Shown here piece after piece: positions 1 to 64,000 of a stretch of DNA of 64,000 nt. The notes under the pieces are model-generated. The model ran no database searches. It worked only from the letters and a program-made list of their open reading frames with translations, and was not told where the DNA came from. Source of the stretch: Eledone cirrhosa (Eukaryota); assembly GCA_964016885.1 (NCBI GenBank), contig OZ024752.1:26040001-26104000 (forward strand). The letters run 5' to 3'. The position numbers and the translations under genes are program-made. Every line of letters starts with the position of its first letter. Within the stretch, counting starts at the first letter, position 1.

Positions 1-577
1 TCTTGTTGGTGTTGTCACTGTTGTTGTTCTTGTTGGTGTTGCTGCTGCTATTGCTGTTGTTGTTCTCCCCTGTGTCGTGGTTACCTTCTGTGCTGTTGGC
101 CTTGTTGGTGCTGCTGCTGTCGCTACTATTACTCTCTGTGCTGTTCGTTTTGTTGGTGCTCTCGCTATTACCACCTTCTGCGCTGTTCGGCTTGTTGGTG
201 TTGGTGTTGTCGCTGTTACCACCTTCCGCGCCGCTCGGCCCGTTGGTGCTGGCACTGTCGCTGCTCACATTCGTGCTGGTGGCGCTCCTCGCCTCACCTC
301 TCCTCTCAACGCTCAAGTCGCCGTTGCACGACAGCAGACCCGCCTCTAGGGGGCGTGGCTCCGCCATGTTTTTTTGAGAAAAAAATTATTATTTTTTTTC
401 AAAATAAAGTTCAAATATTTGGGCCAAAAGGCCCAAATATTATGAGTTATTCCTTCACAGGATACAAATTAATGTCTTATAATGCTTCAGCGGTACAAAA
501 AATAAACAATTCTCTACAATTAATCCTCAAAAATTGCTTACTCACGGAGCTTCAAAAAACGTACATCCACTTTCGTC
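1..577 (-). mobile_element. 5' end (5'UTR plus ORF1 N-terminus) of a Tx1-clade LINE running off the window edge
   Basis: Minus-strand ATG at 367 reads MAEPRPLEAGLLSCNGD..., similar to MAEPRPPAICRLSCDND of the copy at 5528. It shares the 5'UTR hairpin at 414-441, has a ~210 nt UTR and abuts (AAT)n at 578. Confidence 0.85.
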
Positions 578-875
578 AATAATAATAATAATAATAATAA
601 TAATGATTTCATTTATTGGCCACAAGGGCCGACATATAGGAGACAATACAAAAGACTGGGACAGTGGGGTTTTACAGAAAAATCGAGTAAACAATATGAA
701 TAAACATAGTAAAAATAACAAAGTAACAATAAAGTAACAAGAAAATTACAAGAAAACATTCCTCAATAGGGGGGATGACCACCTAGGGTTCGCTCAGGTA
801 CCCCACCAGTCCTGAACGACCCGACGCTTCGAGAGAACCCTGGAGGGCACCCTTCTCCTCTTCAAATTTACCTAC

Positions 876-3533
876 CTACAGCCGCATGACCAGAGTAGGC
901 CCACTCACACGGGCCATTCTCGCCACATTCACCCACCTTTCAGCAAATGTACTGGGGGGCAGCACTTCTCTCTCCACCCTCACCTTCCTTTCCAAGTGAA
1001 ACTTGAAAATGTTGATGAGGGATAGGCCAAAGAGAAAAGTGTCTGTCTTCAGTCCTTTCAACCTCGTCCACCATACAACCTCTTTCGCTACTGCCACCAG
1101 ACAGAGGAAAATTGCCTGCCCTTCCTGGCCAAAAGAAGGCGGCGGTTCAATCTTCACTATGGACTCGGCCGATAGCCGGATCCGTTCTACACGCGACAAC
1201 AGCTGTTCAACATAACTCCACAAGTCAGTAATGCACGGACACTGGACGAGTACGTGCAGAACGGTTTCGTCGCTCTGCGCGCATCTCGAGCAGGTCCGTC
1301 TGACAGCACTTCCGTGCCTGTAGAGTTTATCTCGAACCGGTAGTGCCCCCCGGTAGCACTGCCAAGCGAGGGATTTTTGGAAATTATCCATCGTCCTCGG
1401 CTCGAAAGTCCTCCGGTACAGACTGGTTAGTTCGATTTCGTTGACTCCCAGAGCCTCTCCGAGTGCGTCGTCGCACTTTCCCACCACTAATCCTCTATAG
1501 AACTCGAGAGTGGAAGTTCCACTGACCGCATTGCCCTCCTGGTAGAGGGCAGTGAGTGCCTGGTAACATTCCAGATGCCAGTCACCCAGTCTCGGTCTCT
1601 TCTTGACCCAGGACTGCAACTCAGTCAAAGAAACGAGCTGCGGAAAGGCCCGTCTGACAAACGGCGACCACACCTGTTCACCGTTTAGGCAGAATATCTG
1701 GAGATGTCGCAGCCTCAGCGCGTGCCTGCGCATCATTAGCCACGGCATGCACAGCCCTCCACGTAGAGAGTGCTGGCAGCAGATGGACCGCCTCACCAGC
1801 GGAACCTGACCCCTCCACAAGAATTTGAAGAGGAGCCGCTTTAAGATGTCGAGGCGCGAACGGGGGCAAAGGACGACAGTCAGACGGTAGTAGATGACGG
1901 ACGCGATGTACGCGTTCGCCACCTCCGCCCGACCTTTCAGTGATAGCTTCATCCCAGCCCATTTCTGGGTGAGACTGACTACCCTGCTTGTCACCTCGTC
2001 CCAATTCTTATCCACCTAGAGGTCTGGCCCGAACCAAACCCCTAGCAACTTTACCGGTCCGTCCGTCCAGCGCCTAACGACGCTGTTGGACGGCATGGAC
2101 TTGCCTCTCCAGGTGCCGAGTTGCAAGCCCACTGACTTTTCCGGGTTAAGTTTTGCTCCCGTCAACCTTTCATATTCCTCCAATAAGTTGCCGACCACCT
2201 CGATTTCTGAGGTGTCCGACACCATCACGGTGATGTCGTCCGCATAAGCCGACACAGCCTTTCCGCGTCCCGGTTCGAGCGGGATGCCCTGCAACAGCTC
2301 CAGCTTCCGCAGTAAAGGCTCGAGAGTCAATACGTACAGAAGGGAGGAGAGAGGGCACACTTGACGGACCGATCGGGAGACCTGAAACGGTTCCGAGAGG
2401 TGGAGGTTGTCATGTATGGACCTGGTTGGGATTGCGCAAGTTTGCGCCTCCCCAACCAAATCCCCGACGACAAGCGCCAACCTCTTCGCAAACACCCTGG
2501 CCAAAATCTTAAACTCTGTGTTGAGCAGAGTTATGGGCCTGAAATTGTCTAATGTGTCCCTCTTGTTCTCGTCTTTCCTTATCAGCGTCACTACGCCCCG
2601 GCTCACAGAACTGGGAATACTCCCGTTTTGCTGCCAGTTGCAGTAGAGCGCTTCGAGGAGATTGGAGAACAAGTCTGGCATATTTACGTAAAGCTCGTAG
2701 GGCAGACCATCCAAACCGGGTGACTTGCGCCTCATGTAGCCTACAAGGGCATCCTGAATCTCGGCTGAAGTAATTGGCCTTTCGCAGCGCTCAGCGTCAG
2801 CCGTCGAGAGTTGCGGCAAGCCATCGAGGTACGGACTGAAGTCCGCCACCATCTCTGAGCCGCCACTTCCCCCGAACAACCGAGCAAAATGTTGGCTAAA
2901 GGCCTCACACATCCTCTTGGAATCGTTCAGCTCGAGTCCGTCAGAGACCTAATCGTGGTGAGCCCAGGTCCACACTGGCGCATTAGGGAAATCTAGTCGG
3001 TACCTGTCAGACAGTTGGAACTGGCTGATCAGGTTCTTGAGGCTTTTGCATCCCCCGCTCCTATCGGATAATCCCACACAGTCCCAGCGTGCGTCTAAGA
3101 TGCCGTTCCAGTCCCCCGCTAACAGTAAAGGGCGAGACGTACCCAGAAAGGCTTCCAGGCGTCTAAAGAAGTCCGGCCGTCCTGCCCCAGTAGGAGCATA
3201 GACGGCCACCAGTCTAAAGGCACCACCTTCATTATTGTTCACGTCCAGGACCACCAACTTCCCGTCCGGGTCCCGGAAGATCGACCTTACATCGAGATCC
3301 AGGTCTTTCCTAAACAGCACTGCCACCCCGCCTCCCATTCCCGGCTGGCTAACAGATGCAAAGATTTGATAGTCGTTGAAAATGGGGGCTAGTGCGCACG
3401 TGTCCGAAATCCTGGTCTCGCTGACTGCAATTACATCCATTTCTATAGACCTGAGGTCGTTGAGCAGGTGACCCTGCTTCCAAGACGATCTCAGGCCTCG
3501 AACATTTAAACATCCTACTCTTAATACGGCCAT
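876..3533 (-). pseudogene. Tx1 ORF2 (APE endonuclease-reverse transcriptase), disrupted
   Basis: Fragments 2949-3533 (MAVLRVGCLNVRG, SET, GDWN), 2016-2912 (SPGLDG, FRPITLLN, YADD) and 876-2015 (CSRC...ETVLHVLVQC). It has in-frame stops and two large deletions relative to the copy at 47272-50690. Confidence 0.9.
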
Positions 3534-3564
3534 GTTGGCAGGTTAAACAGAGAGAGAGGAAGGT

Positions 3565-5528
3565 TTACTTACCTTCCGGGCTCTTGTAAAGGTCGGGTTG
3601 TTCGACCTCCATAGTTAATGGGGTTTCTTTTGGGAACCCCTTTAAAAGTCTTGAAGTGGGTTTTACGTTCGGGGTTCCCACGTCCCGAGGAAAGCTGTAT
3701 CGTATTTCTTTGAATATGTCGAGCAACATTCGTGCCAGAACCAAATCTTCCGGCACGCCAAATGTGCTCGATTTAAACATTTCCCCCTCTTTTTGTATAT
3801 TTTCACTTCGTGCTACGAGGGCCATCAGTTCCTTGCTGGCCCTCCTGACGAGCACGAAGTTTTGTAATTTTTGTTGGTGTGATTTTATTTGTTTGCGTGG
3901 CTGTGGTGGTGATGGTTTTGGTGGTGTTGTTTCGGTTGTATCTGTGTTTGTTGTGAGTGCGGTGTCTGCGGTTTCAGATGTTTGTGTGTATATTTGTTCT
4001 TGTGTCTGTTTCGGTTGTTTGCGTTTGGGGGATTCTGGTGATGGTGATGGTGGTGTTGATGTTGGTGTTATTGGAGAGATGTTTGCGTGGGTGGTGTCTG
4101 CGTTTTTTATTGTGGGTGCTTTTGTGCTTTGTTGAGTTTTTTTGTTGTTTTTTGTGTTTCCTTTTTTGTATTTTGGGGGATTTGGGATTTCCCTCATTTT
4201 CACTACTAGTAGATGAGGGGTCTGTGTCTGTAAGTGTGTCTGTATGTATGTTTAAGGTTTTATTGGTGTGTGTATTTTTGGGGGGAGGGGGAATTTGACA
4301 GTTTTTCTCGTTTCCCCCTTGGGTGGTCAATGTTGGTGGTGGTCTTTCTATTGGTGTTGTTGTTGGTGGTTTTGCCGGTGCAGGTGTTGGTTGTGGTCCT
4401 CGCCCCGGCGTCGGCAGCAGTGGAGCCTTTCGACCCCTTGCCTCTTTCAGCAGTTGAGGGCAGAAGGCTCGCAAATGGGTTTTTTCCCCACAAACAAAAC
4501 ACTGCGGCCTTTTGCCTTCGGTCATAATGTGAATGACAGTCCCATTCTGAAGGCGGATGTGGTCTGGGATTGTCTTCACATTCTCGGGCCTGATCTGGAG
4601 AAGGATCTCCAGGTCAACCTCTGACCAGTCCTCTCTGGCCGTTCTGGTCACTTCTATAGGGACTGCATCCGTCCCCTCCACAATCACACATCCCAGAAGC
4701 CACCACATGTCAAGTCCTGGTGGGATTCTGGGATTTGCGGAGACGGGCCGTTCTTTTTCCCATGTGGGAGGGGTACATTATGACCTTGCTGGTTTTGCAA
4801 GGAGTCATAGCGAGGGCTTCTGACTTGAACAACACCGAAATGGTGCCGTACTGTCTGCTTCTCTCTATGTACTGGGTGTCTTCTCTGATGCACCTCAGCG
4901 CGTCTTCGACATCTTCTTGTGGGATTAACGCTGCCCTTTTGGTTTGTGCTGAGATGCATCTATAATGCACCGTTTTGCGCTCCACTGCCTCAATAGCTTC
5001 TACCGGGACAGTTAAGTTGGCCCAAGTTTGCTCTTGCTTGATGAGCTTCCATGCCTGGGCCAACTTTTCATCTTTGTTTGAGAGGTCCATGTTGAAGCAT
5101 GGCCTCTTTTTTGCTGCTGCCGCAGCGAAAGTGGTCTTGTTTTCGTTGGGGGTGTTGTTGACGTTGTTCTTGTTGGTGTTGTTGTTAGCACTGTCGCTGT
5201 TATCATTGTTGTCTTTGTTGCCACCGTTGTTCTCGGTGCAGTTGGCATTGTTGCTGTTGGTGTTGTCGCTATTTGTTTTCATGTTAGTGGTGTTGATATT
5301 GTTGTTGTATTTGTTATTTTTTTTGTTATCTGTATTTTCGTTGTCGCTGTTACTGTCATTATTTTCAAAATTAGAGTTCTTATTGGTATCATTGGTATCT
5401 TTGTTTACCTTGTTTGTGGTGGTGTTTGTGTTATCAATGTGTGTTAATTTCGCTGGAGCGCTCCTCTCAACTTCTACGTCGTTGTCGCACGACAGCCGAC
5501 ATATTGCTGGGGGGCGTGGCTCAGCCAT
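3565..5528 (-). pseudogene. Tx1 ORF1 (gag-like zinc knuckle protein), frameshifted
   Basis: Three overlapping ORF pieces (4710-5624, 3974-4708, 3565-4203). Asn-rich N-terminus, CX2CX4HX4C knuckle, Pro/Thr-rich linker; homologous to ORF1 at 20142-21977. Confidence 0.85.
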
Positions 5529-5756
5529 GTTTTTTTTCTTCGTAAATTTTTTAACATGTAAAAAAAAGTTCAAATATTTTGGGCCAAAAGGCCCAAATAT
5601 TATACTTTCCCCTTCAAGGGGCAAAGTCTAAGGGCTTATATCCCTTACACAACAAGAAATATTTAACAACAAATAATTTTAACAGGCAAATAAACTGATT
5701 TACTGTGAGCGAGCAAAATACGTCCGCTTAGACCAATAATAATAATAATAATAATA

Positions 5757-6073
5757 AAGAGAAGGAGAGGGAGAAAATTAACCAATACCAGGACTTAAAG
5801 TGGGAGGTAAAAAGGATTTGGAACTGCCATGAGGTCAAAGTGGTCCCGATTGTCATAGGCGCACTAGGTACTATCTCAAAGAGTTTCCAAGGATGGTTAA
5901 AGAAAATTGGTCCCGCTCCGCTTTTTGGAACACTTCAAAAGGCATGCTTGCTGGGAACAGCAAGAACCCTCCGATACGTCCTGAATATCTGAGGCTGCAG
6001 GTAGCGGCTCGATATTCATTTCAACAAACCTTCCAGTTAAATAACATCAATCACTGAGACTCAAAGAACAACA

Positions 6074-6075
<2 letters not shown>
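5757..6075 (+). mobile_element. 5'-truncated R4/Dong-clade LINE 3' end with (TAA)n tail
   Basis: Near-identical to 6853-7058 (EKEREKINxYQDLKWE...PIVIGALG...LQKACLLGTAR), followed by a short 3'UTR and (TAA)n 6075-6148. Confidence 0.85.
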
Positions 6076-6148
<73 letters not shown>

Positions 6149-6203
6149 GAAGAAGAAGAAGAAGAAGAAGAAGAAGAAGAAGAAGAAGAAGAAGAAGAAG
6201 AAG
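6075..6203. repeat. (TAA)n followed by (GAA)n microsatellite
   Basis: Directly visible. Confidence 0.98.
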
Positions 6204-6317
6204 ATTTCTAATATTGAGAGGGGAGCCTTTAAAAACAGCATTTAATGCAATGAGACTATGCGGCAAACTGTTAGGGATTGTGGATGTGAAAACTGTACGA
6301 AATCATGCAATCAGGTA

Positions 6318-6472
6318 CAAGGCATGCTTGCTGGGAACAGCAAGAACCCTCCGAAACGTCCTGAATATCTGAGGATGCAGGTGGCGGCTTGGTGGTCATT
6401 TGAACAAACTTTCCAGTTAAATAACATCAATGACTGAGTCTCCAGAATAATAATAATGATAATAACAATAAT
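6318..6472 (+). mobile_element. Very short R4/Dong 3' fragment with (TAA)n tail
   Basis: Repeats 5938-6065 (aaggcatgcttgctgggaacagcaagaaccctccg...ttccagttaaataacatcaat). Confidence 0.8.
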
Positions 6473-6477
6473 AAACA

Positions 6478-7058
6478 AGAAAGATGGTTTACAAGGAGGA
6501 GGCTAGTCCACTGTGCAGGATCTGTGGAGAGGGAGAGGAGACTGTGGCTCACATTGTATCCGAGTGTAAACACCTAGCCCAGACCCACTATAAGGGCTGG
6601 ATACATGATGTGATGGGCAGGGTGATCCACTGGCACCTGTGCAAAGTAAACAATTTACCACATTCTGAGAAATGGTATGAGCATAGGCCAGAGGCGGTGA
6701 TGGAGAACGATCAGGTGAAGGTGCTGTGGGATTTTAGGATACATACGGACAAGAAACTGGAACACAATAGACCTGACCTGGTGGTTGTGGACAAAGAAAA
6801 AAGATCGTGTCTGATTGTGGATGTGGCCTGCCCATTCGACACGAGAGTGCAAGAGAAGGAGAGGGAGAAAATTAACCGATACCAGGACTTAAAGTGGGAG
6901 ATAAAAAGGATTTGGAACTGCCATGAAGTCAAAGTGATCCCGATTGTCATAGGCGCACTGGGGACTATCTCCAAAAGTTTCCAGGGATGGTTAAAGAAAA
7001 TTGGCCCCTACACGCTTTTTGGAACGCTTCAAAAGGCATGCTTGCTGGGAACAGCAAG
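6478..7058 (+). pseudogene. R4/Dong-clade restriction-like endonuclease domain fragment
   Basis: CRICGEGEETVAHIVSEC zinc knuckle, (R/I)HD, and PD-(D/E)xK motif NRPDLVVVD...IVDVACP...EKINRY. Confidence 0.88.
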
Positions 7059-7099
7059 ATGAGCACTTGATGCTCATGGGGAGCAGAGTATCAATAATA

Positions 7100-7187
7100 A
7101 TATCTGAGGGGCTTCCAACTCCAGAGTCGGGATCGAACATTAATCGATCGTTCCTCGAGCTGATCGGCAGTGAAACATATGTAATAT
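7100..7187 (+). ncRNA. Degenerate type I hammerhead ribozyme-like motif (probable Penelope relic)
   Basis: atat-CTGAGGG-(long stem II with internal gatcga/tcgatc hairpin)-GAAA-catatg-TA-atat. A9 of the core is replaced by G. Confidence 0.4.
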
Positions 7188-7229
7188 GCAATTAAATATG
7201 TAAATGACGCAATACTGATTCTTTGTCCC

Positions 7230-7309
<80 letters not shown>

Positions 7310-7726
7310 GTGTGTGTGTGTGTGTGTGTATGCATCAATAATATATGTGTGCGTTTGTATGATATTCTTGTATATATGTACGTATTTTTAACCGTAAGAA
7401 TATATTTGTATATATCTGCGTTTGTTGCGTTTATACGTTTGAGAAAACTTGTATATGTGAATGAGTAGGTGTGAATGTATGACTATGTATATACATATAT
7501 ACGTGTGTGCGTGTGTGTATGTGTGTATGTGCGTATGTACATGTGTGTGTAGGTGCAGTGAATAAACTAATTAGTGGTTATAGAAACAAATGCGACTGTT
7601 TATGTAGGTGCATGTCAGTTTTGATAGCTAGAGGTCGCTACTGTTTTTGTCTAAAATGGATGGAGCTGCTTGTATAAACAACAAACTCTGTGCGTATGAT
7701 TGTGTACGTGCGTGTATGTATGTATG

Positions 7727-7767
<41 letters not shown>

Positions 7768-7848
7768 CTTATTAGAAAATGAAGTTACTTGAATCTTTAT
7801 TCTACGTATCAAGTTCCCGATTAGCCGAACAATGTCATAAACTCCATA

Positions 7849-7900
<52 letters not shown>

Positions 7901-7965
7901 CATTCATAGCACACACACACCTTCACACATAGAGACACACACAGACACACACACACAGACATACA

Positions 7966-8023
<58 letters not shown>

Positions 8024-8077
8024 CCAGTGCACACAACCCATATGTACGGGGACATATATATAGATATATATATGCAT

Positions 8078-8109
<32 letters not shown>

Positions 8110-8670
8110 GTATATATATATGAGAAAGTAAGCTTATTTCTATTCCACACGGGTAAAAATGTAAGAAAAAGACATTGGAAATGCAATTGGAGTCTTTAAA
8201 AAGATTAATTTACAAAATCTTTACCGGTTTCACAGTTTCATGATTTTCAAACGTCAAGTTGCATTTTGAAACTTATGTAATGTCACGTTCCCGCAACTTC
8301 TGCATCCATTAGTTGGGGTATCACTCTAGACACTTTCGTATATATATATAAAATATATAGATTTACATATACATAAACTAGACAGAGCCATAGATATATA
8401 TATATATATGTGTTTTTGGCAACCATTCACGGTATGGCCAATCAGAGCAATATATAAGAAAGTAAGTCCATAGAATCATTTGATAGAATATATACAGTAT
8501 TTCTTCTCCCAACCAGCATAATTAACCACACAAAAAATCAATTAAACGAGGCTATAAGTTTAAAATGTACTTGTGAAGAAACAATAGATAAATAAATGAT
8601 AGCTATTTTATCCGCGATCCACATCCACAGAAGATTTACCCAGTATTTATATATATAGTCCCAACCAAGG

Positions 8671-8762
<92 letters not shown>

Positions 8763-9051
8763 CTTCCAGAAATCCTTAGCCAGGCCATGTTACAGCGGGA
8801 ATTGTTATGGTTCCAGATAAACTACTAACACGAACTACTAACACATCGTGTGTGTATTTGTGTGTGTATCTGTGGTGTATTTGTGTGTGTATTTGTGTGT
8901 GTATCTGTGGTGTATTTCTTACATTCATCTGATTTCTAAATCAAACACTCACTTTCTGTTGTAGTTGATCTTCTTCTTATTCTTCTTATTCTTATTCTTC
9001 TTCATCATCATCATCATCATATTATCATATTTGTTGTTATTATTATGGTAG

Positions 9052-9600
9052 AAGGGTGGTGGATTGGCAGTATCGGTAGAGAGTCGGACGCCATGCTTTC
9101 CAGCATAGTTACGTCCCTTTACGATCTGAGTTCAAATCCCGTCGAGGGTAACTTCGCCTTTCATCCTTACGGGGTCAATAAAATAAAGTACCAGTAATGT
9201 ACTGGGTAATTGCTGGCCTTGTGCCAAAAGTAGAAACAATTATTATGGTAGAATCGGTAGAGAGCCTAACAAAATGTTTTGCAACATTTAGTTACGGACC
9301 TTCACATTCTGTTGAAATCCCACCGACGTTAGTTTTGCCTTTCATCCTTACGGGGGTCAATAAAATAAAGTACCAGTAATGTACTGGGGTCGCTCTAAAC
9401 AACTTTCCCCGCCCCCAAATTTGCTGGCATTGTACGTAAATCAGAAACCGTTATTATTAAAATACCATTAATACACTGGCGTCGCTTAAATCAACCTTCC
9501 TCTTCTGAAAATTGGTGACCATGTGCCTAAATCAGAAACCATTGCTGGCCTTGTGCCTAAATTAGAAACCATTGCTGACTTTGTGCCTAAATTATCCAAC
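9052..9600 (+). mobile_element. Tandem tRNA-derived Nin/Deu-domain SINE copies plus repeated 30-bp tail units
   Basis: A-box TGGCAGTATCGG, B-box GAGTTCAAATCC, core gcctttcatccttacggggtc(g/a)ataaaataaagtaccag, tail gctggccttgtgccaaaagtagaaacaattatt. Confidence 0.85.
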
Positions 9601-9880
9601 GTCGTCTTTGTGGTTATCACCATTATAATCATCATGATATCATTGTTATCTCCTATGTCATCGTTTATTGTGATAAGCTATTCAATTAGGGAATATACCG
9701 TTAAGGTCGTGCCAAGTCACTTCCGGTTCAACTGCAGTTACAATCACTTTATGTTGATGATATAAGCGGCTTTATCACTTACCGCACATAGATATTGTTT
9801 TGTTTTATGTTGTGCAGGGTTTTTTAACTTTTATTTATTCATGCTTGTATCTTGTTGTTCCTTTATGAGAGGGAAGGAGA

Positions 9881-9954
<74 letters not shown>

Positions 9955-10465
9955 GAGTAGTGACCTTGATCTTTGTAGATCAGGGGCTGGGGCGCGATTG
10001 ATACGGTTGCCGTTCAGTTTGAGTATTTGTAATTCAACGCCTACAGGAAGAAATGAGGATAGTGGTGAATTCCAGAGTGTTGCCAATGTAAGACGATAGG
10101 TGGTGTTAAAGGAGTAAGCACATGACCTAACATTGGTTATGAAAGGAGAAGAGATAGGAGTTGTCGTTTGTCGCTACTGTTTAGCCCCAGATTCGTCTAA
10201 ATTGAGCAGAGCTATGGTGAAAGCCATTTCAGTTATGAAAATACAGTGTTTTGTAAGTTTGACGGTGGAACTTGGACTACATTATCCTCTATCTTTTAAA
10301 GACCATATGATACAATCTACGGAAATTTTGGATGTTATTTATAGCCGTTTGGGTTATTATATTGTGGCCCTTTTCCCGGGCTGGAGTGTCTGGAGACGGT
10401 ATGCAGCTAAATCGGGTGTCCCCAACCTTTTTGTGCCCCGGACCAATGTCATGGAAGACAGATAG

Positions 10466-10496
<31 letters not shown>

Positions 10497-10499
10497 GAG

Positions 10500-10685
10500 A
10501 ATGAAATTGAGAAAGAGATATAGGGGAAGAATCGATCCCAGTACTAGACTGGTACCTTTTTTGATGACCTCGAATGGATGAAAGGCAAAGTTAACCTCGG
10601 TGGGATTTGAACTCAGAGGGCAGAAATCTGAAACAAATATGACAAAACATTCTATCTGACGTTCTGACGACTCTGCCAATCCCAA
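10500..10685 (-). mobile_element. tRNA-derived Nin/Deu SINE
   Basis: Reverse complement of the same head and core (ggatgaaaggcaaagttaacctcgg...gatttgaactc...ctgccaatc). Confidence 0.8.
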
Positions 10686-11119
10686 TATATAAGAGGGTAA
10701 ATTAAATTAATTTTAAATGTTTCGGTCTTCTTCCAGGAGAGTCGATTATATAAATATAAATATTTGGATTATATTTCACTTCATAGAGATTTAAATATCT
10801 CCAAACCCTGATTAATCCCATTATATGCGCTAATCTTGAAGACGGGATCTCACCATTCTTCTTAGGAGTCTAATTGTCCCTCGACTTTGCAATGGACTCA
10901 CCTGGCAGAGAAGAAAATGCTTCTATACTTCAACGGAACAACAATTTTGAAAGGTTTACAAAGGGCGAAATTATTTTATACATCAAATGTCAATAATACC
11001 GATATATATATGTGTGTGTTGGGGAGGGGGGGTTCAAAGGTAAACAGAAATAACAACACAATCGGTACAGTATATGGAAGGAGTATATTAGGTTAACGCT
11101 TGAAATAGCAGGAAGAGGG

Positions 11120-11155
11120 TCTTAACGTTTCGGACGCTAGTCCTTCATCAGAAGA
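11120..11155 (-). ncRNA. Minimal type I hammerhead ribozyme
   Basis: Minus strand tctt-CTGATGA-a-ggac(tagc)gtcc-GAAA-cg-TT-aaga: stem I tctt/aaga, 4-bp stem II, palindromic ACGT stem III typical of Penelope-associated minimal hammerheads. Confidence 0.65.
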
Positions 11156-11332
11156 AAGAATGAGAAATTAGATAGATTGAAGAGATGGGGGGGGGGGTGC
11201 AAAAAATGTCTTTAGACAAAAATAACACGTATATATATAAAGTGATGAAATGCCTAGGACGGTTGGAAGGCCACTGATAAAGGACTTACTTTTTCATATG
11301 TAACCCATTTGCAACGCCGCAGCTCCATTATT

Positions 11333-11375
<43 letters not shown>

Positions 11376-11781
11376 TTAGCGATTGAAATTGGCGGGTAGA
11401 AATTGGCGAAACGCAACTTCTGTATTGTGCAGACAAGCGCTCCATGGATATGAAGATACCAGAGCTATAAACATATGTTAAAATGGTCATACAAACTGCG
11501 ACAATGGTTAAGAAGCCATTAACCACCTTAGCCAAAAAGGGGAACAAGCTAAACGGGTCAAACAAAATAAGATATGATTGAAATAGTTACCCGGACCCTC
11601 GGGGAAGATGGAATACTCCGATATTTGAGTTTCTGCAGCACCTAAATCAATAATACTGTCTGCTTATAAAAAATAAGCTTTTGGTATAATGATCGAATAA
11701 GACATCGCTTTCTCAACAGGCATTTTGCTCTTCGTGCGCCAGAATCTCACAGGTTATCAAAGCACATGTGAGGTTCTAAGG

Positions 11782-11914
<133 letters not shown>

Positions 11915-12291
11915 CATAGATAAATAAATAGAAAGACACACACACACACATTGAACTTCAACAACTTCAGTTTCTATTACGCCTTGCATTCGTAATGACG
12001 CCTAAACGAAAAATAGTAGTCTACCAATATAGAGTGAGCTACGATTGAATAAATATAGAGGATCCTAGTCATACGTATTTAATTCCAACACGCTGCGTAA
12101 TTAGGCCCCATGAGGGCCTTTTCAGAAGCCCCCAATGAGGATTGAGTGTGTGTATGTTTGTCAGCGGGAAATTATAATTACGCCATAAAATGTATGGATG
12201 TATATATGCTTGTACGTATGTAGATATGTATGTTAGTTTATATGCGTGTGTATATATATATATATATAATATATATATATGTACATAAATT

Positions 12292-12330
<39 letters not shown>

Positions 12331-12430
12331 GTGTATATATATATATATATTTGTATATATGTACATATGTATGTATATATATATAAACACACACGCACAC
12401 ATATATATATATATATATACATATATACAC

Positions 12431-12467
<37 letters not shown>

Positions 12468-12529
12468 TATACATATATACATACATATATATACATATGT
12501 ACATATATATATACTTAAATATATATAAC

Positions 12530-12836
12530 TGTTTCTACTTTTGGCACAAGGCCAGCATTAACCAGTACATTACTGGTACTTTATTTTATCGACCCCGTAA
12601 GTATGAAAGGCAAAGTTAACCTCGGCGGGATTTGAACTCAGAATGGCAAGGGCCGTAACTCTATACGTCAAAGCATGGCGTCCGACCTTCTCCCAATACT
12701 GCCAATCCACCGCCCTACATATATATACTTAAATATATATAACTGTTTCTACTTTAGGCACAAGGCCAGCAATTACCCAGTACATTACTGGTACTTTATT
12801 TTATCGACCCCGTAAGGATGAAAGGCAAAGTCAACG
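12530..12836 (-). mobile_element. Nin/Deu SINE, one full copy plus one partial
   Basis: Reverse complement of the SINE consensus at 12530-12716 and 12740-12836. Confidence 0.85.
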
Positions 12837-12838
12837 AA

Positions 12839-12960
12839 TTAGTTTTGCGAGGTTTTTGATATGAAATCGTGTGTCGAAACAAATATTGTTATACTTGGGG
12901 AGGATCATATTTGTGTAATAATATTGCCAGAATTAATAACTGAACACACGCTTTTCGGAT
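12839..12960 (-). mobile_element. Small Penelope-like fragment (ORF start / terminal repeat junction)
   Basis: tgaaatcgtgtgtcgaaac...atattgttatacttggggaggatcat matches 37295-37340 of the Penelope element. Confidence 0.55.
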
Positions 12961-13045
12961 ATATATTTGTATATATATATACAAATATATATACAAATAT
13001 ATACAAATATATATATACATATATATACATATATATATAAATATA

Positions 13046-13109
<64 letters not shown>

Positions 13110-13140
13110 CATATATACATATGTACATATACATATATAC

Positions 13141-13174
<34 letters not shown>

Positions 13175-13189
13175 GTATATATAAAAATA

Positions 13190-13226
<37 letters not shown>

Positions 13227-13236
13227 GTATACATGT

Positions 13237-13271
<35 letters not shown>

Positions 13272-13479
13272 TTGTATACTCGCACTCACTTACGCCATAT
13301 GTACGCACACGTACACATAAATATATATGCGGATGTATATAACAGTATGATTATATCAATATATACATACATTTAGTTAGCTATCCATGTGTCTGTACGT
13401 GAGTTTGTTTGGGTATGTATTCTTCAATATACACACATACACACACATACACACACATACACAGATGTATATATATATT

Positions 13480-13520
<41 letters not shown>

Positions 13521-13558
13521 GCATATGCATATATATATATAAATACATATATATATAT

Positions 13559-13630
13559 AGGTGTCAAGTATGAAATTTGTAGAAATCTGGTTTCTTTCTA
13601 CGAATTTCTACAAATTTCATACTTGACTAC

Positions 13631-13693
<63 letters not shown>

Positions 13694-13766
13694 AGTAGTC
13701 AAGTATGAAATTTGTAGAAATTCGTAGAAAGAAACCAGAATTTTACAAATTTCATACTTGACACCT
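13559..13766. repeat. Nested palindrome: two inverted copies of a ~75-bp hairpin element around (TA)n
   Basis: Each arm has gtcaagtatgaaatttgtagaaat...atttctacaaatttcatacttgac. Arms 13559-13634 and 13691-13766 are near-perfect reverse complements. Confidence 0.9.
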
Positions 13767-14079
13767 ATATATATATTTATATATATATGCACATACATAC
13801 ATACATACATACATACATACATACATACCAGTGATGCACGTGTCGGCACATTGAGTAGCTTTGGGTGTGTTGGTGTCAAGACTATTGGTTCCAAGGGACG
13901 TAGGGTGACGTCATTGCATTCTTTGTATTTCCTTGGTGCTGTGTGTTGTTTATTTGAGCAGTGTGGGTGCCGTTAGTGTTGTTATTGGTGATGATGGTGC
14001 AGTATTGGTGATGACTGCGTGAGTGGGTGGTAACATCGTCACTGGTAGCAGGTGGATGTGGTGATTATTGGTGGTTGTG

Positions 14080-14335
14080 GTGGTAAATTGGCAGAGTCAT
14101 TAGAACGTCGGATAGGGTGCTTTGAAGTATTCGTTCCGACTCTCTTAATTCTATGAGTTCACATTCCGCCATAGTCAACTTCGCCTTTCATCCATTTAAG
14201 GTCGATAAAAAAAATACCAGTCAAGTACTGGGATCGATTCTTCATCCATGAGTTCAAATTCCGCCATGGTCACCTTTGCCTTTCATCCATTTAAGGTCGA
14301 TAAAATGAAATACCAGTGAAGTACTGGGGTCGATT
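14080..14335 (+). mobile_element. Diverged Nin/Deu SINE with duplicated B-box/core
   Basis: ttggcagagtcattagaacgtcgg...gagttcacattcc...gcctttcatccatttaaggtcgataaaa, with the second half repeated. Confidence 0.75.
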
Positions 14336-14629
14336 CTTTCTCTGTATCTCTTTTTCACTCGGAGGACGATATAATATGCCTTTGTTTAGTGGAACACCTT
14401 ACCGTACGTTCAAAGATACAGAGATACGTCATATTGGCTGAAATGTAGCAGTCCCTTGCTGTTGCTGTTGTTGTTACTGTTGTTGTTGTTGTTGTTGTCA
14501 AGGTCGGTGGCGGCAGTGGTAATGTTGATGATATTGGTGCTGGAGTCGGAGGTGACGGTAGTGGTGGTTGTTTGGGGAGATTTGCTTTGGGAGAATAATT
14601 GGAAGAGGATCCTATGTTAATGATAATTA

Positions 14630-14644
14630 TATTGATTGTGTTGG

Positions 14645-14675
<31 letters not shown>

Positions 14676-14827
14676 GGTGGTGGTGGTTCTGGTGGTGGTG
14701 CTTCTGGTTGTGGTGGTGGTGGTGGTGGTGCTGTTGGTGGTGCTGGTGCTGGTGCTGGTGATGGTGATGGTGGTGGTGGTGATGGTGATGGTGATGGTGG
14801 TGGTGCTGCTGGTGGTGGTGCTGGTGG

Positions 14828-14858
<31 letters not shown>

Positions 14859-14888
14859 GGTGGTGCTGGTGGTGGTGATGGTGGTGAG
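14630..14888. repeat. (GGT)n-rich microsatellite
   Basis: Directly visible. Confidence 0.95.
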
Positions 14889-15049
14889 GATCGTGATTTT
14901 GATTGCCAGTGGTCGCGTGATAATGACAGTTTCGGTTCCCAGCGGGACTTACCTCACGTCAAATATGTTTTCATCAGAACGAAAGGCATGACTATAAAAC
15001 AAATTACTTACATGCTTCCTATACGTTAGATATTGTTAGTATAATTGGG

Positions 15050-15600
15050 AAGAGTGGTGGGTTGGCAGTATTGGGAGAGGGTCGGACGCCATGCTTTGAC
15101 GCATAGAGTTACAGCCCTTGCCATTCTGAGTTCAAATCCCGCCGAGGTTTACTTTGCCTTTCATCCTTACGAGGTCGATAAAATAAAGTACCAGTAATGC
15201 ACTGGGTAATTGCTGGCCTTGTGCCTAAAGTACAAACAGTTATTATACTTGGGAAGTATTTTAGGGCGGTGGGTTGGCAAAATTGTTAGTGAGTTGGATA
15301 GAACATTTTAGAGCAGGTCTTTTCGAAGTGGGTGACGTGAGTGAAATTTAAAATTCTAACTTTAGGATTATTATTTGCTGGGTATGAGGGCGGTGGATTG
15401 GCAGTATCGGTAGACGTTCGGACGCCATGCTTTGCAGCATAGAGTTACGGGGTCGATAAAATAAAGTACTAGTCACGTACTGAAGTCGATTTAATCCGGC
15501 TCTCTGCTCTCTAAATTTCAAATCCAACCGAAGTCACCTTTACTTTTTATCCATTCGAAGCCAATAAAAGAAGTTATCAGTCACGTACTAGGGTCGATTC
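15050..15600 (+). mobile_element. Cluster of Nin/Deu SINE copies and fragments
   Basis: Full copy 15050-15246, partial heads at ~15262 and ~15386. Confidence 0.8.
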
Positions 15601-15949
15601 TTCATCTATATTTCTTTCTCACTGCCATCCCCTTCCTCTCTGTCCTTCTCTGGAGGCAGTCTGCTGTATTCAGACCTGGAGAGGATTGGGCTCCGTCAGA
15701 TTTTTAAATGCTCTTGAAGCTTCCTATGTCAATACTGGCTATGGATTTTGTACCCATGACTGACTTGCCATGATTTATTTCTCCAAGTCACAGGGTGTTT
15801 TGTGGAAAACCTGCAGTCACGCATGCTTACCTATGTTCTCTCTCTACACCATGGGTGTTACTAGAGCCTAAGCAAAGGTCGATCGAGCTTGGCACCAGTA
15901 TCGTCGCAACTCTTTTGTTTACCCAAGGCGCTGAGCTGGCCAGCCACAG

Positions 15950-16170
15950 GTGTGAGCCTCACGAGATGGAATGGCTCTTCCAGCGCATCTCCCTTACCAT
16001 CCTCCGGGGAAACGCCTTCTCCATTCTGTCCGCCGGGGCTGTGGAGCCGCCAGCACGTGGGACCCTATTTGCTCACTATACAGAGAGATGGGGAGGGCGA
16101 GAGAGATGGGGGTGATGATGGTGGGAGTTCGGCTCTTTCGTGTTCGGAGACATTGCACCTGTCAAGAGTG
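15950..16170 (+). mobile_element. 3' fragment of a CRE-like non-LTR retrotransposon
   Basis: Encodes EWLFQRISLTILRGNAFSIL, a typical CRE-clade C-terminus. The same sequence recurs at 25378-25530 (+) and 57790-57965 (-). Confidence 0.6.
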
Positions 16171-16329
16171 TATATTGATGTATTTATGTACTTGTCATGT
16201 TTATCGCATACTAAAATGACTGGAGCAACGTAAAATAAAGTCAAAGACACAATGCACCACACTGTCCTGGAACTGGACTGAAAACTTTACTATCGTCAGC
16301 AACCCTAACTACTAAGTCACGGGCCTTCA

Positions 16330-16420
16330 GGGTTAATAGAAGGTACTTGCACAAGGAGTCCCGCGGTGGGACGGAACTCAGAATCACATGATTGCGAGGT
16401 GAACTACTTAACCACACAGT
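16330..16420 (-). mobile_element. Head of a tRNA-derived CORE-type SINE
   Basis: acttgcacaagg...ggaactcag...cttaaccacacag. Similar heads at ~29560-29700 and ~30260-30376. Confidence 0.55.
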
Positions 16421-16436
16421 CTATAGATAGATAGAT

Positions 16437-16476
<40 letters not shown>

Positions 16477-16707
16477 ATTTCTATTTATTTGCCACGAGGG
16501 CACAAAAGAAGGGGACATTTACACAGTGGGGGAGTTTACATAAATCGAGTAAAGAAAAAAGGAATAACAATAATAATATAACAATAAAAAGTCCTCAAAA
16601 GGGAGGGGGCGTGTTGGGGATTGCACATACCCCCGAAAAGTGTGCAACTCTTTTCGCGGGGGAAGCCCAGAGAGGAGGCGCTCCCCCTTTCCTCTTCACT
16701 TCTTCAC

Positions 16708-19700
16708 CTACAGAACAATGTAGAGAGAAGGCCCATTTACACGGGCCATTCTCGCTTCTTTCACCCACCTTTCATAAAACTGTCTGGGACCAAGCACTTC
16801 TCTCTCCATCCTGATTCTTCTTCCGAAGTGGTATCGGAAGAAGTAAACCAGGTGATGGCCGGAGAGAAAGTCACCCGACCTCAGACCTTTCAGGCGCGTC
16901 CACCACACAACCTCTTTCATCATGGCTATTACGCACAGAAAGACCGCCTCTGCTTCATTTCTGAAGGGAGGAGGCGGCTTGATGTTCACCACAGACTCGG
17001 CGGTTAATCGAATCGGCGCCACACGCGACAGCAGTCGTTCGACGTAGCCCCACAGATCGGCAACGCCCGGGCAGTGTACCAGTGCATGCGCAACGGTTTC
17101 CTCGTCGCGCACGCATCTGGGACAGATCTTTTTCGCGGGATCCCTGCCCGGGCGTCCGTGTCTGTAGAGCTTTTCTCGAACGGGCAGAGCCCCCCGGTAA
17201 CACTGCCAGGCTAGGGACCTCTGGAAGTTGTCCATGGGTCCCGGGCCGAAAGTTCTACCGAACAGGCTGGCCAGTTCGTCCTCCTCCATGCCTAGCGACT
17301 CTCCAAGGGTGTCGTCGCCCCTGCTAGCCACCAACCCTCTATAGAATGTCGAGGTGGATTCTCCACTGACAGTCGGGTCCGCTTGCCAGATAGCCGTGAG
17401 CGCCTGGGCACACTCAGTGTGCCAGTTGCCCAGTTTTCTCGGTCTTTGCTTCACCCAGGATTGCAGTTCGGTGAGCGAGACGAGCTGTGGGAAGGCTCGC
17501 CTCACAAACGGGGCCCACACCGGCTGACCGTTGAGGAATACCTGTAGATGCCGTAGCCTCAATGCGTGCCTACGCATCAACAGCCACGGCATACCCAGCC
17601 CTCCTTTCGAAGGGTGCTGGCAGCAGATGGATCTCCTCACCATGGGAGGCCGCTTCTTCCAGAGGAACTGGAAGAGCATGCGTTCCATGATGGTGAGCTT
17701 TTCCTTGGGGCAAGGCACGACGGTCAGGCGGTAGTAGATGACGGACGCTATGTAAGCGTTCGTCACCTCCGCCCGACCTTTCAGTGATAGTTTGCACTTG
17801 GCCCACTTCTGGGTCAGCGCAAACACCCTGCTCGTCACCTCGCCCCAATTCTTCTCCACCTGGAGGTCCGGTCCGAACCAGACCCCGAGCAGCTTCACCG
17901 GGCCCTCTGTCCACCGCCCGACGACACCGTCTAACGGCATCGGTTTGCCCCTCCACGTTCCGAGTTGCAAACCGACTGACTTGTCCTGGTTCAGCTTAGC
18001 CCCCGTCAGCCTTTCGTATTCCTCCAGTAGGGTGGCGATCGCCCCGATTTCCGAGGCGTCCGCCACCATTACTGTTACGTCGTCGGCATAGGCCGAGACC
18101 GCTTTGTGCAATCCCGGTTCCAGGGGTATGCCCCGCAGCAACTCCAACTTCCGCAGCAGTGGCTCGAGAGTCAATACGTACAGAAGGGAGGAGAGGGGGC
18201 ACCCCTGTCTGATGGATCGGGTGATTTGAAACGGCTCCGAGAGGTAGCCGTTTACTTTAATCCTAGAGTAGATGTTGCCACTGTGCATGGCAGAAATCCA
18301 GCCCCTGAAAACGGGTCCGAAGCCCGCCGCCGCTAGCACCGCATCCAGGTAACCATGGTCGACCCTATCGAACGCCTTAGATTGATCCAAGTTGATCAGG
18401 GCCCCACCAAAGCCGGGTTCGTAGCCAACCCTCTCTATGATGTATCGCATGAGGTGGAGGTTGTCGTGAATGGACCTGGACGGGATAGCGCATGTCTGCG
18501 CGTCTCCCACCAAACCACCCACCACAAGCGCCAACCTCTTCGCCAACACCTTGGCCAAAATCTGTAACTCTGCATTCAGCAGAGTTATGGGCCTAAAGTT
18601 ACTTAAGTCGTCCCCCTTGCTCTCGTCCTTCCTCACTAGCGTGACCACGCCCTTGGTCACAGAACAGGGAATTCTCCCGTTCTGTTGCCAGTTGCAGTAG
18701 ACAGCCTCGAGGAGTTCGGAGAACAAGACCGGCATAGCTAAATAAAGTTCGTATGGTAGACCATCGAGACCCGGGGATTTGCGTCTGCTGCATTGGCTGA
18801 GCGCTTCCCCGATTTCAGTGGCTGTGATTGGCCCTTCGCAGCACTCCGCTTCGCCGCTCGAAAGACGCGGTAGACCGTCGAGGTATGGACCGAAGTCCAC
18901 ATCCCCGTCCGGCCCCCCGCCACCTCCGAACAGTCGAGCAAAGTGCCTTTGAAAGGTCTCGCACATTCGCTCAGGTTCAAGGATCACCCGTCCATCCTGG
19001 TCTCGCAAAGACCGAATGGTGGATTTAATCCCACTCTTGGCTTCTGTCACGCGGGCCCAGCTAACAGCTTTGGTCCCCTCGTTTCCTAAAGCACGTATTT
19101 TACTTCGGACAACGCAGCCTTCGTGCTTCGCGTCAAAGAACTGGCTCAATGCCGTTCTCGTCGCTAACACTCTGGCTACGTCTCCGCTCCTAATCGCCTC
19201 TTCTAGTTTATCTGTTAACTCCCTTTCCCTCCTATTTCTATTCGCCGCTAGTTCCTTACTGTAACCTATCGAACTTACTCTAATCTCTCTCTTTAGAGAT
19301 ATCCACCACCTACTGTTGACGATCGCTCCCGTCAACCGCATCTTAACTAAGCTACTAATCCGGTTTCTGTAATCTTTCTTTGTCGGTAAGGACAAGTTCA
19401 TCTTCCAGTAACCGGGACCCTGTCTATGCGTTCTATCAAGGTTGACCACGCAGGTCACTAATTTGTGATCTGAATAGCCAACCATGATCAGTTCTGGACA
19501 ACTAAATACGTCCCTATCCTTACTCCTAACCAAAAACCTATCTAGGTACGATCTAGATTGTCCACTGCGGTTTGCCCAGGTCCAGGTTGGCGCAGTTGGA
19601 CAATCTAGTCGAAATCTATCGACCAGGTCGAATCGATCGAGTAACCCCTTGAGGCTGCTACACCCCCCTCTATCGGGACATGCCCCTGCATAGTCCCAAC

Positions 19701-20136
19701 GCGCATCTAGGATTCCATTCCAGTCCCCCACTAAAAGCAGGGAACGCGACGTTCCTAGAAAAGTCTCCAGACGTTGGAAGAAGTCGGCTCTCTCCGCCCC
19801 GAAGGGAGCATAAAGACCGACCAGTCTGAAAGCCCCGCCTTCACCACCTCCGACGTCCAGCACCAGTAATCGACCCCCCGGGTCCGAGTGAACAATCTGT
19901 ACGTCGAGAGTCAGACGTTTATCCAGCAGTACGGCAACTCCCCCCCCGCCTCCGGGTTGACAGAGAGATGCGTGCATCTCAAAGTCATCGAAGGCGGGCG
20001 CCAGCTGTCTCACGCTGCTGATCCGACTCTCGCAAACAACCATCACATCTATACTTTGTGACCTGAGGTCACTTAGAAGCTTTGCTTGCTTCCAAGCTGA
20101 GCTCAGGCCACGCGCGTTCAAACAGCCAACTCTCAA
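16708..20136 (-). CDS. Tx1 ORF2: APE endonuclease, reverse transcriptase, C-terminal Cys/His motif (1142 aa)
   Basis: CLNARG, GDWN, YLDRF, SDH (APE); SPGLDG, FRPITLLN, DQSKAFD, IRQGCPLS, YADD (RT); CPRC..EETVAHALVHC. No ATG at the start (ATA/TTG). Confidence 0.93.
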   Translation of the reverse strand: MRVGCLNARGLSSAWKQAKLLSDLRSQSIDVMVVCESRISSVRQLAPAFDDFEMHASLCQPGGGGGVAVLLDKRLTLDVQIVHSDPGGRLLVLDVGGGEGGAFRLVGLYAPFGAERADFFQRLETFLGTSRSLLLVGDWNGILDARWDYAGACPDRGGCSSLKGLLDRFDLVDRFRLDCPTAPTWTWANRSGQSRSYLDRFLVRSKDRDVFSCPELIMVGYSDHKLVTCVVNLDRTHRQGPGYWKMNLSLPTKKDYRNRISSLVKMRLTGAIVNSRWWISLKREIRVSSIGYSKELAANRNRRERELTDKLEEAIRSGDVARVLATRTALSQFFDAKHEGCVVRSKIRALGNEGTKAVSWARVTEAKSGIKSTIRSLRDQDGRVILEPERMCETFQRHFARLFGGGGGPDGDVDFGPYLDGLPRLSSGEAECCEGPITATEIGEALSQCSRRKSPGLDGLPYELYLAMPVLFSELLEAVYCNWQQNGRIPCSVTKGVVTLVRKDESKGDDLSNFRPITLLNAELQILAKVLAKRLALVVGGLVGDAQTCAIPSRSIHDNLHLMRYIIERVGYEPGFGGALINLDQSKAFDRVDHGYLDAVLAAAGFGPVFRGWISAMHSGNIYSRIKVNGYLSEPFQITRSIRQGCPLSSLLYVLTLEPLLRKLELLRGIPLEPGLHKAVSAYADDVTVMVADASEIGAIATLLEEYERLTGAKLNQDKSVGLQLGTWRGKPMPLDGVVGRWTEGPVKLLGVWFGPDLQVEKNWGEVTSRVFALTQKWAKCKLSLKGRAEVTNAYIASVIYYRLTVVPCPKEKLTIMERMLFQFLWKKRPPMVRRSICCQHPSKGGLGMPWLLMRRHALRLRHLQVFLNGQPVWAPFVRRAFPQLVSLTELQSWVKQRPRKLGNWHTECAQALTAIWQADPTVSGESTSTFYRGLVASRGDDTLGESLGMEEDELASLFGRTFGPGPMDNFQRSLAWQCYRGALPVREKLYRHGRPGRDPAKKICPRCVRDEETVAHALVHCPGVADLWGYVERLLSRVAPIRLTAESVVNIKPPPPFRNEAEAVFLCVIAMMKEVVWWTRLKGLRSGDFLSGHHLVYFFRYHFGRRIRMEREVLGPRQFYERWVKEARMARVNGPSLYIVL

Positions 20137-20141
20137 TTGAT

Positions 20142-21977
20142 CTATTTTGGTGTTGAAAGTGAAGAAAGAAAAGCACTTACCTCTCCGGGTGGCGTAATTT
20201 CCATGGCATCAGGTGTGTTGGGTGGAGGGATGTTTTGTGGTGGTGTGGGGGTACACGTGTGTGGTGGGGTTGGGGTATTTGGAGTTGTGTCAGGGAGAGG
20301 GGCGGTTATGGGGAAATCTTTCAAGAGGACGCGATTCAACGGTTTTAAACAGGGGGGGCTCACGTCCCGTCTAAATTGTTCTTTTAAGGAACGATAAAGG
20401 TCCAGAGGGACCTTTATCATTTTTAAATGGGTGAAGTTCTCTGTTGAGATAAAGTTTGGCCCTTCGGTCTGCACCATAGGGTTATTGTTTATTAATTTAA
20501 CCAGTTTTTTGTTTTCTTTATTTATATATGTGTATTGCAACGTCTTTTTTTGTGATGCTGTCAATGTTTCGGAGAGGGGAGGCGCAGATTTATTTTTGTT
20601 TGTTGAGGGTGGGGTGTTTTTGATTGGAGTTGGTGTTTGTGTGTGGGTTATTTGTGGTGTGCTGGGTGTGTGTTTTCTTTTTTTTCTTTTAACTTGTCTG
20701 AAGGCTTCTCCTCCTTCTTCTTCAGAAGTTGGGGGAAACTCTTCAGCGCTAGGTGGGAGGGACGTGTTGTGTGGTTGTTTTTTTTTTGCGGGAGGGGTAG
20801 ATTTGTTACTGTTTTTTTTATTATTTGTTTGGAATGGGTTTTGTGGTGGTGGTGGTGGTAATGTTTGTGTCGTGCTTGTGGTTGGTAATGGTGGTGGTGA
20901 TGTTTGTGTTGTGGTTGGTGGTGGTGATTTTTGTGTCGTGCTTGTGTTTGGTGCTGGTGGTGGTGATGTTTGTGTTGTGTTTGTGGTTGGTGGTGTCTGT
21001 ATTTTGTTTGCTGTGTGTGGTATTAGTGTATTTTTGGAGGTGGGTGGTGCTGGTGTACTGTTTGTGGTGGGTGTGGGCAATAGTCCTTTTTGGGGGATAC
21101 GTTTCGGGCAGTTAGCCTTAACGTGTCCCCTTTCCATGCATAAATAGCATGCTGGTCTTCTCCCCTCTACAATTATGTCTATTGGGGTAAGGTCATCCAG
21201 CCAGATGCGATCCGGGATTTGTGCTATTCTTTCGGGCCTCATTTGGACTAGTATGTCGAGGCCCATTCCCAGGAACGCATCTCCAGTTGCCTTCCCCATT
21301 GACAGCATAGTGTCTTCGCCCATATCAATGAAGCCAGCAATAGCCCACCAGAAGTCCATTGTGGGCAGCATTGTTTTTACTTTTATTCTCTGAGTTCTTC
21401 TACCCATGTAGGAGGGATAGAAGCTATATGTTGTCGACGAGAGTGGGCTTAGGGAAAGCTGAACCGCCGTTTCTTTGTCTCTTGTTAGGACCGAAATGCT
21501 GCCATAGAGTCGGTCCTTTCGTATGAAGAGAATATTCTTCATATAGTCTTTTAGGACTAACTCTATTTCCATTTGGCTGGGCTGTGCTGGCTTTCTTGAC
21601 TGGTTTAGTATAGTTCTGTATATAACTGTGTTTTCTGCTCTGGCTTTCTTGAATTCTGGGGGGGAGTTAATGGAAAACATTCCGTTTTCCCCCAAAACAA
21701 TATGTTTCTTTGCTTCGGCCAGTTTTTCTCTGGCGGCAGTTAGGTCAATTGGTGTGTATGTAATGGATTGCTTTGTTTTCTGGGCGAAAGTTGCCCTGTC
21801 GTTATTTGTATTATTTTCTGTTTGTTTGTTTTCTGTTTGCTCATTTTCCTTAACATTTGTTTTTTCATTTTGTTTGTTTGTTTCAATGTCTAATTTTGTT
21901 GTAATTATTTTTTGTTCTTCAGACTTGGGGGGCGTGGCAGAGCTAATGGCAGACATGTCTGCCATCTTTTCCGCCAT
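20142..21977 (-). CDS. Tx1 ORF1: gag-like nucleic acid-binding protein
   Basis: Open frame from ATG (MAEKMAD...). CYLCMERGHVKANC knuckle, Pro/Thr-rich linker, basic KRKKRK motif; homologous to family A ORF1 (YPSYMGRRT vs YPSHMGKRT). Confidence 0.9.
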   Translation of the reverse strand: MAEKMADMSAISSATPPKSEEQKIITTKLDIETNKQNEKTNVKENEQTENKQTENNTNNDRATFAQKTKQSITYTPIDLTAAREKLAEAKKHIVLGENGMFSINSPPEFKKARAENTVIYRTILNQSRKPAQPSQMEIELVLKDYMKNILFIRKDRLYGSISVLTRDKETAVQLSLSPLSSTTYSFYPSYMGRRTQRIKVKTMLPTMDFWWAIAGFIDMGEDTMLSMGKATGDAFLGMGLDILVQMRPERIAQIPDRIWLDDLTPIDIIVEGRRPACYLCMERGHVKANCPKRIPQKGLLPTPTTNSTPAPPTSKNTLIPHTANKIQTPPTTNTTQTSPPPAPNTSTTQKSPPPTTTQTSPPPLPTTSTTQTLPPPPPQNPFQTNNKKNSNKSTPPAKKKQPHNTSLPPSAEEFPPTSEEEGGEAFRQVKRKKRKHTPSTPQITHTQTPTPIKNTPPSTNKNKSAPPLSETLTASQKKTLQYTYINKENKKLVKLINNNPMVQTEGPNFISTENFTHLKMIKVPLDLYRSLKEQFRRDVSPPCLKPLNRVLLKDFPITAPLPDTTPNTPTPPHTCTPTPPQNIPPPNTPDAMEITPPGEVSAFLSSLSTPK

Positions 21978-22178
21978 GCTGCCAAGAAAGAAATTTTTCG
22001 GCAAAAATAGATATTTATTTTACCCCCTAAAAAGGGGGTAAATGCAAAAATGTTTCCCTAAATAACAGGGGTTAGTGTTCCAAATGTGTTGCACTAAAAA
22101 ATTTATCCGGTACTTACAATAGTAAGGGTAAATCCCGATGGAATAGCGGAGCCGATGCGAAGCGTGTCTTACTCTATC

Positions 22179-22220
<42 letters not shown>

Positions 22221-22591
22221 TGTTTCTTTATTAGCCACAGGGGCACAAAAGAAGGGGACAAATACAAAGGGGGAAGTTTACATACAATAAAAACGTGTAA
22301 AATATTATCACAAATGCAATTGAAAAGTTAATTGATTTTCCCCCAATAGGGGGAGACATTTCATATGGGTAACACATACCCCCGAAAAAATGTGCAACCC
22401 TCATCTCCAGGAGTACCAAGAGTTTGTACCCCTTTCCTCTCTTCCTCCTTTTGCTTAACCTACAGGCTGATATAGAGAGAAGGCCCATTCACTCGGGCCA
22501 TTCTCGCCACTTTCACCCACCTTTCATAAAACTTGCTGGGGTACAGCACCTCTCTCTCCATCCTGATTATTCTTCTAAAGTGGTATTTGAA
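22221..22591 (-). mobile_element. 5'-truncated Tx1 copy related to family B, inside (GATA)n
   Basis: Encodes ...FYERWVKVARMARVNGPSLYISL* plus a 3'UTR similar to 16475-16707. GATA repeats on both sides. Confidence 0.88.
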
Positions 22592-22846
22592 GATAGATAG
22601 ATAGATAGTAATAACAAATTGTATCAGATCTATTTTCGGTATAATGTTGTTTTTCTAGATTGTATATATACATATATAGACCGTATACACACACTCGTAT
22701 ATATGTAAATATGTGGGTGTGTTTGTAGGAGCGCAGACACGAGTGCGTATGCATAGGTATGTAAACACATTTAAGTACACACAGACAAATAAACATTCCT
22801 CCAGTATGCATCTATGTATACGTATATGTATGTACAAATCTCCCCC

Positions 22847-22901
<55 letters not shown>

Positions 22902-22980
22902 CATATATATATACACATACATATATATATATATACACATACATATATATATATATATACACATATATATATATATATAT

Positions 22981-23063
<83 letters not shown>

Positions 23064-23193
23064 AAGGATGAATTTTTCTTGTCTGTGTGTATTTAAATGT
23101 GTTTATCTACATACCTATGCACACACACACGTGTGTGTGCGCCAACACATTCAAACCCACCCACAGATCTACATATATGCGTGTGCGTGTTAC

Positions 23194-23234
<41 letters not shown>

Positions 23235-23664
23235 CATATATAATATCTATATATATGCGTGTGTTTTACGTATGTATATATATATATATGTTTATATACA
23301 GCATATATATACATGTGCATACATATAAAATACGATATAGCTGTTTGATAAAAACATTGAATATTTATATACCGGAAGCTATTACAAATTACAAATCATT
23401 AGATGGACACATTTTATTTTCCCATCTGCTTCGGTGCGATTGAGTCAGACATCAAACACTTTCAAACCAAAGAGCTTGTTTCTTTGGCTATGATTGTTGT
23501 TCCTCCTATCAATGCTGTTGTTGTTGTTGTTGTTGCTGCTGCTGCTGCTGCTGCTGTGCTGTGTTGATCAACTGTTGTTGTTGTTTACTCCTGAATTCGA
23601 CTCTTATCTCTGTTCTTTTGATTATATTTCATATATTTTTGCTGCTATTATGGAAGTTGTTTAT

Positions 23665-23995
23665 GAAGGTGTGGTTCGATGGTTGGCGTGCTCTGTTAAA
23701 GATCGTAAATCCACGAGTTCGATCCCCAGTGGCGAATTATCTCTTCCAGTAAGACTCTTTAATTTACCTTGCTCCAGCTTATTCACCTGGTGGGGGCGAG
23801 GGTAATGATCTCTACCTGTTATTCAATGAGCCTGTCTTGCCATTCACTGTATCACCTTGAATCTCCCTGAGAACTATGTTAAGAAAACACGTGAGTGTGG
23901 AATGTCCAGCCAATTGCTCGTTTTCATTTCAAGAGCAAACTGTTCCACTGATCAAACAAGTGAGATAATCAACATGATAACCGACGGAAATCCAG
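23665..23995 (+). mobile_element. Diverged tRNA-derived SINE of a different family
   Basis: gtggttcgatggtt...gagttcgatcccc (A/B box-like) followed by a non-coding body. Confidence 0.5.
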
Positions 23996-24569
23996 CGACA
24001 TTAATGTTCAAAAACCAACGGCGGCTTGTTTTATATTTTGTGGCCGTTTCTTTGATGTACGAGAGCTTTTATATGTTGTTGTCGTTCTGTCTTGCTTTCT
24101 TTCTTGCTCTCTTTCTTTCTTGTTGTCTTTCTTTCTTTCTATCTCTCTTTCTTGCTGTCTTTCTTTCTTTCTTGCTCTCTTTCTTTCTTTCTCTCCTTCT
24201 TACCTTCTTTCTTTCCTTCTTTCTTGCTTTCTTTCTTTCTTGCCTTCTGTTCTTTCTTTCTTTTTTTTCCTTCGTTCTTTCTTTCATTCTTTCTTTCGTT
24301 CTTTCTTTCGTTCTTCCCTTCCTTTACCCCCCCCCCCCCTTAAGTGGTCAGATGTTTTATTTTTATTATTATTATTTTAAATTTACTTTTCCTGGTGTTT
24401 TTTATGTTATTGTTTTTCATTATGTTGTTTATTTTATTATTTGTTATAGTTTGTTTATTCCCCAAGGAGTGAAATGTGCGTCGTTTCACCTTAAGTAAAG
24501 TAGCGAGTATTTACCTGCAATTAACACACTGTTACAGAAAACTTCTCACACCTACGATTGTTATTTTAT

Positions 24570-25130
24570 TCTGGATTGGCAGTATCGGTAGAGCGCTGGA
24601 CATCATGCTTTGTAGCATAGAATTACGTCCCTTTATGATCTGAGTTCAAATCCCGCCGAGGTTAACTTTACCTTTCATCCTTACGGGATCGATAAAATAA
24701 AGTACCAGTCACGCACTGGGTCGATTTAATCGACTTTCCTTTCCCCAAAAATTGCTGGCCTTGTGCCAAAAGTAGAAACAATTATTTTATTCTGGATTGG
24801 CAGTATCGGTAGAGCGTCGGACATCATGCTTTGTAGTCTAGAGTTACGGCCCTTTACGCTCTGAGTTCAAATCCCGTTGAGGTTAGCTTTGCCTTTCATC
24901 CTTACGTTGACGGGGTCGATAAAATAAAGTATCAGTAACACACTGGGGCCGATTTATCGACTTCCCCCCCCCTCCTCAAACTGCTGGCCTTGTGCCAAAA
25001 GTAGAAACAATTATTTTATTCTGGTTTAAGGGCGCTAGATTAGCAGGACCGTTAGAACGCAGGAGAAAATGCTTTGTGGTATCTGTGCTGGCGCTTTACG
25101 TTCTCAGTTCAAACCTTGCCGGGGACAACT
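24570..25130 (+). mobile_element. Head-to-tail array of three Nin/Deu SINEs
   Basis: Copies at ~24570-24790, 24790-25015 and 25028-25130. Confidence 0.85.
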
Positions 25131-25377
25131 TTACCTCACAAGATTAGGTGCCAAATTGTAAGAGTCGTTGGAACGTTGGATATAATCTTTTTTAAACAGA
25201 TTAAGACGTGATTCGGTGAGGCGAATTTTGGCTGCTTTTTCTAGCTGATGAAGTGACCACGCAGAGTCAGTGGTGCTGTTGGTGTTACTAAAGTGAGATG
25301 TACAACGACAGGTCAGATTTAGTTGAGCAGACCTACTGTAAAATGTCATCGCTATTCCATTTTTAAGTTTCATCTAT

Positions 25378-25530
25378 TCGCATCTCCCTTACCATCCTTC
25401 GAGGAAATGCCTTCTCCATTCTGTCCACCGGGGCTGTGGGGAGGCCAGCACGTGGGACCCCATTTGCTTACCATACAGAGAGATTGACGCGATAACAGTG
25501 GCAATTCGGCTCTTCCACGTTCGGACCATA
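25378..25530 (+). mobile_element. CRE-like 3' fragment
   Basis: Matches 15983-16150. Confidence 0.55.
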
Positions 25531-25609
25531 TCCTTGTGTAAAATACATTATACACACCTCACAAAATATATCACTTCATACCAAGAACTATACATAGACA
25601 TCATCAAAA

Positions 25610-25935
25610 TAGCTGGTGAATCGGCAGAGTCATTAGAATGTCCGATTGAAGGCTTTGCAGTATTCTTTCGGCTCTCAGCTCTCTGAATTCAAATCTCCCC
25701 GAGATCAACTTTTCCTTTCATCCACTCAAGGTCAATAAATATAATACTTTCTACTTTTGGCACAAGGCCAGCAATTATCCCAGTACATTACTAGTGTTTT
25801 ATTTTATCGACCCCGTAAGGATGAAAGGCAAAGTTAACCTCGGCGGGATTTGAACTCATATCGTAAAGGGGAGTAACTCTATGCTGCAAAGCATGGCGTC
25901 CAACCCTCTACCGATACTGCTAATCCACCGCCCTT
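25610..25935. mobile_element. Adjacent + and - Nin/Deu SINEs
   Basis: + copy 25610-25745, - copy 25746-25935. Confidence 0.8.
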
Positions 25936-26320
25936 AAATAAATATAATACCAGTCAAGAACTGGCGTCCATTCTTCCTCTATATCTCTTTCTCACGTCCA
26001 TTCTTTCCCTCCCTCTCTATCGTTCTCTGAAAGAAATCTGTAATATTCAAACATAGAAAGGAGATGGGTTCCGCCAGGTTTTAAAATACGCTAGAAATGC
26101 CGTGTGTCAATATGGCGTCCCTACGACTCCCTCGGGAGTTAAGTGACTATACATACATACATACATCATCTCATGTGTACTTTGGTTATTAAAAACATGG
26201 TGGAGATTTCGCTGCTACATATTCGCAGGACAAGTGATAAAGTGCGTATATATTCCCTTAGATTTTGTGGTTATTATGTTTGTGGTTTTTGTGGTTGTGT
26301 TCGTTGTCGTTGTGATTATT

Positions 26321-26486
26321 GGTGTTGGTTGTTATTGTGTTGGTTGTTATTGTGTTGGTTGTTATTGTGTTGGTTGTTATTGTGTTGGTTGTTATTGTGT
26401 TGGTTGTTATTGTGTTGGTTGTTATTGTGTTGGTTGTTATTGTGTTGGTTGTTATTGTGTTGGTTGTTATTGTGTTGGTTGTTATT
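26321..26486. repeat. 15-bp minisatellite (GTGTTGGTTGTTATT)n, about 11 copies
   Basis: Directly visible. Confidence 0.95.
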
Positions 26487-27083
26487 ATGCTATTGTTGGT
26501 AACATTGGAGTTAGTAATTACTGGTTGTGAGGTTGAAGAAATATAAAACAGAGGCAGCTGTGCTATACACACACACACACAGACAGACACACACACCATC
26601 TGATCGTCTCTAGAACCTATTTGAATCTAGGTGGACTGTGCCAACTAGAGTTAAGTAGTGCCTCTGTCGACAATAACAGACACGGTGCAGCGTCAGTGAT
26701 GGGATAAGAACTCACCAAACTCAACCTTTGACACTGGCCATCTGTGGTTCTATATGACTGCCGTGTACTGGAGGATATACACATATATAAGAGGACACAC
26801 ACAGACACATCTATACACACACACCCATACACATACATACACACACACACAAACATACACACACACACACATAAACATACATACACACCTACACACACAC
26901 ACACATACATACTCACCTATACACACATACACACACACCTATATACACATATACACACACATATACACACACACACACATATATATATATGTGTGTGTGT
27001 GTCCGTGTCTATGTGTATCTCTTTAACTCTCCATATATAGATGTTTATGTTTGTGTATGTGTATGTGTGATTGTTTGCGTGTA

Positions 27084-27128
<45 letters not shown>

Positions 27129-27273
27129 ACATACATACATATATAAATATATATACATATCCATATATATATACATGTATATATACAATATATATATACA
27201 TGTATATATACAATATATATACATATCCATATATATATACATATCCATATATATATACATATATATGTGTGTA

Positions 27274-27306
<33 letters not shown>

Positions 27307-27467
27307 CCATATATATACATATATATATATATATACATATATACATATCTATATATATACATATACATACATATATATTCATATATACATATCCATATAT
27401 ATATATATATATATACATACATACATATATATATACATATATACATATTATTCATATATATATATAT

Positions 27468-27522
<55 letters not shown>

Positions 27523-27749
27523 GTTTAAATATATATGTATGTAGATGCATGCAAACATGTATATATACATTCCTAGATACACATATACATATAGAGAGGC
27601 AGTGTACCAATGAACCCAACACAATTCTGGTGTTGACCTCGGTGTGACCCGTCTTTTAATTGGATTTGATCCTAGGCACAGCTAATTGGGCATCCGGTCA
27701 CATTGGTGTTACGATGGATACTGGCACACAGGGAGAGTGTAGTCACGAT

Positions 27750-28470
27750 AACAATGATGATGATGGTGGTGGTGGTGGTAGCGGTGATGGTGGTGATGGT
27801 GGTGATTCTGGTAGTTATAGTGGTGGTGGTGGTAGCGGTGATGGTGGTGGTTCTGGTGGTTATAGTGGTGGTGGTGGTAGCGGTGATGGTGGTGGTTCTG
27901 GTGGTTATAGTGGTGGTGGTGGTTGCGGTGATAATTGCGGCGGTGGTGGTGGTGGTGGTAGTGGTGGTGGTAGTGGTGGTGATGGTGATGGTGTGGAGGT
28001 AGGGGTGGTGGTGATGATTGTGGTGATGGTGGTGGTGATGATGGTGTGGTGGTGGTGGTGAGGGTGGTTGTGGTGGTGTGGTGGCGGTGGTGGTGGTGGT
28101 GAGGTGGTGGTGGCGGTGATGATTGTGGTGGTGGCGATGGTGTCGGTGGTGGTGGTGAGGGTGGTGGTGGTGGTGATGGTAGTGGTGGGGATGATTAAGA
28201 CGATGACAATAATGATGCTGATGATGGTGGTGGTGGTGGCAGTGTTGGTGGTAGTGGTAGCAGTATTGGTGGTGTGGGTGACAGTGGTGGTGGGAGGGGG
28301 GGGGGGGGGCAGTGGTGTTGGTGGTGGTGGTGGCGATGGTGGTGGTGGTGGTGATGGTGGTAATAGTGGTGGTGTTGGCAGCGGTTGTGGTTGTGGTGGC
28401 CGTTCTGGTGGTGGTGGGGTTGATTACGACGATGACAATGATGGCGATGATGGTGGGGTAATATTGATGG
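27750..28470. repeat. (GGT)n-rich low-complexity tract
   Basis: Directly visible. Confidence 0.95.
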
Positions 28471-28530
28471 TGTGACAGCTGGCTAGGTATGTGCAAAGGA
28501 GGCCGTTGAATGGTAATGTCCGATATATAT

Positions 28531-29267
28531 ATATGAATAAAGTTAGTCCTTCATCAGTGATCTTCCAACCATCATTGGTATTTCATCGCTTTAAAGATTT
28601 AAAGACCATATACTTCCGGTTGGTGCGAGCAACGGCTAAAAAAAGTCGTTGGGACACGTAAATAAAGGGGACACGAGAGTGTAAACAAACAAGGATGGTG
28701 AAGCAACGAAAAGTGAGGAAGAACGAGTCAAGTCCCAAATTTCCATGAATATAAGTTCGGTGAAATCGTGAACGAGAGAGAATAAAGACCATCAAACCTG
28801 GTTGGAATGTGAGCAAGGAAGGAATTTCGTACAGGTCTAACGGGAGGAAGAAGGAATCTAGTCTGTGAATTCGGTGAACATAAGTTCTGTGAAATCGTAG
28901 ACGAGAGAGAGAAAAAAAGGCCAACCAGCCTGACCAAGCGTGCGAAAGAAAAGAATTACGCACAGGTCAAACGGGAAGAAGGAAGAGGAGGAGAGATAGT
29001 AACAGAGAGTGAGTGAGTGAGTGAAGGGTGAGGAAGAGGCTAACAGAGAGAGTGACTGTTAGAGAGGGTAAAGATACAGAGAAAGAGGAAGCAGTAAGAA
29101 CGAAATAGACGGGTCACAGCGGGGGAAAAAATGTGTAAATATGAGAATAAACGTGCTGCGAGGTTGCAAATAGGTTACATATGAATAAAGTTAGTCCTTC
29201 ATCAGTGATCTTCCCACCATCATTGGTATTTCATCGCTTTAAAGACCATATACCTCCGGTTGGTGCG
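28531..29267. repeat. Unclassified element with ~90-bp direct repeats and an internal ~125-bp dimer
   Basis: 28531-28627 matches 29179-29267. A diverged inverted copy of the same region lies at ~11237-11325. Confidence 0.7.
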
Positions 29268-29791
29268 GTGGCGGTGGTGGTGGTGCTGGTGGTGGTGCTG
29301 GTGGTGCTCGTGGTGGTGATGCTGGTGATGGTGGTGGTGGTGCTGGTGGTGCTGTTGGTGCTGTTGGTGCTGGTGGTGCTGGTGCTGGTGGTGCTGGTGG
29401 TGCTGGTGCTGGTGAGGCTGGTGGTGGTGGTGGTGGTGGTGCTGAGCATTCAATAGACACGTGTACGTACGGTTCAACTATATTTAAGTGAGATTGAGTG
29501 TAACACTGTGTCACATGACTGGATCCCAATTGAATTACAGGTACAGTCAATTCGACAGCCTTCTGTTTTCCTGTCTATCTAAATTCACTCACAAGGCATG
29601 GGCCGAACCATGGATATAGCAAAAGACACTTGCCCAAGATGCCACCGAATGGGGTCAAACCTGGGACTTGACGATTGTGAAGAGAACTCGGCTATTCACA
29701 CACACACACATGGTTATGAGTGTATGTATGTGTGTATGTATGATGATGTGCGTATATACAAGTGTGTGTATACATGTATATATATGTATAC

Positions 29792-29882
<91 letters not shown>

Positions 29883-29951
29883 GAGAAAGAGTGAGGGAGA
29901 GAGAGATGTAAGTATATATTGGTTTGTGAGCTTATGCGTGTGCGTCTATGT

Positions 29952-29999
<48 letters not shown>

Positions 30000-30387
30000 G
30001 TATTTACGTATCGAGAAAGAGAGAAAAAAAGGGGGGATAGGTGAAACATATAGTTATTTGCCAAGTAGCGTATGCCAAAGGTGCTCGATACTAGTGCCGG
30101 CAGTATTAAATATTCGAAGTGTTAATATTTAGTGGGCTAGAGAGTTAGCAGAGCGTAAGCACGTGGGAAAGTAAGAAATCGGAGAATAGACCGTTAAAAA
30201 AAAATAAACATGTTTTCCAGTTACTAGTACTATCTAGCGGTCGCAACTCCAGGTAGAAGGAGCAACGTGAAATAAAGTGTCTTGCTCAAGGACATAACGC
30301 ATCGCCCGGTCCAGAAACCGAACTCACAACCTCAAGATTGTGAATCCAATTCTCTAACCACTCAGCCACACGCCTTTATATATATAT

Positions 30388-30439
<52 letters not shown>

Positions 30440-30507
30440 ATATATATATATATATATGTATGTATATATATATAATATATATATATATATATCTATATAT
30501 ATATATG

Positions 30508-30573
<66 letters not shown>

Positions 30574-30574
<1 letters not shown>

Positions 30575-33500
30575 TCTTTTACCTGTTTCAGCCATCCGGC
30601 TGAGGCCATGCTGGGGCACCGCCCTTGTTGCTACACATTTTATCTCCAGCCTGTATAGGTTGGCCACTGGTGTAGGAGGGAGTTTGTTGCTGCTGCCCTT
30701 AGGTTTCCCTCGTGTCTTGCTGTGGGCTCATCCGGGATCCTGGATAACAAGGTGTCGAGATGTTTCTTAAAGACATCCACCTCCACGTCATGCAAGTCTC
30801 GCAGATGCCTCGGCAGCCTGTTGAAGAGTTGAGGGCCCTTGAATCCCAGGCTATTGCAATACCTGCTCCTTATTCTAGATGTGGAAGACGGGACCTTTGG
30901 CACCACACAGTGACGTCCTGTTCGACGGTTGGTCCAGCTCCCAATGCCAAAGTTTGGTGCTAGTCCCTCCAGGATTTTCCACATGTAGATCACTGCGTAT
31001 CTCTCCCGTCTTCGCTCCAAGGAGTAGAGGTTCAGTTCCTTTAGCCTCTCCCAGTAGCTTGTCTCCCTCATCTTGGCAATCCTCTTGGTGTAGCTTCGCT
31101 GGATTGCCTCAAGCTCCGTGGTTAGTTTGACACTATGGGGTGACCACAGCTGGGAGCAGTAGTCCAGGCGGCTTAGGACAAAAGTCCTCCACAGTGTCAA
31201 CATGGTGTCTCGATCTCTTGTAAGGAAAGTCCTCAAGATCCAGCCAGCGAATCGTCTACATGTTGTCGCCACCTTCATGATGTGTGAAGAAAAAGATGCA
31301 TCATCGCTCATGTCTATGCCCAGGTTTCGTATCGATTTTGACACGGGGATATCGGTCCCTCCTGGTCCTGTGTAGCTGTGTTCCGCTATATTTGTGTTTG
31401 TGTTTATAGGTTTGTATTGTAGGGCTTGGAATTTGCCAGCATTAAACTGCATGCTGTTTTCTTCCGCCCATCTGTATATGGCATCCAGATCCTGCTGTAA
31501 GAGGGCAGCGTCAGCCGGGTTTTTGATTGCCTGTGCTACCTTAGTGTCATCAGCATAGCTAGTGAGGGATGTTGTTGCATGCACCACAGAGGGCATGTCC
31601 GAGAGAGCCACCAAAAACAGTAGTGGTCCCAGGACTGTCCCCTGGGGCACCCCACTTGTTATCGGTGTTTCCCTCGAGAGGGCCCCATTTGCTGCGACTG
31701 CCTGGCTTCTGTCCCTTAGGAAGCCATGCAGCCACTCACCTACTTTTCCAGTTATGCCGAGTCCGTGTAGTTTGTGACATATCATTCCGTGGTCGACCTT
31801 GTCAAAGGCCTTCGCAAAGTCAAGATATATCACGTCTACATGTGAGCTGTCTAGTAGTTGTCTCAGTACCCAGTGGTAGTGATGTAGCAGCTGTGTAAGG
31901 CAGCTTCTTCCTGGGTGGAAGCCATGTTGCGTGCTAGTCAGGCGGTCATTTTCTTCGAGGAAAGTGATTAGTTTCTTTCTGACGACTCGCTCCATGACCT
32001 TACTGATATGCGACGTCAGGGAGACTGGCCTATAGTTCTTGGCCTCCGCTCTACTACCTCCTTTATGGATAGGGCATATTGTGCCTTCTTTCAGCTCCCT
32101 GGGTAGTACACCGCTAGCGAAGGAGCTTCTGAAGAGCATCTTCAGTGGAGTTGCTAAGGCCCGCTTACATATTTTTAGGAGAACTACTGGGAATCCATCA
32201 GGTCCAGCAGCCGAGTCTGTTCTAATTTCATCAATGGCGTACACCACATCCTACTCCGTTTTGTCTATGTGGTTGATGGTTGCCATTTCTTGATGTAGTG
32301 TTGTGGCATCAAAGAACTCCTCTGGCTTCGTTATTTGCATGTGCCTCAGTGGACATGTGAAGACACTTTTGTACTGTTCGTTCAGTATTTCACATATCTC
32401 TTGGGGATTTTCGGTTAATGAACCGTCCGTGTAGAAGAGTGGTCCGATCTTGCAGTGTACTGAGGCAGTTTCTTTTGAAAATTTAAAGAAGGCCTTAGGG
32501 TTTGTTTTAATGTTTTCTATGGCCCTGTTCTCTTTCTTTGCCCTCTCATTCTCATGTGAAAGTTTGAGTGCAATCTCGGTGTCAAGTAGTGCACGTTTCA
32601 AATAGGATTCCTTCTTGTTTTGGTTTTGTTGACTATTCAACTGGTTTGAGAGTTTAGTTCTACGTCTCATAAGGATTTTCCTATCTCTGGGAATAAGATT
32701 TTTGTGTCTGTTTGCCTCTTTCTCCGGGACACACTTTTTGCATATGGTGTGTATCGTTGTCATGAAGTGTTGAAATTGTGTTAGTGTCTTGTGTGGCGAT
32801 GTTTTCACTCCATGTTTGCTTCCGGATTTCACTCTTAATCTTTTTCCAGTTAGCCTTGTAGAAGTTAAGGTTGGATAGCGTCCCGGAGCTTCTTGGTGGT
32901 TTTGTCTCTGTTGGTTCTCTTGGACCACATATCATTAGCTCTACTAAGTTATGATCCGAGAGAATTGTTGGTGTCACCTTTACATTGTGGATGAGCACTT
33001 CGTTGTTTGTAAAACAGAGGTCCAGGACATTTTCGCCTCTTGTTGGGAGGAGTATTGCTTGCTCCATGAACAGCCTGTGTGTGAGGGCCAGCAGGGATTC
33101 CGTCTGTCTCTGTTCTATTGACGTCATTCCAGGGAGGAGGTGGCCCTCAGGCCATTTGACCTTTGGTAGGTTGAAGTCTCCCAGAAGTAGGATGTTGAGA
33201 CCCTGGTCCAGTTTGTCAAGGACCTCTTCTATCCTACTTAGGCTATCCTCAAATTTACCCTCATGACTGGGGGCATCGGGCGGCCGATATGTGACACATA
33301 TTACCGTCTGTAGTTGCTTCATATGTATTATCAGTGTGTCACAGACTGAGTTTGAATGTGTCAACAGTACAATTGGTGTGACATCTTCACGGATATACAG
33401 AGCAACGCCACCACGAGTTCTCTCCTTCCTGTCCGAACGAAATACAGTTTCACCAGGCCCCTGACATTCAGCAGCAGCACTGGTGTGACTTTTGGGGTGC

Positions 33501-34019
33501 CAGTAATGGCTGTCGGTATGACACCTGGTCTGGTGTCAGCGGCGGCCACTCTGGGTCCCTTAACTGCGGTGGTCTCGAGTGCTGGTGTGGATGACCCTGG
33601 CTCTGGAGACGATGCAGCCAGGTCAGCTGTCCCACAATCTTCTCTGCCATCATAAAAAAATTTTCTGATCTGCTGCTGCCATCTGTATCTCGTCGGCATG
33701 TGCGTGCCTTCTCCTTGTTGGTGCAGCACGCGCGACATCAGCATACTTCTGGAGCGGCTTATTTCAGCTTTGGCTGGGGCATGTTGCGCGAGTATGATGG
33801 GCATAGTTCGTTTGAGACCTAGGGTGGGCGAATCTGCATCCCATCCCTGTCTCTCCATGCCAGCATGTCCCGTTCTTGAAAAACTTGCACATTACTTGGG
33901 GTTTTTTGCTCCCAGTGTCTCGGTGCTTTCTGTTCTTTCTTTGATCAGTTGTCCACTGGTCCCTCTGCGCTTGGTTCTCCTTCGGAAGGTGATTTCGCTT
34001 TTCACTTTTGCCCTTAGCT

Positions 34020-34021
<2 letters not shown>
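30574..34021 (-). mobile_element. CR1-group LINE, degraded, embedded in (TA)n
   Basis: APE (LNVRGL, GGVALYI, YRPP, GDFNLP, SDHNL) and RT (YLDFAKAFDKVDH, VPQGTVLGPLLF, YADDTK, LYSLERRR). 3' tail ggtgccccagcatggcc...tgaaacaggtaaaagag. Confidence 0.9.
30640..32247 (-). pseudogene. CR1 reverse transcriptase region (535-aa open stretch)
   Basis: AAGPDG, NYRPVSLTS, QHGF, DFAKAFD, QG, YADD. Upstream parts are interrupted by stops and frameshifts. Confidence 0.88.
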
Positions 34022-34975
<954 letters not shown>

Positions 34976-35193
34976 ATAAATTTATAAATATATAATAAAT
35001 TGAACTGAAAGCAATATATATATATATATATTGTTATACTTTGGGAGGGTCATGTTGCCAATAAGAAACACACGCACCAGTTGCTTTCACTTCAATTTAT
35101 TATATATTTATAAATTTATAAATTTACAAATCTACAAACTTATAAATTTCTGGTTGGTTGGTTGGTTCCACAACCAGATAGTTGTTTATATAT

Positions 35194-35238
35194 AGTCATA
35201 GTCCTTTCGTCACACACTCTGTGACCTCTTCAGTGACT
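35194..35238 (-). ncRNA. Minimal type I hammerhead ribozyme in Penelope pseudo-LTR
   Basis: agtca-CTGAAGA-g-gtcaca(gagtg)tgtgac-GAAA-gga-CTA-tgact: 5-bp stem I, 6-bp stem II. Confidence 0.8.
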
Positions 35239-35723
35239 GGGGATTCCTTTCTTTGTTTCTGTGCCTTTCCTTTCTTCTGTACTACGCCATTTTGTTTCTG
35301 TGTGTGTGTTGTGTGCTCAGTTTGCGCATGCGCCACATCCGGGTGTCTGTGTGTGTTTGTGTTCATTTATCTATTTGTTTATTTATTTACATGTTGTTGG
35401 TTGGTTGTTTGTTCTATGTGTGTGTGTGTTTTCATTTTGTCCTTAATTGTAAGTTGTGATGTTGCTGTTCCACTCATATTTTCTGTTTAATTTTGGTTGT
35501 AATTCTTTTATGCTTACTGCTTCTGTAATTTGCCTAAACATTGCATCTTTTCTGTGTGGATTCTATTTTTATTTCTATGTTCTCTAATTTACCCTTGTGT
35601 TCTATCTTAGCATGTTGGTAGAGTACAGATGATTCTTTATTATCTTGAAGGTCTCGCCAGTGTTCATTTATCCGTTCCCTTATACTACGAGCTGTCTCAC
35701 CTATGTACACTATATTTTTGTTT

Positions 35724-37343
35724 CTACATTGTCCTGCCAGACTTGTCTATTGGAAAGCATGCTATCTCTCCATTACGTGACCGCTGCATGAGCTTACGCA
35801 AGCCATTTGCAGATTTTTCTCCCAGTTGCTGGGCCTCTATTCTATTATGCTTCTTGCTATACTGTTCTATAATATTTCTAAGTTCGGATCTAGCTATACT
35901 AAATTGTGCTTTTGTTTGTTCATCGACCTGCGACGGCAACTGCGTGCGTTTGTTAAATGGCAAAGTCGTGGCGTGGACTCGTCGCAGGTCGAATGATTTA
36001 TCGGAGGGATTATAAAACGGAGAGTTCCAGGCTGCTGCTTTATGTGTACTAGTGCTATTGTTATTGTTAGTTGTGTTGTTTCTATTTCTATTTTCACCAA
36101 CAGCCTCATGGTTGTTTCTATGTCTCTCATAATTACTCCTGTCTCTTTCCGCTGGCTCAATGTTGTTATCTACCCTATTTTGTGTGTCTGTGTGTTCGTC
36201 TTGGTTATTCTTTTTGTCCTTAGTCTCCCTTCTCCTTTTCCTTTTAATCCTATTACTTTCCCTTATTTCTGTGATTTCTGTGCTACTGTCATTACTTGTT
36301 TTCTGTGTCTGTGTGTTTGTTAAGATTGTGGTGGTGGTGAGAGGCATTGAATGCGTGTGTGTTGTTGTTGTTGATGTGTGCTGTTGTTGATGTGTGTTGT
36401 TGTTGTCTCCGTGTGTGTTATCGTTGTTGTGTGTGTTGTTATTGTTGTTTGTGTCTGCGCGTCTGCTGTTGTTGTTTCTGGGTATGTTGCTATTGTTGTT
36501 GTTGTTGATGTGTGTGTTGTTGTTATTGTTGTTGTTTGAGTCTGTGTGTCTGTTGTTGTTGGGATGTGTGTTGTATATGTGTGTGCGTATATTGTTGCTT
36601 TTGTTTTTGATGCTCCAGCGTAGTTTTGTAAATGATTTTTCTATTTCTGACAGACAACTAATCATATTTACCTTCTTGAATGTCGCAAATTTCGGCGGCA
36701 AACATAACACAGACATTTCATCATTATCTATTTTTGCGTTCCCATATATGTTGGTGTTTTTGTTGTTGAACTCTTCTAATAATGAGGTGTCGGCCATGTT
36801 GATACCATCAATTTTGTCGGGATATCTATTGGAATACTCTATAGTATCCTGATTTAGCTTTGCCTGTTTAAGCCACTTTAGTTTCCTGTTAAAGTGCTTA
36901 TCACATTCTTGAGTAATGTACTGTTCTTCAGGGCGTATAAGGCTTATAAATATTAGTTTCTCTCTTGGTGTGGTGATTCTAGCTATTTCTTGTATTAGGT
37001 TACGCTTTTGTTTCTCTTGATGACTTAATTCTCTATAGATCTTCTTTTTTATGTTTAGAATTAATGTTCGTTTTAGCCTATCTGCTTGTTTTTTGGTGAG
37101 TTGTAATCTTCTAACGTCGGTATTGATGGTGTTGGTGTAGATTCTGGAAGAGGCACACTGCTTTATGAAGGATAGTTGTCGAGATGTTATGGTTTTTCGT
37201 AGACAACAGAACATGGTGGTTTTCAGTATTCTGTTAGCCTGGCTAAGGCTTACGATATTTCGTTTCTGAATTTGTTTAGCAAGATTCTTTATCTGAAATC
37301 GTGTGTTGAAACCGATATTGTTATACTTTGGGAGGGTCATGTT
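35724..37343 (-). pseudogene. Penelope ORF N-terminal half, truncated before RT
   Basis: MTLPKYNNIGF..., DEMSVLCLPPKFA...EIEKSFTKLRW, Asn-rich insert, IACFPIDKSGR (DKG-type motif), then fused out of frame to the GIY-YIG 3' end. Confidence 0.8.
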
Positions 37344-37480
37344 GCCAATATGAAACACACGCACCAGTTGCTTTCACTTCAATTTATTATATATTTATAA
37401 ATTTATAAATTTACAAATCTACAAACTTATAAATTTCTGGTTGGTTGGTTGGTTCCACAACCAGATAGTTGTTTATATAT

Positions 37481-37525
37481 AGTCATAGTCCTTTCGTCAC
37501 ACACTCTGTGACCTCTTCAGTGACT
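37481..37525 (-). ncRNA. Minimal type I hammerhead ribozyme (second pseudo-LTR)
   Basis: Same motif as 35194-35238. Confidence 0.8.
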
Positions 37526-37871
37526 GGGGATTCCTTTCTTTGTTTCTGTGCCTTTCCTTTGTTCTGTCCTACGCCATTTTGTTTCTGTGTGTGTGTTGTG
37601 TGCTCAGTTTGCGCATGCGCCACATCCGGGTGTCTGTGTGTGTTTGTGTTCATTATCTATTTGTTTATTTATTTACATGTTGTTGGTTGGTTGTTTGTTC
37701 TATGTGTGTGTGTGTGTTTTCATTTTGTCCTTAATTGTAAGTTGTGATGTTGCTGTTCCACTCATATTTTCTATTTAATTTTGGTTGTAATTCTTTTATG
37801 CTTACTGCCTCTGTAATTTGCCTAAACATTGCAGCTTTTCTGTGTGTGGATTCTATTTTTATTTCTATGTC

Positions 37872-38192
37872 CTATAATTTACCCTTGTGTTCTATCTTAG
37901 CATGTTGGTAGAGTACAGATGATTCTTTATTATCTTGAAGGTCCCGCCAGTGTTTATTTATCCGTTCCCCTATACTACGAGCTGTCTCACCTATGTACAC
38001 TATATTTTTGTTTCTACATTGTCCTTCAGTACATCTTATGCTATACACTACATTTCTAGTTTTACAGTTAATATGGGGGCTTATTTTACAGGTTATACAT
38101 TTCTTATCTATACATGAGGGTCTTTGGAACGGGTATGTCTTGCTAATAAGTGTTTTTACGGAGGTACCTGGTCTTTCTACTATCTTAATATT
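37872..38192 (-). pseudogene. Penelope GIY-YIG endonuclease C-terminal fragment
   Basis: CIDKKCITC...NVVYSIRC...IVYIGETARSIGERINKH...SVLYQH. Confidence 0.85.
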
Positions 38193-38670
38193 GAGTAATA
38201 TAGTGTACATAGGTGAGACAGCTCGTAGTATAGGGGAACGGATAAATGAACACTGGCGAGACCTTCAAGATAATAAAGAATCATCTGTACTCTACCAACA
38301 TGCTAAGATAGAACACAAGGGTAAATTAGAGAATATAGAAATAAAAATAGAATCCACACAGAAAAGATGCAATGTTTAGGCAAATTACAGAAGCAGTAAG
38401 CATAAAAGAATTACAACCAAAATTAAATAGAAAATATAAGTGGAACAGCAATATCACAACTTACAATTAAGGACAAAATGAAAACACACACACACATAGA
38501 ACAAACAACCAACCATTAACATGTAAATAAACAAATAAATAAATGAACATAAAAACACACAGACACCCGGATGTGGCGCATGCGCAAACTGAGCACACAA
38601 CACACACACAGAAACAAAATGGCGTAGGACAGAACAAAGGAGAGGCACAGAAACAAAGAAAGGAATCCCC

Positions 38671-38715
38671 AGTCACTGAAGAGGTCACAGAGTGTGTGAC
38701 GAAAGAACTATGACT
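38671..38715 (+). ncRNA. Minimal type I hammerhead ribozyme (inverted pseudo-LTR)
   Basis: agtca-CTGAAGA-g-gtcaca(gagtg)tgtgac-GAAA-gaa-CTA-tgact. Confidence 0.78.
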
Positions 38716-38863
38716 ATATATAAACAACTATCTGGTTGTGGAACCAACCAACCAACCAGAAATTTATAAATTTATAAATTTATTATAAATTTATTATAAT
38801 AAACTGAAGTGAAAGCAACTGGTGCGTGTGTTTCTTATTGGCAACATGACCCTCCCAAAGTAT

Positions 38864-38988
<125 letters not shown>

Positions 38989-39563
38989 CGCGTGTGTGTG
39001 TGTGGTCATGACAGTGATGGTCATGACAGTAATGGTAATGATGTGGTTGTGGGGTGGTTGGCTTCGTAGTGATAGTGTTTCTCATGGTAGATATTTTCCA
39101 AATGGGAGTGCACGCCCAAATAATAGAGTGTATGCCCAGCAGATGGCAGCCGCGAACATACGGTCAGAGTCGATACAAACAAGAAATACTATCACACGAC
39201 CAGAAGAAGCACGACCACGAACAGCTAAGTATGAACGGTGGGACCCGATGCTAGCGAAAACAGTGGACGTCCAGCAGAAGGCATCCAAAGAACGAAAGGT
39301 CGGAAGCAAGGCAACCATAGCAGAGGATGTCTTGCCAAAGACCGAATGGTCGGTGCCGATGCAAAGAGGCTCTGCCCTATCGTGCACGCGTAGAAGGCCT
39401 CAAACGTACGAAAGATCGGTCCCGATGCAAGCGAACACTGGCCACACAAAAGTGTGCGCGTGCCAGAAGGACGGAGAGAATTAACAGTCAGTACCGATGA
39501 GACCGCGCACTGCCTCTAGGTAGTGTATGCGTAACAAAAACACAAAGAACGAACGGTCTACAC

Positions 39564-39875
39564 CAGTCATGTGCAACGTGTGGGCCGCAGGCAGCATGCG
39601 GCCCGCGAAGCTTTCTGATTGGCTCACCCAAGTCACCAAAATGAAATCTTTCTGTTTTTTTACCCCAACTTTTCAGTCGTAATTTATCTTTCTATCATTT
39701 TTACGATCGAGGAAAACAACTTGTACGAATTCTGAAGAAACAAATCAATCAACACAACCTGAGTTACCACCCTTCTTTTTAATGTGGGCACGAATGTAAA
39801 TTAGCGCTTGCGACCCGCCCGATGATGAACCATATCTCATGCAGACCGCTTCTCGAAAAAGGTTGCCCATGCCTG
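39564..39875. mobile_element. hAT-type MITE
   Basis: Imperfect TIRs cagtcatgtgcaac / gttgcccatgcctg, subterminal gcggcccgc motifs, degenerate 8-bp TSD gtctacac / gcctacat. Confidence 0.7.
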
Positions 39876-40376
39876 GCCTACATTCTGTCTTCTTCGCGGG
39901 TGTGTTTGCGTGCGTGTGTGGAATTGAATTCGTTAGACTGCACCATTTAAAATACTCATCAATTAATCCGGTACTTTCACCACTGAATCAGTTTGACATT
40001 TCAATTTTTAAACATTTTCTTTTAAATAGCCATATATGTACTATTTCACTTTGAATTCTTTATGACTTTACATTTTTATTCTTGAATACAGGATTCGATT
40101 AATCTATTGAATGTGAAACAGTAATTTTACTATTTTTTTCCCATAATATTATATTGGTTCTTAATGTACCGCTTTCCGGCAAATCCATGTACATACTCGG
40201 GATAGGCTTTTTTTTCGCTTTCTTCTATCCGTACTTCATGAACTACTGTATTTATTTTAACTATAAAATAAATCCGTTTATATTCGTATTGTTACATAAA
40301 TTTAGTATAGCACTTACATGGCTTAATATGCTAAAAGTAGCAGTCACATTTTTCGTCTCCATTCTATCTATCTATC

Positions 40377-40425
<49 letters not shown>

Positions 40426-40428
<3 letters not shown>

Positions 40429-42510
40429 GTTCACAGTGGAAGTGAGAAACAGGTTTAGTGCTCTGTGTGGAGAGTCAGAGGAGAGAGAGATTGGATGGAC
40501 TGAGGAGAGTGTGACGAGGAGGTACGGGCACTTCACCAATGCAGTGGCGAAAGCAAGTGAAACCCTGGTGCCGAGGAAAAAGAACAAAGGGAAGCACGTC
40601 AGCTCTGCAAACCCAAAAGTGTGTGCAGCCAGAGAACACCTGAAAGCTGCCAGGGACCAATTCTATGCTGATCCTACGGAGGAGAGGATGGAGACTGTGG
40701 AGGTGATGAGGGAAGAGCTCTGTACCGCTTACACTGAGGTCAGAGAGGAGGCACTGATAGAGAAGATCAGAAGTGTGGAGAGAGCGGTTGACAGATCTGG
40801 ATGTAAGGAGAGCTGGATGATCATCAACGAGATCACAGGGAGGAAGAAAAGGTGTTCGAGTCAGATCCAGGGAACGGGGCCCGAGGATAGGAAGAGGAAA
40901 TGGCTAGACCATTTTAGGACCATACTAGGAGAGCCACCCTCCACAGCCCAGAGCACTGGGGAGATCAGGCGGCTGTTTGAGGAACTGGATGTTGAGACAG
41001 AGCCCTTCACCAGAGAGGAGCTTCAGAGAGCCAAGAAGAAGATCAAGGAGGGCAAGGCTCATGGAGAAGATGGAGTGGCATCAGAGGTGATGAAGAGGTG
41101 TGATTTTGATGATATCATCCTGGGGTTCTGTAACGGGGCACTGGAGAAAGGAGTTGCCCCGAATCAGTGGAGGATCAGTAACATCGTCCCAGTGCCAAAG
41201 AAGGGAGATCTCTCTAACACCAACAACTACCGGGGGATCTCACTGACATCACTTGTGGCAAAGACCCTCAACAGGATGATTCTTAACAGGATCCAGCCTG
41301 AGATGGAGAAGAAGCTCAGGGACAACCAGAACGGCTTCAGAGAGGGTAGATCAACCACCAGTCACATCCTGATGCTGAGGAGGATATTAGAGGGAGCTAG
41401 AGCAAAGTGCTTTCCTGCGGTCATGGTTTTCATTGACTTTAGGAAGGCCTTTGATTATGTGGACCGTTACTGCCTGATGAAGATCTTACAGGCTTATGGA
41501 ATCCCCAAGAGGATAGTGGACCTGATATCACTGCTCTACACCAACACCAAAGCCCAAATCATTACACCTGATGGGATGACAGAGTTCTTTGAGATACTGG
41601 CTGGAGTGCTCCAGGGAGATACATTGGCTCCCTACCTTTTTATCATCGTAGTGGACTATTGTATGCGCCTTGCACTGGAGAAACACCAGGACTCTGGCTT
41701 TACTGTAACACCGGCTCAGAGCAGGAGAGTTGGGGCGAAAAAGGTATCGGATGCTGAATTTGCCGACGACATAGTTTTGGTGACAAATACAGTGAAGGAG
41801 GCAGAGGATTTGATGCGGGAGGTTGAGACTGTGTCGATTAGTGTGGGGCTGAGAATGAATGAGACTAAAACAAAATATCTGGTAGAGAATGTTGAGAAGC
41901 CAGAGGGGATCACTAATGTAGGCGGGAAGCCGCTGGAATTGGTTGAGGACTTCCTGTATTTGGGAGCAAAGATTGGGAATACGGAAGATGATGTGGTTGA
42001 GAGGAAGAGCAAGGCCTGGGCGGCGTGTCACAGCTTGAGGTCGGTGTGGAAGTCGGACCTTCGTAGAGACCTGAAAATCCGCCTCTTCATTGCTGTAGTG
42101 GAGTCTGTGCTGCTGTATGGGTCTGAGACTTGGACACTGACCAAGAGACTCACTCAGATGGTGGATGGGTGCTACACGAGAATGCTGAGGATGGCTCTGA
42201 ACATTAATCAGTATACACTGAGGATGAAAAACTCAGAGCTGTATGGGAGCATCCCAAAAGTCAGCTCAAAAGTGACACAGAGGAGACTGAGGTTGGCTGA
42301 ACATGCTCACCGACATCCAGAGTTGACATTGCACTCAGTGCTCCTTTGGGAGCCCCTACATGGACACACTAGAAGAGGAAGACCAAGGTTAACATATGTT
42401 GATGCCCTAAGGACAGACACTGATCTGCTGGAGATGCAGGATATGGCAGCGATAATGAGGGACAGAGACCGCTGGAGAGAACTGGTCCATGGATCTCGGG
42501 AATTTTACCC

Positions 42511-42514
<4 letters not shown>
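40426..42514 (+). mobile_element. 5'-truncated RTE-clade LINE with an uninterrupted ~700-codon RT frame, inside (TA)n
   Basis: NYRGISLTS, QNGFR, FIDFRKAFD, GVLQGDTLAPYLF, FADD, FLYLG, LLYGSETW, RGRP, C-terminal DT..M.DR..W. The listed ORF 40154-42661 is extended artefactually through flanking microsatellite. Confidence 0.92.
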
Positions 42515-42547
<33 letters not shown>

Positions 42548-42665
42548 GTCTGTCTGTATGTATGTTGGTTTGTCTGCATGTATGTCTATCTATCTATTGT
42601 TAGGCTACAAGTAACAGTCACATCTTTTCGTTTTCAATATCTATCCCAACTACCTATCTAGCTAC

Positions 42666-42739
<74 letters not shown>

Positions 42740-42972
42740 ACACACGAACATATATATATATATATATATATATACCATACACACTATACACTCAGGTTTA
42801 TGTCAACCGTCGTTCCCCCTAAAACACTTGCTAAAACAATCCCTACAACTTATCTACTGAGAATACAACCTACAAAGCATCTGTTTAACTTAAGTGGTTT
42901 ATTGTAAATATTGTATGAAAAATAGTCCAGTCATTTACCAGTATAATTTACACACGAATATATACGCTGAAT

Positions 42973-43287
42973 GAGGGGTGTGCAACATATTCCGTTGGCG
43001 GGCCACTTTTGAACATTGGAACAACTATTAGGGCCAGTCACTGTAAAAAATATGTAATCTAATGAAAACCACATCTTTCCATAACATGGAACTGGGAAAT
43101 TATAACACACATAACCCGATCAGTGAAGCCCTTTAGTATAGGTCAACTAACAGAAAATTGTATCACGGTTACGAAAAAAATTCTAAATAAGTCTACAAGG
43201 TAAAAATTAAAAACGGTCATCGCGGGTCACTCTGACTGGTCTGGCGGGCCGGATTGTGACCGGCGGGCCGCCTGCTGCACGCCCCTG
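42973..43287. mobile_element. hAT-type MITE
   Basis: TIRs gaggggtgtgcaac / gctgcacgcccctg, gcgggcc subterminal repeats, degenerate 8-bp TSD cgctgaat / tgctaaat. Confidence 0.7.
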
Positions 43288-43486
43288 TGCTAAATGGTGC
43301 GTAGATGTGAAATGAATGGTTATTGGTGTGCTTGCTAGTTCAAATTTGCTGCCGATGAAAGGACAAAACAGGTTATATTTTATGTTTTACATAACACTTA
43401 GTAATTAACAGGTTTCCGACGTTCCTATCTGTTTCACTGCATATTCTAGACCGCATCAAGATAAAGGCCGCTTGTCTAATTGGCAT

Positions 43487-43830
43487 GAAGTCACTGACAA
43501 ACTTACTCCAGATTCTGACTTATAAATATCACCAACAAACACACCCTAGGCTCTGAGCTAAAAATGTCACCAACAAACGCCTTCCAGCCCCTGACTTACA
43601 AAAGTCGCCAACAAACACACCCTAGGCTCTGACTTACAAAAGTCACCAATAAACACACCCTAGCCCCTGACTTACAAAAGTCACTAACAAACACACCCTA
43701 AGCTCTGACTTATAAATGTCGCCAACAAACACACACCCTAGGCTCTGACTTACAAATGTCACCAACAAACACACCCTAGGCTCTGACTTATGTTACCAAC
43801 AAATCCACTCTAGCCTCTAGCTTACAAATA
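43487..43830. repeat. ~38-bp minisatellite, about 9 copies
   Basis: Unit ctctgacttacaaaagtcaccaacaaacacaccctagg. Confidence 0.9.
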
Positions 43831-44708
43831 TTTTCTGTCCTCTTTCTCTACCTTTTCTAATCGCTACTACAATGTCCTCTGCTCCTTGGAACTGGCTAAC
43901 CTCGTACCATCCGCACTCATATACCCAGCCTCACATATCTCTCCTCCTTCTCCTTTATTCACTAATATTGTGCCATGTTCTCGGCGCCGTACTAACCACT
44001 ACGTCATTCCTCCCCCAAACTCGTTCCTTTCACTATCGTATTCCAGAAATGTTTTTACTGCACGAGTTAATGTACAACAATCGAAACTAAAGATCAACAG
44101 CATCAGTCTTATTAATATAGGAGAATCTACAAAGGGAATGGGCTTTTCAGCGCTGTTTACAAATTTCGCTAATATATATTGGTGAAATCACAAAGACACA
44201 AATAAAATATATTTAATATATTTTATTTGTGTCTGCATTCATTATTCTTCAGAATTTTTCACAAAAATTTTACCAAAGATTTCCAAAAATTTCTATAAAA
44301 GATTTTACAAAGTATTTCACCAAAAATTTTTCAAAACATTTCAACAAAAATGTTCTCCAAACTTACCTGAATAATTTCATTAAGTATTCATTAAATTTCA
44401 CGATTTTCGCATCTTAAATGTCTTCATGAATGTGGAATCGAAATCTGAAAGCTGAGAGTCAGAAGACAAAAAAGAAACGACTATTTAGTCTGACTAACAA
44501 TTCAGTTAACAGGATCATATTTTAAAAGTTATATTATATATGCGGTGGATTGGAGTATCGGTAGAGGGTCGGGTGCCATGCTTTGCTATTCTCGCTTTTA
44601 TAAATATGAATTATCCGCCCCCACAGCTTTTGTAATACCCACATTCAACGTTACATTTCTATTGATTACGGGACACTTGTAACCTATAAACATTATTATT
44701 ATCATCAA

Positions 44709-45104
44709 AGGGCGGTGAATTGGCAGCATCGGTAGGGCGTTAGACACCATGCTTTACAGCACATAATTATGGCCCTTTACGTTCTGAGTTCAAATCCCGC
44801 CGAGGTTAACTTTGCCTTTCATACTTACGAGGTCGGTAAAATAAAGTACAATACACTGGAATAATTGCTGGCCTTGTGCCAAAAATAGAAACAATTATTA
44901 TTGTCATCAAAGGGCGGTGGATTGGCAGTATCGGTAGAGAGTCGGACGCCATGCTTTGCAGCAAAGAGTTATGGCCCTTTATGGTGTGAGTTCAAATCCC
45001 GTCGAGGTTAACTTTGCCTTTCATCATTACAGGGTCGATAAAATAAAGTACCAGTCATGAACTGGGATATTTGCTGGCCTTGTGCCAAAAGTAGAAACAA
45101 TTAT
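44709..45104 (+). mobile_element. Two head-to-tail Nin/Deu SINEs
   Basis: Copies 44709-44900 and 44910-45104, each preceded by attatt. Confidence 0.88.
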
Positions 45105-45357
45105 ATGTATAACGTCTAATTATATTCTAGTTTTTGACGTGCTTAACTTCTCAGTACGCGTTTTCATAATGTAAATCTTAGGATACCGATTTCTATTTTT
45201 AAGATTATAGTATTAATTATCAAAGACAATTTTTTCTGTTATATTATCGGACATAATTCGCCGATTCGGAGCGCCAGCACTGTGGTGACGAGATGTAGAT
45301 GGCCGAGGAGCGTAACGTCTTGGAAGGGACAAGGTAGCACTGAACCTAGCAAGGTAT

Positions 45358-45396
<39 letters not shown>

Positions 45397-47019
45397 CAGA
45401 AGATTACAATTACATATGACGACCAAACAGCAAAAAGGAGGCCATGCTTCAACCTCTCAAACAAAGACGAAAAGTTGGCCCAGGCATGGAAGCGCATCAA
45501 GCAAGAGCAAACTTGGGCCAACTTAACTGTCCCGGTAGAAGCTATTGAGGCAGTGGAGCGCAAAACGGTGCATTATAGATGCATCTCAGCACAAACAAAA
45601 CGGGCAGCGTTAATCCCACAAGAAGATATCGAAATCGCGCTGAGGTGCATCAGAGAAAACACCCAGTACATAGAGAGAAGCAGACAGTACAGCACCATTT
45701 CGGTGTTGTTCAAGTCAGAAGCCCTCGCTATGAAACACGCCATGACTCCTTGCAAAACCAGCAAGGTCATAATGTACCCCTCCCACATGGGAAAAAGAAC
45801 GGCCCGTCTCCGCATTCCCAGAATCCCACCAGGACTTGACATGTGGTGGCTTCTGGGATGTGTGATTGTGGAGGGGACGGATACAGTCCCTATAGAAATC
45901 ACCAGGGCGGCCAGAGAGGACTGGTCAGAGGTTGACCTGGAGATCCTTCTCCAGATCCGGCCCGAGTATGTGAAGACAATCCCAGACCATATCCGACTTC
46001 AGAATGGGACTGTCATTCACATTATGACCGAAGGCAAAAGGCCGCAGTGTTTTGTTTGTGGGGAAAAAACCCATTTGCGAGCCTTCTGCCCTCAACTGCT
46101 GAAAGAGGCAAGGGGTCGAAAGGCTCCACTGCTGCCGACGCCGGGGTGAGGACCACAACCAATACCTTCACCGGCAAAACCACCAACAACAACACCAATA
46201 GAAAAAACACCACCAACATTGACCACCCAGGGTGAAACGAGGAAAACTGTCAAATCCCCCCCCCCCCAAATACACACACCAATAAAACCTTAACCATGCA
46301 TACAAACAAACTTACAAACACAGACCCCTCATCTACCAGTAGTGAAGATTAGGGAAATCCAAAATCCCCCAAAATACAAAAAAGGAAACACAAAAAAAAA
46401 CAAAAAAACTCAACAAAGCACAAAAGCACCCACAATAAAAAAACGCAGACACCATCCACGCAAACATCTCTCCAATGACACCAACACCACCATCACCATC
46501 ACCAGAATCCCCCAAACGAAAACAACCGAAACTGACGCAAGAACAAATATACACACAAACATCTGAAACCACAGACATCGCACTCACAACAAACACAGAT
46601 ACAACCGAAACAACACCACCAAAACCATCACCACCACAGCCACGCAAACAAATAAAATCACACCAACAAAACATACAAAACTTTGTGCTCGTCAGGAGGG
46701 CCAACAAGGAACTGATGGCCCTCGTAGCACGAAGTGAAAATATACAAAAAGAGGGGGAAATGTTTAAATCGAGCACATTTCGCGTGCCGGAAGATTTAGT
46801 TCTGGTGCGAATGTCGCTCGACATATTCAAAGAAATACGATACAGCTTTCCTAGGGACGTGGGAACCCCGAACGTAAAACCCACTTCAAGACTTTTAAAG
46901 GGGTTCCCAAAAGAAACCCCACTAACTATGGAGGTCGAACAACCCGACCTTCACAAGAGCCCGGAAGGTAAGTAAACCTTCCTCTCTCTCTCTGTTTAAC
47001 CTGCCAACATGGCCGTATT

Positions 47020-47270
47020 CATCATCATCATCATCATTCTTCGACTACTGTCGAGATGATCGATCTCACTCTCATGCCCCAGAATTCCCTGTCCCCCATC
47101 GCTGCCCCCAGGTCCCGTCTACTGATTCCCGTATCCCTAGAGATCATTATGATCAGAAACAGGACCCGGGAAAGCAGGGGATGGACCTATATCAACAGGT
47201 ATACTATATAGTGTGGTTCCCTGAGGAACAGGAACCCTGGTGCAGTCAGTTGCGAAATCCATCATCTTTT
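47020..47270 (-). mobile_element. Short retroposed insertion with an RTE-type 3' end, (GAT)n tail and 12-bp TSD
   Basis: TSD catggccgtatt at 47008-47019 and 47271-47282. The minus strand ends ISRDTGISRRDLGAAMGDREFWGMRVRSIISTVVEE* then (GAT)n. Confidence 0.85.
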
Positions 47271-47271
47271 C

Positions 47272-50200
47272 ATGGCCGTATTAAGAGTAGGATGTTTAAA
47301 TGTTCGAGGCCTGGGATCGTCCTGGAAGCAGGCTCACCTGCTCAACGACCTCAGGTCTATAGAAATGGATGTAATTGCAGTCAGCGAGACCAGGATTTCC
47401 GACACGCGCGCACTAGCCCCCATTTTCGACGACTATCTGATCTTTGCATCTGTTAGCCAGCCGGGAATGGGAGGCGGGGTGGCAGTGCTGTTCAGGAAAG
47501 GCCTGGATCTCGAGGTAAGGTCGATCTTCCGGGACCCGGACGGGAAGTTGGTGGTCCTGGACGTGAACAATAATGAAGGTGGTGCCTTTAGACTGGTGGC
47601 CGTCTATTCTCCTACTGGGGCAGGAAGGCCGGACTTCTTTAGACGCCTGGAAGCCTTTCTGGGTACGTCTCGCCCTTTACTGTTAGCGGTGGACTGGAAC
47701 GGCATCTTAGACGCACGCTGGGACTGTGTGGGAGTATCCGATAGGAGCGGGGGATGCAAAAGCCTCAAGAACCTGATCAGCCAGTTCCAACTGTCTGACA
47801 GGTACCGACTAGATTTCCCTAATGCGCCAGTGTGGACCTGGGCTAACCGCATAGGGTCATCTAGATCGTATATAGACAGGATATTCATTAGCAAAATAGA
47901 CAGAAATAGTGTAAGCTGTCCATGTTTTGAAACGGTCGCCTATTCAGATCACAAGTCTGTGATCTGTATGGTCGACCTAGATAAGACGCGTAGGTTAGGA
48001 CCTGGTTACTGGAAGCTAAACATGTCATTTCCGGCACGTAAGGCTTACAGGGACTAGGTCAACAATTTAGTTAAGAAAAAGTTGACAGGGGGAGTCGTCA
48101 ACAATAGATGGTGGGGGGCTCTCAAAAGAGAGATTAGAGTAATGTCGATAGAGTTTAGCAAAGAAGTAGCATTAGAGAAAAATAGAAAGGAGGGGTAGTT
48201 GGTAGATAAGTTAGACGAGGCTATTGGTAGTGGCATTGCAACTGATGTGCTAGCGGCGAGAATGGCATTAGACCATTTCTTCAATGCGAAACACGAAGGT
48301 TGCATTGTCAGAGCTAAGGCACGTGCTCTGAGAAACGAGGGAACCAAAGCTGTTCGATGGGCCCGCGTGGCAGAGGCGCAGCGTGGTAATAAAACCACGA
48401 TTCGGTCTTTGACGGACCGAGACGGGCTCGAGCTGAACGATTCCAAGAGGATGTGCTCGGTTGTTCGGGGGAAGTGGCGAGTCAGAGATGGTGGCGGACT
48501 TCAGTCCCTACCTCGATGGCTTGCCGTAACTCTCGACGGCTGACGCTGGGCGCTGCGAAAGGCCAATTACTTCAGCCGAGATTCAGGATGCCCTTGTAGG
48601 CTACATGAGGCGCAAGTCATCCGGTTTGGATGGTCTGCCCTACGAGCTTTACGTAAATATGCCATACTTGTTCTCCAATCTCCTCGAAGCGCTCTACTGC
48701 AACTGGCAGCAAAATGGGAGTATTCCCAGTTTTGTGAGCCGGGGCGTAGTGACGCTGATAAGGAAAGACGAGAACAAGAGGGACACATTAGACAATTTCA
48801 GGCCCATAACTCTGCTCAACACAGAGTTTAAGATTTTGGCCAGGGTGTTAGCGAAGAGGTTGGCGCTTGTCGTCGGGGAATTGGTTGGGGAGGCGCAAAC
48901 TTGCGCAATCCCAACCAGGTCCATACATGACAACCTCCACCTAATGCGATACATCATAGAGAGGGTAGGGTGTAAACCTGGCTGCGGTGGAGCTCTGATC
49001 AATTTAGATCAATCGAAAGCATTCGATAGGGTCGATCATCGGTACCTGGAGGCTGTCCTCAAGGCGGTTGGTTTCGGCCCCGTCTTCAGAAGCTGGATCG
49101 CTGCAATGCACAGCGGCACCTGCTCGATGGTCAAAATTAATGGCCACCTCTCGGAACCGTTTCAGGTCTCCCGATCGGTCCGTCAAGGGTGCCCTCTCTC
49201 TTCCCTTCTGTACGTATTGACTCTCGAGCCTTTACTGCGGAAGCTGGAGCTGTTGCAGGGCATCCCGCTTGAACGGGGACGCGGAAAGGCTGTGTCGGCT
49301 TATGCGGACGACATCACCGTGATGGTGTCGGACACCTCAGAAATCGAGGTGGTCGGCAACTTATTGGAGGAATATGAAAGGTTGACGGGAGCAAAACTTA
49401 ACCCGGAAAAGTCAGTGGGCTTGCAACTCGGCACCTGGAGAGGCAAGTCCATGCCGTCCAACAGCGTCGTTAGGCGCTAGACGGACGGACCGGAAAAGTT
49501 GCTAGGGGTTTGGTTCCGGCCAGACCTCCAGTTGGATAAGAATTGGGACGAGGTGACGGGCAGGGTAGTCAGTCTCACCCAGAAATGGGCTGGGATGAAG
49601 CTATCACTAAAAGGTCGGGCGGAGGTGGCGAACGCGTACATCGCGTCCGTCATCTACTACCGTCTGACTGTCGTCCCTTGCCCCCGTTCGCGCCTTGCCA
49701 TCTTGGAGCGGCTCCTCTTCAAATTCTTGTGGAGGGGTCAGGTTCCGCTGTTGAGGCGGTCCATCTGCTGCCAGCACCCTCTACGTGGAGGGCTGGGCAT
49801 GCCGTGGTTAATGATGCGCAGGCACGCGCTGAGGATGCGGCATCTCCAGATATTCTGCCTAAACGGTGAACAGGTGTGGTCGCCGTTTGTCAGACGGGCC
49901 TTTCCGCAGCTCGTTTCTTTGACTGAGTTGCAGTCCTGGGTCAAGAAGAGACCGAGACTGGGTGACTGGCATCTGGAATGTTGCCAGGCACTCACTGCCC
50001 TCTACCAGGCGGGCAATGCGGTCAGTGGAACTTCCACTCTCGAGTTCTATAGAGGATTAGTGGTGGGCAAGTGCGATGACGCACTCGGAGAGGCTCTGGG
50101 AGTCAACGAAGTCGAACTAACCAGTCTGTACCGGAGGACTTTCGAGCCGGGGACGATGGATAATTTCAAAAAATCCCTCGCTTGGCAGTGCTACCGGGAG

Positions 50201-50690
50201 GCATTACCGGTTCGAGATAAACTCTACAGGCACGGAAGTGCTGTCAGACGGACCTTCCCGAGAAGCGCGCAGAGCGACGAAACCGTTCTGTACGCACTCG
50301 TCCAGTGTCCGTGCATTACTGACTCGTCCAGTGTCCGTGCATACTGAGTTATGTTGAACAGCTGTTGTCGCGTGTAGAACAGATCCGGCTATCGGCCGAG
50401 TCTATAGTGAAGATCGACCCGCCGCCTTCTTTTGGCCAGGAAGGGCAGGCAATTTTCCTCTGTCTGGTGGCAGTAGCGAAAGAGGTTGTATGGTGGACGA
50501 GGTTGAAAGGACTGAAGACAGCCACTTTTCTCTCCGGCCAATCCCTCATCAACTTTTTCAAGTTTCACTTGGAAAGGAAGGTGAGGGTGGAGAGAGAAGT
50601 GCTGCCCCCATCAGTACATTTGCTGAAAGGTGGGTATATGTGGCGAGAATGACCCGTGTGAGTAGGCCTACTCTGGTCATGCGGCTGTAG
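47272..50690 (+). pseudogene. Tx1 ORF2 (APE-RT), disrupted
   Basis: Pieces 47272-48057, 48199-48543, 48605-49480 (DQSKAFD, QGCP, YADD), 49499-50347 and 50365-50690. Confidence 0.9.
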
Positions 50691-51027
50691 GTAGGTAAAT
50701 TTGAAGAGGAGAGGGGTGCCCTTCCAGGGTTCTCTCGAAGCGTCGGGTCGTTCAGGACTGGTGGGGTACCTGAGCGAACGCTAGGTGGTCATCCCCCCTA
50801 TTGGGGAATGTTTTCTTGTTGTAATTTTCTTGTTACTTTATTGTTACTTTGTTATTGTTACTTTGTTTATTCATATTGTTCACTCGATTTTTCTGTAAAA
50901 CCCCACTGTCCCAGTCTTTTGTATTGTCCCCTATATGTCGGCCCTTGTGGACAATAAATGAAATCATTATTATTATTATTATTATTGTTACTATTATTAT
51001 TACTTTTTTTTTTCTTTTCCCAATTCA

Positions 51028-52095
51028 ATGATTTCCAAAACAATATAAAAGAGATAATTGGCAATAAAGGTTCTGGAACAAAAGAGATAATTGGCAATAA
51101 GAGCAGGGGCCCCAAGTTATCACAGCTTGGGCCCGCTCGTCATCGTGCCACTGTAATAGAGCCAAACAAGGCATTTAGTCTTGGCTGCTGGAACGTACGG
51201 AACGCTGCTTAACAGGGATTCCTTGGAACGTCCTGAACGAAGGACCGCCCTTGTTGCAAAAGAGCTTCGACGTTACGATCTTGACATCGTAGCTTTATCT
51301 GAGACGAGGTTAGCTGGAGATGGTCATCTTACAGAATTTTGTGGAGAATATACATTCTTCTGGAAAGGAAGAGATGAAGGAACCAGAAGAGAGGCTGGGG
51401 TAGAATTTGCTGTTAAGACTGTTTTTGTGAATAAATTAGAAGAATTCCAGCAGGGATTAGTGAGTATGTGTATGAAGACGCTAACATCTCTGCTGCTCGT
51501 AATAAATGGAGAAAGACTGTATATGAGGGAAAAGTTGCTTTAAGGCATCTCGAATCGCATACGAGAAAGTAAAGCGGGATGTGAGGAATGGTATTGCTGT
51601 TGCATTTCCAGACGGCGAAGGTCCTCCTATGGTGCTGACATGCAGCGTCTGTGCGAGACTCTGCCTAAGCGAAGCTGGACTCGAAAGTCATCTTCGAAGT
51701 CATAAAGTAAGACCAGTAGTTTACTACCAGGCTGCTGTTGGAGATGCTACTCATCATGCTTGCCAAGCATGTGGTAGAGAATGTAAATCAGCAGGAGGGC
51801 TCAAACAACATGCAAAAGTACACGAACTCCAACCACAGCCGGCTATTCCCAGTGAATGTTTTGGTTGCCAACTCTGTGCAAGACATTTTAGATCATTGGC
51901 TGGGCTAAAAAGCCACATTCGATCGCTGTTAATTGCTATCGTGTGTGTGTGTGTAGATATGCTTATCTGTGTGCGCGTGTGTGTATACGTCGTTATTATT
52001 ATTGTTGTTATTATTGTTATAGTTATTATTATGGTTTTCTTTTTCTCGTGCAATGGTCATACTCGGTAACGAGGAGGCAGCCATCATGTATGTAT
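51028..52095 (+). mobile_element. RTE (BovB-like) LINE with large internal deletion, three C-terminal C2H2 fingers and (TATG)n tail
   Basis: LGCWNVR...PERRTALVAKELRRYDLDIVALSETR...YTFFWKG (RTE APE N-terminus) joined to the C-terminus with three C2H2 motifs. 3' hairpin ctcg(gtaa)cgag...gcagccatc. Confidence 0.85.
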
Positions 52096-52441
52096 GTTCT
52101 TCTGGTTTTATAATTTCACAATTTTTTGCCAATAGAGAGAGTCGGTTTCTAACATAGTTACAAGACTCTCTCATTGGAATTTACACATCAACTAGGTAGA
52201 TATGTATGCATGTCTGCATGCATGCATGTGTGTGTAGGTATGGATGTTATTGTATGTGTGGATGTGGATGTTTTGAGCTGTATGTGTGCATGTGTATATG
52301 CTTTGTATCTGTACATGTGTATATGCATTTATTAGATGCAACATTTTTGGAATGTTTTACATATGTTTAATGGATTATACTTGTAATTTCCTAACTAGTT
52401 GTGTTATTTCTGTTCCTGTGAAGCCCAGCTTCTCAAGATTT
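52096..52441 (-). mobile_element. Short 3' copy of the adjacent R4-like element
   Basis: Tandem duplicate of 52452-52800. Confidence 0.85.
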
Positions 52442-54690
52442 ATGTATGTATGTTCTTCTGGTTTTATAATTTCACAAAGTTTTACCAATAGAGAGAGAGA
52501 GTCGGTTTCTCACATAGACACAAGACTCTCTCATTGGAATTTACACAACAGCAACTAGGTAGATATGTATGTATGCATGTGTAGATATGGATGTTATTGT
52601 ATGTGTGGATGTGTATGTTTTGAGTTTTATGTGTGCATGTGTATATGCTTTGCATCTGTACATGTGTATATGCAGTTATTAGATGCAAAATCTTTGGAAT
52701 GTTTTACATATTTTTACTGTTCCATTAATGGATTGTACTTGTAATTTCCTAACTAGTTGTGTTCTTCATGTTCCTGTGAAGCCTAGCTTCTCAAGATTTG
52801 TATTGAGGCAGTTACTAACGTATCCCAGTGCCCCAATAATCACAGGCATAAATCTGAAAGTGTAATCAGGATGGAGTATCTGCAGATTTCTCATCAATTC
52901 TGCATAAATATTCTCCTTTTCGCTAATCTTTGATATTATATTGGCATCTGCTGGGCAGCTAATTTCCACTACTGTGCATGCTTTCTTCTCCCTGTCCCAT
53001 ATCATAATATCTGGTCTGTTATGCTTGCATTTTATTGGGGTTTTTACTGGAACATTCCACCAGTACTCTTTCATATTATGTACATGGATGTCTTCCACAT
53101 TTCTGTAGCTTTTAATGTGTTTATTATCGGGGTTATCTTTTCTACGGATTGCATTGTACAGTGTTTTGGCCACTACATCATGCCTCATAGGTAGATAGTA
53201 CCGCGATGACATCTTTGGACAGCTGCTGATGACATGGGTGATATCCTCGATGTTAGTTCTGCAGAGTCTGCACTTGTTATCACATCTAGGTGTTTTGCCT
53301 GCATCCCTATCTCTTTTGTGAATCAGGTATTTCGTGTTAATCTCCTGTTCCTGGATTGAAAAAGCGTATCCTTCAAAGTGGGAGCCAATATAGCGGTTGT
53401 TGGTCCAAGATAGAGTACTTTCCTTATCTATATTACTCTCATTCTGGAGCTTCCTGGCAACATATCCATGCATGATTTTTTGCTGATAGGCATGCAGTTT
53501 TTCATCCATGGATTCACTGCGATACTGCTGAGCGACTTCCCTGGGTGTGAGTTTTTGATTATCACACAGGGAATATCTCTCGAAGAGTTCCTTCCCAACT
53601 CTCATGATCTTATCTGTTTCATGCAGATAGACTTGCTCGAGAAACGGGCTCCTATGCTTCGAGGTTCGTAGATGTTGTCGGAGAGATATGATGCGACATT
53701 CAAATGTTGTCTGGACTGATGTTAGGCCTCTGCCCAAGCTTACGTTTCAAGTAAAGGCGTTCTATGTCACTGTTGATGTGGAAGTTTCCGGTGTTGTTTA
53801 GTACTTTTCGAGTTCCAACATCAACTGCTCGGATTTCGTCTATCATCCAATTGGGTATTCCAAACGTTGGTGTTAGGACAGGCACAGCAAACACATTGTG
53901 AGCCACTGTTTTGTTTTGCGCAGAGAGTTCCGATGACCAGTTCTTCCTTAATCGGGTGTAGTATTCCCTGGTTACGCGGTCTTTATTACAGATACCATTA
54001 TAGGATATGTTCTCATCTATCCCCAGGTATCTGTAGCAGTCCTCATCAGATATCAGTGAAACAGTTAGGCCATTGATGACAATGTTGCTAGATTGGGTTG
54101 TTGTTTTTCCCCGCTTTACAGCCATGTATGAGCATTTATCTTGGCCAAACTCCATTCCTATATCCTTTGAGAACGTTGTAACCGGGTCAAGATTTTTCTT
54201 CATCCCATCCATGTTCTTGGCATAGAGTTTCAGATCATCCACAAAGAAATTATGGGTTAAGTTCGTATTCCTGTCCTACTGTGAGCCAATGATGTATCCC
54301 TCATATTTCTTGAGCAGAAAGGACAAGGGGTTTAATGACAAGATGAATAATATCACAGAGAGACTGTCCCCCTGAAATATACCCCTGCAATATTTTATTT
54401 TATCAGTGAAAATAGAGTCCTCCCTCTCTATCTTTAACCTTAGGATAGTAGCCCAAGAAGAAGACAGCCTCTCTATGGCTCTGACAATAATGTCTGGGAC
54501 TTTAGCAAGTTGGAGGGCCTCTATCATCCAAGAGTGGAGAACAGAATCGAATGCTTTCCTGTAGTCCAGCCAGACTGTAGCCATATTCCTCCTAAGTTGT
54601 CGCACCTCCGACATCGCAGTTTTATTGATTAGGAGTTGTTCAACACATCCCCAAACCCCTTTCTTTCCAGCTGTTTGTTCATCTGTGATG
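52442..54690 (-). mobile_element. 5'-truncated R4-clade (RT plus restriction-like endonuclease) LINE with (CATA)n tail
   Basis: WLDYRKAFDSV, GIFQGDSLS, FVDDLKLY, YRYLG, CRLC..IEDITHVISSC, RHD, NRPDI...VEISCP...EKENIY; has frameshifts and stops. Confidence 0.9.
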
Positions 54691-54706
54691 ATGTATGTAT
54701 GTATGT

Positions 54707-54927
54707 AGGCATTGCTTTATATCTGGAGATCTCTCTGCACTTGTCGTCACATGGTACCAAGGGCCCAGCACTATGTGTCAATAATTGTCACAAGTGTAGT
54801 GTTTGTACCAGAGTTTTCAAGTCGCTGGCTGGACTAAAAAGTCACACTCGTTCAGCGCATCGGTAGGGGTTCTCCTACATGGATATAAAGTAGTGGCCGT
54901 ACTCGAAAACGAGTTGGCAGCCACCAT
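54707..54927 (+). mobile_element. RTE 3' fragment (C2H2 finger plus tail), followed by (TATG)n
   Basis: [22 protein letters not shown], hairpin actcg(aaaa)cgagt, gcagccacc(atgt)n. Confidence 0.8.
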
Positions 54928-55945
54928 GTATGTATGTATGTATGTATGTATGTATGTATGTATGTATGTATGTATGTATGTATGAGTATGTATGTATGTA
55001 TGTATATAAGTTTAGTGTGAGTAATATGTTAGTGGATATATGTGGTGGTGTTGTAGAGAGATCTGATGTCTGCGTGAATGTGTGTAAATCATGGCACTCT
55101 ATGCCTTGTGTTGAAGTGTAGTGTATATGCAATCTGAGTGTGTAAGGGTAACGTGTGTTGTGTAGGCCGTGTGATATACTTACTGTGTTAGTATTTATGA
55201 GTCTCAGTGTATGTTGCATGTATGTATGTGCGTGTGTGTGTGTGTGTATGAATATGTGTTTCTGAGTCTGTGTGGATGCTGTGTTGTGAGACTGTATACG
55301 TGTGTTCACGCACGTCGGTGTGTTAGTGTGTATGTATGTATGTATGAAAGGGTATTTGGTTGTGTTTACATGTACATGTGAAAGTTGGTCGTTATGGGTA
55401 TGTGTGTATATGTGTGCATATGTACTAGTATATTATATATATATATATATATACGTGTCTGGGCGTGTGCGCATGTATATAAGTTCATGTGTAAATATGT
55501 GTACTTATACATATTATATATATATATATACGTGTGTGTGCGTGCATGTAAGCATATGTGTATATATGTGTACATATATTATATTATATGTGTGTGCGTG
55601 CGTGTCGACGTGTGTGAGTGAGTGTGTGTGTATGATAGTATGTGTATGAATGGGTGTCAGTGCGTAACTTTGAGCATAAGTATATGTATAAGTGTGCGTA
55701 TATGTGTGTATGTGTGTATATGTGTATGCATGTGTACATGAAACTGTGTCTTTATGTAAGTATGTGTTTGATGCTAGAGATAAGAAGGAAAACTACAAAG
55801 GGAAATATTTATTAAAATAGATAAAGGAAATATAATACAACGTAAAATAAAATGTACATAATATATACATATATTCTAAATAATGTAAAATATAATTATA
55901 TGCATAAAAAAATTTATATATATATATATATATATAAATATATAT

Positions 55946-56013
<68 letters not shown>

Positions 56014-56015
<2 letters not shown>

Positions 56016-56238
56016 GGTGGCTGCCAACTCGTTTTCGAGTACGGCCACTACTTTATAACCATGTAGGAGAACCCCTACCGATACGCTGAACGAGTGTGAC
56101 TTTTTAGTCCAGCCAGCAACTTGAAAACTCTGGTACAAACACTACACTTGTGACAATTATTGACACATAGTGCTGGGCCCATGGTACCATGTAATGACAA
56201 GTGCAGAGAGATCTCCAGATACAAAGCAATGCCTGTGC
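56014..56238 (-). mobile_element. Inverted copy of the RTE 3' fragment at 54707-54927
   Basis: Near-identical reverse complement. Confidence 0.85.
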
Positions 56239-56268
56239 ATACATATATATATATATATATATATATAA

Positions 56269-56343
<75 letters not shown>

Positions 56344-56366
56344 CATATATATATATATATATATAA

Positions 56367-56444
<78 letters not shown>

Positions 56445-56450
56445 GTACAT

Positions 56451-56513
<63 letters not shown>

Positions 56514-56602
56514 TATTAATATATATAGTATATTATATATATATCGTATACTATATATATATATTGTATATTAAATATATATATTGTATATATAAATATT
56601 AT

Positions 56603-56633
<31 letters not shown>

Positions 56634-57057
56634 CATACTGTATATATATTAAACACATACATATGTGTATTGATATATATATATTCTAATATATTCATAT
56701 ATATATATTAACCATATATATGTGTGTATGTGCGTATGTGTGTGTATGTGCGTATGTGTGTGTTTGTGCGTATGTGTGTGTTTGTGCGTATCAGAAGTGG
56801 GTATGGGAGGTTAGACGTTTCCCTTAAAGATAAAAGAGGTGTTTGGAATATAAATAATAGATAAGTATAGGATTAATAACACGCACAAACACACACGCAC
56901 AGTCACACCTGCATACACACACTTACACCCACAACTGCATACACACACACTCACAACCTAACACTCGTAGGAGATATATATGTACACACACATATATATA
57001 TATATAAATGTATGTTTACATGCACACACACACTCACACACACACACACACACACAG

Positions 57058-57116
<59 letters not shown>

Positions 57117-57554
57117 TATATTTAAGGGTGGTTTTCTGAAGGGGGTCGGAAAACTAGTTAAATAAAATACTTAATACAATAGTAAGGAAGAAGTTATATA
57201 TTTTCTATATATGTATATAAATCAAAATGAAGAGACGGTTCTATATCTATTGTCTTACATCACACCTATTATGTACATTTCAAAGGCATTAAAATGTCGT
57301 TATGTAACTGTTATTTAAAGGGTTTTCGTCAAACTAATGCTGAAAATGTAAGCAATATATATATATATATATTTGGGGGGGGGGTGCTATTTAAATGCCT
57401 GCTATTGAAGAGATGCTAAATTAGGAGGAGAAAGGAGGTGGGAGCTACGGCGTCAAACTAGGTTGCTTTACTAATGGTGTGTTTCGTTTTGGTCAGTCTG
57501 CCATTGTCCTTAAACTGGATATAAGACAATTTTATTTTCCATTATATACAAGAG

Positions 57555-57695
57555 GGTTGAGTTCAAATCCCGCCGTGGTAAACTTTGCCTTTCATCCTTA
57601 TGGGGTCGATAAAATAAAGTACCAGTCATGCAGTGGGGTCGATTTAATCGGCTTTCCCCTCCCCAAAATTACTGGCTTTGTGCCTATATAAGAAA
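57555..57695 (+). mobile_element. Partial Nin/Deu SINE
   Basis: B-box, core and tail present. Confidence 0.8.
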
Positions 57696-57789
57696 CCCTT
57701 ATATACAAGAAAGTAAAATATTTAGGAAAAAATTGGGACAATATGTCACAATTAATAACAATTACAACACCCAGGAAACCTCCCAACAA

Positions 57790-57965
57790 ATGTGTCCGAA
57801 CACGGAAGAGCCGAACTCCCACCGTCATCGCCTCCATCTATCTCGCCCTCCCCATCTCTCTGTATTATGAGCAAATGGGGTCCCACGTGCTGGCCGCCCC
57901 ACAGTCCCGGCGGACAGAATGGAGAAGGCGTTTCCCTGGAGGATGGCTAGGGAGATGCGCAGGAA
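57790..57965 (-). mobile_element. CRE-like 3' fragment
   Basis: LFLRISLAILQGNAFSILSAG. Confidence 0.6.
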
Positions 57966-58012
57966 GAGACACTTATTAGTATACAGTATGTTATTCTCAG
58001 CAGCCAACATGT

Positions 58013-58887
58013 CAGTATCAGTAGAGCATCGGACATTGTGCTTTGCATCATGGAGTCGCGGCCCTTTACGTTCTCAGTTTAAATCCCGCCGAGATTAGTT
58101 TTGCCTTTCATCCTTTCGGGGTCTATAAAATTAAGTACCAGTAACGCACTGAGGCTCATTTAATCGACTCCCCACTCCCCCACAAAACAAACTGCTGATC
58201 TTGTGCTTAAATTAGAAACCATTATTATTATCCTTATAGGGCGGTAATTGGCAGTATCGGTAAAGGGTCGGACGCCATGCTTTGCAGCATAGTTACGTCC
58301 CTTTACGGTCTGAGTTCAAATCCCGTCGAGGTTAACTTTGCCTTTCATCCTTATCGGGTCGATAAAATAAAGTACCAGTAATGAACTGGGTAATAACTGG
58401 CCTTGTGCCAAAAGTAGAAACAATTATTATTATCCTTACAATCACCAATAATGTGGTTTCTGATTTAGGCACGGGGCCGGAAACGGCAATTAAATCAACC
58501 CCAATGACTTTCTGGTACTTTACTTTCTGGTACTTTACTTCGTAATGATGAAAGGCAAAGCTAAGCTCGGCGGGATTTGAACTGAATACGTAAAGAGCCG
58601 TAACTATGCCGCGAAGCATGGGGTTCGATGCTCTACCGATTCTGCGATTCCACCGCCCTCTTACTTACTCTCACCAACAATAATAGTCACAAGGCCAGCA
58701 ATTTTGGGGGAGGGGAAAGTCAATTAAATCGACTCCAGTACGTTACAGGTACTTTATTTTATCGACGGCGCAAGATTGAAATGCAAAGTTAACTTCGGCG
58801 GGATTTGAACTCAAACTATAAAGGGGTGTAACTCTATGCTGCAAAGCATGGCGTCCGACCCTCTACCGATACTGCTAATCCACCGCC
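58013..58887. mobile_element. Four Nin/Deu SINEs: two + followed by two -
   Basis: 58013-58230 and 58238-58430 (+); ~58450-58660 and 58687-58887 (-). Confidence 0.85.
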
Positions 58888-59267
58888 TAATAACCACTAT
58901 AATCATGCTAGTGGTAATGATAATGTTGGTAAGCAATTGTTGTAAGGAATATGTTTGACAGTTTCTCAAAATATAACTCATTCTCCAGTTTCTTTTTCTA
59001 ACAATTTGTCAATGAAATTTTTCTTTGACGAGTTTTATTCTTAAATATATTTTTTTTTAATTTTTATTTTTAATTCTTAAAAGAAAATAACATCAAAGGA
59101 AATTTACAGTCACCTCCATCCCTTTGCCCTTCCGAACACCGACATTTCTTCATTTCCCCTTTTTTTTTAATCAATTCCAATAGCTCCCCAACGCAATAAC
59201 CCACCCGCCCATATTACCACCTCGTCATTTCACATAACAATCACACGCGGTTACCTTGAGTCAACAC

Positions 59268-59751
59268 TCCATCACCACCACCACCATTTCCACTACCATT
59301 ACCACTACCACCACCACCATCTTCATTATCATTATCACCACCACTATCACCAACCACCATTACCACCACCACCACCATCACCACCACTATCGCCACCATT
59401 ACCACCACTACCATCACCACCACTATCGCCACCATTACCACCACCACTACCATCACCACCACTATCGCCACCATTACCACCACTACCATCACCACCACTA
59501 TCGCCACCATTACCACCACTACCATCACCACCACTATCACCACCATTACCACCACCACTACCACTACTACCATCACTACAACCACCATTATCACTACAAC
59601 CACTACCATCACCACCATCACCATCACCGTTATCACTACAACCACCACCACCATCAGCACCACCATCAACGTCTTCCAAATCCTCCACCACCACTACCAC
59701 GACCTCTACCACTACTACTACCACCACTACTACTACTACCACTACTACCAG

Positions 59752-59787
<36 letters not shown>

Positions 59788-59950
59788 CACTGCCACTACT
59801 AACACTACTACTACTACTACTACCACCATTACTACAACCACTACTACTACTACCACTACTACTACTACCACTACTACTACCACTACCACCACCACAACCA
59901 CCACTACTACTACCACTACTACGACTACCACTACTACTACTACTACCACC

Positions 59951-59985
<35 letters not shown>

Positions 59986-59999
59986 CACCACTACCACTA

Positions 60000-60031
<32 letters not shown>

Positions 60032-60037
60032 GCCAAC

Positions 60038-60078
<41 letters not shown>

Positions 60079-60109
60079 TACCACCACCACTACTACTACT
60101 ACTACCACC

Positions 60110-60168
<59 letters not shown>

Positions 60169-60243
60169 CACTACTAATACTACCACTACTACTACTACTA
60201 CTATTACCACCACCACCACTACAACTACTACTGTTACTACTAC
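59268..60243. repeat. (ACC)n/(ACT)n compound microsatellite
   Basis: Directly visible. Confidence 0.97.
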
Positions 60244-60302
60244 TTAAACAAAACGTACAATGTTTGAATTAAGCTTTTGTAAAGCTTTTGATGAGGTGTT
60301 TC

Positions 60303-61505
60303 ATGGTGGTGGGGGTGGTGGTGGATATGGTGGTGATGGTGGTGGTGGTGTTGGTGGTGGTGGTGGTGGTGTTGGTAGTAGTGGTGGTGGTGGTGGTGGT
60401 GTTGGTGGTGGTGTTGGTTTTGGTGGTGGTGTTGGTGTTGGTGTTGGTGATAGTGGTGGTGTTGGTGTTGGTGCTGGAGGTGGTGGTGGATATGGTGGTG
60501 ATGGTGGTGGTGGTGTTGGTGGTGGTGGTGGTGGTGGTGGTGTTGGTAGTAGTGGTGGTGGTGGTGGTGGTGGTGTTGGTGGTGGTGTTGGTTTTGGTGG
60601 TGGTGTTGGTGTTGGTGATAGTGGTGGTGTTGGTGTTGGTGCTGGAGGTGGTGGTGGATATGGTGGTGATGGTGGTGGTGGTGTTGGTGGTGGTGGTGGT
60701 GGTGGTGGTGGTGGTGTTGGTAGTAGTGGTGGTGGTGGTGGTGGTGGTGTTGGTGGTGGTGGTGGTGGTGGTGGTGGTGGTGGTGGTGGTGGTGGTGGTG
60801 GTGGTTTTGGTCGTGGTGTTGGTGGTGGTGTTGGTGTTGGTGGTGGTGTTGGTGGTGGTGGTGGTGGTGGTGGTGGTGGTGGTGGTGGTGTTGGTGCTGG
60901 TGTTGGTGTTGGTGTTGTTGGTGGTGGTGGTGGGGGTGGGAGAGTGATGGTGTTGGTGGTGGTGGTGTTGGTGTTGGTGGTGGTGTTGATGGTGGTGGTG
61001 GTGGTGTTGGTGCTGGTGGTGATGTGTGTGTGGGGGGGATAGTGGTGGTGTTGGTGTTGGTGTTGGTGTTTGTATTGGTGGTGGTGTTGGTGTTGGTGAT
61101 AGTGGTGGTGTTGGTGTTGGTGTTGGTGATGGTGGCGGTGTTGGTGATGGTGGCGGTGTTGGTGGTGTTGGGGGTGGGGGTGATGGTGATGATGTTGGTG
61201 TTAGTGTTGGTGTTTTGTGCTGGTGATGATGTTGGTGATGGTGTTGGTGATGATGGTGGTGTTGGTGCTGGTGATGGTGATGGTGTTGTTGGTGATGGTG
61301 CCGGTGCTGGTGGTGGTGGTGGTGGTGGTGTTGGTGGTGGTGTTGGTGTTGGTGGTCGTGATGGTGGTGGTGGTGGTGGTCGTGATGGTGGTGGTGGTGG
61401 TGGTGGTGGTGTTGGTGGTGGTGGTGGTGTTGGTGGTGGTGTTGGTGGTCGTGATGGTGGTGGTGGTGGTGGTGGATCTGGTGTTGGTGTTGGTGAGGGT
61501 GATGG
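60303..61505. repeat. (GGT)n/(GTT)n compound microsatellite with ~170-bp higher-order repeat
   Basis: ggtggatatggtggtgat recurs at ~60320, ~60485 and ~60653. Confidence 0.95.
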
Positions 61506-61995
61506 TTTACAGGAGAGCGAAATTTGTTGTGGAGGGTGAATGTGGGTATTTATATGTGTGTGTATGTACGTGTGTTTGCGTGCATGTGTGTGTGTGTGAA
61601 CGCGCGCGCGCGTGTGTGTGTGTATGAGCGCGTGTGTATGTGTGTGTATGAGCGTGTATGTGTGTATGTGTTTCTGTGTGTGTGTATGAGCGTGTGTGTA
61701 TGTGTGTGTATGAGCGTGTGTGTGTGTTACATCATAATTTCCAAAGTGGGTGTTATGAGGTGAATGGAGAAAGACATACGAGTAGTAATGGGCTGTAGTT
61801 GGTGGATTATTTCAACTGTTGTTACAGGTTGGTAAATCGCTAGGTTTGTAGGTTAAGTAGCCATGTTGGTAGGTTAGTAGACAAGTTTATAGCAAGGTGG
61901 GTTGTTTGGTAATGTGACTGGTTAACAGGTAGGTAAGTAGATTGGTAAATTAGTAAGTTGATAGTCAAATTGGTAGGTTGATTGGTTTGCACATA

Positions 61996-62161
61996 CCGTA
62001 TTTCCCGGCGTCGAAGACTACATTTTTCCTAAAATAAGTCTCAAAAGTCTACCATGCGTCCTGGAGGCCGAAGGTTGTTTATTATTTTTTTTCAAATTTT
62101 TGGTTGTCAAAATTAGGGTGCGTCCCCGAGGACGAAGCGTCGTCGGCGCCGGGAAATACGG
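61996..62161. mobile_element. Tc1/mariner-superfamily (Tc2/pogo-like) MITE
   Basis: 15-bp perfect TIR ccgtatttcccggcg / cgccgggaaatacgg with TA duplication on both sides. Confidence 0.88.
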
Positions 62162-62244
62162 TAGGTAAATATAGGTAAAATAAAATTTACACTCTGCCTA
62201 CACGTATTGAGTGCTTTATCTGACAATGTTTGAATGATTTACAT

Positions 62245-62790
62245 ATCAAATAGGTAGATGGTAGGTTTGTAGGAAAATAGCTTAAGTGATGAGTTTGTAG
62301 GTAAATAGGTTAAGTGGTAGGTTTCTTGGTAAATAGGTTAATTGGTGGGTTTGTTGGTAAATAGGCAGATTGGTAGGTTTGTAGGTAAATAGGTTGATTG
62401 GTAGGTTTGTAGGTAAATAGGTTAATTGGTGGGTTTGTAGGTAAATAGGTTAATTGGTAGGTTTGTAGGTAAATAGGTGGTTAATTGGTGAGTTTGTAGG
62501 CAAATAGGTTAATTGGTAGGTTTGTAGGTAAATAGGTTAATTGGTAGGTTTGTAGCTAAATAGGTAGATTGGTTAGTTTTTTGGTAAATAGCTTGATTGG
62601 TAGTTTTGTAGGTAAATAGGTTAATTGGTAGGTTTGTTGGTAAATAGGTTAATTGGTGAGTTTGTTGGTAAATAGGTTAATTGGTAGTTTTGTAGGTAAA
62701 TAGGTAGATTGGTAGGTTTGTAGGTAAATAGGTTAATTGGTGGGTTTGTTGCTAAATAGCTAGATTGGTAGTCAGATAGATAGGTTGATA
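62245..62790. repeat. 28-bp tandem satellite
   Basis: Unit ttggtaggtttgtaggtaaataggttaa, about 19 copies. Confidence 0.93.
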
Positions 62791-64000
62791 GCTAGGTTGG
62801 TAGATTGCTAAGTAGGTTGCTTGAAAATAGGAAGACAGAAAGGTAAGTATAAAAGCAGGTATGTATTATATAGCGGGGTAGATATAGTAAATAGGTAAGT
62901 AGGTAGCTAAAATAGTCAGGTGTAGTAGCTAGGTAGATAGGTATAGTTAATTTGTTTGCAGGTGGGATGTGTGATGTGATGTGTGCATGTCTGTATGCGT
63001 GTATGTATGTACGTGTGTATGTGTGTATGTATGTATGCGTGTATGTGTGTGTATGTGCGTGTATGTGTGTGTATGTGTGTGTGTATGTATGTGTGTATGT
63101 GCGTGTATGTGTATGTTTGTATGTGTGTATGTGTGTGTACGTTATTGTATGTGTGCGCAAGTGCGTGTGTATGTGTGTGTATGTGTGTGTATGTGTGTGC
63201 GTGTTTGTGTGTCTATGTATGCGTGTATGTATGTGTGTATTTGTGTGTTTCGGTGTGTGTGTGTGTGTGAGTATGTATGTGTGTGTTTCGGTGTGTGCAT
63301 GCATGTATGTATGTGTAGGTGTATGTGTGTATGTGTGTGTATGTATGCGTGTATGTATGTGTGTATGTGTGTATTTGTGTATTTCGGTGTATGTGAGTAT
63401 GTATGTGTATGTGTGTGTGTGCATGTATGTATGTATGTGTAGGTGTATGTGTGTATGTGTGTGTATGTATGCGTGTGTGTATGTGTGTATTTGTGTGTTT
63501 CGGTGTGTGTGAGTGTGTATATATATGTATATATGTGTGTGTGTATATATATGTTTGTGTGTGAGTATCTATGTGTGTATGTGTGTGTATTGGGTTCTTA
63601 ATATCAGATCAGCTGCAAGTGGCTGCACCACTATAAACTGTTGCTGTTGCTGTTGTTGTTGTTGCTGTTTTTGTTGTTGCTGTTGTTGTTGTTGTTGTTG
63701 TTTAGTGTTAGGTCAGCTGTAAGCGAGCTGACGTATGAAAAAAAACGTTCCTACCATAACCATCTATATTTTATCAAATATGTCATCTGTTTCATTTTAG
63801 GAAGTCGGATCTAAGTTTCAGGTCTTGTCTCATGACCTAACATACAGCCACACACACATGTAAAATCCGGTTTTCCTTATTCGTCTATTTATACAATACT
63901 GTGTAGTAGATGAGTCTATAATTATTTTGCTGAGTACACCGTATTATAGCGTCCATGTTAGCTACTGGGGTATTGCTGAATATTTTTTTAAACAAAAATT

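Follow-up and report, generated by a model that had tools for sequence, protein, structure and literature searches.

The high yield of ORF1p per ORF2p from one bicistronic LINE RNA is usually attributed to rare reinitiation. HAL1 (half-L1) is an ORF1-only LINE product that exists as a genomic non-autonomous family. The ORF1-only elements of Drosophila telomeres are presented in similar terms in the available text of their report, as LINE ORF1 products forming genomic non-autonomous families (10.1101/2025.06.09.658640). In Drosophila copia and Arabidopsis EVD, gag is spliced from a conserved U1 donor closing the structural gene to a weaker, less conserved acceptor, and the copia intron of ∼3 kb spans the enzyme gene. 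U1 also guards the full-length RNA, preventing premature termination in EVD (PMC5580714), and the short RNA is disfavoured for reverse transcription, as described in the accessible parts of the two papers (PMC5580714; 10.1101/2023.05.27.542554). Functional splice sites, some evolutionarily conserved, also occur within L1-group RNA; in the available account of human L1 SpIREs, the introns map to the 5'UTR or 5'UTR/ORF1 and the products are dead ends known as retrocopies (PMC5860796). The Tx1 LINEs Kibi, Koshi and crocodilian Tx1 (PMC4494074) and the L1-Tx1 of Octopus vulgaris (PMC13282606) have two ORFs, a CCHC ORF1 and an endonuclease-RT-zf-RVT ORF2, with microsatellite ends and tandem insertion into the tails of earlier copies; the available portions of these reports describe neither a donor at the ORF1 end nor a duplex spanning ORF2.

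Here we analyse a two-ORF LINE of the cephalopod Eledone cirrhosa for which a preliminary description had proposed that the whole of ORF2 is a spliceosomal intron. Our analysis supports that interpretation in part. The donor lies at the ORF1 end and would excise ORF2, unlike those of SpIREs, and a retrocopy was not found; HAL1 and the telomeric elements exist as families in genomes, whereas none formed by the proposed splice was detected here. The element may work like copia, yet it is not a copia-type member: copia is an LTR element with a gag-pol polyprotein, whereas the present one is bicistronic and non-LTR, and its ORF1 has its own stop. Splicing of copia and EVD, both LTR elements, is proven by RNA, whereas that of the cephalopod element is a prediction from sequence; this element is also predicted to form a long-range duplex that the available text on copia and EVD does not describe. 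A literature search conducted mostly outside the subscription journals returned no ORF2-removing splice or ORF2-spanning duplex in a LINE.

Architecture of the element

The window, i.e. the whole stretch of 64,000 nucleotides analysed, carries copies of families A and B (Table 1). The TAG stop of family B ORF1 overlaps the ORF2 start position, which reads ATA in family B and ATG in its sister families. Neither a Pfam search of ORF1 nor a database search with its protein gave a match or homologue; a CX2CX4HX4C motif was read directly in this separate ORF upstream of ORF2. ORF2 matched PF03372 (E 1.8e-11), PF00078 (E 5.4e-24) and PF13966 (E 2.8e-5, under that profile's curated cut-off). The APE endonuclease, RT, C-terminal zinc domain and ORF1 identify the element as an L1/Tx1 non-LTR retrotransposon. 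Its sequence also has the microsatellite target or tail of the Tx1 clade (Kibi/Koshi type): family B is flanked by (ATCT)n runs and begins inside the (ATCT)n tail of a truncated copy, and families A, K and M terminate in (ATT)n. That truncated copy had been counted as family B; it belongs to another subfamily and is 74% identical to the 3' end of B. Genome-wide, at least 11,800 ORF2 5' ends belong to the clade, whose subfamilies all derive from one ancestor (four-fold-site distance 0.06-0.77). A search for a further Tx1 clade in the same genome gave one match.

Table 1. Features of the family A and B copies in the window. A slash in a motif marks the proposed splice boundary; core helix coordinates of the family B duplex are taken from the predicted structure.
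Feature	Position	Strand	Remarks
Family B ORF1, 610 aa	20142..21974	(-)	CCHC knuckle; C-terminal half Thr/Pro-rich
Family B ORF2	16708..20145	(-)	endonuclease, RT, zf-RVT
Family B 3'UTR	16423..16707	(-)	AATAAA, (ATCT)n tail
5'-truncated copy, other subfamily	22182..22593	(-)	CTGTAG/G at 22462-22460
U1-type 5' splice donor, family B	20175..20183	(-)	GAG/GTAAGT, phase 0; motif at 20180-20175
Donor, family A copy 1	3567..3575	(-)	AAG/GTAAGT, phase 1; motif at 3572-3567
Donor, family A copy 2	46965..46973	(+)	AAG/GTAAGT; motif at 46968-46973
Candidate acceptor, family B	16708..16731	(-)	pyrimidine tract and TAG stop (16708-16710), then G; rank 1 of 263 AGs, heuristic score
ORF2 TAG stop/candidate acceptor, family A copy 1	876..878	(-)	
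ORF2 TAG stop/candidate acceptor, family A copy 2	50688..50690	(+)	
Small conserved hairpin, last ORF2 codons	16730..16747	(-)	inside putative intron; alifold
Predicted duplex, 5' strand, family B	20139..20189	(-)	ORF1 end, donor, pyrimidine spacer, ORF2 start; -54.2 kcal/mol
Predicted duplex, 3' strand, family B	16665..16715	(-)	last ORF2 codons, stop, purine-rich 3'UTR start
Predicted duplex, family A copy 1	~3526-3594 with ~823-884	(-)	-59.3 kcal/mol
Predicted duplex, family A copy 2	~46946-47016 with ~50682-50744	(+)	-67.2 kcal/mol

Donor and candidate acceptor

All donor motifs of the preliminary description are present in families A and B at the positions given there. GTA(A/G)GT was found in 62/64 ORF1/ORF2 junctions from about 20 subfamilies whose ORF2s are 66-95% identical. 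It occurs in codon phases 2, 1 and 0, each with long intact ORF1s; phases 1 and 0 had been described, and the commonest genome-wide proved to be phase 2 (Arg-stop). Conservation is limited to the U1 footprint, with positions -2 to +6 at 96-100% except +4 (A/G), and -3 and +7 onward are variable. Across seven families, 83 of 276 four-fold ORF2 columns (30%) are invariant. The strict form G/GTA(A/G)GT was present at 21 of 23 subfamily junctions, compared with 10 occurrences across 75,615 nt of sense-strand ORF2 sequence, and a U1-pairing score of at least 17 was reached by all 23 junctions versus 93 of 920 ORF2 windows of equal size. The donor is the single best U1 match of its own element in 39/64 cases; in family B it is the sole best among 261 GT sites. 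This pattern exceeds chance, and the footprint conservation in three phases strongly supports the earlier claim of selection for the donor side, pointing to a consensus 5' splice site of the spliceosomal (U2-type) intron kind. A local hairpin covering the donor was considered and rejected; significant in 4/23 junctions versus 9/69 controls, it is explained by composition.

The acceptor signal is weaker than the donor signal. The four CTGTAG/G sites reported earlier were confirmed, and TAG is the ORF2 stop in all four copies; the abundant family K, however, terminates in TAA in 68/68 readable ends. By our own heuristic score, which was not trained on introns of the host, the stop AG is top-ranked among the AGs of the element in subfamilies C, J, I, B, B2 and H and ranks 3-30 in others (6th-30th in the A clade, D, M and N); in K and N the top-ranked AG sits ∼160 nt further into the 3'UTR. 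The pyrimidine tract before the stop is partly protein-coded and partly within the ORF2-end hairpin, which has 6 bp and few compensatory changes (alifold, 21 subfamilies).

In-silico joining of donor and acceptor reproduced the C-termini predicted before, GK becoming GR in family A and VSAFLSSLSTPK becoming VKK in family B. ORF2 is deleted as claimed, but not exactly, since the join also takes out the spacer and the final codons of ORF1 (3,473 nt in B). In copia and EVD the available text places a new stop just past the junction (PMC5580714; 10.1101/2023.05.27.542554). In the Eledone element, a stop within three codons past the TAG was found in the phase of the own donor in 12/18 subfamilies, compared with 7/36 cells for the other phases, counts in which related subfamilies are not independent. 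In the phase-1 lineages (A clade, M) the acceptor is followed by NN-TAG/TGA or by a stop one codon later, and five phase-2 subfamilies have G-TGA/TAA; the match is absent in F, G, G2, H, E2 and N. Phase-matched stops give moderate support to a putative joining of the donor to the ORF2 stop. A short intron that would fuse the two ORFs did not hold generally and was rejected: AAG, GAG, CAG or TAG occurs in frame at 39-76 nt in most families, family B has no in-frame acceptor before 92 nt, and no acceptor is in frame across families.

A predicted duplex between the two ends of ORF2

Both sites are covered by a predicted duplex of 35-58 bp, referred to here as the clamp, in which the ORF1 end, spacer and AUG pair with the ORF2 stop and the following 45-75 nt of the 3'UTR, 3.4 kb away. 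It was more stable than duplexes with shuffled tails in 21/21 subfamilies (z -2.1 to -6.7), and it was the best among ∼280-326 windows in 17/21. Cognate strands paired with a residual of -7.1 kcal/mol (permutation p 5e-5, ignoring relatedness); for the extended 35-58 bp duplex the residual was -11.3, compared with -2.2 to +1.5 for 15 control pairings. Among nine chosen sister pairs, strong co-variation was seen in four and none in five close pairs. Compensatory pairs occur near the AUG and the stop; of the distinct end pairs, A-2:T0 is paired in 38/39 and A0:T-2 in 39/39. The whole donor hexamer pairs with the 3'UTR in K, M and C, and the GTAGGT of C has a matching complement. Whole-element minimum free energy structures contained the duplex in four of eight elements and lacked it in the other four, among them the B copy of the window, where it lies 7.8 kcal/mol above the minimum. 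The co-varying duplex would largely account for TAG-GT and the downstream purine run with no need for splicing. For the conservation noted earlier around the acceptor, it is a competing cause.

In Drosophila CG33298, Atrophin and Nmnat, complementary boxes shield one splice site, either donor or acceptor, and control the balance of isoforms; in the available text the examples are introns of host genes whose boxes are separated by some hundreds of nt (PMC2724269), whereas the Eledone clamp is one 35-58 bp duplex spanning 3.4 kb that covers both sites and pairs start codon with stop codon. No ADAR footprint was seen in the clamp of 80 family K copies, a comparison of low power; singleton A>G changes affected 2/1,280 and 1/1,290 A sites, versus 2.4 per 1,000 in ORF2.

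Donor and duplex are without counterpart in the sequences of most distant L1/Tx1 relatives. Scoring covered those 13 of 65 metagenome loci in which the ORF1/ORF2 junction could be read; a donor scoring at least 17 was present in one (L140), and the duplex was top-ranked in 0/8. A search of viral contigs found nothing.

Search for spliced copies, and competing explanations

Precisely ORF2-less genomic copies, proposed earlier as a check, were absent from families A, B, C, D-H, K and M, which the search covered (I, J and N lay outside it). This absence and the TAA stops of family K are both outcomes that the preliminary description had itself named as counting against its proposal, and they weigh in part against it. 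No spliced form occurred among 1,490 unspliced junctions and 39 variant loci read in D-H, and no clean splice among 2,464 junctions and 44 variants in K; the variant matches of M (29), B (2), C (1) and A (2) were likewise unspliced. Unspliced junctions numbered about 4,000 in total. One candidate splice product, L290, was rejected, having retained the GT and suffered a second deletion. The HAL1-like ORF1-only derivatives suggested before find no support here. A database search for ORF1 proteins that terminate as the spliced form would gave no homologue. Contigs from four runs of unrecorded kind, matched to 16480-21000, showed no donor-acceptor joint among the 15 listed of 109, and single contigs of run X4 span both sites unspliced. 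An excess of depth in X4 (337 for one ORF1 contig versus 13-38 for ORF2 contigs) was set aside because contig depth cannot rank parts, the kind of run is unrecorded and the excess stops short of the donor.

We regard the chances as evenly balanced that ORF2 is an intron gated by the clamp, mostly retained and sometimes spliced out to yield an ORF1-only mRNA. The fuller proposal, a retrovirus-style switch in which ORF2 would be a real spliceosomal intron and the start-to-stop clamp would choose between full-length RNA, serving as genomic RNA and as ORF2 template, and ORF1-only mRNA, is put forward tentatively, at somewhat under an even chance. U1 would bind the ORF1-end donor during transcription; when the polymerase has passed the 3' end, closure of the clamp would compete with spliceosome assembly at the TAG. 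A closed clamp would mask donor and acceptor, giving a full-length, exportable, retrotransposition-competent RNA. In the spliced fraction, ORF1 would again terminate within three codons and extra ORF1p would be made, as with gag in copia; this RNA, having neither ORF2 in cis nor the hairpin at the end of ORF2, would rarely be copied back into DNA.

The chief rival, which we judge unlikely, is that U1 binds without productive splicing and blocks early polyadenylation, the clamp later evicting U1 to allow 3'-end formation and export; the 'acceptor' would be a mere by-product of the clamp. An invariant donor with a variable acceptor, pairing of the entire donor hexamer in K, M and C, and the missing spliced retrocopies fit this scheme, as do the polyadenylation-signal (PAS) hexamers that 15/18 subfamilies have in the 1.4 kb preceding the donor and the precedent of EVD in the available text (PMC5580714). 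It does not, however, predict phase-matched stops or explain the constant place of the donor before the ORF1 stop, and ORF2 has just 0-2 PAS hexamers, not common to all subfamilies.

It is less probable still that the clamp acts in translation by hiding the ORF2 AUG opposite the stop and bringing the ORF1 stop near the poly(A) tail, the donor-like motif being a termination or protein-binding signal. The outcome would be controlled reinitiation and escape from NMD, which fold-back can suppress. The AUG region indeed pairs directly with the stop region. Family B has lost its AUG (0 ATG versions), yet the shared changes in its ORF2 (32 synonymous versus 20 non-synonymous) show purifying selection, so that initiation would be unconventional; structure-linked reinitiation is described for SART1 and L1 in the available text of PMC5972666. 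Against this, in phases 0 and 1 the motif persists although it does not share the frame of the ORF1 stop, and the structure around it varies between families, so that it reads as a U1-matching sequence; moreover, in B the ORF1 ribosome would need to unwind the whole clamp before terminating, and the clamp is still kept.

The reading first proposed, with ORF2 as an ordinary intron that is used efficiently and spawns HAL1-like elements, seems very improbable: the motifs exist and the stops are phase-matched, but zero spliced retrocopies stand against ∼4,000 unspliced junctions, family K has TAA, and both sites are buried in a co-varying duplex. Least credible of all are motifs inherited or arising as coding by-products without nucleotide-level function; a single common ancestor and the lack of the motif in most distant relatives would suit this, but the motif is invariant across three phases between unalignable flanks, merely 30% of four-fold columns are invariant, and the duplex strands co-vary.

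With a U1 site at the ORF1 end and a predicted pairing of the ORF2 start with its stop, the clade offers a defined, mutable cis-system in which splicing, U1 protection and translational control are testable side by side. With so many ORF2 5' ends in the genome, insertions would each bring a strong donor with the potential for capturing transcripts of the host; capture of host transcripts by L1 ORF1 exons is described for Lyosin in the available text of PMC12129022.

ORF1-end donor and its conservation

Re-reading of the window sequence confirmed every donor and stop position in the preliminary description, which had taken ORF2 for a spliceosomal intron with its donor at the ORF1 end and its acceptor on the ORF2 stop codon. 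Family B is represented in the window by a full-length element whose ORF1 and ORF2 are both intact (ORF2 domains: endonuclease, RT and zf-RVT), family A by two damaged copies, and a third subfamily by a 3' fragment. In the 3.0-Gb host genome, a degenerate ORF2 N-terminal pattern gave 11,823 matches (control pattern, 25); the clade is therefore large and many subfamilies can be compared. ORF2s of the seven families compared were 66-95% identical. Head-to-tail element arrays spaced by about 5.7-5.9 kb occur at many loci, as expected if new copies insert into the microsatellite tails of older ones.

Coordinates of the elements and sites discussed (window positions unless a locus is named)
Feature	Position	Strand	Observation
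Hairpin in last ORF2 codons	16730-16747	-	Small; synonymous positions invariant in 7/7 families
Family B ORF2 start	20142-20145	-	ATA in place of ATG; overlaps ORF1 TAG
Second GTAAGT	22117	-	Family B 5'UTR; exon side weak (score 14)
Fragment with (ATCT)n tail	22182-22593		Family B copy begins inside the tail
Unrelated RT-type retroelement ORF	30640-33535	-	21% to Tx1 RT
Unrelated RT-type retroelement ORF	52766-54275	-	
Head-to-tail array (example)	G000:C1:4238339-4255756		
Chimeric element L099	G000:C1:18928148-18934648		Family A 5' half, family K 3' end
Deleted family K copy L290	G000:C1:85682522-85685540		1.7-kb deletion
Donor of distant LINE L140	1927-1932 of L140		GGG/GTGAGT at ORF1 stop

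GTA(A/G)GT was present in 62 of 64 ORF1/ORF2 junctions, a set containing near-identical copies for which 23 subfamily representatives are the fairer unit. Among these representatives, columns -2 to +6 were 96-100% conserved except +4, which toggles between A and G; position -3 and the columns from +7 onward were variable, and the spacer between donor and AUG ranged from 43 to 70 nt. Donor strength was scored by U1 pairing. With sites chosen as the best GT inside an 80-nt window, an equal score was reached in 23/23 junctions versus 93/920 ORF2 windows, and the donor was the sole best U1 match of its own element in 39/64. It lies in phase 2 in families C, I, G, K and N (with up to 650 open codons upstream), in phase 1 in the A clade and M, and in phase 0 in B, and is therefore fixed neither by the protein nor by the stop codon. 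Across the seven families, only 83 of 276 four-fold ORF2 columns were invariant. By sequence comparison, these results indicate that the donor is a U1-type site under selection; the preliminary description had read the conservation as selection on splicing.

Predicted duplex spanning ORF2

In 21/21 representatives, the spacer is predicted to pair with a stretch 3.4 kb away that runs from the final ORF2 codons through the stop to 45 nt beyond it (-22 to -52 kcal/mol; z of -2.1 to -6.7 against shuffled tails). The ORF2-end region was the spacer's best partner among about 280-326 windows in 17/21, and the advantage of cognate over non-cognate strands was 7.1 kcal/mol (p 5e-5 in a permutation test that ignores relatedness). 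When the final 22 nt of ORF1 and 75 nt of 3'UTR were included, the duplex lengthened to 35-58 bp at -48 to -70 kcal/mol, and the cognate residual was -11.3 versus -2.2 to +1.5 in 15 control pairings. Sister pairs showed strong co-variation in four of nine cases and none in the five closest. In the duplex, the AUG region faces the stop, and compensatory changes occur in I, B, K and E1. Whole-element folding placed the duplex in 4/8 MFEs; in the fold of the window's B copy it costs 7.8 kcal/mol. The strands of the chimera L099 are mismatched and pair weakly (-25.0 versus -36 to -40 kcal/mol).

The duplex would explain the spacer pyrimidines, the purine run past the stop and much of TAG-GT, but it leaves the donor unexplained: the donor sequence stays constant although the duplex strands drift freely with compensatory changes, and pairing of the donor is complete in K, M and C but partial elsewhere. 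In two family M loci (L282 and L278), the spacer holds a near-perfect local complement of the donor; the predicted 7-9 bp hairpin (p 0.005 for M) could compete with the long-range pairing.

Of 13 distantly related L1/Tx1-like loci (24-30% identity in the best segments), only L140 carries a strong donor at its ORF1 stop; L140 is a metagenome LINE with 28% identity, no duplex and TAA as its ORF2 stop. The duplex was found in 0/8 such loci. The combined arrangement thus looks lineage-specific on these comparisons. A literature search, with subscription journals mostly outside its coverage, returned no description of an ORF1-end donor with an ORF2-spanning duplex in a LINE.

Acceptor and spliced retrocopies

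The acceptor is less secure than the donor. By our own heuristic score over each element's AGs, and among the ranks listed, the stop AG ranked 1st in C, J, I, B, B2 and H, 3rd-6th in F, G, G2, E1, E2 and A2, and 13th-30th in A, A4, D, M, M2 and N. Family K stops on TAA in 68/68 readable ends (80 copies examined), and in 66/80 copies an AG preceded by a T-run lies some 160 nt into the 3'UTR; the family K junction has 2,464 exact matches in the genome. A stop within three codons past the junction in the donor's own phase occurred in 12 of 18 subfamilies with a stop AG, compared with 7/36 cells for the other phases; phases of frameshifted copies were assigned by homology, and the lineages compared are related. 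The frame of this stop changes along with donor phase from the C/J/I/D/E1 group to the A and M lineages, and the match is absent in F, G, G2, H, E2 and N. Such phase-matched stops are only suggestive of joining between donor and stop AG.

Exact junction patterns of families B and A gave 0 matches in the genome. For D-H, 1,490 copies read on into GTA, unspliced, and all 39 variant loci were unspliced with small changes, GTAY variants lying outside this search. No clean splice was present among 38 family K variants (30 read; eight known only as 19-mers, matching neither junction) and six more, and variant matches of M (29), B (2), C (1) and A (2) were mutants or unrelated, none spliced. The deletion in L290 was rejected as a splice: it keeps the GT, running from 2 nt beyond the donor cut to an internal CAG. 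This absence, in a search that covered A, B, C, D-H, K and M, argues against the HAL1-like ORF1-only offspring envisaged earlier, because only some 250 nt would separate the junction from the 3' end. Its bearing on splicing itself is weaker, since L1 proteins show cis preference (PMC5860796) and copia favours full-length RNA (10.1101/2023.05.27.542554).

Models for donor and duplex

The sequence features are real, selected and more elaborate than first described. The most economical model unites donor and duplex in a clamp-gated intron, for which we see an even balance of probability. U1 would sit on the donor while ORF2 is being transcribed; at the ORF2 end, acceptor recognition would compete with closure of the clamp, which would mask donor and acceptor and keep the RNA full-length, a minority being spliced to ORF1-only mRNA. 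Every step beyond conservation and complementarity is one that we infer. If spliced at all, the arrangement would work like the already known gag splicing of copia; the LINE is not a copia-family member. Rather unlikely is protection by U1 without splicing, the clamp evicting U1, which PAS hexamers upstream of the donor in 15/18 subfamilies would favour. The models are not fully exclusive, since in EVD one U1 site serves both splicing and protection of full-length RNA (PMC5580714). More doubtful still is a translational clamp, favoured by family B, whose ORF2 has no AUG and is nevertheless under purifying selection.

Every family B locus read (e.g. L001-L016, L069 and L079) has the ATA start, many identical family B copies exist, and a genome search turned up no ATG version. 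Such a pattern suggests that ORF2 translation either starts at a non-AUG codon or follows a -1 shift at the stop. The hairpin near the ORF2 end falls within the putative intron; spliced RNA would lack it, and it could serve ORF2p as a recognition element.
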